A stretch of DNA of 62,549 nt, the filler included, from Squatina squatina (taxonomy: Eukaryota), in NCBI GenBank assembly GCA_031763465.1. It is 3 parts of 3 records of this genome, joined end to end, with 100 filler letters (N's around TTAATTAATTAA, not from the genome) between each part and the next. Parts side by side here need not be neighbours in the genome. Positions count along the whole stretch, not along the records: positions 45,299 to 62,549 come from JARFOE010000194.1; 2 more parts are not named here. One strand, 5' to 3'. Below the pieces are notes generated by a model. It worked only from the letters and a program-made list of their open reading frames with translations, was not told the origin of the DNA and made no database searches. This document shows positions 1-62,549 of the stretch, piece by piece. Position numbers and translations under genes: made by a program. Numbering within the stretch: position 1 is the first letter of the stretch; each line of letters starts with the position of its first letter.

Positions 1-128
1 AGGGCTAATGGGATCAAGGGATATGGGGAGAAAGCAGGAGCAGGGTACTTAATGTGGATGATCAGCCATGATCATATTGAATGGCGGAGCAGGCTCGAAG
101 GCTCCTGCTCCTATTTCCTATGTTTCTA
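1..128 (+). mobile_element. CR1-type LINE/SINE 3' tail
   Basis: GATCAGCCATGATCATATTGAATGGCGGAGCAGGCTCGAAGG...CTCCTGCTCCTATTTCCTATGTTTCTA; the same tail recurs at 13563-13587 and, inverted, at 28081-28148. Confidence 0.7.
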
Positions 129-399
129 ATGGCTACTTTGTGATTTAGGTTGCATTATTATGGGCATCACCTATTCTCTCCCAATTTTTAACATATGCCC
201 GGTCAACTCCTTTGAATAATTAGCATAAGCTCCCAGCACAACTTTGGCCTAAATATGGTCAGCAACTCAAAATTAAACTGATGCAAATTTTCAAGGTATG
301 GGTTTGAAACGCAGTCTATGGGTCAGTCACAGAATGGGACAGCACCTGACAAAGTGGACATACTGCTGCATGAGATGACTGTGTGAAGACTTTCCCTGT

Positions 400-520
400 T
401 TGGCACTTTGGGGCACTATCCCGAGAGGACAGTAGTGTACCTCACCTGTCAGCAGGTAAAGCACATGGGTGCCATCTACTACTCTTAGGATCCCTGGCAT
501 CCCGGAAATCTTCTGTTCCA
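400..520 (-). mobile_element. Degenerate Harbinger (HARBI1-like) transposase fragment
   Basis: Translation ISGMPGILRVVDGTHV resembles the Harbinger IAGFPxVxGxIDGTHV motif around the first catalytic Asp. Confidence 0.5.
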
Positions 521-567
521 TGTTAAGCTGATGCTTGCATACCAAAGGGGAAAGTGCAAGATATGGT

Positions 568-1284
568 GGGGCTGAAATTCCCCTATTTTCTCGCCCCTTT
601 AGTGCCTCCGAGGGGCGCTAACGGGGCGCAAATCAAAAAAAATGGCGGCGTGAGGCGGTCATCTCGCCTCCCAGGAAATTCCCCAGGGGGTCCCAGAGGC
701 GCAAATGGCATTAGGCCTGGCCCAGGGAATTTTGCAGAGGGTCGGCACGCCACATCATCAAAAGGCGTGCCAACCCTCAGCTTCCCTGTTGCACCCTGTG
801 GGTGAAGTTTCCCCGTGGGGTGCAAGAGCCACAGCCATCGGTGGCAATGACAGCTTCGGCTGTTGTTCCCTGGGCCCCTTAAAGGAGAGGGCTGTTAGCG
901 CCTGCGGCCACCATTTTTTAATATCGGACAACACTTAGGTCTTTGCTCCGACCGGACCGTCATCCATGTGCCCGGCATGCCGACTGGTGGCCCAGTGGCA
1001 GCCACTGGGGCGTTTCCTTTTTGGCTGGTGGCCCTCCCCTTTAAGGGAGAGGCGGGGCGTCGGCTGACATCTGTGCTCCACGGAATGCTGGCGTCCCAAG
1101 CAGGGCGCGGACGTTGTCAGCATCCCTGCATCAATGCCACATGTGTGCCCCGGAAATGAGTTGGATAGTGCTCTGCCTCATATCCGCTATGGTAAGCTGA
1201 ATATCGCGGCAGGGACGCAGGTTCTGGGGCCGGCGAAAAAAGTCCCAGACCTGGAGCCCTGCACCTCAGGGGAATTTCTACCTC
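568..1284. mobile_element. GC-rich non-autonomous DNA transposon (MITE, probably Harbinger-derived)
   Basis: Imperfect TIRs GGGGCTGAAATTCCCCT (568-584) and AGGGGAATTTCTACCTC (1268-1284), 14/17 match; CpG-rich interior in AT-rich flanks. Confidence 0.7.
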
Positions 1285-1839
1285 TAAGGATTTGCTTCAT
1301 TTAATGAGGGCTTCTGGTGATTTTGTGGACAATATTTGGCAATTTTACTTCAACATCAGCATTTCTTACATGTTCTATTGCAAAATAAATTTAACATACC
1401 AAAGAATATGTACAAATTTTTATTGCACTCATTCCAGGTTTAAGCAAAATGGCACATGATAAAAGCTATGAATGAGAAAATTATCACAGAAGATTTCCTC
1501 TCTTCACTACTTGAAGCAAAATGTAAACATGTAAATGTGTACAGAAAGAAGTATTGACTTCTGTCAATGAAGCACAAAGCAGATGCAGGGGTGGGAACAA
1601 TTATCAGAATGAGATCTATTATCAGGCCAGGGCTAGGCATACTAATAAGATATTTGTACAGACCTGCACAGTTGCACAGTTGGAACAATTTGTAAGGCTG
1701 CACCTAGCCTCAGATTGAAGGCAAGAAGCAAAGTACCCTGGGTGTAAAAAGCTGATGCTAAATATGCTGTTTTGTCCTTGTTTTCACTTCAGCAAAGTTT
1801 ACAATTTCAATGCCAAAGGAGCAATATCTACTATAAAGT

Positions 1840-2579
1840 CTTCATAGGCAGTCCCTCGGGGTCGAGGATGACTTACTTCCACTCCAGAGTTGTGGGTTCT
1901 GAGGTGGCTGAAAAGTCTGATACGGGATCTGCAAACTCGACCACAGGTGGGGCAGGTGGTTTTCGATGAGTCGAGCGGATGGGATGCTCATGTTTCCACC
2001 TGCGCTTGGCCTCCAAGTGTTCCCGCCGGAGAATCTCAAAATGGTTGGTGCCTTCACAGATGCTTCTCCTCCATTGCGGGAGGACTTGGGCCAAGGATTC
2101 CCATGAGTCGGTGGGGATTTTGCATTTTTTCAGTGAGGCTTTGAGGACGTCCTTGAAGCGTTTCCTCTGCCCTCCTCGAAGGTGTTTGCCATGACAGAGC
2201 TCGGAATATAGTGCTTGTTTCGGGAGTCTTGAATCAGGCATGCGGACGATGTGACCCGCCCACCGCAGTTGGTTGAGCGTGACCAGTGCCTCGATACTGG
2301 GGATGTTGGCCTGAGAGAGGACGCTGATGTTGGTGCATTTATCCTGCCAGTTGATTTGCAGGATTTTGCGGAGGCAGCGTTGGTGGTATTTCTCCAGTGC
2401 TTTGAGGTGCCTGCTGTACAGTGACCATGTCTCCGATGCATACAGGAGGGCGGGTATCACTGCTGCCTTGTAGACCATGAGCTTGGTGCCAGGTTTGAGG
2501 ACTTTGCCTTCAAACACTCTCTGCCTCAAGCGGCGAAGGCTGTGCTGGCACACTGGAGGTGGTGTTGGATTTTGTCGTC
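1840..2579 (-). mobile_element. 5'-truncated RTE-clade LINE, C-terminal RT region, with target-site duplication
   Basis: ORF 1873-2553 LLYASETW...HQRCLRKIL...QLRWAGHIVRMPDSRLPKQALY...GGQRKRFKD; terminal CPTCGRVCRSRIRLFSHLRTH zinc finger in a shifted frame; ACTATAAAGT repeated at 1830-1839 and 2580-2589. Confidence 0.9.
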
Positions 2580-5086
2580 ACTATAAAGTGCACTTGTATT
2601 ATAAGGAAGCATCTGAGAAGGAACAACAACATGAAGCCCATTACACATAGCATGTCTCCGAGTGGAGATAAATAGATTGCTTTGTGGTTTCACTAATGTA
2701 GATAGCGCTATAAATTTCATTAAAAAATGGAGATCGGGTTCTGAATTTTCAATCCTCCCACCCGCCGGAAATGGAGCGTCAGGGCCCTTAAAATGGTGTG
2801 AATGAACTTATCAGCACATTGCCTTCATTTCTGTGGCCATCTCCAATTTGCGTCCGTCCTCCGATTAGGTAGCTCGGGAGGCCATCTGAAGAAGGCGAAC
2901 AGCTCATTTAGATATTTAAATCTGAGTCCCATGATGTCAATAGGAACTTGATACCATTTTGAGGGCTACTGCGTGAAGTGTACCTGGTAGTCAAGAGGAA
3001 GAGGCCCCCGAATTCGAAATTTATTTTTCTGGGACCAGGTGGAGCAGGCGTGCTGTCACATTCCCCTGTCATCTTTTCAATTGGGAGGGGGCACATGGCT
3101 GAGCTAGCTACAGATTCTTCAATTACTTCTAATGCCAATTGAGCTGCAAGAGTCATCCTTGCCAGATGACAACCACTGTCCTACCCCCATCGCCCAGGTA
3201 AAACCACAACAAGCCATTATGTTGTTGCCTGTTTATGAACAGTTGAGACCCAAAACAATTGTCACGTGCAGATTGCAGTCTTGGACCACATGGGCACTTT
3301 TTAAATGCGGCTTTACACTGGACTGGAGTTATACTATACCAGATGTGGAACCCAAGGGAGGTGATGTTACCATATTAGAGGCAATATTGCAGCATCCTTC
3401 GTCAGTGGGCTCAACGGCCAGTTTGGAACCTGACTCCCGAGTTACACTGCTGCCTTCGGGTTGATGAAGGCCTGAAACTGCTTTGCATTGACACGAGACT
3501 GGACAGCAAAGTTATTTGAAAAATGCCTGCTAATAGGTCTAGATTAATCACAGTCAGATAAAGGCAGTGATCCTTAAGACAAAATTATAAGTAACGCCAG
3601 GGATCTGATTCTATTGTAAAACAGACAGATGGTAGAACGTTCTCTCATTTTGTATGAGGGGAAAGTTCCACTTCAGGACAGGATCAATTAGTTAAAAACA
3701 GAGAAATCCCAGGGGAAGTTTATTCAGTGAAAAGTGCTTGACTATATGTGCAATTTACAAAAAATATTGAAATATAATTCATACGTTCAGTGCGAAGCAT
3801 TTTTTTCCTTTCTTTGAACATCAGCCATTCCAAGTCTCCAATCATGACCAAAGCAGCTCCGATGTCACGGATTACAGGTGTCCTGGGGCAACATTCTTTG
3901 GTGCTTCCAGTGTGGAGGCAGACCTGGAGTTGCAGAGGCAAGACCAGAGAGTAGTGGTTGCTATTACAGGAAGCATATTTCAGCAGGCATATTTTGCAGC
4001 AAAATGCCATTGTTGTTATTGGTACGGAAATGTAGNNNNNNNNNNNNNNNNNNNNNNNNNNNNNNNNNNNNNNNNNNNNNNNNNNNNNNNNNNNNNNNNN
4101 NNNNNNNNNNNNNNNNNNNNNNNNNNNNNNNNNNNCGGCTGAATGGCCCATTTCTGTGCTGTAAATTCTATGTAATGTAAAAAAGATATGGGCCCCATCC
4201 TGTAGGTGTCTGCACCATTTTATGACTGAAATGAAAGGCAAAGTGACTTTCTCCCCAGCTTCTTCCAATGGCACTCTTAGAGTTATTTAAGTGAGGCAAA
4301 GGTTGGCTCGCCCTGAAATGTTCCCTCCAGGCCTGTGGTGAGCGCCTCTCCTCTTTTCAGCTCCACCCTGATGACTAAATTGAGATTGGAGATTCACTCT
4401 GTGGAAAATAATAGGCGTTAGCTTCCATTCTACCATTCTGTGGCACAGCATGTCGGTGCACCAATATGTCGCCTCTCTAAAGCCTTTATTTACGTAACAG
4501 TGAGTCACTGACACAATTATCAAAAAAAATCTCCCAGATTTATAAATTGATTGTACAAGACAACATCCAAAGGTCGTTTTACTTCAGGGTGAGATCATTG
4601 CTGTTTCTGGTAAAAGTCACCTTCACATTCATGATAGTGAACCTATAATATTTTAAAAATTTTAAAGTAAAACATTAAAACAATTAACTATCTATCAATG
4701 ATTGTACCACACACTAAACCTACCCCGTGAAAAGCTACAACTTAGTGAAGATGTAGTAAATTGAGACAGTGTAGGTCCTGGTGCAGAATGTACATGGAAC
4801 CTCAATATATTTCAGAAGCAAGTTTAGATATCTCCAATGCCCAAGCAGTATGAAATGCAATGTCTCTTCAAGGCAAATCTGGCAAATTAATATAATTAGT
4901 CAGTTATGCCATCAAGTAATTTAATCTTTAAGAAGGCAGGGCAAGCATGTAGCTTGCAATAATAGTTATGTGGGAAGGGATCATTANNNNNNNNNNNNNN
5001 NNNNNNNNNNNNNNNNNNNNNNNNNNNNNNNNNNNNNNNNNNNNNNNNNNNNNNNNNNNNNNNNNNNNNNNNNNNNNNNNNNNNNN

Positions 5087-5678
5087 TACTGTGGCCCTGT
5101 TTGTCACCCTTGATTTCTCTGCCTTCCACTTTTGCTTTTCTCCATCCTGTCTTTTGGTTCTATCCTTCCTCTGTCTCCCTGCATAGGTTTCCCTCCCCAA
5201 CAGCACTCGCAAACACTCCCCCTAGGACATCGGTCCCGGCCCTGCCCAGGAGCAGCCTGTCCAGCTTGTACTAGTCCCACCTCCCCCAGAACTGCTTCCC
5301 GTGTCTCAAGAATTTGAGTCCTTCCCCTTTGCACCATTCCTGTAGCCATGTATTCGCCTGATATCCTGCTATTTCTACTCTGACTAGTACGTGGCACTAG
5401 TAGTAATCCTGAGATTACTACCTTTTGAGGTCCTATTTTTTAATTTACTTAACTCCCTGTCTTCAGCTTGTAGGACCTCATCCCTTTTTTTTTAACCTAT
5501 ATCGTTGGTACTGATATGCACCACGACAGCTGGCTGTTCGCCCTCCCCCTCCAGAATGCCCAGCAGCCGCTCCGAGACATCCTTGACCCTTGCACCCGGG
5601 GAGCAACATACCATCCTGGAGTATCGTTTGTGGCCGCAGAAACGCCTTTCTGTTCCCCTTTCAATTGAATCCCCTCCC
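5087..5678 (-). mobile_element. CR1 LINE ORF1 (SGNH esterase-like) fragment
   Basis: Minus strand reads RGTERRFCGHKRYSRMVCCSPGARVKDVSERLLGILEGEGEQPAVVVHISTNDIG, typical of the CR1 ORF1 esterase domain. Confidence 0.75.
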
Positions 5679-6260
5679 NNNNNNNNNNNNNNNNNNNNNN
5701 NNNNNNNNNNNNNNNNNNNNNNNNNNNNNNNNNNNNNNNNNNNNNNNNNNNNNNNNNNNNNNNNNNNNNNNNNNNNNNGCCCACAAACCTAGGTGAATAA
5801 AATAAAAGGGTAAAAAAAAAATCACACTTCAAACTTTTATCTAACAGTTCAGAAGATTTACCTTCACAATGGAAAACAAACTAGCTTTTAAAATTCAATG
5901 ATTCTACGGTTGGCTTCGAAGGGACAATAATATTTAACCAATATATAAGTTATTCTTGGTACAGGATTTTTATGCAGTCTGCAAATGTTTCTTCCATATC
6001 CATTCAAATAAAGAGATGTTCGGAGACAAGCCGAGGTGGGGCCTGGAGTTGAGGCAGGGATCATTGTGGATAAAAGTACAGCTAGGTGGGACAGCGTTAG
6101 TGAGGGGGACGGGGTAGCTGTCAGTGAGCAAGGCATCACTCAAGCAACATGATTCAGGTGCACACATCGAACCGGCAGATCGGAGGGCCTAGTTTGCAAA
6201 GGAGTAGGAAAATGGTAGTGAGAGATCGGATAGGAGAATATGTGCTGAAAGAGGAAGAGG

Positions 6261-6694
6261 AACTGGAGAAGTTGGGCTTCTTCTCCTTGGAGCAGAGAAG
6301 GTTAAGAGGAGATTTGATAGAGGTTTTTAAAATCGGTAACGGCCTTGATAGAGTAAATAAGGAGAAACTGTTACTGTAGCAGAAGGGTTGGTAACCAGAG
6401 GACACAGATTTAAGGTGATTGGCAAAAGAACCAGAAGCGACATGAGGAAACATTTTTTACACAGCGAGTTGTTGTCATCTGGAATGCACTGCCTGAAAGG
6501 ATGGTGGAAGTATATTCAATAATAACTTTCAAAAGGGAATTGGTAAATACTTGAAGAGGGAAAATTTGCAGGGCTATGGAGAAAGCACAGGGAAGTGGGA
6601 CTAATTGAATAGCTCTTCCAAAGAGCCGGCACAGGCACGATGGGCAGAATGGCCTCCATCTGTGCTGTATCATTCTACTATTCTATTATTCTAT
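6261..6694 (+). mobile_element. CR1 LINE 3' end
   Basis: LEKLGFFSLEQRRLRGDLIEVFKI motif, then CR1 3'UTR and a (TTCTAY)n-like tail. Confidence 0.85.
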
Positions 6695-7409
6695 ATGCAG
6701 GGACACAGTCTAATACAATGTGATGTCATCCCTTGGAATAATCTGAACATTACACTTCTTGAAGCAATTTAAAATCCGATATAGCAGAGATACAATTAGT
6801 AACACTGTTGGCCTTCGACTGCTGTGGAAAGGAATATGAATTCAAAATTTATGGCAAACCCTTTAGCTCTCAGTTGTCTATGTATAAATGAGTGCTGTTT
6901 TTGTGGGGGATGGAGTGAGGCTGTCCTTCATGGTGACACTCCCTTGCAGAGATATTTATTGGACCCTACCCTCTAACCTTATGGATTTTATGTGTCTGCT
7001 GGTTTTATATGTTTTGTTTGTCCATTCCTTGGCTTGTACTTTGGACTATTACTCTCTGGTTAGTACACAAACAGCCTAATAAAAGTTTCCAACTGTACAA
7101 AGAGAAAAGTGCATAGGCACACATGCACATATAATAACTGCAGTGCTGCAGTATGTCACTGTACAATGTAAAATTTTGAGCTCTTATTTGGCCTGACACT
7201 TAATAATTCAATGCCGAAGATTAAAATTAAAGCACACAAGCATACCAAGCTATTAGACACATGATCAAACTTCACCTACTTTCTTTATGTGGTCTAGTAG
7301 CTGATCTGTGCGTAGGAGTTGGCTATGTTGCTGCACATCCTGAAAAACAAGTTCATTTACCGAATAAAGTCTGAAGAAACTAGCATCACTGTTGAATAGC
7401 AAGATGCCA

Positions 7410-7844
7410 AGATTCGGCCTGTCGAGCCCGTGCCGGCTCTCTGCAAGAGCACTTCAGCTAATCCCACTCCCCCGCCCTTTCTCTGTAGCCCTGCAATTAT
7501 TTTTCTTTCAGGCTCCCTTTGAAAGCCACAATTGAATCTTCCCCTACCACCCTTTCAGGCAGTGCATTCCAGATCACAACCACTCGCTGCATAAAAAAGT
7601 TTTCCTCATGTCGTCTTTGGGCCTTCTGCCAATTGCCTTAAATCTGTGTTCCCTGATTCTTGACCCTTCCACCAATGGGAACAGTTTCTCTCTATCTGCT
7701 CTGTCTAGACCCCTCTATCAAATTTTGAACAACTCTATCAAATTTCCTCTCAATCTACTCTGCTGTAAGGAGAACAATCCCAGTTTCTCCAGTCTATTCA
7801 CATAACTGAAGTCCCTCATCCCTGGAACCATTCTCGTAAATCTT
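7410..7844 (-). mobile_element. CR1 LINE 3' end
   Basis: RFTRMVPGMRDFSYVNRLEKLGLFSLQQSRLRGNLIELFKI. Confidence 0.85.
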
Positions 7845-10569
7845 NNNNNNNNNNNNNNNNNNNNNNNNNNNNNNNNNNNNNNNNNNNNNNNNNNNNNNNN
7901 NNNNNNNNNNNNNNNNNNNNNNNNNNNNNNNNNNNNNNNNNNNNAGTGCGATAGAAAGGCACAGTCGCACATTGTTTTATGTGGTGATATTTGACATCAG
8001 TAAAGCATTACATTAGTTTTGTATCATCTGTCAATTGCCCTGTAGCACCAAAGTGCTTCAATTTTGCTAAAAGTAAATGCGGCACGAAAGTCAATGTTAG
8101 GTATCACTGGATGAAATCAAAACAATCTCGTGACAAGATCGCTGAAGGGAATGAGGACAGTGCACAGCAATGGAAGCAATTTGAGTCGCAGACAAACTAA
8201 TTGCAGGGTGTAATGCTGATGATTGATCACAGTTTAAAAAGTCCACCCATTGTTTTCCAGATGATACCAGTTTATTATGGAGCTGAGAAGTCAGTTCTTT
8301 TTAGCTGCCCAGTGTCATTCAACCACAAAAGAAACAAAGGGTAAGTGGGTGACTCATAATGGAAAATTACAGGATAGTAGAAAGGAAGACAAACTGCAGT
8401 GGAACACCGACACAAGCAAAAAAGGTTTGTACTTTGTCCTTGTCCAAATTGAAACTGGTTTGAGATGAATGGTGCTCTCTCTGTAACTTGTGAATTTCTG
8501 GTTATTTCCTCCTCCACTAAAAGATTTGTCATGATATGCCAGGCGTGAAGCACAATGCCAGGGCATTTTTATTCCACTTGAGACACTAAGCAGATAGCAA
8601 TGGTGTGTAACACCAAACTCTACTAGGATATGCACTGTCTGCTCTACTATCTAGTAGCAGATTCTGTGTTCTGGCATNNNNNNNNNNNNNNNNNNNNNNN
8701 NNNNNNNNNNNNNNNNNNNNNNNNNNNNNNNNNNNNNNNNNNNNNNNNNNNNNNNNNNNNNNNNNNNNNNNNNNNNNCTGACCACTCTTTACATTTTCTG
8801 TTTCACTGGGTCTCTGTGAAGCTGGATGATTGCAGTCGTTCATTGCAGCATGTTTCACATTCTATTTTAACGTAAAGCAATAACCTTCACTAGACTTTAA
8901 CCACATCCTGCATACTCAGCCTTCGTTCAGAGCACCAGAACATAATGATATCATTATGCCTGACATCAATGTGACTGTTCAGCGGTGCACATGCACAGTC
9001 CAAAACAGGTTTACCATTGGCTGAGAATGACATGAACCGCGTCATGTAAACTGGAATCAACCTGACTCACGCCAGATCAGCCATTCCCAAATTCAACATA
9101 AACAACTTGCATTTAAATAGCACCTTTAACATGGAAAAGCATTCCAAGCCACTTCATAGAAGCTTAAGCAGACAAAAATCTCAGTACATTGTCCCAAAAA
9201 AAGTGCCCACAAGGCAGATCGCTGGCAGAATAACCAAGTGAAGAGTTTCCAGGCCCTTTTCCACTTTATAACTTTAGGTTACTATATTATTAAACTAATA
9301 TACATGTGTAACAGCTGTCACACACAATATCAGCATTTTAGTTGTTGTCCTTTTGGTTTTTTTGTTTTCTTACAGCAAGTCCAAAGAAAATGTCATATTT
9401 TTCAGTACGGCTGATCAGTCCCAGATGTAGAATAGGGTATCTGTGCCAATAAAACTGCAGGAAACATGCTTGTGTTTGCACACAAACCAAGTCTGAACTC
9501 TGAGTTGAACTATTTTGAATATATTTAGTGTTAAACTGCAATAGTGGGATGGGACGGAATGGGAACCACAGAGTACATACTGCAAACATAGTGCCATAGA
9601 TCTTTCTACCCTTTTACTAACATCAACTANNNNNNNNNNNNNNNNNNNNNNNNNNNNNNNNNNNNNNNNNNNNNNNNNNNNNNNNNNNNNNNNNNNNNNN
9701 NNNNNNNNNNNNNNNNNNNNNNNNNNNNNTTAGGGGTTCCAAATCATCTCCCGGAAGATTGAAATTACTGAAAATGATTCATTTCTAGAATGCAACCCAT
9801 ATCTCGTGAACTGTGAGTCGTAGACTTTTGAAATTAAAACAATTCGATTTTTTGGTTTAATTTGCTCTAATTTAACTTGTTTGTATGAATTGAATGGCGA
9901 CTGACTAGTTTTGAGACCCTGAAAAAGAATTCTTGTTTTAGCTGATTTCGAACCCTTATCTTGTGAACTATAAGTTGCTGAAAGTTATTCTGAAATGTAC
10001 ACCAATGCTGAGCAAGATTAGTACTGGATCTTTGTTTTAACATAAATTGATGTACTGCAGATAAAAAAAAACACTCATTTTTTGATCAGTCTAATAAAAA
10101 ACTGGACTGGTTTCACTGTTGGTTCATGGTGCTCAACTAAGCTTAAAGAGTCTAATTAAAATTGTGCATCAATGCATTACATTTTGCATGACATATACAC
10201 AGTCATGCATCATTTATGATTGAGACACACAGCAATAGGTTAGAATGATTTAAACACACTTTGATTCACCCTCAGTTCCAAAGCCAAAATACTACAAAGC
10301 AATTCTGCCTGAAGTAGCTGCGCTATTAGAACTTGTATTAATAGAGGATGCATATTGGGGATACATTAACCAAGAAGTAATGCCATAAGTGCATTGGCAA
10401 CAGTCCAACCTTCAGACAGATGTCATATCCAGAGAATTATTGATACATTTGCTATTATGAAATGTTATCTTTGAGGAAAAATATTGACTTGCAGCAGGTT
10501 CAGGGTTTACAATGATATCACACAAGGCATCCATTTAGTCACAACTATAATCACAGGCTTAGATACTTG

Positions 10570-10830
10570 AGGGATTGGGTGGTGCATTGTTTTTTTAACC
10601 TCTGAGACCTGGGCTCAAGTTCACCCCAAACTTCTGGGATGAAAATTAGTTGTTTATTGGTTGCAAGGGTCCTGAATGAAATGAGTATGGGCTGTCTTCA
10701 TCCAGTTCTTAGCGAACATAGGCCAACAGCATTAAGCTGGCACTAATGGACAACCTCAGGATGACTGGAAAATATGTCAGACTGGTGGTCGAGGATGCTC
10801 AGCTGAGGTTGATGCTGAGCCACGTCTACG
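10570..10830 (+). mobile_element. LF-SINE-related ancient SINE
   Basis: Collinear blocks ACCTCTGAGACCTGGGCTCAAGT, TGAAATGAGT..TCCAGTTCTTAG and CTGGCACTAATGG match the recalled LF-SINE consensus; diverged, ends approximate. Confidence 0.5.
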
Positions 10831-11383
10831 TTAATATCCCTCACCTTAATGAGTGCAAAATTCACAAAAAAAGCTTGTATTGTTCTACTTATACTGCAAG
10901 TTATAATGGCGGTTAACCTTTTCTCTGTTTAAGCAGCTCACTCCTTCTCTCCTCACTGCTGCTGTCCTATGTACTCCCAGTTGAATCCGGGTCACACATT
11001 CATTCCAAAACTACAAACGTGCCAACTACCAGGATGTTGCTGTTTGCTGAAATAATTCAGTACAACGGCACCCCATTCACCCCCTCCCGCTCTCAAATAC
11101 ATGGGGGAAAAATAATAAACCACATAGCTTTCTAGATTTCTTAGGTTGTCATATTAATTTGGGGTATTATCTTTTTTCAGATTATTTCTAACTCCAAAAA
11201 AATTATCTGCTGCATTTTTAGGCTCTAGCTCCAGGCCCAGGCCTACACCTTGCCTTCTCTTGCTTCAAACATTTCTGCCCATGNNNNNNNNNNNNNNNNN
11301 NNNNNNNNNNNNNNNNNNNNNNNNNNNNNNNNNNNNNNNNNNNNNNNNNNNNNNNNNNNNNNNNNNNNNNNNNNNNNNNNNNN

Positions 11384-12095
11384 TTGTATTTCTGATATCA
11401 TCTAATTTTCTGTGCACTCTCTCCAGTGCCTCTATTATATGGTGACCAGAACTGTACCCAAGGTTCGATACAGGTTTAACATAACTTCCCAATTCTATAT
11501 CTCTAGAAATAAACCCTAGTGCTTGGTTTGCTTTTTTTATGGTCTTGCTAACCTGTGTCACAACTTGCAGTGATTTGTGTATTTATGCTCCGAGATCCTT
11601 TTATTCATCTAGCCACTTAGATTTGCACCCTTCAAGTAATAAGGGACCTCCCTATTATTCCTACCAAAATGTAATACCTCACATTTATCTGTGTTGAACT
11701 TCATTTGCCAATTATTTGTCCATTCTGCAAGTTTATTAATGTCCTCCTGTAATTTGTTGCAATCCTCTTCCGTATTGATTACTGCCCCCCCACCTCCCCG
11801 CGACCCCCGCCCCTCCCAAAAAAAAAAATTTGGTGTCATCTGCAAATTTAGAAATTGTGTTTTTGATTACAAAGTCTAAATCATTAATGTAAATTGTGAA
11901 CAATGGTCCCAGCACTGATCCTTGTGGAACACCACTACCCGCCTTCTGCCACTCTGAATAGTTATCCTTCACTCCTACTCTCTGCTTTCTGCCAGCCAGC
12001 TATCCATTCTGCGACTTGTCCCCTGACTCTGCATTCTCTGAGCTTGTTCATCAGTATTATGGGGTACCTTATCGAAGGCCTTTTGGAAATCTAGA
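11384..12095 (-). mobile_element. CR1 LINE reverse transcriptase fragment (disrupted)
   Basis: [56 protein letters not shown]. Confidence 0.9.
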
Positions 12096-13183
12096 TACAG
12101 CCTTGGGGTGGGGGAGGTGGGAAGCTGAGCCGGGAGACCATTACACCTCCTTTGCACTCAAGTCATTATTCTGACACACCAATGGGCAGCTCAAGTTATT
12201 TAATATTAATTTCCTAATAAAATATTGCAATTAATGCCATTGAATAAAGTTCCCATAGTGATCAAATTGTCCTTCCCTGTAGCATTTCTACAAACACCAA
12301 CAGCACAAAGCAAAATGGACTCTCAGTGCATAGAGCAGGAAAAAGGTATCAATTTTTTTATTGTTTTGTCTTATTTTTGTTCCACAGCTTGGACAGACTC
12401 TACATAAAGATTCAAGTAACTATGGGTAAATTCACTGCATGGGAGATTAAGTCAGCTCCCGGAGGTTAGTAGTAGTTCAATACAGTGACAGCCATTCAGT
12501 CCCCGTTTCTCAAGGGATTGCTGGAAGCTGAATCTATTCCTATAATAATAAGGCACTTTCACACATTAGCAGAAACATAGATGCCAAAAACACAAATGAA
12601 CGCATGTCTTTGAATCTGCACTAAATGAAGCGATAGATAGCCTTGGACCAACAAACATAATTATCACTGTCTGATGGGGCCTGCAACAACCACAGAAGGG
12701 TAAACCAAACATCCCAACTACTGCAGCATCAAAACACCAGTCACATTACAACTTTATCAGGGTGTCCATCTCGAGTAAATTTGTGGTCTTCTATAATAAA
12801 AGATATATAAAAACACTTCTGTTGAGTGACCACATGAATAAGTATGAGCTAACCAATGCACTATTTTTGGTTGCCACAATCATTTTTGATGACGCTAATT
12901 AAAAGGCACAAAACCGTCACCTTAGACAATGCCTGTGTAGAAAAGTTACACAGATTACCAATCGAATGACAACTCAAAGAAATGTGATAAGTTCGGTGTC
13001 AGCAGTACCTGCGTTGGCAAATGTTAAGTAAGATATGTAGTTGAGAAATAATGAATAGGGAAGATAGAGCAGTTGGATGAACCAGTGTAACATTGTACAA
13101 CATGTTATAGATAATTCTCAAAATCTGAATAGTGCAAAGAAATGCTTCCACTACAAACAACTTTAAAAAAATGTCAAGGAATC

Positions 13184-13562
13184 AACAACAACAACTTGTA
13201 TTTATATAGTGCCTTTAACGTAGTGAAATGCCCCAAGGTGCTTCACAGGAGTATTCTAAGACAAAAAATTTGACACTGAGTCATATAAGGAGAAATTAGG
13301 ACAGGTGACCAAAAGCTTGGTCAAAGAGATTGGTTTTAAGAAGCACTTTAAAGGAGGAAAGAGAGAGAGGTAGAGAGGTTTAGGGAGGGAATTCCAGTGC
13401 TTAGGACCTTGGCAACAGAAGGCACGGCCATTAATGGTGGAGCAATTATAATCAGGGATGCTCAAGGGGACAGAATTAGAGGAGTGCAAACATCTCGGAG
13501 GATTGTGAGGAGATTACATAGATTGAAAGGATTGAGGCCGTGGAGGGATTTGAAAATAAGGA
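13184..13562 (-). mobile_element. L2 LINE 3' end
   Basis: ILIFKSLHGLNP / GRAFCCQGPKHWNSLP L2 ORF2 C-terminal motifs and a (TTG)n tail. Confidence 0.8.
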
Positions 13563-16500
13563 TTAGAATGGCGGAGCAGGCTTGAGGNNNNNNNNNNNNN
13601 NNNNNNNNNNNNNNNNNNNNNNNNNNNNNNNNNNNNNNNNNNNNNNNNNNNNNNNNNNNNNNNNNNNNNNNNNNNNNNNNNNNNNNNTCTTTCCCGATGA
13701 GGTGCCTGCCAATTCCATTTGGCTTACAAGTTAACAAAATAACATTCCGCTGGAGAAATAATTGGTTGCTGACTCTCTTTTGCCCACTTGAGATTAAGTA
13801 TCAGGAACCTACTGATGCAAATACTAAACTCGTGATATCAACTATGTACAATTACCAGTAAATACAGAAAGAGTTCAAACAATAGTTACTGTAACATATT
13901 ACTCATCAAAACCACAAGCAATAATATTTAACAAGCCCTCATAGGCAGGCAACTGCTAATGACGCTATTGCATGTTTTCCCAAGGAGTATCTGTGGAAAA
14001 AAACCAGAGGTTTTGGCACAGTACTAAAATGCTTGATCAGACTAGTCTGGATTTTGTATCTCAAAATAATGCAACCAAGATACAATTCATCAAGCATGTA
14101 CTTAAACCTTATACAGTGAATATATTTCAAACTAGAAAAAATACACTTTCTGAAAGCAAAATGCACATTCATGAAATTACTGTCAGATTTTCATTTCCAG
14201 GAGATACTACTAAGACTATACTCCCACTTATGTAACACATATTTGCATAAATCTCTTAACTGCTAGTGGACAAAGGACTGATTTTTTCCCCATTATTTAC
14301 TATGTAAATGTACACGGTCCAACTGAATATGCTTGTATGCATAAACTGCTCATTTGTATTAATGTTGCTGTTCAGATTGTCTGCAGCTTGTAGTACAGTT
14401 TATTTTCTGTTCCAATGGTGGTGTAAGAGGTGCACGCAATACAGTTATTGCCTCCTTCCCCGGAGTCTTGCTGTGCTTCCCCCGCAGCCCGATTGATCCT
14501 GCTACCAAAGGTACAGGGAACCGTCAACTGCTCGGNNNNNNNNNNNNNNNNNNNNNNNNNNNNNNNNNNNNNNNNNNNNNNNNNNNNNNNNNNNNNNNNN
14601 NNNNNNNNNNNNNNNNNNNNNNNNNNNNNNNNNNNTATTTATTGTATTTCTCAGCCAAATAAAAGGGAGCAAAAATACAATAAAAAGAATGCAAAAATAA
14701 ATGGTTTCATGGAAGCTAAATTCTAACCAAACTTTGTTATATTTAATGGAATGTTTACAGAAAATGATTTGCAGTTTATAAATAAGGCAATTATTTTGAA
14801 AGCAAAAAAGCTCTCTCAATATTTAAAGAGTTAACAAGAAATATTTCCATATTTTGCTCTCAGTTCAACATCACATCTGTGGTTTATCACCATTAGTTTG
14901 TTCTCACATATTCCAAGGCATAACACTCTGGAGCAGGAGCCCTAGCACATCACACTATCACCCACCCGACACAGAAAGAGACTTCACAGTTTGCTTGTCT
15001 ATATGCACATGTATCAATAATCAACCACATCAAAATATGCTCGAAAAGACATTTTAGAAGTCTTAAATCACTTCCACATTCAAAATAATTGGTCCCTTCC
15101 ATATGTGGGCATACACCACGGCTACTTCCAATCATCCTGTCAGCAAGTCCAATACTACCATCACGCCAACCTATAGGACCTGCTCTAGCCCAAGCCAGCA
15201 CCAACATCAAATTGAGCTCAATTCAACTCAAATTTAATTGCTGAGTTAGGGTTAACTTGTGTTATCAATTTACAGGATTCTTTTTTCTTCATGATTAAAT
15301 CTATAACTTATTCAAATTGCACCAGTGTCACATGTGAGTTTTTTGTCCCATTGTCACTGGAAGATTTTTTTTCTCATGAGATATAACTCCCCATTGGGTA
15401 TATTATGTACCTAAATAACAGTCGGCAACAACACTTAACTGAGAATGTGTTGGAAAATGTTGATGCATAACAAGCTGTCAAAGAAAATTCAATACGCAAT
15501 GAGCAAAGTATTTACAGCCTGTGAACCTTTTTCTGTTATGCATATAAGACGTACATAAAGTAGGAAAAGTGATCAGCAAATAAAATCTGTTCCAATATCT
15601 GGCACGTTATTGTTTCANNNNNNNNNNNNNNNNNNNNNNNNNNNNNNNNNNNNNNNNNNNNNNNNNNNNNNNNNNNNNNNNNNNNNNNNNNNNNNNNNNN
15701 NNNNNNNNNNNNNNNNNATGGAACTTGGCCAATAACTTGGCAAAAAAATGTGCAGTGTGGTTCTCAAACCCAAAAGCAGTAAAATTCCATGATCTGTGTT
15801 TATTTCCTTTCTGCCATCAGTAGCAGTGTCTCTATTGAAATCCACTCATTCATACTGAAAACTATTCCTAGGCCTGGAGCCAGCTTCCAACCGACGTCAC
15901 ACTGCACACCAGGAACACAATGTGCTGGCAGAAAAACAAAAAATTACTCTGGTAAAGAACAAGCAAAAGCGCGTCCAGAAAATGTACACTGAGTAGCTAA
16001 ATAGTCTTAAATCATTTCACCTGGCTTTTGTCATGACATCTTCTTCCTCCCAGGACTGTCAATCGCACATTTCATGGAGACATAGGGCAGATAAATTTAG
16101 CTCCATGATATGGTCGTTTAATTAGAGCCAGTTAAACTGAAAGAATAACCATGACAATGCTGAGTCAGTGAGCAAGGAAAATCCACAATTGCTCCAGATC
16201 ACTGACAGAAACAGAGAGGAGGTACTCCCAGACAGACCGGGAGTGTCTGGCTGTGATTGCAGGTCTGGCCAGGTTCAACTTCTATCTGGCTGGAAGGGAG
16301 TTCACGATTAGGACAGACCACAAGNNNNNNNNNNNNNNNNNNNNNNNNNNNNNNNNNNNNNNNNNNNNNNNNNNNNNNNNNNNNNNNNNNNNNNNNNNNN
16401 NNNNNNNNNNNNNNNNNNNNNNNNCGTAGCAGAGTTGGACTCCAAGCAAAATGACAGAAAGGAGTTGGGAGCAACAAGGAGTGCCTCTGTAACCAGGTGT

Positions 16501-17128
16501 GGGGTAGAGCGGAGGAGGAAGAAATGCCTCGGTGAGCTGAAACAAGGCTAACAAGTGAGGATGTGGAGAGACACACTACTGTATCAAGAACTGCAAAGAA
16601 GGGACATTCTTTCATGAACGACACTGACTTTTCATTAGTTCTGAATGAACTATGATAGCAATTAAACAACTACTTAATTTGTTGGTTTCAATATCATGCT
16701 TGTAAAGCATCAGTACTGCAAGGCTTTGGTACTTAACATTTATAATGCATTATTGCTAATATTGCACAGTTTCATCTTGCTTGTATTTCGAAACTCCCGA
16801 ACATGTTTAGTCAGTAGATTTCCAGTGAAACTAATTGAGTACCTCTGCCGACTGTAATTGATATGCCATTCACATGGATGAGAATTTTAATTACATTTTT
16901 GGGGGGAAAGAGAAAGTTGTTGACTCTCTCTCCTAGACATGATTCATGCTGTCAGCCCTTTCTGTTTACATTACTGTTTTAATTAAGTAATTGCCTTGGG
17001 CAGTATTTTGCCAGCTTTCCTCTGACTGTTTCCTTAATACAGTAGTACAAACTGGTTGTACTGCTGGGATGCAATCACTCTGTAATGTTCCTGCCTCATT
17101 TACGATATTTCCCATTTTGCAATTCCAG

Positions 17129-17201
17129 GATATCCGACATCAAGCCAGTGACTTCCCTTGTAAAGTAGCCAAGCTTCCAGAAAATAGAAATCGGAACAGA
17201 T
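17129..17201 (+). CDS. PTPN1: Tyrosine-protein phosphatase non-receptor type 1, exon 2 (3' end lost in gap)
   Basis: Acceptor ttttgcaattccag, then [24 protein letters not shown] vs human PTP1B [24 protein letters not shown]; closer to PTPN1 than to PTPN2. Confidence 0.85.
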
Positions 17202-17301
17202 NNNNNNNNNNNNNNNNNNNNNNNNNNNNNNNNNNNNNNNNNNNNTTAATTAATTAANNNNNNNNNNNNNNNNNNNNNNNNNNNNNNNNNNNNNNNNNNN
17301 N
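17202..17301. other. Artificial scaffold linker
   Basis: 44 N + TTAATTAATTAA (17246-17257; stops in all six frames) + 44 N = 100 nt. Confidence 0.95.
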
Positions 17302-17397
17302 CTCTCCTCTTGGTATATCCCAGGGTATGCAGGGTTCGTGGCCGTTTGCACATGGAATGTTTGCTTCCGCACTTTGACCGTTTTCCCTTGGTTTCAG

Positions 17398-17543
17398 TTA
17401 CACTCACTGTGAGACAGTCTGGGACTTCTTTCCAAGGATTTTTTATACAAGCACGAAATGCTGCTGACCTGAATGGTGGGCCCGCTGGGACCTTTACTCT
17501 TATTGATAAAAACTCCCAGCTCCTGACATGTGGAGATGTAGAA
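17398..17543 (+). CDS. FRRS1: Ferric-chelate reductase 1, reeler-domain exon
   Basis: ag|...|gtgagt; VTLTVRQSGTSFQGFFIQARNAADLNGGPAGTFTLIDKNSQLLTCGDVE vs human FKGFLLEARNAEDLNGPPIGSFTLIDSEVSQLLTCEDIQ. Confidence 0.9.
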
Positions 17544-17970
17544 GTGAGTACCTGCTTGTGAATTCCAAATATGTTACAGAAATTCTTCAAACATCAGTTT
17601 AGTATTTTGTGCTGCTGGTCAGATAAACTGCAAATATTTTTTAAAATTCATGAAAAAGGTACTGGGATTTGTCAGGGTGGTGGTGGGGGGGAGGGGGAGC
17701 AAGTGACTGGAAGTGATGGTGGGAATTTAGCTTTTTCTAGCTGCATAAGGCCCAAAGACCTTCCTGATCAATGTCTATTCTGTGACCTTGTAAGTCTTTT
17801 ATTTTTTTCCATGTAGTCAATCACACATTGTAATTTTATAGACTGTATGAACATTAAAGAGCCAGTCTACACAGCCAAGTAAAAGAACGAAAGTGTTTCG
17901 ATGTACTGAACATATTTATTGTATGGCACCAACTTGTGTTGAACATTGTGCTCTTGTCTCTCTTCTGTAG

Positions 17971-18053
17971 GACTCCACAGTCAGCCACACAAGTCCATCG
18001 GGAAAACACACAATCAAGGTGCTGTGGAACCCACCCGTAACAGCACCAGACCA
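17971..18053 (+). CDS. FRRS1: FRRS1 next reeler exon (truncated by gap)
   Basis: ctctcttctgtag| DSTVSHTSPSGKHTIKVLWNPPVTAPD vs human GSAVSHRSASKKTEIKVYWNAPSSAPN; phase 0 fits the previous exon. Confidence 0.85.
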
Positions 18054-19152
18054 NNNNNNNNNNNNNNNNNNNNNNNNNNNNNNNNNNNNNNNNNNNNNNN
18101 NNNNNNNNNNNNNNNNNNNNNNNNNNNNNNNNNNNNNNNNNNNNNNNNNNNNNATCCATTTGAAAAGAGGTCCTTCAACCAAAATAGGTTGAGAACCATT
18201 GAAACACTCCTGAGTGGTATGCAGTGACCCCTACTGGAATGTTTGTGTGTGTGCGAGACTGAGTTGGACCTCGGTGGGCCCATGCTGAAATAACCTGTTG
18301 ATAGGCACTGTCCAGGCTTAGCCATGCGGAATGATGATTTGACTGAGGTACAGGGAGTCAGCACCGCCCTGGAGCTGTGCCCAGTATGAGTTAAGGGGAA
18401 ACAGAACAATGGGCTGCAGGGTAAAGTTTTGCACATTGAACATTTTTAGATGCAGTTTGTGAAGTTTCTGATGTAAACATAAATCTGATCCAAATGTGAA
18501 ACGGGGCAGACAAGTCCTGGGACTTCTCATGCTTCACCAAAGAGCAGTAATAGATTCAAATAAAAACAGAAAATGCTGGAAACACTTAGCAGGTCAGGCA
18601 GCATCTATGGTAATAAACTCAGATTTATCTAGTGGAATGTAACTGAAGACAGGCAGCTTGATGAAAGTACTCAACCTTTGATCTCATTCAATCTGTCTGC
18701 TTGTCCTCACTTATAATATTTTCTACTCGTGTATATATATACACATTCTCATCCTATTATTGTATGACACAGTCCAGTATTTTTTTCTGAATTTAAAATA
18801 AACATTCCTGCCAGTCCGTCTAACTCTTCATTCTCAAAATCCTAACTATCTGGTAAGAATACTTCAAGTTAGAAAACTTACTTAGAACATACAGTATAAA
18901 AGCACTTTATATTCCTGAAGAAATCAGTGGTTTGAACTTTACTGCCATCCAATTGTAAAGATAACATGTCCTCATGTAATAATTCAATGATGGGGAGCTT
19001 TTTTACATTTGCTAATATGCCTGTACATTGTCATTTGAAATTCCCATCCAAGTGATCAGGTTACTCGAATTAAATTTGGAAGGTAGTACTGTGGAAACGA
19101 ATAAGGTTTGTAGGATGCATTGTCAGTTCATTAACCTCTATACTCTCCTCAG

Positions 19153-19250
19153 TATGCTGGTGCCCATCCATACTTTGGCTGTATTATTCTTACACTGGTA
19201 ATTCTTCAACCGATTATGGCCATCTTCAGACCCGATCCACAAGCACCCAG
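19153..19250 (+). CDS. FRRS1: FRRS1 cytochrome b561-domain exon
   Basis: ag|YAGAHPYFGCIILTLVILQPIMAIFRPDPQAPR|gtaag vs human HAGYHPYLGCIVMTLAVLQPLLAVFRPPLHDPR. Confidence 0.9.
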
Positions 19251-19452
19251 GTAAGTCTAAAATATTAATTTTAAGGACACATTTTCCTGCTGTTTTCTGT
19301 GACAGTCTTTGGTGATTAGAAAGCAACCCAAAGCAATGCCAAAATATCTTAAAAGATATGCCAAAGACAAAGGAAAAGTACGCCCTTAAAAATAAGTGCG
19401 AGCCTCAGCCTAACTTTTATAACCTGTTTGTTTTATTATTTATCTTCTCCAG

Positions 19453-19511
19453 ACGGTATATTTTTAACTGGGTGCATTGGGGTACAGGCACTTCTGCTAG
19501 AATAATAGCAG
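19453..19511 (+). CDS. FRRS1: FRRS1 cytochrome b561-domain exon
   Basis: ag|RYIFNWVHWGTGTSARIIA|gtaag vs human RQMFNWTHWSMGTAARIIA; phase compatible with the previous exon. Confidence 0.9.
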
Positions 19512-19696
19512 GTAAGTTTAAAACAAATGTTTTTCATTGAATTGTTAAAGGAAAAAATGTTTGTAAACTGTAATATAAGTTTTAGGTGCATTGTCTNNNN
19601 NNNNNNNNNNNNNNNNNNNNNNNNNNNNNNNNNNNNNNNNNNNNNNNNNNNNNNNNNNNNNNNNNNNNNNNNNNNNNNNNNNNNNNNNNNNNNNNN

Positions 19697-21822
19697 AGTG
19701 GGAAAGGATATTGCTGCTCGAAGAACTTCCTTCTCTCCTCAATCTCTGGAATCATACTTTCATCACACGTTCCCTTTATCTTTCCTTGCTGCACAAGGTC
19801 CTCCTCCCGTTGGCGCTCAAGTACAATCTCACGCTGCATCTGCATCTCAGCAAATTGATTATTTTTAACTTTTGGCGAAGAGGAAGGAACAGGCTGCAAA
19901 ATAAGTGGCCGAGTTTTGATCTCTACATATTCTTCAGAGCAAGCAAATTTTATAATGCCTCTGGCCTTTCTTAGACTTTCCTCCCGTTTCACACCTAGAC
20001 GGATCTCTCTTTCTATAGGAGTTTCTGTTTTTTCATACGTCACAGGCATAGAGCTTGAAGTTTCATTTTGAAATACGGTGTCAGTTAAATTATCACCTTC
20101 AGATCTACAAGTTGAGTCATCTAGACCAGAATCACTGCCTTCCGAGCAAAGACTATGATCTGTTACATTCAGGAACAAATTCTGGTCTAAATCCCCCATT
20201 CTGCCATTATCCTCTTGTGACGCTTGTATACCCTGCTTTTTAGTTAGATTTGCTGAACTTCTCCAGTATTCCACTTCATCAATTTTGATTCCTGCTGCTG
20301 TGCTGTTTTGCACTGTATCTTCGGAGAATGTTAAAGATGCAGAATGTGGATAGCTTGCCTCCCTTTTTACCAGTTTAGTAACGGAGGGGTCATCTTTTTT
20401 CTCTTTAATAATACATTTTGCCACTGCTTTATTTTTCTCCTGCTTGACTGGTGGCCTATGACTGTGGGTTCTGTTGATCTCTTCCAGCATCAACCACTGT
20501 TTGCGGGCAGCGGCAAAATCCACGTGGTCTGTGTCCACATGTTCACTCCCTGATGCTTCAGTCTTGTTTTCTTCTCCTTGGATTGGTTTAGCAGACTGAG
20601 GCTTAGTATTCCTGGACTTACTTTTCACTTCATCTTTCTGGTTAGGGTTATCTTTTAGTGATCTCTGCTGCAGTTCCATTATTTCTAACACAAGTTTCTG
20701 ACTTAGAGAAGCCAAACTTTCAGCTGCCCCATTTTCCTGAACTAAGTCACGATCACGATGATTTGTGTTTGAACGTTTCTTGATGAGTTTGAATTCATCT
20801 GTGGGAGCAGATTCTAATTCATCTGCATTTTGCATTGGAACAGTGATAGACAAAGATCCGTTCTGAATGGTAGATGGAATGGTTTCTGACACTTTTTGAT
20901 ACATCATACTTTTGTTTGATGTTTGATTACCGTTTCTGGCTAAGTAAGGTTTTGGTTCTCCATTCAGACTAATGGCCGACAGACTGGTCAAGCCTTTATC
21001 ATCCTGTGAGTTGGCTGGAAGCGTTGAACTATCTATGATCAATTTACTTAAATCGATCATTGAGAAATTTTCAACATTTTCTTCATTTTGACCAAATTTT
21101 GAAGAGGTTTTTAGTATTCCTTCTTTTAGCTTGATTACTGATGTATTTGGCGTTGAATTTTTTCTTGACCTAGTGAGTGCAGGAGCAGCCGTTTCTTTTC
21201 CAACTTCATTTGTAGCTTGTAAGGTCGCCACCATTTCTTCCTGGTTGACCTCGGCTACAACTGCTCCAGTTCCAAACACTGAAAGAGGTTTGCTGGCAAT
21301 GTCCTGGCCTGCTACCTCTAAGTTAGCAGCTGCCTCGCCAAGTACTGTACCTGAAGAATCTTTGAAGTGCTCTTTGTGAATAATGGCATAAATCGCTTCT
21401 GGCATTTCATAGGATGAAGGCACGGCTTCATACTCCAAAGGTACTTGCACTGCGTGATCTAAATCTTCCGTTTTGAAAACCTTACCTTGAAGTTCCTGTT
21501 TTATGTCATCTGTATTGTCATTATGATTTCCATCAGTGGTTCCTTTTACATTTTCTGCTGTTAATCTGCAAGTATTCAAGATTTGCTTTAGGTCCTTTAA
21601 CCCAGGGTATTTTCGTTCAGCCGTCACATTAACCTTCCTTTGGTGAATAGTGACATCTTCTGTTTCCATTGTAATAGCTTTGGGCACATATACACTTTCA
21701 GATCTTGAAATGTCCTCACTGGTTTCCATAGTTACAGTTGGTGAACAAGTATCTCCCACGTCAACAACATTTTCTTTCAGTTCCTCTCCATTTTTTGGCA
21801 CCTTGGCCAGAAAGCCACTTTG
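19697..21822 (-). CDS. Giant exon (>700 codons, 3' end in gap) of a MISP/AKAP2-family protein
   Basis: Acceptor tttgtctttgcag ending at 21823; stop-free frame; motifs VDFAAARKQWLMLEE, DSGLDD, ETPIEREIRLGVKREESLRKARG, VEIKTRPL, MQREIVLERQREED shared with MISP/AKAP2; first in-exon ATG at 21729. Confidence 0.85.
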
Positions 21823-21929
21823 CTGCAAAGACAAATATACACATAAATTACTAAAATGTTTGCAAGTTAGTTTGATCATACTTTCAAGAATCAACACGAT
21901 ACATTCATTGCACAAACTGTATAGAAATT

Positions 21930-22165
21930 TCCACCTTTCGGATCAGATATTAAACCGAGGCCCCGTCTACCCTCTCAAGTGGGCGTAAAAGGTCCCAGGG
22001 CCACTATTTCGAAAATGAGCAGGGGGGAGTTCTCCCTGGTGTCCTGGCCAATAGTTATCCCTCACACAACAAAACAAAAACAGATTGTCTGATCATTATC
22101 ACATTGCTGTTTGTGGGAGCTTGCTGTGCGCAAATTGGCTGCCGCGTTTCCCACATTACAACAGT
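21930..22165 (+). mobile_element. Deu-domain SINE (SacSINE1/AmnSINE1-like)
   Basis: TTTCGGATCAGATATTAAACCGAGGCCCCGTCTACCCTCTCAAGTGG..GTAAAAGGTCCC..CACTATTT matches the recalled DeuSINE core. Confidence 0.75.
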
Positions 22166-22392
22166 NNNNNNNNNNNNNNNNNNNNNNNNNNNNNNNNNNN
22201 NNNNNNNNNNNNNNNNNNNNNNNNNNNNNNNNNNNNNNNNNNNNNNNNNNNNNNNNNNNNNNNNNCCAAACAGTTATGCGTAGAGGATACTTGGCACACA
22301 TTCTGCACAAGTCAGATATATTATTAATCCCTTAGTAACAGCAAGAAAAAGTCAGGGTTAAGCTTCAGCCTCAAGGATAACTGATTAAATAG

Positions 22393-23016
22393 TCACATAA
22401 TAGAACAGCAAATGCATTTTTGTTTGTCATTTGTACCTGACACAGAGGGGTCATCAAAGTTTCCAACTCCATCCATATGTCCATCAGAGTAATTTTTGTA
22501 GGGAGAATGATTTATAGTTGTATCTTGACCTGAAATTAAAACAGATTTCTTTGGGAGAGAGCTATCTCCTGCAGTTAGATTTATTGTGGCATATGATGTT
22601 TTATGTATCTCATCCCTAGTTGAAAGAGGGACTGGATGAAATACTGGGGTAGTGTGGCTATTTGCTTGATGTGGTGACACCTCATCATCGTCGTCATCGC
22701 TGATCATAACCAGTTCTGCTCGGATAGCTCCTTCGTACCCCAAAACTTTTTTGGTTTCATTTTCGTCATCGACACTGTGGTATCCCATGAAGACCATAGT
22801 AACTGTTTCCTCAGTGTTAGTCGTAGAAGGCAAGGAACGGACAACGTTAAACTTAACGTCTGTTTCTTCAGAAGCAGAGGAACATCTGCCATCGTGCTCA
22901 AGCTCCGAATTGATAAACACAGCCTCGCGGTGGCTGTCCCTTTGTTGGTGGCACGGAATCTGTACTGAATTCAGCTTATTTTCAGTTAATGGTGACTCAT
23001 TACTTTGTTGACTCTG
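22393..23016 (-). CDS. PALMD: Palmdelphin large exon, 3' part, read through to a CaaX-ending stop
   Basis: DVKFNVVRSLP..ETVTMVFMGY..GYEGAIRAELVMISDD..DDPSVS matches human PALMD DVRYNIVHSLP..PVTMIFMGY..GYDGIIHAELVVIDD..EDPSLT; internal GT donor after 22437; read-through ends KQKCICCSIM*; 5' boundary approximate. Confidence 0.88.
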   Translation of the reverse strand, partial: QSQQSNESPLTENKLNSVQIPCHQQRDSHREAVFINSELEHDGRCSSASEETDVKFNVVRSLPSTTNTEETVTMVFMGYHSVDDENETKKVLGYEGAIRAELVMISDDDDDEVSPHQANSHTTPVFHPVPLSTRDEIHKTSYATINLTAGDSSLPKKSVLISGQDTTINHSPYKNYSDGHMDGVGNFDDPSVSGTNDKQKCICCSIM

Positions 23017-24769
23017 GCTTTGTGTGGAGCTCGGAGCCCATGATTTCCAGGATGGAAATGATGGCCAAGTCCATGAGAGACCTTGTGGACCCAGCTGTGG
23101 TGCTTCGAGTGATGGGTGATGTTGCAGCTTCCATTGCAGCGCAGGCAGAAGTGACCCAAAGTCTGAGTTGTTGCAGTGGAAGCGCAGACTGCTGGCCGCC
23201 GTGGCTGGGCTAACGAGTGTGGGAGGGGGCTTGCAGGGTCTCACAGCGCTCCAGCAATCTGTCCCACAACAGGAATGCCGAGGCGCCACCCCGGGGGAGC
23301 GGCAGTGGGTCAGTGGAGCACGACCCTGCTGTCCTCTCTCAGGGTGACTGCGTTCGTCCTCCCACCCCTGCCACCCCACCAGCGCCCTTGCTGTTGGCCT
23401 GTGAGCCAGCCAGCCCAGACTGCTGCCGCCCATGCCGAGATGGTGCAGTCTACAGCCGGGTCTTCTGGGCCCAGAGCTGCTCGAGGTTGTGCTCCAAGGC
23501 CATCTGCAGTCTCCCCCACTGTCAATGAACAGCTTCCACCAGCCCTGCTGCAGACACTGGGGTAACAATTTGTAGGAGCACTAGAGTGGGAAAAGGAACA
23601 CAAAAGTGATGGTGAGTGACAGAGGGAAGGTGAAATGTGGGACTGTTGGTGAAAGGGGAATTGGGGCCGAGGTTATGGGCTGTCTGAGCTGTAGCCTCCC
23701 CTCCTCTTACTCTTCTCGGCCTTCCTCCTTCTCCTTGTGTTCCTGCTCCTCGACTTCTCACCTGAAAGGTGGTGGCATGGGCTGTTCCCTCATGAAAGCA
23801 AGATTGTGCAGCAGGCCACCACAAATCTTGATACCTTTCCAACTGAGAACTGCAGGGCTCCTCTACAGCGTGCCAATGGTCTGCTCCATCACATTTCTGG
23901 TGGCAGCAAGGCTCTCATTGTGTGCACGCTGCACCCCCGTGTACGTGGGTTGCGCACCGGAGTCATGAGCCATGCCGTCAGCTGATAGCCCTTGTCACCC
24001 AGTAGCCACCCTTTGGTTTGCCGTGATGGCTGAAATACAGCTGGCACAGTGGACTGTCGCACACTAAAGGCATCATGACTGAATCATAGAATCATAGAAT
24101 GGTTACAGCACAGAAGGAGGCCATTCGGGCCATCAAGCCCATGCCGGCTCTCTGCAAGAGCACTTCAGCTAGTCCCAATCCCCGGGCCCTTCCCCGTAAC
24201 CCTGCAAATTTTTTTCATAGAAACATAGACTGCTGCCAGCACACTGTGCATTGGCCTGCTTGAATCACTGCTTCTGGTCACATGCCAGCTGGATCTTGAG
24301 GGAGTGGATTCCCTTTCGATTGTATGGCAGTGTTACAGGGCCCACAAACTGATGTGCATGCAGTCAAGGGCAGCCTGCACCATGGGCAATCGTGCAATTC
24401 TAGCAACACCATGTGCTTGCTCCACCAGCTGGTCTCTGATAAGAGAAAATGAAATGTATTTCGTTCTCTTGGAATGGAGAGCCTCAGTGACGTCCATTGC
24501 TCAACAGTGGGCAGCAAACTGCGAGATGTTGCAAATATTCCAGCCTGGAAGGAGCCAGATGCATAAAAGTTGATCACCACGGTCACCTTCACAGTCACTG
24601 ACAATGTGATCTCGCCCTGCTCTGAGGTTACAGTTATGATGGCAGCAGGTGGCAGATTGAGTGAGGAGGTCCTTAGTGAAGCGCAGACGTCTCACACATT
24701 GTTCCTCACTGAGGTTCAGGTAGGAGAATTGCTCACTGACTACCCTGGGCAGATGGCTTCCAGCTGAGA
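23017..24769 (-). mobile_element. Degenerate autonomous-type Harbinger transposon (transposase on -, probable Myb/SANT partner remnant on +)
   Basis: RRLRFTK, VKVTVVINFYASGSFQ, ARLPMVQAALDCMHI, YNRKGIHSLKIQLACD, HDAFSVRQS, GWLLGDKGYQLTAWLMTPVRNP; several frameshifts. Confidence 0.85.
24082..24227 (-). mobile_element. CR1-type 3' tail nested in the Harbinger transposase
   Basis: (ATCATAGA)n tail; GACTG duplicated at 24077-24081 and 24228-24232; splits the GSS-HD transposase motif. Confidence 0.75.
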
Positions 24770-24869
24770 NNNNNNNNNNNNNNNNNNNNNNNNNNNNNNN
24801 NNNNNNNNNNNNNNNNNNNNNNNNNNNNNNNNNNNNNNNNNNNNNNNNNNNNNNNNNNNNNNNNNNNNN

Positions 24870-25263
24870 ATTACGGGGTTATGCCTCACAATTCCTTCAC
24901 TTTTAGTCATATTTTCTTGAATCATTGGTTTAGAACCTGTCTGCTCAGTGAGTAACATTTTAGGAGAGTGGGGGTTATTATAGGAAATTGAATAAACAGG
25001 TGCATGACATGCTGCAGAAACATTGGCTTGATTTTCACCAGCCTGCTGCAACAATGCCTCCACCTCTTCATGAGTCATGTCATCTACGCCATTCTGCACC
25101 AGCCCTCCATCATTGCGCAAAGCATACACTGATTTGACCCCATCTTCATAGACTTTAACACCTTTGTTTTTTATTTCATCAACCGTCACTGGCACAGTTG
25201 AGAGAACGGTGCTTTCTCCAGTCTTCATGTCCTTTTGAACATTGATTTCCACAGCAAACAAAG
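24870..25263 (-). CDS. PALMD: Palmdelphin large exon, 5' part (runs into gap)
   Basis: ttaacag| LFAVEINVQKDMKTGESTVLSTVP..GVKVYEDGVKSVYAL..EEVEALLQQA vs human LYAMEIKVEKDLKTGESTVLSSIP..GIKVYDDGQKSVYAV. Confidence 0.92.
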
Positions 25264-26434
25264 CTGTTAAGAAAACATGTACATAGATTAGTAAAAACGA
25301 TTTACTTATTTACCATTGGGATAAAACTTTTGGGATTATGAAAGAGCTATTAATGTGATTTACCAATAATCCAAAATGATCACCCATTGTCTTGCAAAGA
25401 AATATGTGTATTCTCTTTGCTGTCAAGTTTGGTTACTGACTCCTCCCATTTCCCAACTCCCCACCATGACTGATCAGCCAGCGAATGCAGATAACACAAA
25501 CACATTAACGTTCTGCCATAAGTCTGGCAGGGAAAGTGATCATATTCTCTGTAACTACACCAACAGGGAATGGACACCACTGGAATGGCCAGTCATTAAA
25601 ATAATAGTAATGATGGTTTAGCCACAGATATATTAGCTTGCTTGACACCCACAAAACAGGAGTCTTGTACTAGAATGCCTCAGTGCAAACTTTGGCCCCA
25701 AATGTTCTCAAAACCAACAGAACTCCTTAGGTGGCAGTCCAGCTAGTGGGGGCAGAAAGTGAAGCAGGACTTGGTATTCCTGGGACGCCTTCCCAAAGAC
25801 AAGGTCATTCATGTTTTTGTGTTGGGGTAGAAGCAGGCAGAACATCTGTCTGGCCCCCAGAGGCCTGACAATCAACCAGGAGGCAAGGCCTGTGGGATAG
25901 CATAATCCACTGGATTTCCAACTGCTCCCATTCACTAAGCACTGATCACACCGAACAATAGCAAGATATCCCATTCCAGCACCATGGAGCAGCGGACGTA
26001 GGGCGCACAATGGTTTCCAGGCAGGCTTGTTATAATAACCTGAAAGATCGTAGAAGATCGACTCCTGCAAAATTTAAATTGGCCTTCTGCTAAAGAAGGG
26101 GGCAGATTCCACTGGCAATAATACCTTTTAAGAAGATCCTGGTGGCTTCTGCTAAAAGTGAATTACCAGCATCGCATTTGGTGCTCCCCCTCCAGCTGGT
26201 ACACAAGATGCACCACAACTGGCACATGTGGCCGCCGGATTAATTTACATGCACCCCACTCTGCCCTGACCGCAGATACTCTGGTGGGGTCACCTTCTCA
26301 GTACACTGGCGGATTGTGGTTCCCACACCGCCACCACAGTTAAGGTGGAGTGGATTGGAGATTTGCTGGGCTTTTGCCTCTTTGTGAATATCTATCAGGG
26401 GGTTGTATTGGGACTGGTCAACTCAAAAAGCATT

Positions 26435-27066
26435 TGGGGCCCCAATTCGGCTGCGCCCAAATGGATTGCAGCATTTGGGGCCCCATAGTTGGGGCCGGTG
26501 ACGCGGCCTTCATGACACAGTCATCATTCTGGCCCACTGTAGCGTGGCAATGCTAAATCAGCATTGTCACAGCGCTGACCCGGCCAACGCCACATCACTG
26601 CCGGGTTACGCCAGCAACGCAAGCCATGCTGCCAGTGCAACTGCGCATGCGCAAGCCACGGCCCCGCCCCCGCCCTGCCTTAAAGGCAAGGGCCGCTGGT
26701 TTGCGGATTGGTCAGGGATCCAGGGCCCACTGGACCACCAGGGACTGAGAAAATCGCTGAAACATGTGCTGGCACAACAGAGAGCATGCCGGCAAGGGGA
26801 CCCAGACTTTTTCCTGGGGCGATCGGTTGCCAAACATTGGCCGACAAGATAGTCGGCCGATGTTNNNNNNNNNNNNNNNNNNNNNNNNNNNNNNNNNNNN
26901 NNNNNNNNNNNNNNNNNNNNNNNNNNNNNNNNNNNNNNNNNNNNNNNNNNNNNNNNNNNNNNNNACTGGTGAGCTGCCTCTGTGGCTACAATTGCCACCC
27001 ACAGCTCACTGGCGGACCTCATGAGGCGCGTGCCCCATTCTGGTGCGATCCAATTTCTTGGCCCCA
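26435..27066. mobile_element. GC-rich MITE-like element (spans a gap)
   Basis: Ends GGGGCCCAATT.. / ..AATTTCTTGGCCCC; internal CCTTAAAGG motif as in the 568-1284 element; a similar block lies at 39535-40025. Confidence 0.5.
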
Positions 27067-27706
27067 ATATTGAAGTTGAACAACTGACATTAAAAACATT
27101 GTAAAACAGAAAACTGTCCTGGGTGCATAGAGGTCCTATGATGTTGATCCCACCAGAGTATATGTTGACAGAGGAAAGGTGCTCAATTTAAATGTGCTGT
27201 GCAGACACCCACACCACTGGGGCCACATCTCAGGTGCTCGCCTTCTCTCAGAGGCCACATATTGTGGTGACTGATGCCAGTTCACAGGGGAGAAAAGTTA
27301 CGAGGAACCTGTGGAAAGGAGATATACATGCATTTTTACTGTCCCAAGGCTATATTGGCCCAAGAATATGTGCATTGTACAAATAGGAAACTATAAACAG
27401 AAAAGTAGTTTGTTGAATGAGCCCAATATATACTTCTTGCACATGTGGGTAATTTCAACCTAACTCACCTGGCGAGAAACCCGTGGGATCGGGTAGAGCA
27501 CTGTTTTTCCCATCCAGACAAACATTACTTTCCATTGACTTCAATAGTAAAAGAAGTTTCCTGGTGGGCAATTTAGGTTAAAAGAGCCTACCATTAACTC
27601 AATTGTGCTTTCACTTAGAATGTCCAGCTTATCTGGAGCCAACTGTTAATATTCCGCAATAGTATTTCTGTTTTAGTAACGTATGCCCGTACATCCTTGG
27701 GTTTAC

Positions 27707-27837
27707 CTGAGAATATTTTGTTCCAGTTGCTTAGATTGATGCTGATCTTCCTGGTGCTGCTTTTTCATTGCCTCTTGTTCTTGAGGATATATGGTGGCCA
27801 CTCCCTCCAGGAGCCATCTTTCTCTCAAACTCTTTGA
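27707..27837 (-). CDS. PALMD: Palmdelphin exon 3
   Basis: ag|SKSLRERWLLEGVATIYPQEQEAMKKQHQEDQHQSKQLEQNILR|gtaaac vs human KKALREKWLLDG..EQEEMKKQNQQDQHQIQVLEQSILR. Confidence 0.92.
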
Positions 27838-28623
27838 CTGTTCAGAACAGCACAATGTTAGAATCTGTATTTCATTAACACTGCCTATTTTCATCACGTT
27901 CTTTTTCATTTAGCAAGTCTTAATAAACTTCCTGCTTCATTTTGGGATTGAGTTTAACAACAATGATTTATTTTCTTGGCTGGTCCAGAGGGTGAGGGCA
28001 CTTTGTAAACCTGTCGAACCCGGGTTTCAATCCACCTCAGAACACTGGGTTTAAAATCTCCTCTAATGGCTGCAAATATTATAGAAACATAGAAAATAGG
28101 TGCAGGAGTAGGCCATTTGGCCCTTCGGGCCTGCTCTGCCATTCAATANNNNNNNNNNNNNNNNNNNNNNNNNNNNNNNNNNNNNNNNNNNNNNNNNNNN
28201 NNNNNNNNNNNNNNNNNNNNNNNNNNNNNNNNNNNNNNNNNNNNNNNNAAATAAACAGCACACTGGAGTCACGGCACTCTGCGCAGGTTCTGGCCTCATA
28301 TGACAACTGACACTTTTAAGATCAATGCAGGGGCACGCGCCTCTGCTACACTGTCTTGTAGATTTCATTTCCTCATTTTCAACTTCGATTATTTCTTTAA
28401 GCAATAAAAAATATACAGTAATACCAGCATCTAGGGTGAAAGCAAATTTGGAGGATGCTATGGCTACAAGCAGCAGGACTGCTGAAGGAGAGACTTCAAC
28501 TGACTCCTGTCTGCAAGGGAGACTTAACTAAAGTTGAAAGTCCTTGAAGCCTGTGACCTGAAAGTGTCCTTCACACACAAACACACACACACACAGCTGG
28601 GATTGCAAATTCAGAGGACTTAC

Positions 28624-28668
28624 CGTGATGGCTTGTAGCCTTTCTTTCAGCAGATGAGTCTCTTCCAT
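28624..28668 (-). CDS. PALMD: Palmdelphin coding exon 1
   Basis: MEETHLLKERLQAIT|gtaagt vs human MEEAELVKGRLQAIT. Confidence 0.92.
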
Positions 28669-29799
28669 CCTAAGAATCAAAACAGAAAAAAAGAGCAGAA
28701 GTAGAAGGGTGAAGAGTACGAACCGGAGAGGGAGAAGCGAGTGCTGGCGTGTGCTGCAGCTGGGGTGGAGAGTATTCCTGGCTTGTCAGGGCGGCTCCCA
28801 GCAGATGATGGCACTGGCCTGACTCAGGCAGGCACATGTGATGAAGGGGTGCAGGCACGGATTGCTGGCATGGCTGTCACGTTTGAGTGACAGACCATAT
28901 GTTCTCCTTGGCCCAGAATTATTTTGGTTGGATTGTTTCAGGAGGTGAGGCAACGTTCAAACATCCTGCGTAAACATGACAAGACTCTTTTTGCAAACTA
29001 AAGCGGTTAGGAATGTCGTATAAACGTATAGGACAGACGTGCTACGGAGGAACTTTATGTAGTGCCATCATGATATGATTAATATGTCAGATTCATAAAG
29101 GGCGATTTTAATTTTAGATGCACAATGAAAGGGGTGGCGGATAATCGGAGGCTGAAATGCACGCGCCGTCTGCCCTTTGTCACCATACGAGCCTGGAGTC
29201 ATTTGAAGCCAGGGTCTCATTTGAATGCTGCTGGTGAGCTGCTGATGTCAAACATGGCACCCCGAGGCAGCATGTCGGCTGGGGTGGTCAAGAAATCAAC
29301 CGGCTCCTATGTGTGTCAAGAGGGCTTCGCACGAGCCAGCAGTGGACCAAAGTTTTAAAAGTTTTTAAAAAGTGCAGCAAACTTGACTTGCTACCAGTAG
29401 CCCCTATAAGGACCCCTGGTTAGGTGGTTGAACGTCAGTAGCTTGGCCATCTCTTCATTTTCTTTAGCTTGCTCCAATTAGAGCTTTTCTTGTGTTTTTT
29501 TTAAAATCCTGTTTCTCTCCCAGAGGTACTGGCTCATTCTTGTAAGCAGTTCCACAGATGTTAGAAACCCACCAGAACTTTGCTCAAGTGGGGATTCATC
29601 ATGTGTGAGCCAAAATAGGGAGTGTTGGCGGGCTGTTTAACCGTAAGGGGCATCACAAATGAGCCAGATTTTGCCCTCACCTTCCAGCAGGGGAACAGAA
29701 ACCCCAGTTAATCCCCCAAAGTATCCGGAGACCAACTATACTGTCCCAACTTCTACTCCAGCTAAGATAAACTAATTTTGAACGAAGCAGAGATATTGT

Positions 29800-30205
29800 G
29801 GGTGAAATTGGTCAAAACAGGTCGCTAGCGAATCGTCGGCTCGCTTTACGCTGCACTCTATTTTCTTTTTTAAGACTTCAACGGGCTGTCGATCTGCTAT
29901 CAGCCCCTCGATGCAATGCTGGCATTGACCAATTCCGCCCCCAATTGAACCAGAGACCTTTCTTGCCCATGTGGCTCAGTACCACACAGGTGGTGCATTG
30001 ACTGACATAAACCATTGGAGTCAGAAACGCAATCTTTTGTGTGACATTTTTTTTAAACTTGGTGTAGAAATGGCTTGTTTCTCTGCAAAATAAAAATTGG
30101 ATAAAAAAAATAGTAATTATCAAAATTAAAATTTCCAGAATTTAAAGCCAGTAAAGAAATTAATCACAATTGCTCTTTTTAGTCCATGTTTTAGTCAATT
30201 CACCC
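29800..30205. mobile_element. MITE with short TIRs
   Basis: GGGTGAAATTGGTCAAAA at left end, TTTTAGTCAATTCACCC at right end. Confidence 0.6.
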
Positions 30206-31561
30206 TAGTCTTNNNNNNNNNNNNNNNNNNNNNNNNNNNNNNNNNNNNNNNNNNNNNNNNNNNNNNNNNNNNNNNNNNNNNNNNNNNNNNNNNNNNNNNN
30301 NNNNNNNNNNNNAGACTTGGTACTTGGGAAGAGATGCTCCTGGCGCAGGCACAATGAAGGACGTTCCAGATCATTACTGACAGGAGCTCAGGGCAAAACT
30401 GCTGAGAAGTTCAAGCAGTTAGTTGTACCACATAAACATTTATTTGCCTTCAAGAGCAGAACTGTGGAGAGATATGCTGAATGCCTGCTGTGTCAGTGAT
30501 CTCGAAAATCACGACAGAATTAATGAACTTATAATGAAAGTTTACAAAACCTCAGCCGTGATTTATTAACATTAACCTTGCATGTATATTAATCAAAGCC
30601 TGGTGCGTGTTCAGTCTTAATGAGATAGAGTATTTAACCAAAGTAATTTGAAGAATCATTGCAGGAATTAGTTTGACTAATTCCATATGAAAGGGCATAA
30701 AAGTTTGACAAGTTCAACAAGCAATACAAAAGTTAGGCTCGATTTATCATCCTATAAAAAGCTTGTGATTGATCTTACCTTAAAGGCAGTACAGAGGTGC
30801 AGTCTTCTCCACCAGTTGCTCAGTGAAGTGCTCAGTCCGGGAGCTCCTCAGATTTGGACTCTCACCACTGGTAACTGCAGTAATACATCATCACATCATA
30901 AATTCCTCAGGTCACAGCCTGGCACAGGAAANNNNNNNNNNNNNNNNNNNNNNNNNNNNNNNNNNNNNNNNNNNNNNNNNNNNNNNNNNNNNNNNNNNNN
31001 NNNNNNNNNNNNNNNNNNNNNNNNNNNNNNNGGGAGGCTATTCAATAAAAGGGAGTCACATATGTTTAGTTTCAAGCAAAGGGTCACTGGATGGTGATTA
31101 GGATCAGGGACATTGGCTGATTTCCCTCTGGCCTTGTATACAGCATCATTGCTCTTTCAGTTCATTCTGAACATGAGGAATTCCACCAAACGCCACATAG
31201 AAAGTAGAAAACCAAGGCAGAGAGAGATGAGCAATACGTTCGATAGACAAGATATTGTTATTCGGAGCTTATTGTTCCAGTATACAATAACCTGNNNNNN
31301 NNNNCAGATCACAATGTGTTGACGATACAGGCAGAGAGCCCCTTTTTTTTGCAGTTCTGTGGTTTGAACAGACTTGTATTTCACTCAAGACAAAAGCTAA
31401 TTTACGAACTAAGGTGTCCACTTGGGTCAAGTTCAGAAGATCTCAATTTCCTATTTAATTGTTTAAGAATAGTGTGTTTGGGTCAGCCCCCAGCCAGTCA
31501 ACAGAGTAACATGTTCCAGTATTAGCGGATGCCGCTTATTTCTTCACCTTACAATATGTGA

Positions 31562-31575
31562 CCACTAGATGGCAA
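31562..31575 (+). promoter_or_regulatory. Candidate CTCF site
   Basis: CCACTAGATGGCAA closely matches the CTCF core CCACYAGRKGGCR; lies between PALMD and PLPPR4; motif evidence only. Confidence 0.4.
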
Positions 31576-32401
31576 TAAATTACAACTTAGCTCTCTGCTA
31601 CCGAAAAAACAATTCACATGCAAAGCTTCACTCAAGGCTAAAGAAGTGACCTTAAAAATATAACCAATACATTACTCTTTAATGCCCCCACCCTGTGTAA
31701 ATCTGTTTATAGCGTATAAATTAACTATCAGCCCTGTGCTGTGGCTGACCAAGGTGACCAGTAGTTTTATTTGAATTTCAATATGCTGGTAACCTTTAAT
31801 TGCAAACACAGAATAATATGCCTCAAATAGCACGATTTATGTTTCAGCGCACTTCAGAATTTTTTTTTCCCATTTCATTGTAACTCAGATTGGCTAAGAA
31901 TGGTTTCCAGTAGCGATTGATAGAAGGTATATAACATTCGGGGGGAGAAAAGGGCTCCCTAGTGCTCACCCAGCAGATCTTGATAGTTCATGATCAGAAT
32001 GCTTAATGATGATACTGTGCTTAAGCTGCGGAGAGCCACAAAAAAGATGCACAGGAGGGAAAAAAAACAGTTAAACACATCTCAGGATAGATTTTAGATT
32101 GCATTAATGTGCAGCCAGCACATGCATGAAGTGTTGCGTGGCTACACGTGTTGAATTTGAAATATAGTCCATGTCAAAGACAGCTTGTACAATCAGTGAT
32201 ATAACATTTTCTATCATTTCCGTACCATTCCCTTTTGCCCTAAATCCAATTTAAATGAGACCATTCAGCATAACATTGTTTTACATTTATTTGATTTTGT
32301 TTAATGTGCAAATGTCTCTTTGAAACTAAGGTCCTGGTATATATTTTTTAAAGTTTATAAATGGTCCATTATTTGCTCCAACAAGAAATGTTATCAACAG
32401 C

Positions 32402-32483
32402 ACTTGCTTAAGGTATATTAATATTTTGTACTTGCTTAAGGTGCATTAATATTTTGTTCTTGCTTAATGTGTATTAATATTTT
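32402..32483. repeat. 28-bp tandem repeat, 3 copies
   Basis: ACTTGCTTAAGGTATATTAATATTTTGT and two variant copies. Confidence 0.9.
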
Positions 32484-35182
32484 AATTAATGGATGTAAAG
32501 CTAATTTCTTTCAGTATTGTGTCAGATATGGGAACAGTAGATAAATATTTAATGCAGTCCTCATTAAAAAGCCCTTAAAAATGGATGTGTTTTGCAACCT
32601 TTATATAGTAAAAGCTGTTATTGATGATAGCAGATTGTGTTCTGAGACCGAGACTAGCTTTGAATGCTCAAATGCATTCCAGGGCGACTGAACTACTTGC
32701 AGCATTCATTTATACTATGAGCCAAAAGAGATGAAATATTTCATCCATGCTTCATTGTGATTTTGCCGATAGCAGTTCTTTTAACNNNNNNNNNNNNNNN
32801 NNNNNNNNNNNNNNNNNNNNNNNNNNNNNNNNNNNNNNNNNNNNNNNNNNNNNNNNNNNNNNNNNNNNNNNNNNNNNNNNNNNNNAATCTAGGTAATAAC
32901 CTTGTTTAATGTATTAAGTTTAGTTATATGCTTTAGGTTTTTGCTGTAACTTAGTGCACAGTCCTAATTTAACCCTGTTTATATATATTTTTTTGTGACA
33001 GTTGATCTCAATTATTCTGCATGTTGCACTCCTTTTTTAAAGAAAAACTTGTCACCTTGTTTGCTTGTGTCTCTTATTCTGATATTGCTTTCTAATGTTG
33101 GGTATATTTTGAAATCCAGCAAAATTGGGATTATATAAAAAATAACCAATGCTCACTTTCTGCACCAGCAGGCAGAAGGTGTAACCATAGCAACTCCTAC
33201 CTTAAAAAGTGCCGCTCGATATCAAGGCCATAAACGGAAATGGTGAAAATCAAAGTCTCACGCTTCCTTTCACTATTCACAAACATGCTACCTGTTGCCA
33301 TGGCAAGTAGCTGGCCATACACTATCTCAGCACTATTGCTAACTAAATTATACTGAAATAAGTGGTCACATTTGCCTTTCCTCACAATGGCCTTGAGGTA
33401 AACAAAATGTGAATAATCAGTGTGTGAGCTCAGTTTGTATGAACTTCCTTTTCCCCAATTTTAATCAGAGCAGTAACCCGTTAAAATAAACAGGAAATAA
33501 ATAGGAGGCACAGAAATGCGTACAGACTAGTTTCGTGTTTGTTCAATAATATTTGNNNNNNNNNNNNNNNNNNNNNNNNNNNNNNNNNNNNNNNNNNNNN
33601 NNNNNNNNNNNNNNNNNNNNNNNNNNNNNNNNNNNNNNNNNNNNNNNNNNNNNNNTGGTAGAGGAGAGTTGACTGGTGCCCTTGGAGCCACAGCTCAGCA
33701 AGGAGATGGTGCTTTCAGTAGAGGAGTCTGGAAGGCGAGAAAACCGCTGGGAAAAGGAGATGATACCACCCCTCCCTCCTCCTCCCAAAAAGTAGTTCAA
33801 TGCTGCACTGGAGACAGAGAGAGAAGAGGGTACAGATTAAGTGTAGGGGTGATGTGTGGCTGGGGAGATACACTGAACAGAGAGCTTCAAAGATTGGTGA
33901 TCGGCCCCTCCCATTCCTAGCCTACTAAAATGGCCTGGAATCAGAAACAAAATACTAAACTGGGCGGAGGGATAGAGAGAGGAGAGAAGCAGCCAAGAAA
34001 CTGTGCAATGACCTGGTCAACATTTACATGTAGGGCATTATCCATTCCCTTTTATTTTAAAACCCGTTATGCTAAAATCGTGCGACTCTGCATCAATTAT
34101 TGTGGTTTTGGCTCCCAGCTGCTCAACAATTGCTCGCAAAGGGCTGCCATGTTACAGTAACTGGCAGTGACCTCCGATTGAGGACACTAGAGCTTCAGTA
34201 AAATGTGTTCCTTTAGGTTGTTGATGACATCGCTTACTTTTTAACATCGCACGGTGCTTTATTTGTCTTAATTATGCAAGTCAGTTTTTGTGTCAAATTT
34301 ATAAAATCGATAGGAAATTTACAGCATGCTATGCACACCTCTTATTGTGTGCTGCATGCAGCATATATGGAGTAAGAATGTTTTTGAAGGCTGGTCACTC
34401 AGCAGCAAAATTCCTATCATGAATATAAACAGTTCTGTAGTTATATTGTGATGATGCATAATTTGTTCTTTGATTAATCAATTAGTAATTGCCTACATAT
34501 TTCATCAAAACTCCTCCTGTAGAGAGAAAATACTATTTAAAACTAGATATTCAAACTAGCTCCAGTGCTTAGCCACCTGCAGAGGTTTTCTTGAAGCTGA
34601 CTAATTATTAATATAAAGCGATATTCATGACTACCTAGTTTCCATCTGATGGTAGCTTATGGCTCATCCTCCATTTTCTATTAGCTCAAGGGTCTCTCAC
34701 ACTCTATTCCTTTTTTATATCAATGGTCTTTTCAACTCGTCATCTGACCTTATCCATTCTTTTCATCAGCTTCCTTCAGATTGTATGCCCTTAGGCATCA
34801 CAACTTCCAATGTACTTGCAGTAGTGGAATCACTACATTTTGATTTCCTCCATGCCCTTCAAGGGAACAATGAAAATCTTGTTTATTTCACAAAGATACA
34901 AGATTTTTGGCCTTACACCTCCTCCAATGATAAAACTGGTGCCAAAAAGCTTTGCTTCCAATTTTGTGCCAAATACTTCCTTTCCTCTCAAGAACTCTTA
35001 AGTCTTCATAAAAGCCAGGATTATCCAGAATTAAACACTGCTTATATATGTGGGAGACTTATTTGGCACCTCTTTCAAAAGGNNNNNNNNNNNNNNNNNN
35101 NNNNNNNNNNNNNNNNNNNNNNNNNNNNNNNNNNNNNNNNNNNNNNNNNNNNNNNNNNNNNNNNNNNNNNNNNNNNNNNNNN

Positions 35183-35385
35183 TATTGTGAATAGCTGGGG
35201 TCCTAAAACCGATCCCTGCAGTACCCCACTAGTCACTGCCTGCCACTCAGAAAAAGACCCGTTTATTACAACTCTTTGCTTCCAACCAGTTCTCCATCCA
35301 AGTCAGTACCTTACCCCAAATCCCATGTGCTTTAACCTTGCATGCTAATCTCTTATGCGGGACCTTATCGAAAGCCTTCTGAAAT
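35183..35385 (-). mobile_element. CR1 RT fragment
   Basis: Reverse complement of the FQKAFDKV and SGVxQGSVLGP coding regions. Confidence 0.75.
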
Positions 35386-35769
35386 TTACTGATGGAAACA
35401 TGTTAAGTAGTGTGGGTTTGATTCAGATGAGCCAACGTGCATTAGTGCGTGTGCAGCTGATGTCTAATTATGAGTCGAATCGTGAAATTGCAGTGATAGA
35501 GAAGCACAGGGTAGTGGGGGGGTTGGAAACTGCTTTAGCAGGATCCCGTTGTCTTAAGAGAACCATTTCTGACAGAATAGGCTTCATTGGCCGAATGGCC
35601 TTTTCTCACTCTGTACATTTTCTGAACCACATAATCTTTTTAAAAATTATTTGCATGCAGTATATGGACGTAACTGACAGGACCACATTTATTGCCCATC
35701 CTTAGCTGTCCTGAGAAGGAGATGTCGGGCTTCGTCCTTGAACTGCTGCAGTCCATGTGCTGATGTTCT

Positions 35770-36160
35770 CTGAAGGTATGAGTGGAGAAAGCCGTAAAAA
35801 GGCCCATGCCATTTTCAGTTTTATAAATAGGGTCAGAAAGTACAAATGTAACAAAGTAATGATTAATTTATACAAAGTATTGGTCAGGCGAGTTATTGAG
35901 GGGTCTTAATTTAAAATTATCACTAAAGCGTGAGGAGAGAGATTGGCTGAAATGTCTTTATACAGAGTTTGAAGCATGGAATGCTTTGCCACAGGGAGTG
36001 GTTGAGCCAGTCACCATTGTATCTTTTGAAATTGGATAAACTTTTGAAACAAGGCTATTTGGAGAGAATGAGACAGTGGGGTTAATTTTGGAGTGCTCTG
36101 ACATAGAGCCAGCACAGACACGATGGGTTAAAGGGCCTCACTGTGTGCTGTAAGCATCTA
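35770..36160 (+). mobile_element. Old CR1 3' fragment
   Basis: Degraded match to the 6261-6694 element (TGGAATGCTTTGCC..GAGCCAGCACAGACACGATGGG..CTGTGTGCTGTAA). Confidence 0.6.
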
Positions 36161-36429
36161 CGGTTTAGGCATTTTTATTTTACCTTTCCTGTGTTAACTA
36201 ATTTTGGAAAAAGTTGTGACAATATAAAGCATTATCATTTAAAAAGTGTAAAATATCAAAGCATTGCTTGGGTTAACACAGAGACCAAATTATGCTTTGG
36301 GTGTCTTGCATTTTGATGAAATTGTTATTGCTCCATGTAGTCCAGTAGCAAAATATTACACTGCTGTTTCTACATTTGTGCTGTAATGAAAAAACATGAT
36401 TTAATAGTATCCACTGCAATTAAGAAACA

Positions 36430-36435
36430 TTTATT
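36430..36435 (-). terminator. Candidate PLPPR4 polyadenylation signal
   Basis: AATAAA on minus strand at the end of a repeat-free AT-rich tract (36430-37340) downstream of the PLPPR4 exons. Confidence 0.35.
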
Positions 36436-38435
36436 TTGTAAATAACCAACACACTTGGGAAAGGTACAGTGTAGCTGAAATCTCTCAAACATGATAATAG
36501 AGCCATTGATTTTTTTTCAACAGAAATAAGTTCCAGTATTTCTCGCTTGCTCAGTTTTCATGAGACTTTTGTATACCACAATTGAGGAACTCGCACAAAA
36601 TAATGTTTTGCGTACACTTACTGAGCCAATGTTCATTTTTAAAACATTTTTGAAAAAATAGTTAACAGAACATTTTAAGCACATAGGCCACTATACACAT
36701 CTGTGCATACCTTAGTTAAACGGTCTTCCCTTTAACATACAAACCACATAAATATAATACTACTGGGCAAGTAAACAAACCTTCAGCAAGGTATCACAGT
36801 TGGTACCAACTAGTAATTATTTACAATGACAAAAAAATAATGTCGCCTGTTAAATAATTCCTTAATACATATTTAATTAAGGTATTGGTTGCAATGAAAA
36901 TAAAGTCTAATTTTACAGGAGGAACCATAGAAAAAATGCATGCAGATGTTTAGATTTTTTTCCACAGTCCAATGCGTTATAGCCACTCTTATAGTAACAG
37001 GAACAGCACGGATTTTCTATCCACTGCAATAAAACATAACTAGCTCATAATGCAATATGAAGAAGGCTTTCACTTTAACCACTGGAATCATTCAAGCCAA
37101 TAGCTCTTTGAATTGAGATGATTCCTTAAGAAAAATGACTACTCTCAGCAGACACTACAGGAAAGTGTTAGTAACACACTATTTTAACTGTCTTTTGAAG
37201 GTTCCTGACTTTTGTGTTTCTATATATAAGCTGTATCCAAAACTACGAGTATTGACGAGTAAAAGTACACATAGTTTTTCTATCAATATGGATCTAGTAA
37301 TAAATAACTAAAACAATTTCCTATATCAACTCAAAAGGATTGNNNNNNNNNNNNNNNNNNNNNNNNNNNNNNNNNNNNNNNNNNNNNNNNNNNNNNNNNN
37401 NNNNNNNNNNNNNNNNNNNNNNNNNNNNNNNNNNNNNNNNNNNNNNNNNNNNNNNNNNNNNNNNNNNNNNNNNNNNNNNNNNNNNNNNNNNNNNNNNNNN
37501 NNNNNNNNNNNNNNNNNNNNNNNNGAGGTGAGGATTGTGGAGCTTTTGTTAATAATTTTTAATAGTTTTGAAACACAACCTGATTAAGCTTACAAAAAAA
37601 AGATGCTGTCTATATTACTTAAAAAACTTTTTCTTTAAAGGCATGATATCAATATGCTAAGGCTACAATAGGTATAAAAATCTATGATATAAATCGTGAT
37701 CAGTAATCAATTACTGTTCATTTTACATTCTGTGAGAAAAAATTCTATTATTTGCAGTGCATGTGGTGTACATTTGTATGCATTTGAATATATTTTGCAT
37801 GTAATTTCTATAAAAGCTACATGAGTTTTTCATCTAAATGATCACCTTGGAAGGTAGCTTTGTAACTAACTAAAACTGTGACTGATTGTTGATCAAGTAA
37901 TCATTGCAACCTCAATAACATTTTTTACACATACAAGTTTACAAAACTCTTGAAAACAGTTGGGTATGTAAGTATTATCTAGAGCTCTAATCAGGAAATA
38001 AATTCTAAATTGGTCATTAGTGAATACGGCAGTACAGCGAAAGCTATTTGAAAATATATAAATTGCTCGGTANNNNNNNNNNNNNNNNNNNNNNNNNNNN
38101 NNNNNNNNNNNNNNNNNNNNNNNNNNNNNNNNNNNNNNNNNNNNNNNNNNNNNNNNNNNNNNNNNNNNNNNNGGGCTGCGGTGGAGGTGGGGAGGGAAGT
38201 GTTTAATCATTATGATGTGGGGCAGGTTTGATGGACCAGCTGGTCTTTCCCTGCACAACAATTTCGTAATTCAATTCCTTCTGTTCTCACACTGATCTTT
38301 GCACCTACTAATGAGGGTTGCAGCTAATTTACATAGCAGATTAAGATCTTACTCACAATTAATAGTTAATTGACAGATTCAACACTGTACTGATTATGAT
38401 ACTGTGGATCACACAAGGTGGCCCTGATTACTTAC

Positions 38436-38493
38436 AGAAACATACACAGCTGCGAATGCGGCAAGCGTAGCGTGCTGAGATGGAAAAGATTTT
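38436..38493 (-). CDS. PLPPR4: Phospholipid phosphatase-related 4, internal exon
   Basis: ttgcag|(R)KSFPSQHATLAAFAAVYVS|gtaagt; phase fits the previous exon. Confidence 0.92.
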
Positions 38494-40136
38494 CTGCAAA
38501 GGAAAACAAAACAATTTAATTATGCTGTTGATATTTCAGACACTTATCAGGGAATCATTGGAGTGCAGAATAATTTCAATCCAAGAGACAAGAATAATTA
38601 ATTCTGTAGCTGCTCTGCATTCATTACAAGGACATATATTGGGATGCCCATAGTGAATCCCATGGTAGGGGCTCATGACAGAAGGGAGGGAAAAAAAGAT
38701 TTTCCTGCCTAAAACTGCTGAATGGCAGCTTGCAGAATCGTTTCTTAGCAGCACATCTGAGAAAAGATGCTTCTAATCACTTGTCAAAGCTGATGTTTCA
38801 GATAAAATGTACGGGCATTCAAAGTCTGTGAATTCAAAATTCAGTCCTTTGCCTTGAGTCTCGAGTTTGAGATGAGTGTTGAGATGAAAGTCTGCTGTCT
38901 CCGCCAGATGCCAGGATCCTAAATAAAAAGACCCACTCGATTTGGTGATTAACAAAGTTTTACTTTTCAATTTATAATCAATTGGCTGCTAGGTAGCCGT
39001 TTAATTTTTGACAGACACTTTCTTTGACCTAAAATGCCCCCAATATGGACCTCAACTGGGTACCAAATGTGTTCCTTCAACGGTTGCCAAAATCATCAAC
39101 AGTTTATTCTGACAACATCCTGGGGAGACAGTTCAACAGAAGATGGAATGGCTGAGACTGAGGTGTTTAATTATATAGCCTTAACAGCTGCATTGAGTCG
39201 ACACAAGAAAAGGGCTCGCCCTTCAATTCCCATCTAAAAGTAATTGTACTGCCACTGACATTTAATAGGTGCAATCACATTGACAAGGGCCTGAAATTGA
39301 TACGATTTAAAAGGGCCAGTTACCCCTTTCCCAGTGGCATCTCCAACAAAATGAAAGCACAAAAGCTAATTTTCAGGGAAAGCAAAATGTAAGGGCAGGT
39401 GCAGACGTGGTGACACGGAACTTCTGAAGCTCCAAAGTGTCATGTGGATCTCTGATATACAACCACAAATAAAATAAGACTGAGAATTCACTTTTCCAAT
39501 TATTCTTATCCAGAAATGTCAAGTTAAGACATTAGGGGTCGGGGCGGGGCAATTGGACACGCCCAAGCTGGGCACTGCATTCAGGGCCCCCTCGCCACAG
39601 GGGCACCATGCTGGCAGCACGTGTCGTTGACCCAGAATTGGTGACTTAGTCACCATTCCAGGTCAGCGCAACGTGGTAACGCAAGAAGTATTGCCACGAC
39701 GCTGATCCAGCCAATGCAGTGACACTGCCGGGTTGCGTTGGCAGCGGCGCTGGTGCCATACTGCCGGGGCCAGCGTGCATGCTTCAGCTGTGGCCCTGTC
39801 CCCTGCCTTAAAGAGGAGGGCCGCAGGTTGATGCAAGGGAGGCTAGCCCCGCTAACCAGAGTGCCTGGTTCAGGCGGCGAGAAATGCCAGCATGCCAGAG
39901 AACGTGCCGGCAAATGTGGCTAGTGGCAACACGGGCCGACTAGCCACCAGACATCGGCCAACAATGAAATCGATGCAAAAACATGGCGGCCGGCAGCACT
40001 GTCCTCGCGCCTTGAACCCAGCAGGNNNNNNNNNNNNNNNNNNNNNNNNNNNNNNNNNNNNNNNNNNNNNNNNNNNNNNNNNNNNNNNNNNNNNNNNNNN
40101 NNNNNNNNNNNNNNNNNNNNNNNNNTAAAGTCTAAC

Positions 40137-40332
40137 CTGCCAGCGTTAATGATAGAAGGATCAGATCCTGTGCAGATATCCTCCACAACATATGGATTTT
40201 CTTCACAGGAGGTATTTAATGACGTATAATTGGGCTTACACACTGTAAGAAAATATGGGGCATGGTACCCAGTTGACAGCTGAATAATGTCAGTGATGAG
40301 AGCGGTGGCACAAAGGCCAAACACATGAACTC
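40137..40332 (-). CDS. PLPPR4: PLPPR4 internal exon
   Basis: ag|[66 protein letters not shown]|gttag. Confidence 0.95.
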
Positions 40333-41347
40333 CTAAAACACTCAAGAGAAATCAAAAATAATTAGCATGACAGTTTTTATCTCCAGCTGCTAGTTCAGAA
40401 TCATAGGCTTTTTGTCCCAAATAGTGACAGATTAATGCCAAAAATATCAATGCTGCTAGAAAATACATGTACCATTAAGGAACATAATTAGCCCAATCAG
40501 TATACCAGAGAGAATTTGAGAGTTTTGGAACTGATGATGAACTGTGTAAAGTAGAACATACAGTTTCCACCAATATATTTTAACTGAATAATTTATTGCA
40601 TTAACACTTCCAGCAAATAGATTAATAATAAGCCCATGATTCTTATTATTAAAAGTTGGAATTGTAGTACTACATATAAACTCGACTAAAAAACTGGAAT
40701 TGTATTACACATAAAAGGTTTTACTTTTATTTATTTACATCTTAATCTACATATGCTACATTGGCATTCAGATATTTTTCCCTTTTAGTGCTGGTTCAAA
40801 TAATGGCTAAGGGACAGAAGCATGAGGATGTAAGCTAAATAGTTCTATGTAATATAATATATTCCGAGTGACCATTTAGGGTTAACCCTAACCCTAACTC
40901 TAATAGGGGAAGAGAACACAATTTCCACACCGTAAATATATTGTAAATACCTTTACATTACATAGGATAAACGGCACAGAAACTGGCCATTCGGCCCAAC
41001 CAGTCCATGCTGGCATTNNNNNNNNNNNNNNNNNNNNNNNNNNNNNNNNNNNNNNNNNNNNNNNNNNNNNNNNNNNNNNNNNNNNNNNNNNNNNNNNNNN
41101 NNNNNNNNNNNNNNNNNATACCAATTAGCCTTTAAAAAGTTCATGCGTGAAATCTCAGTCTCATGCGCAACGAAATTATAGGTCACACCTTCAGAATAAC
41201 AAGGAATTATGTATGATCTCAAAGACTTTAACTGACTTGATCAGCGGATACATATGGGAGGGCTTTGGAAAGGTCTCTAAAATCGATCATACATTAAATA
41301 TCATGTTTTAAACGTAAGATGCATTCATAATATCATAAAGTACAAAC

Positions 41348-41533
41348 CATAGCTGCAGGTCCAGCAAATGCCAAGCTAAGTAACATGAGGAAGGGAATGA
41401 TTTCCTGAGTGGGTTCAATATACGGCATGCTGAGTGTCCGGTCATGGCAGTTGAAGCCTGAGCGAACTGGTTTGAAGACATCAGTAAGCTCCAGGAAATA
41501 AAGGCTGACAATGGAGGAGGCCAGTATTGGCAG
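41348..41533 (-). CDS. PLPPR4: PLPPR4 exon 2
   Basis: ag|[62 protein letters not shown]|gt, near-identical to human. Confidence 0.95.
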
Positions 41534-42510
41534 CTGAGAAAAGAAAATGAGGGAAGACACTTCAGCTATGTACTGAGATATCACAAACAACCATTATTCC
41601 AGAAAATAATCTGAAGCCGATTAAATATCACAAGCTAAATGATTCACATATCACACATTACACGCAATACTTAAGAGTTTCGTTGTTTGCTATCGTTGTA
41701 GTACTCATCAAGAATAAAGGATTAAGATGATGAATCATAAAGCATCATGCAGTACAAATATTTATATACTTACATTTTTATACTAACAACAATATGCCAG
41801 TTTAAAGACTATTTGGGGAACTTAGAATGTGATGCACTACCTAGACTGCAGTATATTGAAAAGAATGGGAATACTGTACTGATTACATAGGTAAGCTTCC
41901 TTTGTAATATATTTAAGTAGTGATGTGATGATATGAATGTATGGAGGAAGCATTAACAATTTAAAGCAAATCACACTTATTCATGGCTGTTTTCAGCTTT
42001 CAGAAACCGTGCAATGATATCACCATTTTTTTGTTTATCAAACTGCTAATGACTTCAATTTGTCACTGGATGAGGTTTTACTTTTGGATTCCATTGGTTT
42101 GCCAGCAGAAGCCAAACCAATTACCGCACTCCATTATTGGAAGTCTATTAAAGCTATGGAAAAGGTATAACGAAGATTTGCTAGATTAATACCAGGAATG
42201 AGGGGTTATAATTACAAACAGTAATTAGGGCTTTTTTCAATAAGAAGGTTATGACTAATCTGATGAAGATTTATATTGCATTCCAAGAGGTCTTTAGGAT
42301 TATGAAGGGCTGTGGAAGGGTAAGCTGTGATAGATTTTCCTGAGCAATGGAAACAATGGTACTGAGAGCATCAATTTAAGATAATCAAAAAAGCAATTAA
42401 AAGGGATGGTNNNNNNNNNNNNNNNNNNNNNNNNNNNNNNNNNNNNNNNNNNNNNNNNNNNNNNNNNNNNNNNNNNNNNNNNNNNNNNNNNNNNNNNNNN
42501 NNNNNNNNNN

Positions 42511-43052
42511 ATCAATGAACTTTTAGGACATGTTGGGGGAAGCGGCGCGTCGCTTGGAAACTGCTGCTGCTGCAGTGTGTGTGTGTGTGTGTGGTGTGTG
42601 TCTAACCAGATGTTGAAGGCGCTGGCGAACATCAGTCCAGTGCACTGTAGACCCGGAGTGTTGGGGAGAGAGACAGACAGACAGAAGGAGGAGGAGGAGG
42701 GGACATCTCTCGCCGCTCTCACAGTCAAGGCTCGGAGCTGAACACGTTTCATTAATTTATTTGAGGCTTTGTTCGGCGACGGCGACTAACTGGTGACGGC
42801 GGTGGATGTACAATGTGCGGGCAGTCCGGTCCTTTTGAATGGATTAACCGCGTTAGCGAGGCGCTGGATGCGGAGATCTGCCGAACGAACCCTGCGAGTG
42901 ACTGGGGCGATAGTTGCCGCGCCTTTTGAATTGTGGATCAGACAGAAATTATACAACTACAAGAAAAGGATTTAAGATATATATATATGATTTATATATA
43001 ATTCAAGCACCCAACCACACCACCCATCATCCACCCGCTGTCCTCCACGACC
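42511..43052 (+). promoter_or_regulatory. CpG-enriched 5' region/UTR of PLPPR5
   Basis: Local CpG enrichment with (CTG)n, (GT)n and (GGA)n tracts directly upstream of the ATG. Confidence 0.5.
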
Positions 43053-43256
43053 ATGCTTTATTTCCAGTTGGTTATAATGGCAGGGACTGTCATGCTGGCA
43101 TATTACTTCGAGTACACCGACACTTTCAACGTCCACGTCCAGGGATTTTTCTGCCATGACGGCACCTACACCAAGCCCTACCCCGGACCCGATGAAAGCA
43201 GTGCCATTCCACCAGCTCTCCTCTATTCCCTGGTCGCCGGGGTCCCCCCTGTTATG
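43053..43256 (+). CDS. PLPPR5: Phospholipid phosphatase-related 5, coding exon 1
   Basis: MLYFQLVIMAGTVMLAYYFEYTDTFNVHVQGFFCHDGTYTKPYPGPDESSAIPPALLYSLVAGVPPVM|gtaagt; in-frame TAA upstream at 42999. Confidence 0.95.
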
Positions 43257-44097
43257 GTAAGTTTGCCTCTCGCAACATGTCATAGAATGATAGAGCGGGG
43301 GGGACGCGGAGGGGGGAGATAGTTCTTGCCCTGTGCCCCCCGAGCTGTCTTTTGATGTGCTCCGTGTATTGCGCCGTTCTGTTACATGCAAGTGCGTGTG
43401 TGTTGCTTAATTGTTATTATTATTATTAACATTTCGACCTGTATTTTGTATGGGGTACCGCTTTGGTAACGGGCATCTCAGATGAAATAGTAAATGTGCT
43501 CCTAATTTTATNNNNNNNNNNNNNNNNNNNNNNNNNNNNNNNNNNNNNNNNNNNNNNNNNNNNNNNNNNNNNNNNNNNNNNNNNNNNNNNNNNNNNNNNN
43601 NNNNNNNNNNNCAGTATTTAATGGGGCTTTCTATATTGCACAGGTTTGATACTCAAAAAATAATGGAGCTGGCAGCTGGTTGAATGAACTGCATCTTAAG
43701 TGACTGAACAGAGATGTGATGTGAAGATCAATGCAATGTTTCGGCAGCTAACAAGGCCAAGGAAGACTTTTATCCTATAACCTTGACTTTTAACCATCAG
43801 TTGATATTCAAGATACATACTCCGTCTCAGTCACCTCAGGGCAGAATTTAAATCTAAAAGAACAGGAGGAGAAGGGATTTGTCTGTAATGCATGCTGTCC
43901 ACCTTCAGAAACTAAAAAGCATTAATGCACTGCCAAGTGAGAGCATTTACTGTCATTTGGCCATTAAGATGCTCATACCCTGAGGGGATGGTAATGAACT
44001 GTAGTGTATTTAAAGGGCTTGACTGATGCATGAAGCCTCGAAATTGCTTTAACTATGTGGATGCATATGTACAACCCACTGAAGATATTCAGTGGTC

Positions 44098-44395
44098 TAC
44101 AAAATATAAATAAAAACAGAAAAAGCTGAAAAAGCTCAGCCGGTTTGGTGGGTAGCATCTGTGGAGAGAGGAACAGAGTTAAGGTTTCAGCTTGATGACC
44201 CTTCGTCAGAACTGGAAAAAAGTAAGAAATGAAAGCAGGTTTTTAAAGAAATGCAGGGGCGGGGAAAGCGGGGAGGGGAGGAAAGAACAAAAGGGAAGGT
44301 CTGTGATAGGGTGGAAGGCAGGAAATACTGAGAGACGTCAGGAGATGGTGGAAGACAAACAGTGATAATAGATAAGAAATCGAGATAAGAAATAA
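44098..44395 (-). mobile_element. Penelope-like element terminal repeat with degenerate hammerhead core
   Basis: AAAACAGAAAAAGCTG..GCATCTGTGGAGAGAG..; shorter copy at 18558-18610; minus strand has CTGACGA..GAAAC. Confidence 0.6.
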
Positions 44396-44762
44396 NNNNN
44401 NNNNNNNNNNNNNNNNNNNNNNNNNNNNNNNNNNNNNNNNNNNNNNNNNNNNNNNNNNNNNNNNNNNNNNNNNNNNNNNNNNNNNNNNNNNNNNNTTCAC
44501 CACCTGAGAAATGCTTCTTGCACAAAAAGACAACATGACATTATCTGATCGGGACACAGAAGCAAAACACAGCAATCAAATAATCAAGAGCAACTCCAAA
44601 TCTGGAATAACTTTTAAATAGCAAGTGTGTTTAGCCAAGTTGAACTTCAAGTAAAAATTGTGCATTTAATTTTTTTTTAATGCGAATTTGCTATTTTGTT
44701 TGAGATTTTAGATCAAAGAGATTGTGTTTTCTAACTACAGTTTGGCATCTTTTCTTTCACAG

Positions 44763-45016
44763 GAGTTTATGCATTTGGACTTTTTGCCACTGATATTTTT
44801 GTAAATGCTGGACAAGTGGTGACGGGAAATCTAGCCCCCCATTTTCTCACCGTCTGTAAACCCAATTACACAGCTCTGGGCTGTCACCATGAATCTGTGC
44901 AATTCATCAACAGCGAAGAAGCCTGCACTGGTAACATAGATGCCATTACAAAAGCCAGGAAAACCTTTCCATCCAAAGAGGCAGCTTTAAGTGTGTATGC
45001 AGCAGTATATCTGGCA
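44763..45016 (+). CDS. PLPPR5: PLPPR5 internal exon
   Basis: ttcacag|[62 protein letters not shown]|gtaagt. Confidence 0.95.
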
Positions 45017-45198
45017 GTAAGTAAATTTGTTGAATCCTATCATTATTCCTGTTAACTCCAATGATTTTTTTGAAAGTGTATTCATCAGCTCAAGCGATCA
45101 CTGGAAATTACCGAAGGTGGCTGCAAATAGCTCTAAGTGTACAGCAAAACAGTGGTCAACAAATGGAAAAACTACAGGAAGAGTTATGCCATTGTGTA

Positions 45199-45298
45199 NN
45201 NNNNNNNNNNNNNNNNNNNNNNNNNNNNNNNNNNNNNNNNNNTTAATTAATTAANNNNNNNNNNNNNNNNNNNNNNNNNNNNNNNNNNNNNNNNNNNN
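45199..45298. other. Artificial scaffold linker
   Basis: 44 N + TTAATTAATTAA (45243-45254) + 44 N. Confidence 0.95.
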
Positions 45299-48200
45299 AA
45301 AGATCCAGTAATTAGATTTTAAGATTTTTTTTCATTTAATCTGTACACCTATGTGGTTGTGCATTCTTTTAGCTTTTAACTCATGTTTCCATTGTGATTC
45401 TTTGCTTCTTTTGGAATTTTTCAGTATGATTTTCTAGGGTACAGTTCTTTTTTTATGGAGCAGGAAACAAAGCTTTTTGTAGCCTTTTTACTATTATATC
45501 TAAACATACAGTTTGAATTGAGACTTTAAACATTTTTTTCATGAAAACTAATGTGGAATGAATGAATTTCAGAATCGGATTGCAAAGACTCCTACCAAGT
45601 AAATTCACTGGTCTCTATATCTCAGTTTTAGCCCAGAACTACAGTATGTCCTTTTAAATAAAATGTATTATCTGGAACCTTAGTGGCTTGAAAAGCATGA
45701 AGCACTACCAGGTTGTCAGTAGTGTTACAACTTGTTTTTATTTTATAAATCTCTTGTGGCTTTAAGGTTCATACTGTACAGAAGGGCAAATAAAACCCAT
45801 TCAGCATAGGCAGTAGTAAACTCCTGTTGTATTTCACAATTCTACAATTTGAGTTGCAAAGTTAATAATGTTCCTACTCTATGGATGCCAATGTAAGATT
45901 TTAAGTGTCCAAGTGGCAATACACTATTTTGTTGCTGTCTTCGAAAGTCAGCATAACCCTAGTGTGCAAGTTAATGGTGGTGTTATGCACTGAGATAACT
46001 GCACTGCATGTAAGGTTTCCACTACTGACCAGCATTCACACTTAAACATTTGCACACGTAAGGGCTAAAAATTAACCTNNNNNNNNNNGGTGGCCCAAGG
46101 GAGTTATTGCATGTGAATAGAACCAAACCAGTGTTAGTGTCACATCCAGTCAATGCTTAAAGTAGTCGCCTAATGTAAAATGTAAAATTGAACCCACAGG
46201 TGGGAACACTAGTACAGGATACTAGCTGGTAACACATAATTTGACATGACACTAATTCAGCACTTTGCTTTCCCTGTAAATGAACACTAACCCAAAAATT
46301 TGAATCGGTTAACATTTGTGACAAATCTACTGAATTTATTATGCCTTGACATCTGCATTTTTGGTTTTATTGTAGTTTCTGACAATTAGTTAAATTTAAA
46401 AAGGAATAGCATTTTAGGAAAACAATTAAGATTTCTTCCTCCCACCTAAATTCAGTCACTTTATTCAGACTTTTCAAAATCAGCTTTACTTTTCAAACCT
46501 ATTTTCTAAGGCTTTGGTACCATGAACGTTTACCTGGGGAAAAAGGTCAAAAGTCTTCTGCAAAAAGGCACATGGTTCTCCGAAGACTTTCATTGAATTT
46601 GACTTTAGTTAACTTACCAGCCAGTGAATCAGGAATTGAAGTGTAAACAGGCTAAAGCATTGGTCTCCACAATGATTAAACCTTTGAACCATGAAAGGAA
46701 GTTCCTTATGATTGGAATGCCTATCCTATTCAGTTTGGAACTCTACCTAGGGTCAAGTCACCTTCGCTTAATAGTATTTGTTGCACTATTAGTGCAAAGC
46801 TCTTGTGCAATTGAAAGGATAATGGAGAGATTACAGTTTTTGAAGTAAATTATCTCAAAAACACAGTCTGTGGCTTAAACATAGAAATTTATTGGTTTTA
46901 ATGTGCTAGCATCTATCATTTCTCCAAATTTCAGCAGTATCTTCCCTGCTTCAAACTTTACCTGACCCTATATTGCAATAGGAGGCATCAGTTCATGTAA
47001 CAAATTAATTCGGTCTTTCTTAATCTGTCACTTAAATCATTTGATCTCCAATTCAAAAAGAAAAACTAAACAATTATGTTGTTATGACTGAAAATGCAGA
47101 TGTCTATTCCAGCCTTTGCCAAAATCTGATTTGTTTCAAAAGTAGAATCTGATTGCCTTAAGACACTTAAGCAACAGCCAACCATTATGTTGGAAGAACA
47201 GGCGGTGTAGTGTAGCTTTTCTTAGGTACAGTATATCAGATTCATACACTTTACTGTTGTGCACCTTCTTTTCTACTATATTAGCCCAACACTGTCATGA
47301 TAATTATTTTATATTTGTTTATATAATTTTATTAATTGAAGCTAAGATCTCAAACTAATGTGTGTACAATAGCTATGCATAACAAATTATCAATAGTTTA
47401 TTTGCTCTATTATGCTAATTGTTCTAATAATATCCTGACATATTATGGAGACATACAGCTTGTAACAGCATCTTTCACAAATAAAGAATATTGTGCTATC
47501 TTCTCCATGCAGTGCATTCTGGATAGAATAGAATAGCACCTTGATGGATATGTTCTTGATAGAAATGGCATGCAGTACCTTTTAATATCCACATCAATGC
47601 TGGCAATAGACATGTGCTATATAGAATCATGGGCCACAAAATATGGCTCAGTAACGCCCAGCGATTGGGCTCTACAAGTGTCGTTTATGTTCCAAAATCG
47701 TGTCCGCAGTGCACATGTACCGTTCTGCGCTGGATGCCATCTTGGGCAGGTCATTAGCGCTTGTGCAGGGCACGTGCACCGGAAGTGTGCAGAGTAGATC
47801 GACTGTGATGTCAATCAGCCTGCAATGCTGATTTGACACAGCATTGCCATTTTGGAGCTCAACACTCCAGCTAATGCTCTCCCTTNNNNNNNNNNNNNNN
47901 NNNNNNNNNNNNNNNNNNNNNNNNNNNNNNNNNNNNNNNNNNNNNNNNNNNNNNNNNNNNNNNNNNNNNNNNNNNNNNNNNNNNNTGTGACTACTGTAGA
48001 CCAAAAAAACTTTAATTTCACTATTTACCCAATCATATTCCATTTAATTTATTTTAAAACTCATGATGGGAAAAGCATATAGTAACTTTAAAAGATGTCC
48101 TGAGAGCATTATAAATAAAAAAAAAGTGAAAAATTTGAGACTGCAGTTGCAAAAATATGAAGGAAGATGAGGTTTGGTTGCTCACAGATTATTGTAGATT

Positions 48201-51200
48201 AGTGGGTAAAACCATTTCTTGACTTTTCTCTTACATTCTCACTCTTTTTTTCTTGCAGCTACTGTTTCTTTTTTTTTTAATAATCTGCTTTTTTTATTTT
48301 TTTATAAGCAGTTTATCTCCATTTAAGATGAAAATTTATCACAGATGGTGTATAGTTTTTTTTTGTTTTGTTACGGAAAGCACTGGACAAGTTTGACATC
48401 TCCTTTAATAATGGGTGATGTACAATGATTTTGATTGCTTGCTGAATGTTTTTTATTCCTAATTATAAAACACTAGGATGGTTTTGCATCTTCCATATTT
48501 TATGCAAAAACATATATGTGCCCTATACTTAAAAAAAAAGCTCTAGGTGGCATTTTTCTATGTTTTGTGGAAAATAATCCTTTTGAATGGTAGGAAAATA
48601 TTTTTTGTTGTGTACTATTTTATATTTTTAAAATGATACATTTATTGGTATAAGACTGTTTTGGTGAAGGAATTAAATGAAAACAAAGTCTGCCCTTAAG
48701 AATGCTGCAGTAACCTGTTTTGAAACTAATTATTGATGTGTGTTCAGTTGGTTTTTGTCTGTTTATTGTTACAACAGTTTGTATTTACTGCTGTTCCTCT
48801 GATGACTAATTAGGGGTTTTTAAGGGCGTTTTTTGATTTGTCAAACACACTGGATTGTGAGTCTTTTGTAACGTGTAGGACTATTTTTGTGATACAAAAA
48901 GCAGCACTGTCTCGAGCTGTTCCTTTTCACTGCCATCGCCCCTTGAATATAAAATAATGGATTTGAAAACTGGGCAGAGTATTGAAAGGGACAAACTGGA
49001 GATATTTAATGTACACCTGTATGGGGAGACTAAAGCTCTTTGTTAGTGGCACATGTTCTATTTTAGCTTTTTACAAGCTTCTCTTGAGCACTAATATAAG
49101 GATTTTGCTTGGCTTTCCTTGTTTGGGTCAGAAAGATCTATACAAGTTATAAAAGAAATCCTTCAAAAATGATATCGCCAATCATACACACAATTAATTG
49201 CACACCTAATAAGTATTATACAAATTTATAAAACTTTTAATCTCATAATTAAATGCAGATAGTAGTGCACCTAAAAACATGTATATGTAATACCGACAAT
49301 TAATAGAATTGTTTCTGCTTAATCTTGATTCTCTGAGACATAAAATAGGTGCCTATAATTCTGTAGAAATTCTGGTGCAAACTTATTATTGTTCCCTGAG
49401 TATTCAGTGTTGCACATATGCCTTTCCACTTCTATAACATATACATTAAGTCTATGTGCCTTCTGTTTTTATTTCTATTATATTGACATTTGAATGGTGA
49501 AAATCAGAATAAGAGCTTTCAAACCATTCCAAATAAAGGTTTGTCTTGTTCTAGAGCCCAGCCTTCTTCCAACAAAACAGCATTCAGACTTNNNNNNNNN
49601 NNNNNNNNNNNNNNNNNNNNNNNNNNNNNNNNNNNNNNNNNNNNNNNNNNNNNNNNNNNNNNNNNNNNNNNNNNNNNNNNNNNNNNNNNNNTGGTCTTTT
49701 GGAGAGATTGAAGAAATACACCAGCGTAAGTCACGAGTATCTGGTCCAGATCACAAGGGGTTGTTGTTGCTACATCCCTGGGTTATGCCATCGAACAAGT
49801 AGATTTTGGGCAGTGAGAGTCAATTCCCCTAAGATGTTCAGACCACTTAAGGGAGTGACTGACACCACTTAACCCAAGATGGCATCTGTGGAAAACCAAA
49901 ACTGATAATGTCTCAGCAACTTACTGAATAAATTCACGAAAATATTAATGAGCCAATGTAGATAGTAGTAGAATTGCTCAGAATTGTTGAAAGCCGACAG
50001 TTGATATTTCCTTTCACCCTGGAATGGAACCGCTAAATCCTAACATTGGAGCAGCCTGCAGCCCGTCAGGTGGAAGAGCGGATGTTTTGTTGAGACACTA
50101 AAAATAAATATAAATATTACCTTGTTTGATAGTGTGATATAACAGGCTGAACCTATTTTTGTTGACATAATTCTATTGAATGAATTAAAGTGCATTTTAC
50201 TTCTGAATTTCTATGGTAGAACATCCATGTTGCCTTTGGTATACACTTGCTGCTATTCATTCTGAACACTCAGCACCAGTAAAAACATAGTTGTGCAAGT
50301 GTAGTGGACATTCTGTATTTGGGAACTATCTGGGCTAACCGACTTCTAAAGTTGCATTGGCATCATTAAAAAGTAATATTCTTAGGTCTTCATTAGTGTG
50401 CCTGCTCTATACTCATGGTCATAGTGCTCTTCCTAACAAACACNNNNNNNNNNNNNNNNNNNNNNNNNNNNNNNNNNNNNNNNNNNNNNNNNNNNNNNNN
50501 NNNNNNNNNNNNNNNNNNNNNNNNNNNNNNNNNNNNNNNNNNNTACCTTTGTATTTGTAGTCAAGGACCAAGAAACTGGATAAGAAGGCCTGTGAACCAA
50601 TTAGCCGGAAAAAGGCTGCAACATTGGTTTTCATTTGATTTTCCACAAGCCCAGCTTCAACTATGCTATCCATCAGAAGTGCCAAATAAGGCCAGGCACT
50701 TGCCCACAGGGATGGAAGTACCGTTTAGAAGTCTGTTACATTAGCAGAGATCTGGATGGAAGTTGTCTGCATGCTCTTTTGGCCAGAGAATAGTGCATAG
50801 AGAGGGGGGTGGGAAATAGTTGCACTCCAAATTGGCATGTGTCCATGTAGGACAGGCCATGAACAAGGCCTCTGGTTTGTTTTTTGTGAGAAATGGACAC
50901 TATCTTTATCAATGTAATATTTCAAAAATATTACAAAAGCAAAAAGAAACTCCTGAAATAAACACAGCTTTGTTTTGAATCATAGCACCTTGGATTGAAA
51001 TGCCATCAGAATGTGTACCTTTCAAGCCATCTTCTCACTTACAAATATAACTTTTACAGACAAAGCAGAAGACAGAGAATTCGGCTTAGAAAATGCATAT
51101 CCTGATGTCGCTCCAAGGTGAATTATGTACTGGTAAAGTATTCAGTTAAATGTGTGACTGTATTCTCAGTGTATAATTTGATACTTCACTATAATCCTGT

Positions 51201-52930
51201 AATATCTACTCCATCAGAGCATATTTTTGCACCAGATCAATTCTGCTCTGTTACTGAAGTAGAAATTATTCAACTCGGGAACCATATATTATATAGGAAT
51301 GCTGTTTCTTATTTTTAAACGGTAAATTTAAATCATTTCTGTGAGAAGCATAAACATTCCTCATATGTATTCAGTACCTTGCACTTGGATTCTTACTTTA
51401 TCACCTTTCTGCTGAATAAGATAATTGGTAACTTTGGGGAAGTATTTATGGCCCTATCCTGTGAGTCCAGTGCTGTTTAGTGCAGACATTTGATCCAGAA
51501 AGGTCCATTTTCTCAGACTGTCAGCTATTCCCATAATGAACTGCTAAATTTAAGGGAAAAAACTATAGTTTAACTCAAAGCTGTGTTTCACAGGGTAGGT
51601 CTACTCTTTTGCCAAAGTCTCCTAGGAGGATGCTTATTAAATATTTCCAGTATCAGTGCTGCTACTATGTATTAGAAATGAGACTCTTATGTCAGTACAA
51701 ATTTGCAGTGGTCTGTGCTGAAGGAGATTAGTTAAACCATGCAGTGTTCATTTCAATGTCCACTTATCATGGTTGAGCCATCTTGGTACAACAGGTGAAA
51801 ACTAGCGTTTTGGGTTTTTCAAACAGCTGAATAAAATTGTCTTGATGTAAGGGATCACTTTAGAATTGTTGGCTTGTTATATTTCCAAAAAGTTAGATTG
51901 TGAAGCACCTTATGCTTGTTGACCATTTTTGTAGATGTCAACAGTTTACTGTTTCTGTTCTGCACCTTACCTGTGGTACGGAACACGTACCCTATTTTCC
52001 CTTTTATAGCATCCTGCCTTTTTTGCCTTGTGTATGAACCCTTTATCTAATATTAAGGGATTTGTTAATTCGCATTAAGGGTCAAATGAGAAATTTAGAA
52101 ATCTACCCCAGGTATAGTGCTTAAAATAGTTTTATGACTACTTATTCTTCCCTCTGAATGCAAGTGTGTGTGTTAAAGCATGAAGGGGAGTTTAGTATGC
52201 AACAAAGGAAAACAATCTAGTTCAAAACTAATTAAAAGACTGGCAAGAGGCTTTCACAGCAGTGAAATTATATTTTTACTTCTGACCATTTCTTAAATTT
52301 ACATTTCCTGGTTAAAACTAGCCTTGGCAGTGAAAAGTCCAGTCTTAATGTTTGAAATAAAGTATCAGTTTATCAGTGGCCTGAAACAAAAGGGTTTAAA
52401 ACCAGCTACCACTAAATTGAGGCATTGTAGTTATGGGGTAACTTTTTGGCCTTTTCAATTGACCCTCCAAGTAACAGGCTAGCATTTTTGAGGTGATCTC
52501 CAACTTTTTCCCCCATTTACTATAGTACAGTATGTTGGTATAAATTCAAGTACAATTTTCAAGTGCTTTAAATCCTGCCAGATTTATTANNNNNNNNNNN
52601 NNNNNNNNNNNNNNNNNNNNNNNNNNNNNNNNNNNNNNNNNNNNNNNNNNNNNNNNNNNNNNNNNNNNTGTATGCTTCATTATGTTATTGTGACATTTGA
52701 ATACTGTGAAGTTTTATCTGCATACTTACTTTATACTGAAGTATTAAGCCTTAAATTTGTTCGTGTGAAAGAATAATTGACATTCTGGGGATGAAGTTTT
52801 TTTTTTAATGTTACCAGCACTTTTTTGTAAGTTTCACTTTCCAAGTTATTGTAAAGTTCACGCTGTAGTGAAGTTTGAACATGAAGGAATAAAAACTCTA
52901 GTACTTTCCTGTACTGAAAAGGTGTATTTA
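45299..52930 (+). other. Long AT/U-rich 3'UTR-like tract ending near AATAAA (52888-52893)
   Basis: Nearly transposon-free, T-skewed on +, no coding exons; repeats resume just after the AATAAA; possibly ZBTB20 3'UTR by synteny (inference). Confidence 0.45.
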
Positions 52931-53076
52931 CTGTTTTTTTAACTCTGATCATTGTACTATAATGTAAATGATTATAAAGCTGATTTAATAATCCTATTCA
53001 GGACTTTCTTTTATAGCTGCAAAGATGATGCACATTTCCTTTAAATTCAGATTGCCTTCATATACTGCAGGTATAG

Positions 53077-53278
53077 ATGAATCATAGAATCTTACAGCAC
53101 AGAGGAAGCCATTCAACCCATCATGCCTATGCTGGCTCTTTGAAAGAGCAGTCGTGCTTAGTCCCACATCCCCGCTCTTTGTCCATATCTCTGCAAATTA
53201 GTCCTCTTCAAGTACATGTCCAATTGCGCTTTAAAAGTTCCCATCGAATCTGATTCTACCGTCCCAGATCTTCACAAC

Positions 53279-53327
<49 letters not shown>

Positions 53328-54194
53328 ATATTTCTCCTAATTTCCCCTCTAGTTCTTCTGCCAATTATTTTAAATCTAAGACTTCTGGTTACTGACCCAC
53401 TTGCCAGAGGAAGTAGTTTCTCCCCGCTTGCTCTTATCAAAAGCCTTCATGATTTTGAATACTTCTGTTAGGTTTCTCATTAACCTTCGCTTGTCTAAGG
53501 AGAACAATCCCAGCTTTTCCAATCTCTCCACATAACTGAACTCCCTCATCCTGGTAAGCCTCCCCTGTACCCCGGGCCTCAACATCCTGTCTAAAGTGTG
53601 GTGCCCAGAATTGTGTACACTATTCCAGCTGAGGCCTAAACCGAGATTTGTTTAGGTTTAGCATGACTACTTGGTTTTTTATTCAATGTCCCTATTTACA
53701 AAGCCAAGTATCCTATACATTTTCTTAACTGCCTTATCAACTTGCCCAGCCACCTTCAAAGATTTGTGAATATGCAGCCCCAGGTCCCTCTGTTCTTGCA
53801 CTCCCCTCTCAAAATAGTACCATTTAGATTATACTGCCTCTCCATGTTGTTTCTGGTGAAGTGCATCACTTAACACTTATCTGCATTAAATTGTATCTGC
53901 CATGTGTCTGCCCATTTCACCAGTCTGTCTATGTCCTCCTGAAATCTGCCACTATCATGCTCACTATTTACTACATTGCCATGTTTTTTTTTATTGTCCG
54001 CAAACTTCCTATACCCAAGTCCAGGTCATTTATATATAACAAAAGCAGTGCTCCTGGGGACCCCACTGCATATTTCTATACAGACAGAAAAACATCTGTT
54101 CACCACTACCCTCTGCCTCCTATCCCTTAACTCATTTCGAACCTAAGTTACTACCTTCCCTTTAATACCATGTGCTTCTATTTTCCAAATAAGT
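53077..54194 (-). mobile_element. CR1 LINE 3' portion
   Basis: EFSYVERLEKLGLFSLDKRRLMRNLTEVFKIMKAFD; (ATCATAGA) tail. Confidence 0.85.
53281..53326. repeat. (TG)n microsatellite inside CR1
   Basis: About 23 perfect TG units. Confidence 0.95.
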
Positions 54195-56244
54195 NNNNNN
54201 NNNNNNNNNNNNNNNNNNNNNNNNNNNNNNNNNNNNNNNNNNNNNNNNNNNNNNNNNNNNNNNNNNNNNNNNNNNNNNNNNNNNNNNNNNNNNNCAGTAT
54301 TTTAATAAAAAATTGCCCCAGTGAATGGTCTATTCATGAGTATGTGGAGGTTGAATACATGAGCAAGAATAGATAAAAGTGCTTAGAGTCTATTATATGC
54401 AAGTGGAAACTTGGTAAACACTGTACTTGCTCTGTTCATCAGACCTGACTGCAATTAGTTTAAAAAAAAACCATAGAAACAAACTTTCCATCAGCCATCG
54501 TAGTTCCATTTGCCGCTACTCAAAATACAAAGACAGCAAAATGAAGAACATGTTCTTGAATCTACAAATGAGAACTAAATTGTTGAGCATACGGTTTTGT
54601 AGATTTCTTGTAAGAACACTAACCTACAAGTATTTCACTTCTTTCTTTTACACTCCACACACAGGTAGGTTTCAAACTTTCTTCTATAGCTACTTCAGAT
54701 TGCTCCCTCTCAGAGTTATAACCTATTCAAATAAAACAGATTGAAGTTATTAAAAAGTACTTGAATTTTCATAATATCATCTCACCCAAGTATTTTTGGA
54801 TGTATTTAATACACTATTAAAACTGGTAAGTAATATTGATTAAAGGCCAGGATTAATCCACAATGAAAACCAAGACAGACATTGTTCTCTAAATGAAGAT
54901 CTACCGCATATGCCACAGATCAACTGAACAATGGCCACAGAAAACAGTCCATCCTTACCCCTTTTTTTTAAAAAAAAAAGCTGCTGGCTTATTTCTGTTT
55001 TGAGTACTTGTCAAATGTAATTTTATCATTTAGGTATAGGGAAAGAAGATTCTGGTTCTTGGATTAAAGGGCATTCAAGTCAGTCAACATCTGATCTGTA
55101 AGGTGTAATGTAAAGCAGGGTTTTCTAGGATTCAAAGACCAGGAACAATTTCTACATAATTCTATGATTTGGTTAATCCAGAATTCAAAATATATTCAGA
55201 AAGAATTGACGTTGATCAATTGTCTCCTAGCACATTTGATGAAATAATCCCATATGAGTTTCTTGTTGGTTTCAAGCAAATGCAAATTATTAATTTTCTT
55301 CCCTTGATGTCACAGGTTTGTACCAAAACTAAACTCAACTCCCACTTGTCAGCTTGTTAAGTCAACTCTCTTGATAACTGAGAGATTCTTCCTTACTGCA
55401 GTGCTATATCTCCCATCAATTTATTTTCCGTACCTTCTCAACATCACAATTTTATGAAGTTAACTCATGCCCACCTTCAACTTTTACCATGCTTCTGTGA
55501 AACTGATTGATATCCATTTTGTCAGTCTATATATAATCTTTAAGATCCAGTACTATGTTCTCCATGCTGCTTAGAATAGGTATTATACTTTATCAGTATG
55601 ATCATTCCTGCTGCCATGTGCATTTTAAATTTTTACATAATTTTTGTTAAGACTCATGTTTCTCATCTTTACTATTTTACCTGATCTGATTCTAATTATT
55701 TTCCATTTCATTTTTCTCCTGCATCATCCTATTTGAAACAGTCTTTGATATTGTATTTCATCAGTGTAGATAAATCTTTAAGGATTGCAAGTGGTGGTCC
55801 TGAATGGACAATGCTAAAAGAGATTGAGGATCAGCCTCTCCTCTTATCTTCCACACTACAAATACTTCTCCCTAATGGTTATTAAAGATGGTTACATGCA
55901 TTCATTAAAATAGTGGACTGTTAGAGAATGGTTTTTATTTATGATTTAGATGTTCTACCTATTGCTCAAAATCAATAAGGTTCTTGAAAAATTAAGGCCG
56001 TGTTTATATTGGCCCAGAAATTCTGGTCAGAACCTTCCTGTGGGCGCAGGCCTCCAACCGGAAAGATTTCTCTGAAAGTTGGGAGGCCCCAACCAATCAA
56101 GGTAGAGATCTCCCCATTCATACTTCTGTTGACCTCCGAATATACAGAGCTCAACAGAGCTATGAATGGAGACACCAAAAAACTCACAAGCACATAAAAA
56201 TAAATTTTTAAAAAGCTCAAATATTAAAATTAATCAAAGTACTA

Positions 56245-56999
56245 TGGGCGGCCAATTGGCACTGTGGCGTTTGCGCTAAATGGGCACAGAACAGGCGTTA
56301 GGGGAATAACGCCCGTTTCTGGCGCTAAAATGACATTTGTGCAATTGGCATCAGTTTAGCGGCGGCGCTCATGCAGGAGCGCTGGAAATGTGGCGCTAGG
56401 CGCTAAACGGCTTCCGTGACGTCATCGGGGGGGCGCACTGCCCAAAATGACCACCCGACAAAGAATTGGCCTCAATTCTTTGGGCGCTAAACGGGCAGTG
56501 ACACCGCCTGGTTTTTTGGGGCGGTACCACCTGTGCTGACCTTTCTATTAGAACGCAAAATCTTTGAGAACCATTCCAAACCTTTTTTGCTGCGTAAATC
56601 CCCATCTAGAGAGCATAAAAAAACATTTAAATCGGTGTGTGCGACTTGGAGCAGCCATTTTTGAGAGTCTCGGTGATTTTGGATTACCTCTTGAAAAGTG
56701 CAAAAATCGGGCTATTCGGCCATGGAAGCCATCAATAATGATGAAGTGGGGATGGAGGTGCAGAGTTGGCTTCCTTCTGGAGCAGAGATCCAAGTCACAA
56801 TGATAGTGACCTTTGCCTGACCCCTTCGATTTGGTACCATTCTGACTAGTCGGACATGGGAGGCATCACTCAAATGGGGTAGGTGAGGTAGACGGATCAC
56901 CTCCTCTTGGATGCTGGAGAGCTGAGCGCACACCAGGATGATGCCAGGCAGTTTGCATCACCAGCTGCCCACCATCATCATGCCCACCAACTCCCTCAC
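56245..56999. mobile_element. GC-rich DNA transposon end (Harbinger-like)
   Basis: Begins GGGCGGCCAATTGGC with repeated GGCGCTA subterminal motifs, resembling the other MITE ends. Confidence 0.5.
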
Positions 57000-58395
57000 N
57001 NNNNNNNNNNNNNNNNNNNNNNNNNNNNNNNNNNNNNNNNNNNNNNNNNNNNNNNNNNNNNNNNNNNNNNNNNNNNNNNNNNNNNNNNNNNNNNNNNNNG
57101 CCTAATGAATGAATGAATGAGTACAAAGCCTACAATTAATAGAGGGCTGGAAATCTTCACCGTTGGGTTTTGGTTGTGGCATGATGCAGGCTAACCGATT
57201 AAGAAAATATCTTGGAACATGTATGGGATCAGACTCTGGTGAAGCGCACCAGCCAATCAATTGGACGGTGATGTAACTTCCTCCAGGAGACTGAACTAGC
57301 AAATTCAGATGCTGGTTAACTCAAATAGAAAACTGGATTAGCAAACAGCACAATCTCCGATTCATCCTTCTTACCTAAGAAATCATTCCAGTTCCAATCT
57401 GGGGATTATCTACAGAGCCCCAGAGGGAGAGCTGGTAGCAGCTAATTTCAATATTGGCTCAGGAGAGTGGAACAGGACAAGCTGTCGTATTTTACAGGAT
57501 TTCAGTTGCTAGTTGTGGCACAGATTATGTATTCATTGCTATGGTGTTGTATGTCACTATTTAAGTTACAGATTTTGTAATATTTATTTAAGCTGTCTTT
57601 CTATCTTCCAAATGTTTTGTATGTCATTATGGAACAGTTTCCATTTTGTTTTACTAATTAGTTTTCTCTTGAAAGGGCTGTGCATTGGTTTAAATTTTTA
57701 TTGTTTGTTTGCCTCTCAGCAGCAGACATTAAAATGGTACTGCATCTGGGTAGTGCTAAATAAAGTAGACCCACAGTCTTTTTAATCTGAAATTGTATTA
57801 GAATGATTTAATTTACACAGAATATTTGCTGAATACAATGCTAATCTTGCCTAGTTATTAAATAGCAATGAGTACAGTACAGCACAGCAATTTCATATTT
57901 TTGTCATCCAAGCACACCATCATCTAAAATACTCCAAATTGATCACCTGGAAACACTACCAATTAAAAAGCACACAAACATTTCAACAACAATATAAACA
58001 TATACGCGAACTCAAACAGTGCTGAAGGGCGAATATACTGTGATTCCTTTTCAGTCTTTTGCCTTGCTCTATGTTTGGGTAAGCTAAAGACAGCACAGTG
58101 ACACCATGAAAGTTTACAGTGAAAGCTTAAGAAATTCTTACATCTTAGGTAGTCTTTTGAACTTATCAAGCCCTAATAATATACTTTGCTATAGCCACTG
58201 AAAATTGTTTTTAAAAAGGCTATTTTTCCAACATAGCAAGAATGCAGGCCCTACGTGCACAAGCGGGAGGTTTCATGGTCACACAGGAAGATAGGTGAGC
58301 AGCTGTTTAACAAGAACTATCAATGTACCTCCACTGGACTCCTTTCCACTGACTAACAAACTAGATATATTTATCAAATCCAAGCCAGATTTCAG

Positions 58396-58760
58396 AATTC
58401 TTGGGGCCCTGAATATCAAGAACAGTGTCTCCCCCTACAGCCCTCCCCCACCCCTAATGCATTAGAACAGAAAGGTGTAGTAAAATTCATGAACAAATAG
58501 GCACGTAGAATGTTTACACACTGCATTAATAATAAAGAANNNNNNNNNNACTTATTTTTAGGCCTCAGTTGAGACCGAGGCTTAAAAAAAATAGAACCAC
58601 TTAAAGAATTCTCGGGGCCCTTGGCAGCAAGAATATTCAGGGACCCTCCACACCCCTCCTTCACGTCCCTGTCCCCACCCTCAATTAAATAGAAACGCCT
58701 GGTGCAATGCATGAAGAAATAGGCCCTAGAATGTTTACACACTGCATTAATAATAAAGAA
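58396..58760. repeat. Diverged direct duplication (~210-220-bp period) across a 10-N gap
   Basis: GAATTCTYGGGGCCC and TAGAATGTTTACACACTGCATTAATAATAAAGAA each occur twice. Confidence 0.75.
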
Positions 58761-59720
58761 AATCATATCACAATATACTACACATAAATTAAACTGATAC
58801 ATGCATTATGGTATGTTTTACCTCAGGCCCCATATTTGGTTGAGGCACCTGGGCACAGGCCTGTCTGTCAATCTGTACCTATATTTAAATATATTATATG
58901 ATTGTATGTTACACCTAACCCCTCAAACCTGCAGCCATGTTTAATGTGCCTTTCCCCTTTGCCAGTGCAAGGTCTGATTGGGGTGGGGAGGAGTCAAGTC
59001 TGGGCCAGATATTAATGTCACAGGAAAGAGAAAACCGGTACATCCAGGCTGCACAAGTGCAGCACTAGGGCAGAGAGGGGATAGGAAAACTTGCCCTAGT
59101 GCCTCCAAGAGAGGAGAGAAAATTGAAAATTATGGAACTGAATAACAGTACCTCTTAAAATTAGTAAAGCACATTATAATGGTTATATGTATTATATTTT
59201 CAAATGAAATGTTAATTTCTTCCACATTTGTCTATTTTCTGAAGAAACACAATTAATAAAAGTTTAATCTTTAATATTTTTTGCATATTCTTGGTTTATC
59301 CCAACAGGTTAATTTATTGTAAATAATTTCCCTCCCTATTGAGCATTTGCATCAATGTGGTGGTGTAGTGTACGTTAGTCTGGAAATTACCTCGAAATAC
59401 CTCCAGAGTGATGGAACATTTTCACAACAGATTTCTAACTCTGCTACAATGTATTTGCATATAAAAATATCACAAATAATATTGCAGAACCACAAAATAC
59501 TTTGAAAACTTAAACACAAAAGAATACAAGCAGACTTATTTTTAAACACAGTGCCATCTTTAGAACTCTAAGTACAATTTGTAGCAACAAGTGCTGAGCT
59601 TTCATGTTTTTTCTTTCCTGAATATTTTCTCTTCACTAATATTAGGTATGTCTTTACCAGTGGAAAAACTGCAAAATGACCCAGTCTTGTCAAAGACTGT
59701 GAATTTTTTAAGTCTGCGGG

Positions 59721-59900
59721 CTAATCTGAATATGATCTCCTTAATGTGACGCTCATATAGTCATCGTCTATGTCTTCACAATCATTGTTGGTTACCGTTG
59801 GCCTGCTTGGCTGCTGTTTGTTGTCCTGGTTATCAGTGTCAGATATATTTTTCAGGATTATATTGATCTGGTTTGGTATGTTGACTCTAGACTTCCTCTG
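59721..59900 (-). CDS. Cytoplasmic-tail last exon of a TIGIT-like receptor
   Basis: tgttttccag|QRKSRVNIPNQINIILKNISDTDNQDNKQQPSRPTVTNNDCEDIDDDYMSVTLRRSYSD*; basic start; DCEDIDDDYMSV resembles TIGIT DCAELHDYFNV; AATAAA downstream at 59318-59313; absent from the ORF track. Confidence 0.65.
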   Translation of the reverse strand, partial: QRKSRVNIPNQINIILKNISDTDNQDNKQQPSRPTVTNNDCEDIDDDYMSVTLRRSYSD

Positions 59901-60029
59901 CTGGAAAACAATTTAAATATGAAAGGAAATTCAGTCAAGGAAATTATGAATTGATGTTTTATCAAAGGGTTTCTGATATGAGAAGTCTCCTTTCTACAAA
60001 GGAACATTAAGGGGGGAGAAAAATAAAGG

Positions 60030-60148
60030 ATTCATAGAGACACTAGAGAAAGGGCTGAAAAGATTCACAAGGATTATACCAGAACTGAGCGGATATACTC
60101 ATCAGAAAAGGCTGAACATGCTGGGGCTCTTTTCTCTGGAAAAGAGAA
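60030..60148 (+). mobile_element. CR1 fragment
   Basis: RFTRIIPELSGYTHQKRLNMLGLFSLEKR. Confidence 0.7.
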
Positions 60149-60248
60149 NNNNNNNNNNNNNNNNNNNNNNNNNNNNNNNNNNNNNNNNNNNNNNNNNNNN
60201 NNNNNNNNNNNNNNNNNNNNNNNNNNNNNNNNNNNNNNNNNNNNNNNN

Positions 60249-60860
60249 AGTGTGCGACTTACAACATGATGCCCTGTCTGTGGCCGGACGCCTGCTGCAC
60301 ATTGAAGGAGTGGAACCCCCTTCAATTGCCTTGCGTGCAGTCAATGACACCCTGCACCCAGGGGAAGCCAGCCGTATGCTTGCTCCGCCTGCTTCGCTCT
60401 GTCCATTGGCGAATGAACTGTAGGTGTTGTTCCTGGTGTACAGACCCTCGGTGACCTCCCTGATACAGCAGTGTATAACAAATTGCGATGTTGCTAATAT
60501 CAACTACTGCAATCTGAAAGGAGCATGTGGCATCAAAGCTGAGGGCCATGATCACTTTGACAGCCACAGGCAGTGCCGTCCATGCCCTGGTTTAGGGCTC
60601 CAGTTGTGGCTGCAGCAGGGGACATAGCTCGGTGACAACATCCTCGGTGAAGCAAATGCACCTCACACATTGCTCCTTGGTGAAGTTGTGGTATGAGAAT
60701 TGCTCCATGAAGGCCTGCTGTGGGTATGGCCCCCTGTGTAGTGCCCTCTTTCTCCCTCTTCTCCCAGATCACCTGTGGATTTGGAACCTGCCCCTAATTC
60801 CTGTCCCCCAGGTAAAAGGCAGCATCATTGCATCCTCTTCTACCTGAGAGGCGCCACGGT
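60249..60860 (-). mobile_element. Degenerate Harbinger transposase, 5' half
   Basis: AVKVIMALSFDATCSFQ..ISQFVIHCCIREVTEGLY..AGFPWVQGVIDCTQ..VCGRPQT. Confidence 0.85.
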
Positions 60861-61215
60861 TTCAGGTTTTGTTTTTACCAGGAGGATTGCCAGACTCCTG
60901 CAAATTAGCATCCAATGAAAACCTGGAATTGAGAGCCTGGGTATCTTACTCTTTTAATGCCTAGTGAATGCAATCTCGTAGAACACACAAGTTAGGAGTG
61001 GAAGAGTACAAACTAAATTTATTTGAATATTAAAGCAACTTATCCAGTCTGGATTTTTTTCAAAAATTGTGAATTAACTGAATCAAAAAAATAGCCAGTC
61101 CTACAACCTTTTGTTCATCACATTAAAAAAACTCTATAAGCTTCAGTATTGTGTTAGTTTATGTCGTTCAAAGCAGTTTGTTAATGTAGGTTAATTTCTA
61201 AAACTCTATCTTTAC

Positions 61216-61545
61216 CTTTTACATCCAAATATATTTTGCTCTCCAGTTTTCCAGCTGGAAAAATATGAAATATGCACGAATACCAGCCTCTGTCTGATTT
61301 GAGAGCTTCTTTGATTGTGATTGTGGAATGTTGTCCCTTGACTTCCATTGTTATTCGCTGGTTGTGTAGAAATGTTTTGTTCGCGGATGCACTGTACACA
61401 GCCAGTTTAGTTTTGTTACTGGATTTCTCCCATTCAACTGATACCATTTTGACACCTTTATCAGAAAGACCACAGTGTAAGGCAACTGAACCACCCTCCA
61501 CAACGGTTACATTCCCATTAGTTTTAAGTTCTGTTGTTTGGACAT
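61216..61545 (-). CDS. IgV exon of a PVR/nectin-family immunoreceptor, TIGIT-like
   Basis: 330-nt phase-1/phase-1 exon (ttctacctag|...|gtaaag): ELKTNGNVTVVEGGSVALHCGLS..VEWEK..LAVY..DRGWYSCIFHIFPAGKLESKIYLDVK vs human TIGIT TIETTGNISAEKGGSIILQCHLS..VNWEQ..LAIC..DTGEYFCIYHTYPDGTYTGRIFLEVL. Confidence 0.85.
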
Positions 61546-62549
61546 CTAGGTAGAAAAGAAAGAGAATTAAGATGTTATAAATTCACTTTGTAATAGCTTT
61601 TATAATAATATCCAGATACAATACTACAAATACAGCAAGTACTAAAGTCACAGAAAGACTCACATTTAAATAGAACACCTTTCACATCATCAGGATGTCC
61701 CACAGTGCTTCACAGCCAGCGAAGTACATTTGAAGTGCTGTTGTTTTGTAAGGCCGTGAATTTCCTCAGGGCTGCTCCAGCTCTGTTGTAGCAACATCGC
61801 TGTAAACCCTGTTTATTTGTGTAACTTCAGTTTCTGTCGTACTTCCAGCGAAGATATTACAGTGGAGCAAAAGCAGCTCCGAGGAAATTCTTGGCTTAGG
61901 TAATTTCAGCAGCCAATTTCCACAGAGAAAGTGCCACAAATAGTAATGAGATAAAAATCTGCATTTGTGGTTTTGGCTGTGCAATGAATGTTGGCTAGGG
62001 TACCAGGAGAATTTACTGCTTTTTTGAAAAACTACCACTGGATTTTTCACATCAACCTGAAGAGCCTGCTGTGAGCCCTTCTCCTCCTCTTCCTCCTCCC
62101 TCTTCTAGTGACTTGTCCTGCTCTGTTCATTCTCCAAGTCATGTTGTATTCCAAGGGGAATGCCTACTGCTGTACCCATGGTAGTTGACAATGGGCACTA
62201 ACGAGCTTGGTTTTTCAATGCAACTGTCTAGGCACAAAGAAAATCCACTTGAGATTTAGCGGCTGGTCAGCACCCATGGAACTGTAACGCAGCATGCGCC
62301 AGTGGCCAGGATGGTGCCCTCCAGAGCTGACCCTGCTGGAATTTGCATGGTCCGTAAGTGGGTATCTCACTAGCAGGGGGCAACAACCACAAGTGCCACT
62401 TTGGGCGCATCTCTGGTACCCACCCACCCCATGTTGCCATGGGGGGCGGGGTTTGATCAAGAGGACCAATCTAACTCAATTGCCAACAATATTTTTCTTT
62501 CAATGCATCAGTAGTCCAAAGCACTTTCCTGGCCTGGGCCCCACTGGTG

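Follow-up and report, generated by a model that had tools for sequence, protein, structure and literature searches.

The PALMD-FRRS1 interval of Squatina squatina

The window, by which we mean the whole 62,549-nucleotide stretch of Squatina squatina DNA that was analysed, is scaffolded from short contigs and contains 43 N gaps, of which 34 measure 100 N. An earlier note on this DNA had reported a stop-free exon of more than 2.1 kb between PALMD and FRRS1, on the PALMD strand, and the exon proved to be real. A stop-free minus-strand frame runs from 21942 to the gap at 19697; because an acceptor AG, with a pyrimidine run upstream of it, ends at 21823, the exon is placed at 21822-19697, where it starts in phase 0 and has 708 codons. 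At 748 codons the frame is the longest open frame of the contig that holds the exon, and the corresponding value over 300 single-base shuffles averaged 106 codons and never exceeded 224. All of the motifs quoted in the earlier note were located in the exon. The exon is listed here under the name argued for in the next section, paralemmin downstream gene 4 (PDG4).

17391..17537, plus strand: Reeler-domain exon, convergent neighbour, presumably FRRS1 (Pfam Reeler, E 3e-9)
19153..19512 (about 19153-19250 and 19454-19512), plus strand: two likely FRRS1 cytochrome b561 exons (sequence)
19597..19696, no strand: 100-N gap, probably hiding the PDG4 3' part (repeat 3, NPFFKLRS) and the FRRS1 3' end
21822-19697, minus strand: large coding exon, almost certainly of a PDG4 orthologue (708 codons, phase-0 start, 3' end cut by the gap)
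19839-19798, minus strand: repeat 2, MQREIVLERQREED, the start of the Pfam AKAP2_C match
19926-19903, minus strand: motif VEIKTRPL (sequence scan)
19957..20025, minus strand: repeat 1 (ETPIEREIRL..REESLRKARG), ETPIEREIRL itself at 20025-19996
20133-20101, minus strand: motif DSGLDDSTCRS (sequence scan)
20529-20479, minus strand: family motif DHVDFAAARKQWLMLEE, with HVDF..ARKQW as is typical of the PDG4 clade
21823..21840, minus strand: splice acceptor, pyrimidine run plus AG (sequence, RNA-like contig breakpoints, relatives' isoforms)
21957..22165, no strand: high-copy repeat at the contig end, very high depth in all four runs
22166..22265, no strand: 100-N gap, probably covering PALMD exon H (KKVM end) together with the first exons of PDG4
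22393..23037, minus strand: 3' half of PALMD exon G, with the CaaX form CICCSIM-stop at its end
24870..25266, minus strand: PALMD exon G, 5' half (Pfam Paralemmin, tblastn, relatives' contigs)
27706..27840, minus strand: PALMD exon with the paralemmin motif (exon-D search, tblastn)
28624..28668, minus strand: PALMD first coding exon (tblastn)

The C-terminal half of the protein carries three charged repeats of the form I-E-x-E-I-x5-R-E-E, of which the window shows two and relatives' proteins the third. Pfam AKAP2_C matched residues 635-688 of the window protein with E 2e-4 and 21 bits, which is below the 27-bit cut-off because the gap cuts the domain; the cut-off was passed by five of the seven full-length shark, ray and chimaera orthologues scanned. 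The residues E, S, K and T are abundant in the window protein, its conservation is limited to short motifs, and its N-terminal half diverges fast.

The PALMD exons lie upstream of the large exon on the same strand, as placed by Pfam Paralemmin matches and tblastn. The Reeler-domain exon we take to be FRRS1, following the earlier note; the two pieces at 19153..19512, the first of which has no Pfam match, we likewise assume to be its cytochrome b561 exons. The earlier note had proposed a search for an AKAP2_C-domain exon beyond the gap, and tblastn gave no credible match within the window among the matches listed, either for the PDG4 C-terminal part (about 160-240 aa in relatives) or for any further PDG4 exon, with 20 relatives and 12 first-exon pieces as queries. 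Because of this the PDG4 first exons and C-terminal part are taken to be hidden by gaps. PALMD exon H was likewise not found in the window by tblastn, and no contig of the relatives' runs bridged the gap at 22166. Since the window lacks the majority of FRRS1 exons, several exons of PALMD and both ends of PDG4, the 100-N gaps must stand for much more than 100 bases.

About 1.7 kb of repeat DNA (23038-24769) splits PALMD exon G, and within it lies a degenerate piece of a Harbinger-type transposase (23892-24083, DDE_Tnp_4, E 0.001). In relatives' contigs a stretch of only about 120 nt separates the two halves of exon G, and the window lacks these 40 codons; the interruption reflects either a genuine insertion, in which case PALMD would be disrupted, or a chimeric contig. 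Rfam gave no match in 17000-30000. Elsewhere in the window, a 234-codon minus-strand frame at 1876-2577, which has no Pfam match, resembles the C-terminal portion of ORF2 from a LINE of the RTE type. Upstream of PALMD two minus-strand exons (38440-38495 and 40127-40351, the longer without a Pfam match) presumably belong to a PLPPR (plasticity-related gene), placed as in the human region, and beyond this gene lies an Ig V-set exon (61184-61582, minus strand, E 1e-9).

Orthology and distribution

The family can be aligned in blocks only. The main tree, built from 56 chosen rows and 453 columns with IQ-TREE under LG+G4 (no site mixture) and rooted on lamprey, had four clades, one of which, at 100/99, held the window protein, eight other cartilaginous-fish proteins, 11 ray-finned PDG4 proteins and record P0217. 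This phylogeny of MISP, AKAP2 and MISP3 with the window protein, which the earlier note had proposed, thus groups the protein with ray-finned PDG4. The database names si:ch211-153l6.6 and 'palmdb' (isoforms) of teleosts were equated with PDG4 through the palmdb fusion and the tree rather than through published Ensembl identifiers. AKAP2 and MISP were sister clades at 100/99, which matches JAK2/JAK3 versus JAK1/TYK2, the known pairing of these chromosome regions. A second tree, of 27 rows and the 257 columns present in the window protein, retained the PDG4 clade with that protein at 99/98, and AU tests on these columns rejected the grouping of the shark proteins with MISP (p 0.001), with MISP3 (p 0.006) and with AKAP2 (p 0.027). 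Further, a short N-terminus, MIS(V/F)WL, was found only in PDG4-class records, from sharks, rays, sturgeon, gar and teleosts, and in none of the AKAP2, MISP or MISP3 records compared; it lies outside the tree alignment and is hence independent of it. The exon is almost certainly the main coding exon of the shark PDG4 orthologue, and the earlier note was borne out in its view of a PALMD-linked fourth member of the AKAP2/MISP/MISP3 family.

Raw profile scores ran against the PDG4 grouping: the window fragment scored 173 bits with MISP, 161 with MISP3 and 97 with a PDG4 profile made from ray-finned fishes only. Full-length proteins gave roughly equal scores, 227 (PDG4) against 250 and 211 for sawshark and 252 against 251 and 193 for chimaera. 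We attribute the fragment's low PDG4 score to the lack of repeat 2 in most ray-finned PDG4 proteins and of the C-terminus in the fragment. Assignment by best profile score was dropped as an orthology test, the score being driven by which repeats are present.

Teleost PDG4 (PDG4A and PDG4B) falls in the same clade and has the same neighbour, PALMD, as the shark gene, and has HVDF..ARKQW, SGLDDS..RS, NPFFKLRS and the MIS(V/F)WL start in common with the shark form. Repeat 2, present in cartilaginous fishes and sturgeons, is missing from PDG4 of gar, bowfin and teleosts. Unlike teleost PDG4, the shark gene has no annotated PALMD fusion, and elasmobranch models end without RWEAG. The ALRWEAG end occurs in two of four chimaera records and was unseen in 37 elasmobranch records over their final 75 residues, for which loss of the last exon or incomplete models are both possible; the C-terminal PDG motif with its invariant WE lies outside the window and was scored in relatives' records only. 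MISP (PDG1, C19orf21), the best-studied member and an F-actin bundler (PMC9097542), has the D/N-F-x-A-A-R motif and all three repeats, as shark PDG4 does, but it forms its own clade, sister to AKAP2, lies beside PALM and is a separate gene in sharks. MISP3 (PDG3) has repeats 1-3 and NPFFKLRS in common with shark PDG4, with high raw similarity; it differs in its own clade, its LD(V/I)TWPP motif and its QRWE(S/T)G end, and has a separate chimaera record. AKAP2 (PDG2, PALM2-AKAP2) resembles shark PDG4 in lying behind a paralemmin gene and in DFSAARKQ, DSGLD and Pfam AKAP2_C, and has the ALRWEAG motif in common with the two chimaera PDG4 records, but has the PKA-RII helix, lacks the ETPIE repeat 1, and in sevengill and horn shark is on other contigs and another chromosome than PDG4.

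Linkage was followed in other assemblies, where accession order is a proxy for gene order that carries no strand or orientation. PDG4 and PALMD were on the same longest contig in all nine species where both were seen, and in seven of eight species the PDG4 accession series was 10 or fewer from that of PALMD, the exception being the great white shark, with series 211 apart. The RefSeq accession distances between PDG4 and PALMD were:

catshark, 1
chimaera, 1
sevengill shark, 2
horn shark, 2
whitespotted bamboo shark, 2
brownbanded bamboo shark, 8
zebra shark, 10

From accession order and the shared longest contigs we infer that PALMD and PDG4 are linked in contiguous assemblies. With nine of nine shared contigs and seven of eight near accessions, the linkage was not created by the gaps of the window, which answers the earlier note's caveat that a 100-N gap separates the exon from the PALMD contig. 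The neighbouring paralemmin of relatives ends in the KKVM exon-H form typical of PALMD; the exon-D search gave 11 cartilaginous-fish clusters, most named palmdelphin and three named paralemmin-2(-like) by NCBI. The PALMD ends of sawshark (GKKVMM, P0052) and chimaera (GQRVM, P0062) are of the exon-H form, which therefore predates bony vertebrates; it was not found in teleosts, according to PMC3405040.

With residues 420-708 as query, 19 proteins were matched, among them 14 shark, ray and chimaera clusters at 49-85% identity, the nearest being sawshark (85%) and sevengill shark (81%); the others were two MISP3-like proteins (bichir, gecko) and three from osteoglossomorphs, including a mormyrid paralemmin fusion. 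Among the best 120 of 136 matches to a chimaera C-terminus query, 115 were new, and best score placed 90 of these with PDG4, 24 with AKAP2 and one with MISP3. The PDG4 class among the matches listed took in paddlefish, sturgeon, gar, bowfin and teleosts, and all seven rows listed with tetrapod names were AKAP2. In a profile search the best 150 of 470 matches held 141 new representatives, at least 23 of them PDG4 by best score, and of these 23, 22 nested among ray-finned fishes. The remaining one, P0217, belongs to the PDG4 clade as a third lineage, apart from its shark and ray-finned groups alike, and would fit a lobe-finned fish. Uncharacterised proteins of lungfish and coelacanth grouped with MISP3, and named look-ups gave newt and chimaera MISP3 and MISP-clade proteins from stingray, sawshark, salamander and caecilian. 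The earlier note had the gene kept in this lineage and lost in mammals, but sharks, rays and chimaera have orthologues, and so do sturgeons, gar, bowfin and teleosts; judged from the protein matches listed (150 of 470 for the profile), the loss of PDG4 looks tetrapod-wide rather than mammal-only. Separate loci for the other family members were scored in relatives, which stood in for Squatina squatina: AKAP2 and MISP records are separate in sawshark, catshark and bamboo shark, as are MISP in stingray and MISP3 in chimaera. In the PMC9145010 supplement, the MISP and AKAP2 accessions of catshark and brownbanded bamboo shark are distinct and differ from those of PDG4. A lamprey record, P0278 (Petromyzon marinus), is a PDG-family gene with repeats and an ALRWEAG end (AKAP2_C, E 4e-11).

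Transcripts and alternative readings

Three sequencing runs from three studies, two of them guessed to be RNA and one unlabelled, came from relatives at about 92% identity and were available as contigs only. RNA-like contigs (X12, X15, X16) cover the exon, and their matching ends at 21824-21825, whereas X1, a run of genome size, has a contig that continues to 21956; this hints at splicing at the acceptor. Two RNA-like contigs extend 840 and 1084 nt past the 3' gap (19597..19696). Of more than 900 differences in total, 34 were listed for 19766-20197; among these 34, 19 are silent, 15 replacing and none a stop, giving a pN/pS of 0.22 for this conserved end only. Isoforms of relatives part ways at the acceptor residue (21822), and relatives' models carry several short, conserved first exons of their own that join at this same residue. 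As judged from these isoforms and contigs, short first exons of the gene's own would splice in phase 0 onto 21822 to give a protein of 850-980 aa, and they would point to promoters of its own in the gap behind PALMD.

The exon might instead be MISP3 (PDG3) or MISP (PDG1) that reference-guided scaffolding has placed next to PALMD. The higher raw scores for MISP and MISP3, the bichir and gecko MISP3-like proteins that rank right behind the sharks, and the 43 gaps of the window would all agree with this, but both groupings are rejected by the AU tests, separate MISP3 (chimaera) and MISP (sawshark, stingray) records exist, and the PALMD linkage recurs in other assemblies, so that such a misplacement is highly improbable. 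That the exon is a decaying remnant heading for loss, as in tetrapods, is scarcely credible: a fast-diverging N-terminal half and elasmobranch models without the terminal RWEAG motif are set against 708 intact codons, orthologues intact in 14 clusters, the pN/pS of 0.22, and RNA-like contigs from three studies over the exon.

Another reading is that in sharks the exon serves mainly as a terminal exon of PALMD, in a PALMD-PDG4 read-through like that of teleosts or PALM2-AKAP2. PALMD and the exon are adjacent on the same strand, zebrafish read-through ESTs are reported (PMC3405040), and 22 of 90 ray-finned PDG4 clusters carry the paralemmin motif. Teleost fusions join after DIIK, which is also present in shark PALMD, and given the phase-0 acceptor an in-frame fusion is possible. 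However, among cartilaginous-fish records, which are automated models, none of 41 PDG4 records had the paralemmin motif and none of 37 PALMD records, the longest of 621 aa, had PDG motifs, and conserved first exons of PDG4's own are annotated. The contig joints among those listed lie in repeats and have no bearing on read-through, and rare forms are invisible to contigs. We consider a mainly PALMD-terminal role unlikely; a minor read-through form in sharks is possible, with a donor exon that is absent from the window. It is very unlikely, further, that the shark PDG4 protein works as an A-kinase anchoring protein like AKAP2. Database records are named 'A-kinase anchor protein 2-like', and a pattern for the consensus AKAP helix has matches in the window protein, at residues 157 and 363. 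The same pattern finds the known site in all three AKAP2 proteins scanned, but in the alignment the place of AKAP2's PKA-RII helix (the VQNAIQ region) is taken in the shark protein by charged repeat 2, and the matches at 157 and 363 are not kept in orthologues, with none in skate, gar or paddlefish. According to PMC3405040, the site is conserved only in PDG2. From its sequence, then, shark PDG4 is probably not a PKA anchor. AKAP2 AEMVVQNAIQL aligns with AEMQMQREIVL of repeat 2, with A-E-M-x-x-Q-x-x-I-x-L in common, which suggests, as a lead only, that the AKAP2 helix was derived from repeat 2.

Likely function and family history

MISP is an F-actin binder (KD 0.76 uM) and bundler that acts chiefly by way of its C-terminal half, and it has no defined actin-binding motif (PMC9097542). 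MISP and AKAP2 have a repeated motif in common, and an association of AKAP2 with cortical actin is described (PMC3601349). Because shark PDG4 shares this repeat with MISP and AKAP2, and given the actin data in both papers, we propose by homology that PDG4 would be a scaffold binding F-actin at the cell cortex, as MISP does, a role we favour slightly over its absence. Its composition and the MISP literature make it likely that the protein is mostly disordered. The three charged repeats of the C-terminal half may bind or bundle actin, for which homology tips the balance a little beyond even. A comparison of the family profile with PDB sequences gave no match.

Paralemmin downstream genes PDG1-4 were defined by Hultqvist et al. 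2012 (PMC3405040), who placed PDG4 downstream of teleost PALMD-A and PALMD-B, found it absent beside tetrapod PALMD, and identified three zebrafish ESTs as PALMD-A/PDG4A read-through. Their tetrapod negative is weak, since tetrapod MISP3 was also missed there. No PDG was found in elephant shark or lamprey, which was said to weaken their tree. The earlier note's 'missing fourth copy' was thus right as to a fourth ohnologue but not as to novelty, the gene having been described and named as PDG4; in the open-access literature we found no later papers on PDG4. An origin of PDG4 in the two vertebrate genome duplications follows that paper and fits the four-clade tree. What is added here is PDG4 in cartilaginous fishes, whose version of the gene retains the three repeats of the family, although the gene is already in automated annotations under vague names. 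The presence of PDG4, AKAP2, MISP and MISP3 in cartilaginous fishes, together with a lamprey PDG, means that all four copies predate the split of sharks and bony fishes, and fills the gap that PMC3405040 had left.

We would put forward a fuller history only tentatively, as somewhat less probable than its denial: all four PDG ohnologues would have been kept in cartilaginous fishes, whose PDG4 would be the closest living form to an ancestral three-repeat actin scaffold, also seen in lamprey; the AKAP2 helix would be a remodelled repeat 2; and PDG4 would have survived into a further lineage, probably lobe-finned fishes (P0217), to be lost only towards tetrapods. The significance is one of housekeeping for a single gene family, with no new kind of system. 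The results suggest PDG4 as the proper name for loci called 'uncharacterized', 'AKAP2-like' or 'MISP-like' by NCBI. Misleading names include 'MISP-like' for PDG4 of sturgeon and paddlefish (P0106, P0112, P0114) and 'AKAP2-like' for PDG4 of horn shark and chimaera (P0004, P0014).

Follow-up and report, generated by a model that had tools for sequence, protein, structure and literature searches.

A probable TIGIT orthologue in Squatina squatina and signs of a gene-converted twin in several sharks

Human TIGIT (PDB 3UDW and 5V52; 244 aa) carries a single IgV domain and a cytoplasmic tail in which an acidic patch is followed by a tyrosine motif. In the available text of PMC10439114, inhibition by human TIGIT is lowered by Y225A or N227Q, but not by Y231A, and accumulation at the synapse is abolished by Q56R. 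For CD226 (DNAM-1), which has a PVR-family V domain, the accessible portion of PMC9263721 describes a Y-x-N tail motif that binds Grb2 and requires its +2 Asn for capture. With regard to age, a 2026 survey of the origins of human IgSF members, in the parts of it available to us, assigns TIGIT to its amniote group (PMC13262535, Table 1 and Table S2), and PD-1 and LAG-3 are assigned to mammals in the same table. The placement of PD-1 and LAG-3 in mammals suggests that the method dates fast-evolving genes late. Reportedly, LAG-3 was recently dated to the jawed-vertebrate ancestor. PD-1 has recently been traced to that ancestor as well, in a paper whose accessible text has TIGIT in a reference only (PMC12151841). 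The available text of another study follows nectin-1 and nectin-3 back to shark, regards PVR as placental and leaves TIGIT untraced (PMC7286890), and the accessible portions of PMC12065747, PMC5413580 and PMC10295997 hold nothing on fish TIGIT. No title on a chondrichthyan TIGIT, or on the gene pair described below, came up in the literature searched, which was mostly non-subscription; a report may exist. Here we describe two exons of Squatina squatina that, judging from sequence, we read with a probability of about 0.78 as the chondrichthyan orthologue of TIGIT, in the copy that we call type A. TIGIT orthology in sharks would imply a jawed-vertebrate origin of the gene, shifting it from the amniotes to the jawed-vertebrate ancestor.

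Both exons lie on the minus strand of the window (the whole stretch of DNA analysed, 62,549 nt), and their ends were set by six-frame translation and splice-site reading. The IgV exon of the TIGIT-family receptor (61216..61545, 330 nt) has an AG acceptor and a GT donor in phase 1-1 and sits at the end of the interval where the initial annotation had reported a single IgV exon. That report is borne out: the exon matches Pfam V-set with E 7e-10, is predicted to fold as a V-set domain with pLDDT 91, bears three N-glycosylation sequons, and finds its best matches among 177,635 PDB sequences in nine human TIGIT entries (43.2-43.9 bits), against 37.6 bits for nectin-1 and 34.2 bits for CD226. Identity to human TIGIT is 27-28%, with a TM of about 0.8. 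The terminal exon (59721..59900, phase 0) encodes a type A cytoplasmic tail of 59 codons plus stop, in which RKSRVNIPNQINIIL precedes EDIDDDYMSV and the stop; the stretch DCEDIDDDYMSV is contained in this exon as well (59900..59721, minus strand). Splice-site reading gives an alternative acceptor 3 bases downstream (exon start 59897), and this tandem CAG-CAG acceptor corresponds to isoform pairs with and without one Gln in two Chiloscyllium species, so that the membrane-to-tail junction is presumably spliced in those species. An AATAAA at 59313..59318 (minus strand), about 400 nt past the stop, is a candidate polyadenylation signal. After the stop (59712-59723, minus strand) the frame runs on as PAD, comparable to the QPAD with which the Heptranchias tail ends, and the Mustelus tail stops at the same position as that of the window.

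Both exons are genuine parts of a shark gene. They stand on separate contigs flanking an assembly gap of 100 N with undefined true length (60149..60248), and repeats abut the gap on either side: a LINE end (59977..60148, plus strand; LGLFSLEKR), which we take to be of the CR1 family, and a decayed transposase-like relic (60249..60750, minus strand), which we call Harbinger-like on resemblance only. Neither has a Pfam match, and both are intronic. The initial annotation had seen no leader or transmembrane exon, and none is present in the contigs flanking the two exons; we infer that the gap contains the transmembrane exon (phase 1 to 0). A hydrophobic stretch near 61657 was discarded as a leader or membrane exon, as a stop lies between it and the V frame and no orthologue leader matched it, and three upstream ATG..GT leader candidates were unlike orthologue leaders. 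At 58500-58760, some 30 bases are duplicated either side of a 10-N gap (58540-58549), which fits a local assembly overlap.

Whether the gene was already annotated had been left open; RefSeq already contains predictions of it under loose names. Orthologues are present there for many sharks and rays, mostly as 'TIGIT-like', with some as 'CD226 antigen-like' or 'nectin-1-like'. Since these predictions exist, the present result is a reclassification together with an unremarked variant, and no new kind of system. A search with the V exon returned nine proteins among 103 candidates, all from sharks and 57-78% identical (five named 'TIGIT-like', two 'CD226 antigen-like' and two uncharacterized), and a profile search returned 21, comprising 20 elasmobranch proteins and one from a teleost. 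The latter, of the zgc:172122 type and the sole non-elasmobranch profile match, was considered as TIGIT and rejected, falling outside the TIGIT clade in the 86-row tree described below. Type A orthologue models are 209-235 aa long and consist of a leader, one IgV domain, one membrane helix and a tail; direct orthologues with a type A tail include XP_067896693.1 (Heterodontus, 'TIGIT-like'), XP_067848415.1 (Heptranchias), XP_041067622.1 (Carcharodon, 'CD226 antigen-like') and XP_078088121.1 (Mustelus). The window IgV domain is 65-78% identical to such named RefSeq elasmobranch models, whose names are automatic and inconsistent, and it reads IFP where these keep T(F/Y)P; for the tail, identity to these models is 69-75%. 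With 67-75% identity to type A shark tails among the matches listed (P0003-P0012), the tail exon that had been proposed is also upheld; the Cys of its 'DCE', part of the original resemblance, is unconserved in rays and bony fish. RefSeq uses the name TIGIT outright in bowfin (Amia), toad (Bombina), axolotl (Ambystoma) and turtle (Emydura), and 'TIGIT-like' in sturgeon; a Callorhinchus protein is also among the single-IgV matches (in the best 150 of 746).

Those 746 matches came from an HMM of 11 shark sequences run against 1.84 billion representatives, and the best 150 were used. From the V-exon, profile and HMM searches we hand-picked 86 V domains as tree rows, excluding multi-repeat and unrelated Ig proteins. 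The row labels mammal, mouse, marsupial, teleost, 'CD96-like', 'CD200-like' and most of CD226 reflect our own recognition; 20 proteins of the HMM search were looked up, and the one 'CD96-like' row that was looked up has the database name 'nectin-3-like'. All outgroup rows derive from shark-seeded searches, and the trees contain no tool-named CD96, PVRIG or CRTAM and no shark CD226. In the 86-row tree the 16 chondrichthyan rows form a clade (100/98) that is sister to 25 bony-vertebrate TIGIT rows with joint support of 97/92, and CD226, CD200-like, nectin and other groups lie outside the two. A resampled tree of 58 rows supports chondrichthyans plus TIGIT at 98/96, and both trees broadly follow species order. 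The initial annotation had named phylogeny and database searches as its check, and these favour TIGIT through the two trees and the top PDB match; the AU test tempers them, as it does the larger claim of a true orthologue of jawed-vertebrate age, which is the best reading by trees and tail profile and stands beside CD226 and CD96-like sisters that the test does not reject (p 0.267 for each).

Other measures of the V domain are likewise close. The shark profile scores TIGIT at 49.6-51.7 bits and mouse CD226 at 49.3, nearly a tie; Foldseek ranks nectin-1 first and TIGIT seventh for the window domain and does not discriminate between them, and in the ESM Atlas clusters named for CD200, nectin, TIGIT and PD-1 all fall within 0.94-0.96, again with no discrimination. 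The sturgeon link sequence has TIGIT as its top PDB match, at 54.7 versus 32.7 bits. Taken alone, the V domain makes a TIGIT placement suggestive, not decisive. The unrejected AU topologies and the near tie with CD226 both favour a chondrichthyan-specific, single-IgV paralogue within the PVR/nectin family, such as a duplicate related to CD226 or CD96 in which the other domains were lost and whose tail only looks like that of TIGIT; so do the RefSeq labels 'CD226 antigen-like' and 'nectin-1-like' on some members and the missing ligand-face Gln and lock Gly (see below). We regard such a paralogue as quite improbable. Both trees favour TIGIT with starred support and broadly in species order, every type A model has one V domain, and the tail, considered next, is homologous to that of TIGIT and not to that of CD226.

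In hhalign comparisons, a profile of 16 type A tails matched 11 ray-finned TIGIT tails with probability 85 (E 6e-6, 61 columns), in an alignment spanning both a juxtamembrane R-I-x-x-P-x-x-I/V stretch and the tyrosine motif. The same profile reached 58.5 (17 columns) against 13 tetrapod-type tails, 0.4 against four CD226 tails, and at most 0.45 against six other groups, CD226, CD200-like, nectin and type B among them. When 11 shark-only tails were used, the values were 69.7 (ray-finned) and 8.7 (tetrapod-type). CD226 nearly ties with TIGIT in V-domain profile score and differs from the shark gene in its two IgV domains, its non-homologous tail and its own clade in the tree. On an HMM of 24 bony-vertebrate tails the window tail scored 10.9 bits, which exceeds all 18 control tails (best 6.9) and was reached by one of 500 shuffles. 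Individual tails vary widely on this HMM: that of Mobula scored 25.1 bits (0/500 shuffles) and the Heterodontus type A tail 2.6 bits (41/500 as high), while 10 of the type A set of 16 score no higher than the best control and several shark-only tails are at control level. The tail supports TIGIT membership independently of the V domain.

Around the tail tyrosine, the shared core reads acidic-[D/E/N]-Y-[F/M/L]-[N/S/T]-[V/I], and the motif can be followed from EEDIDDYFNV in sturgeon through NNDYFNV in Mobula, where DYFNV is kept exactly, DNYMNV in Mustelus and EDIDDDYMSV in the window to HDYFNV in turtle and mammal. The ITT-like Y-x-N (human Y225/N227) is incomplete in the window: the Tyr is present and the motif reads YMSV. 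An Asn at +2 occurs in five of the 16 type A tails, in all 11 ray-finned tails and in 12 of the 13 of tetrapod type; for the +6 Tyr of the ITIM (human Y231) the corresponding numbers are 0, 0 and 10. Taken on its own, the Tyr fits a loose ITIM pattern in five type A tails out of 16, and that of the window is not among them. Ray-finned TIGIT (Amia XP_066555176.1; Acipenser XP_033864398.2, 'TIGIT-like') has the same architecture as in sharks and a tail homologous to type A over its length, with one tyrosine motif and no +6 Tyr; unlike the window gene, it keeps YxN (11/11), the ligand-face Gln and an extra Cys pair. Because ray-finned tails, including that of the RefSeq-named Amia TIGIT, lack the +6 Tyr, an ITIM is not a defining feature of TIGIT outside tetrapods. 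These comparisons suggest that the ITT-like Tyr, and not the ITIM, is the old signalling core of TIGIT, and an ITT-first motif series would inform the still unsettled mechanism of human TIGIT signalling. The description of the window gene as a checkpoint receptor holds in part: the TIGIT family is its best reading, whereas with no ITIM and with an ITT-like motif that lacks the +2 Asn (YMSV), 'checkpoint' denotes a role deduced from descent and not from motifs that are intact.

The ligand face of the shark domain also departs from that of human TIGIT, in which motif definitions follow the available text of PMC10439114 and PMC9263721. The key T(F/Y)P is found in 15 of 16 chondrichthyan rows, the window being the exception with IFP, a form also present in 3 of 21 bony-vertebrate TIGIT rows. 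All 21 bony-vertebrate rows and the chimaera have the Gln of (V/I)(S/T)Q, and none of the 15 elasmobranch rows does; the site is Ser in the window and Leu or Met in the 14 others. The lock Gly of AX6G is absent in the window, where the region reads AVYSASAN. In comparison with human TIGIT, then, the window gene lacks the ITIM Tyr, the +2 Asn, this Gln and this Gly, and several sharks add a tandem twin. An extra F-strand Cys occurs in 17 of 21 bony-vertebrate rows and is absent in chondrichthyans. The corresponding Cys pair (W-x-x-C, Y-C-C) marks TIGIT from ray-finned fish to turtle (P0036-P0178, non-mammalian TIGITs) and is absent in mammalian and chondrichthyan rows. A complex prediction of the window IgV domain with a Heterodontus nectin-like V domain, run without alignments, gave a score of 0.25 against a mark of 0.34. 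Separately, the shark and skate 'nectin-1/2-like' proteins P0112, P0131 and P0038 have ITIM-like tails (IVYAVL, TVYAGV, TVYADV, LVYASL) and are candidates for a PVR-like ligand or for a separate inhibitory family.

The initial annotation had looked to linkage with ZBTB20 and DRD3, and neither is among the genes recognised in the window. The neighbours are instead a Reeler-domain gene, palmdelphin (PALMD) and exons of two PAP2-family genes, which we take to be FRRS1, PLPPR4 and PLPPR5, with a presumed human position of 1p21. Human DRD3, ZNF80, TIGIT and ZBTB20 lie within 580 kb at 3q13.31, and CD200 and NECTIN3 in the wider 3q13.13-q21.2 interval, according to the accessible text of PMC9893219. 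As assembled, the window has a PLPPR5-like exon some 14.7 kb away from the tail exon, as would be expected if a lineage-specific translocation had genuinely brought the gene beside PLPPR5, PLPPR4, PALMD and FRRS1. Yet of 16 PALMD rows, five lack a TIGIT-like counterpart, and in all 11 comparable reference elasmobranchs with both returned, PALMD and the TIGIT-like gene are on different contigs and chromosomes (in clusters of several members the contig record may belong to a different one; for Mustelus and Rhinoraja both clusters have a single member). Between the last PLPPR5-like exon seen and the tail exon there are thirteen gaps, and a motif query found no later PLPPR exons in the window. We hold a translocation to be very unlikely, and the neighbours (PALMD, PLPPR4/5, FRRS1) are probably a scaffolding artefact. 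Since PALMD and TIGIT-like genes are apart in 11 of 11 genomes, gene order across the 43 N-gaps of this 44-piece window is untrustworthy, and PLPPR5 synteny was dropped as evidence against TIGIT orthology. Other adjacency-based findings from the same assembly may be affected (17302-45055 versus 59721-61545).

PALMD itself illustrates the state of the assembly. Its exons are squeezed into about 6 kb (22396-28671, minus strand); one of them shares 92% identity with Pristiophorus and 88% with Heptranchias. The window yielded no match for residues 16-41 and 87-171, which indicates that the assembly drops exons, and a gap together with some 1.7 kb of DNA resembling transposons breaks the gene between residue 302 and residue 343. 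Downstream of its CaaX-type ending is a 786-codon frame (19582-21942, minus strand) with an N-run at its end; its match to AKAP2_C is weak and falls below cut-off (E 2e-4). The frame may be an alternative last exon of the PALM2-AKAP2 kind or a PALMD companion gene. In Stegostoma and Rhincodon, the chromosome with the TIGIT-like gene also bears a two-V gene named 'nectin-1-like', which groups weakly with CD200-related rows (68/60, 58-row tree) and has nectin-3 and CD226 as best PDB matches, with CD200 lower. As a weak CD200-like chromosome marker, it makes conserved linkage no more than compatible.

Six sharks (Heterodontus, Carcharodon, Cetorhinus, two Chiloscyllium and Stegostoma) have a second gene, type B, whose leader, helix and tail all differ from those of type A. 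A fused Stegostoma model reads B then A, which points to a tandem order. Within species, the A and B IgV domains are 94, 97, 91, 90, 86 and 76% identical, compared with 55-71% V identity between the Heterodontus, lamniform and carpet-shark groups. After the V domain (membrane plus tail) the pattern is reversed, with A-B identity of 18-27% in the five pairs aligned and identity between species of 60-64% for A-A and 56-64% for B-B. The A/B label changes five times on the V tree, no better than shuffled labels, and the post-V regions separate cleanly; at the protein level, ectodomains cluster by lineage and membrane and tail regions by paralogue, as in gene-converted pairs. The pair thus bears what appears to be the signature of gene-converted receptors, with V homogenisation that is probably recent for Heterodontus and for Carcharodon; in carpet sharks, whose two Chiloscyllium species have B rows that pair together, it is probably older. 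After its V domain the Callorhinchus protein is 40% identical to Heterodontus B and 22% to A, which suggests, without proving, an old duplication. Two YENV motifs are present in each of the four type B tails examined, the second as S-x-Y-E-N-V in three. Word-based searches, which are weak evidence here, gave no type B model for Heptranchias, Mustelus, Scyliorhinus, Rhincodon, Hemiscyllium or rays.

The existence of twins raises the question of whether the window is itself a composite, with a type B V exon joined by scaffolding across the gap to a type A tail. The two exons stand on separate contigs, and repeats abut the gap left and right; within a lineage the V exons of A and B are indistinguishable; the fused Stegostoma model has B ahead of A; and this 44-piece window is missing exons from other genes. 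On the other hand, the exons have the order and strand expected of one type A gene, the window yielded no leader, membrane or tail exon of type B, and the want of a type B model in Heptranchias and rays means that Squatina squatina may have A only. We judge such a composite unlikely; it would leave the assignment to the TIGIT family unaffected.

On the reading of the window gene as a type A TIGIT orthologue, its product would be a type I receptor with a short leader, one IgV domain, one uncharged helix and a tail, some 60 residues long, whose single Tyr lies in an acidic patch. By analogy with human TIGIT and CD226, it would be borne by T/NK-like lymphocytes and bind a nectin-family ligand in trans through its F-G loop key; clustering would then let a Src-family kinase phosphorylate the tail Tyr. 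This Tyr would be the ancestral ITT-like site, and the ITIM Tyr six residues later a gain of the lobe-finned/tetrapod line. With YMSV in place of YxN, poor Grb2 docking is predicted, and type A may act as a weak or damping partner, competing for ligand with its tandem twin. Type B, with a near-identical IgV domain and two YENV sites of the Grb2 type, the latter of which has ITIM-like surroundings, is predicted to dock Grb2, and gene conversion of the V exon would hold both twins to one ligand. We infer the sign of the A and B signals from human TIGIT and CD226. As a tentative history, to which we would give somewhat less than even odds, TIGIT is of at least jawed-vertebrate age and started with an ITT only, the tandem pair arose before the chimaera-shark split, repeated conversion kept the V exons alike while the tails differed, and the elasmobranch ligand face was remodelled.

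The A/B pair and its divergent tails are new here. Together with the motif comparisons they point to a shark variant of TIGIT without an ITIM, with a remodelled ligand face and, in several sharks, with a gene-converted twin. The twins amount to a natural swap, in which one ectodomain is joined to different tails. Their closest parallels are presumably the gene-converted paired receptors Siglec-5/14, Siglec-11/16, PILR and KIR, which, like the shark twins, lie in tandem and combine homogenised ligand-binding domains with signalling ends that diverge. Set against DAP12-type pairs, the shark twins differ in that neither has a basic residue in its helix (none among 15 type A and five type B or B-like helices), and the absence of Lys or Arg from both argues against an activating/inhibitory design of the DAP12 type. 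If the tentative history given above is right, the A/B pair would represent the TIGIT/CD226 balance in a one-locus form that does without DAP12.
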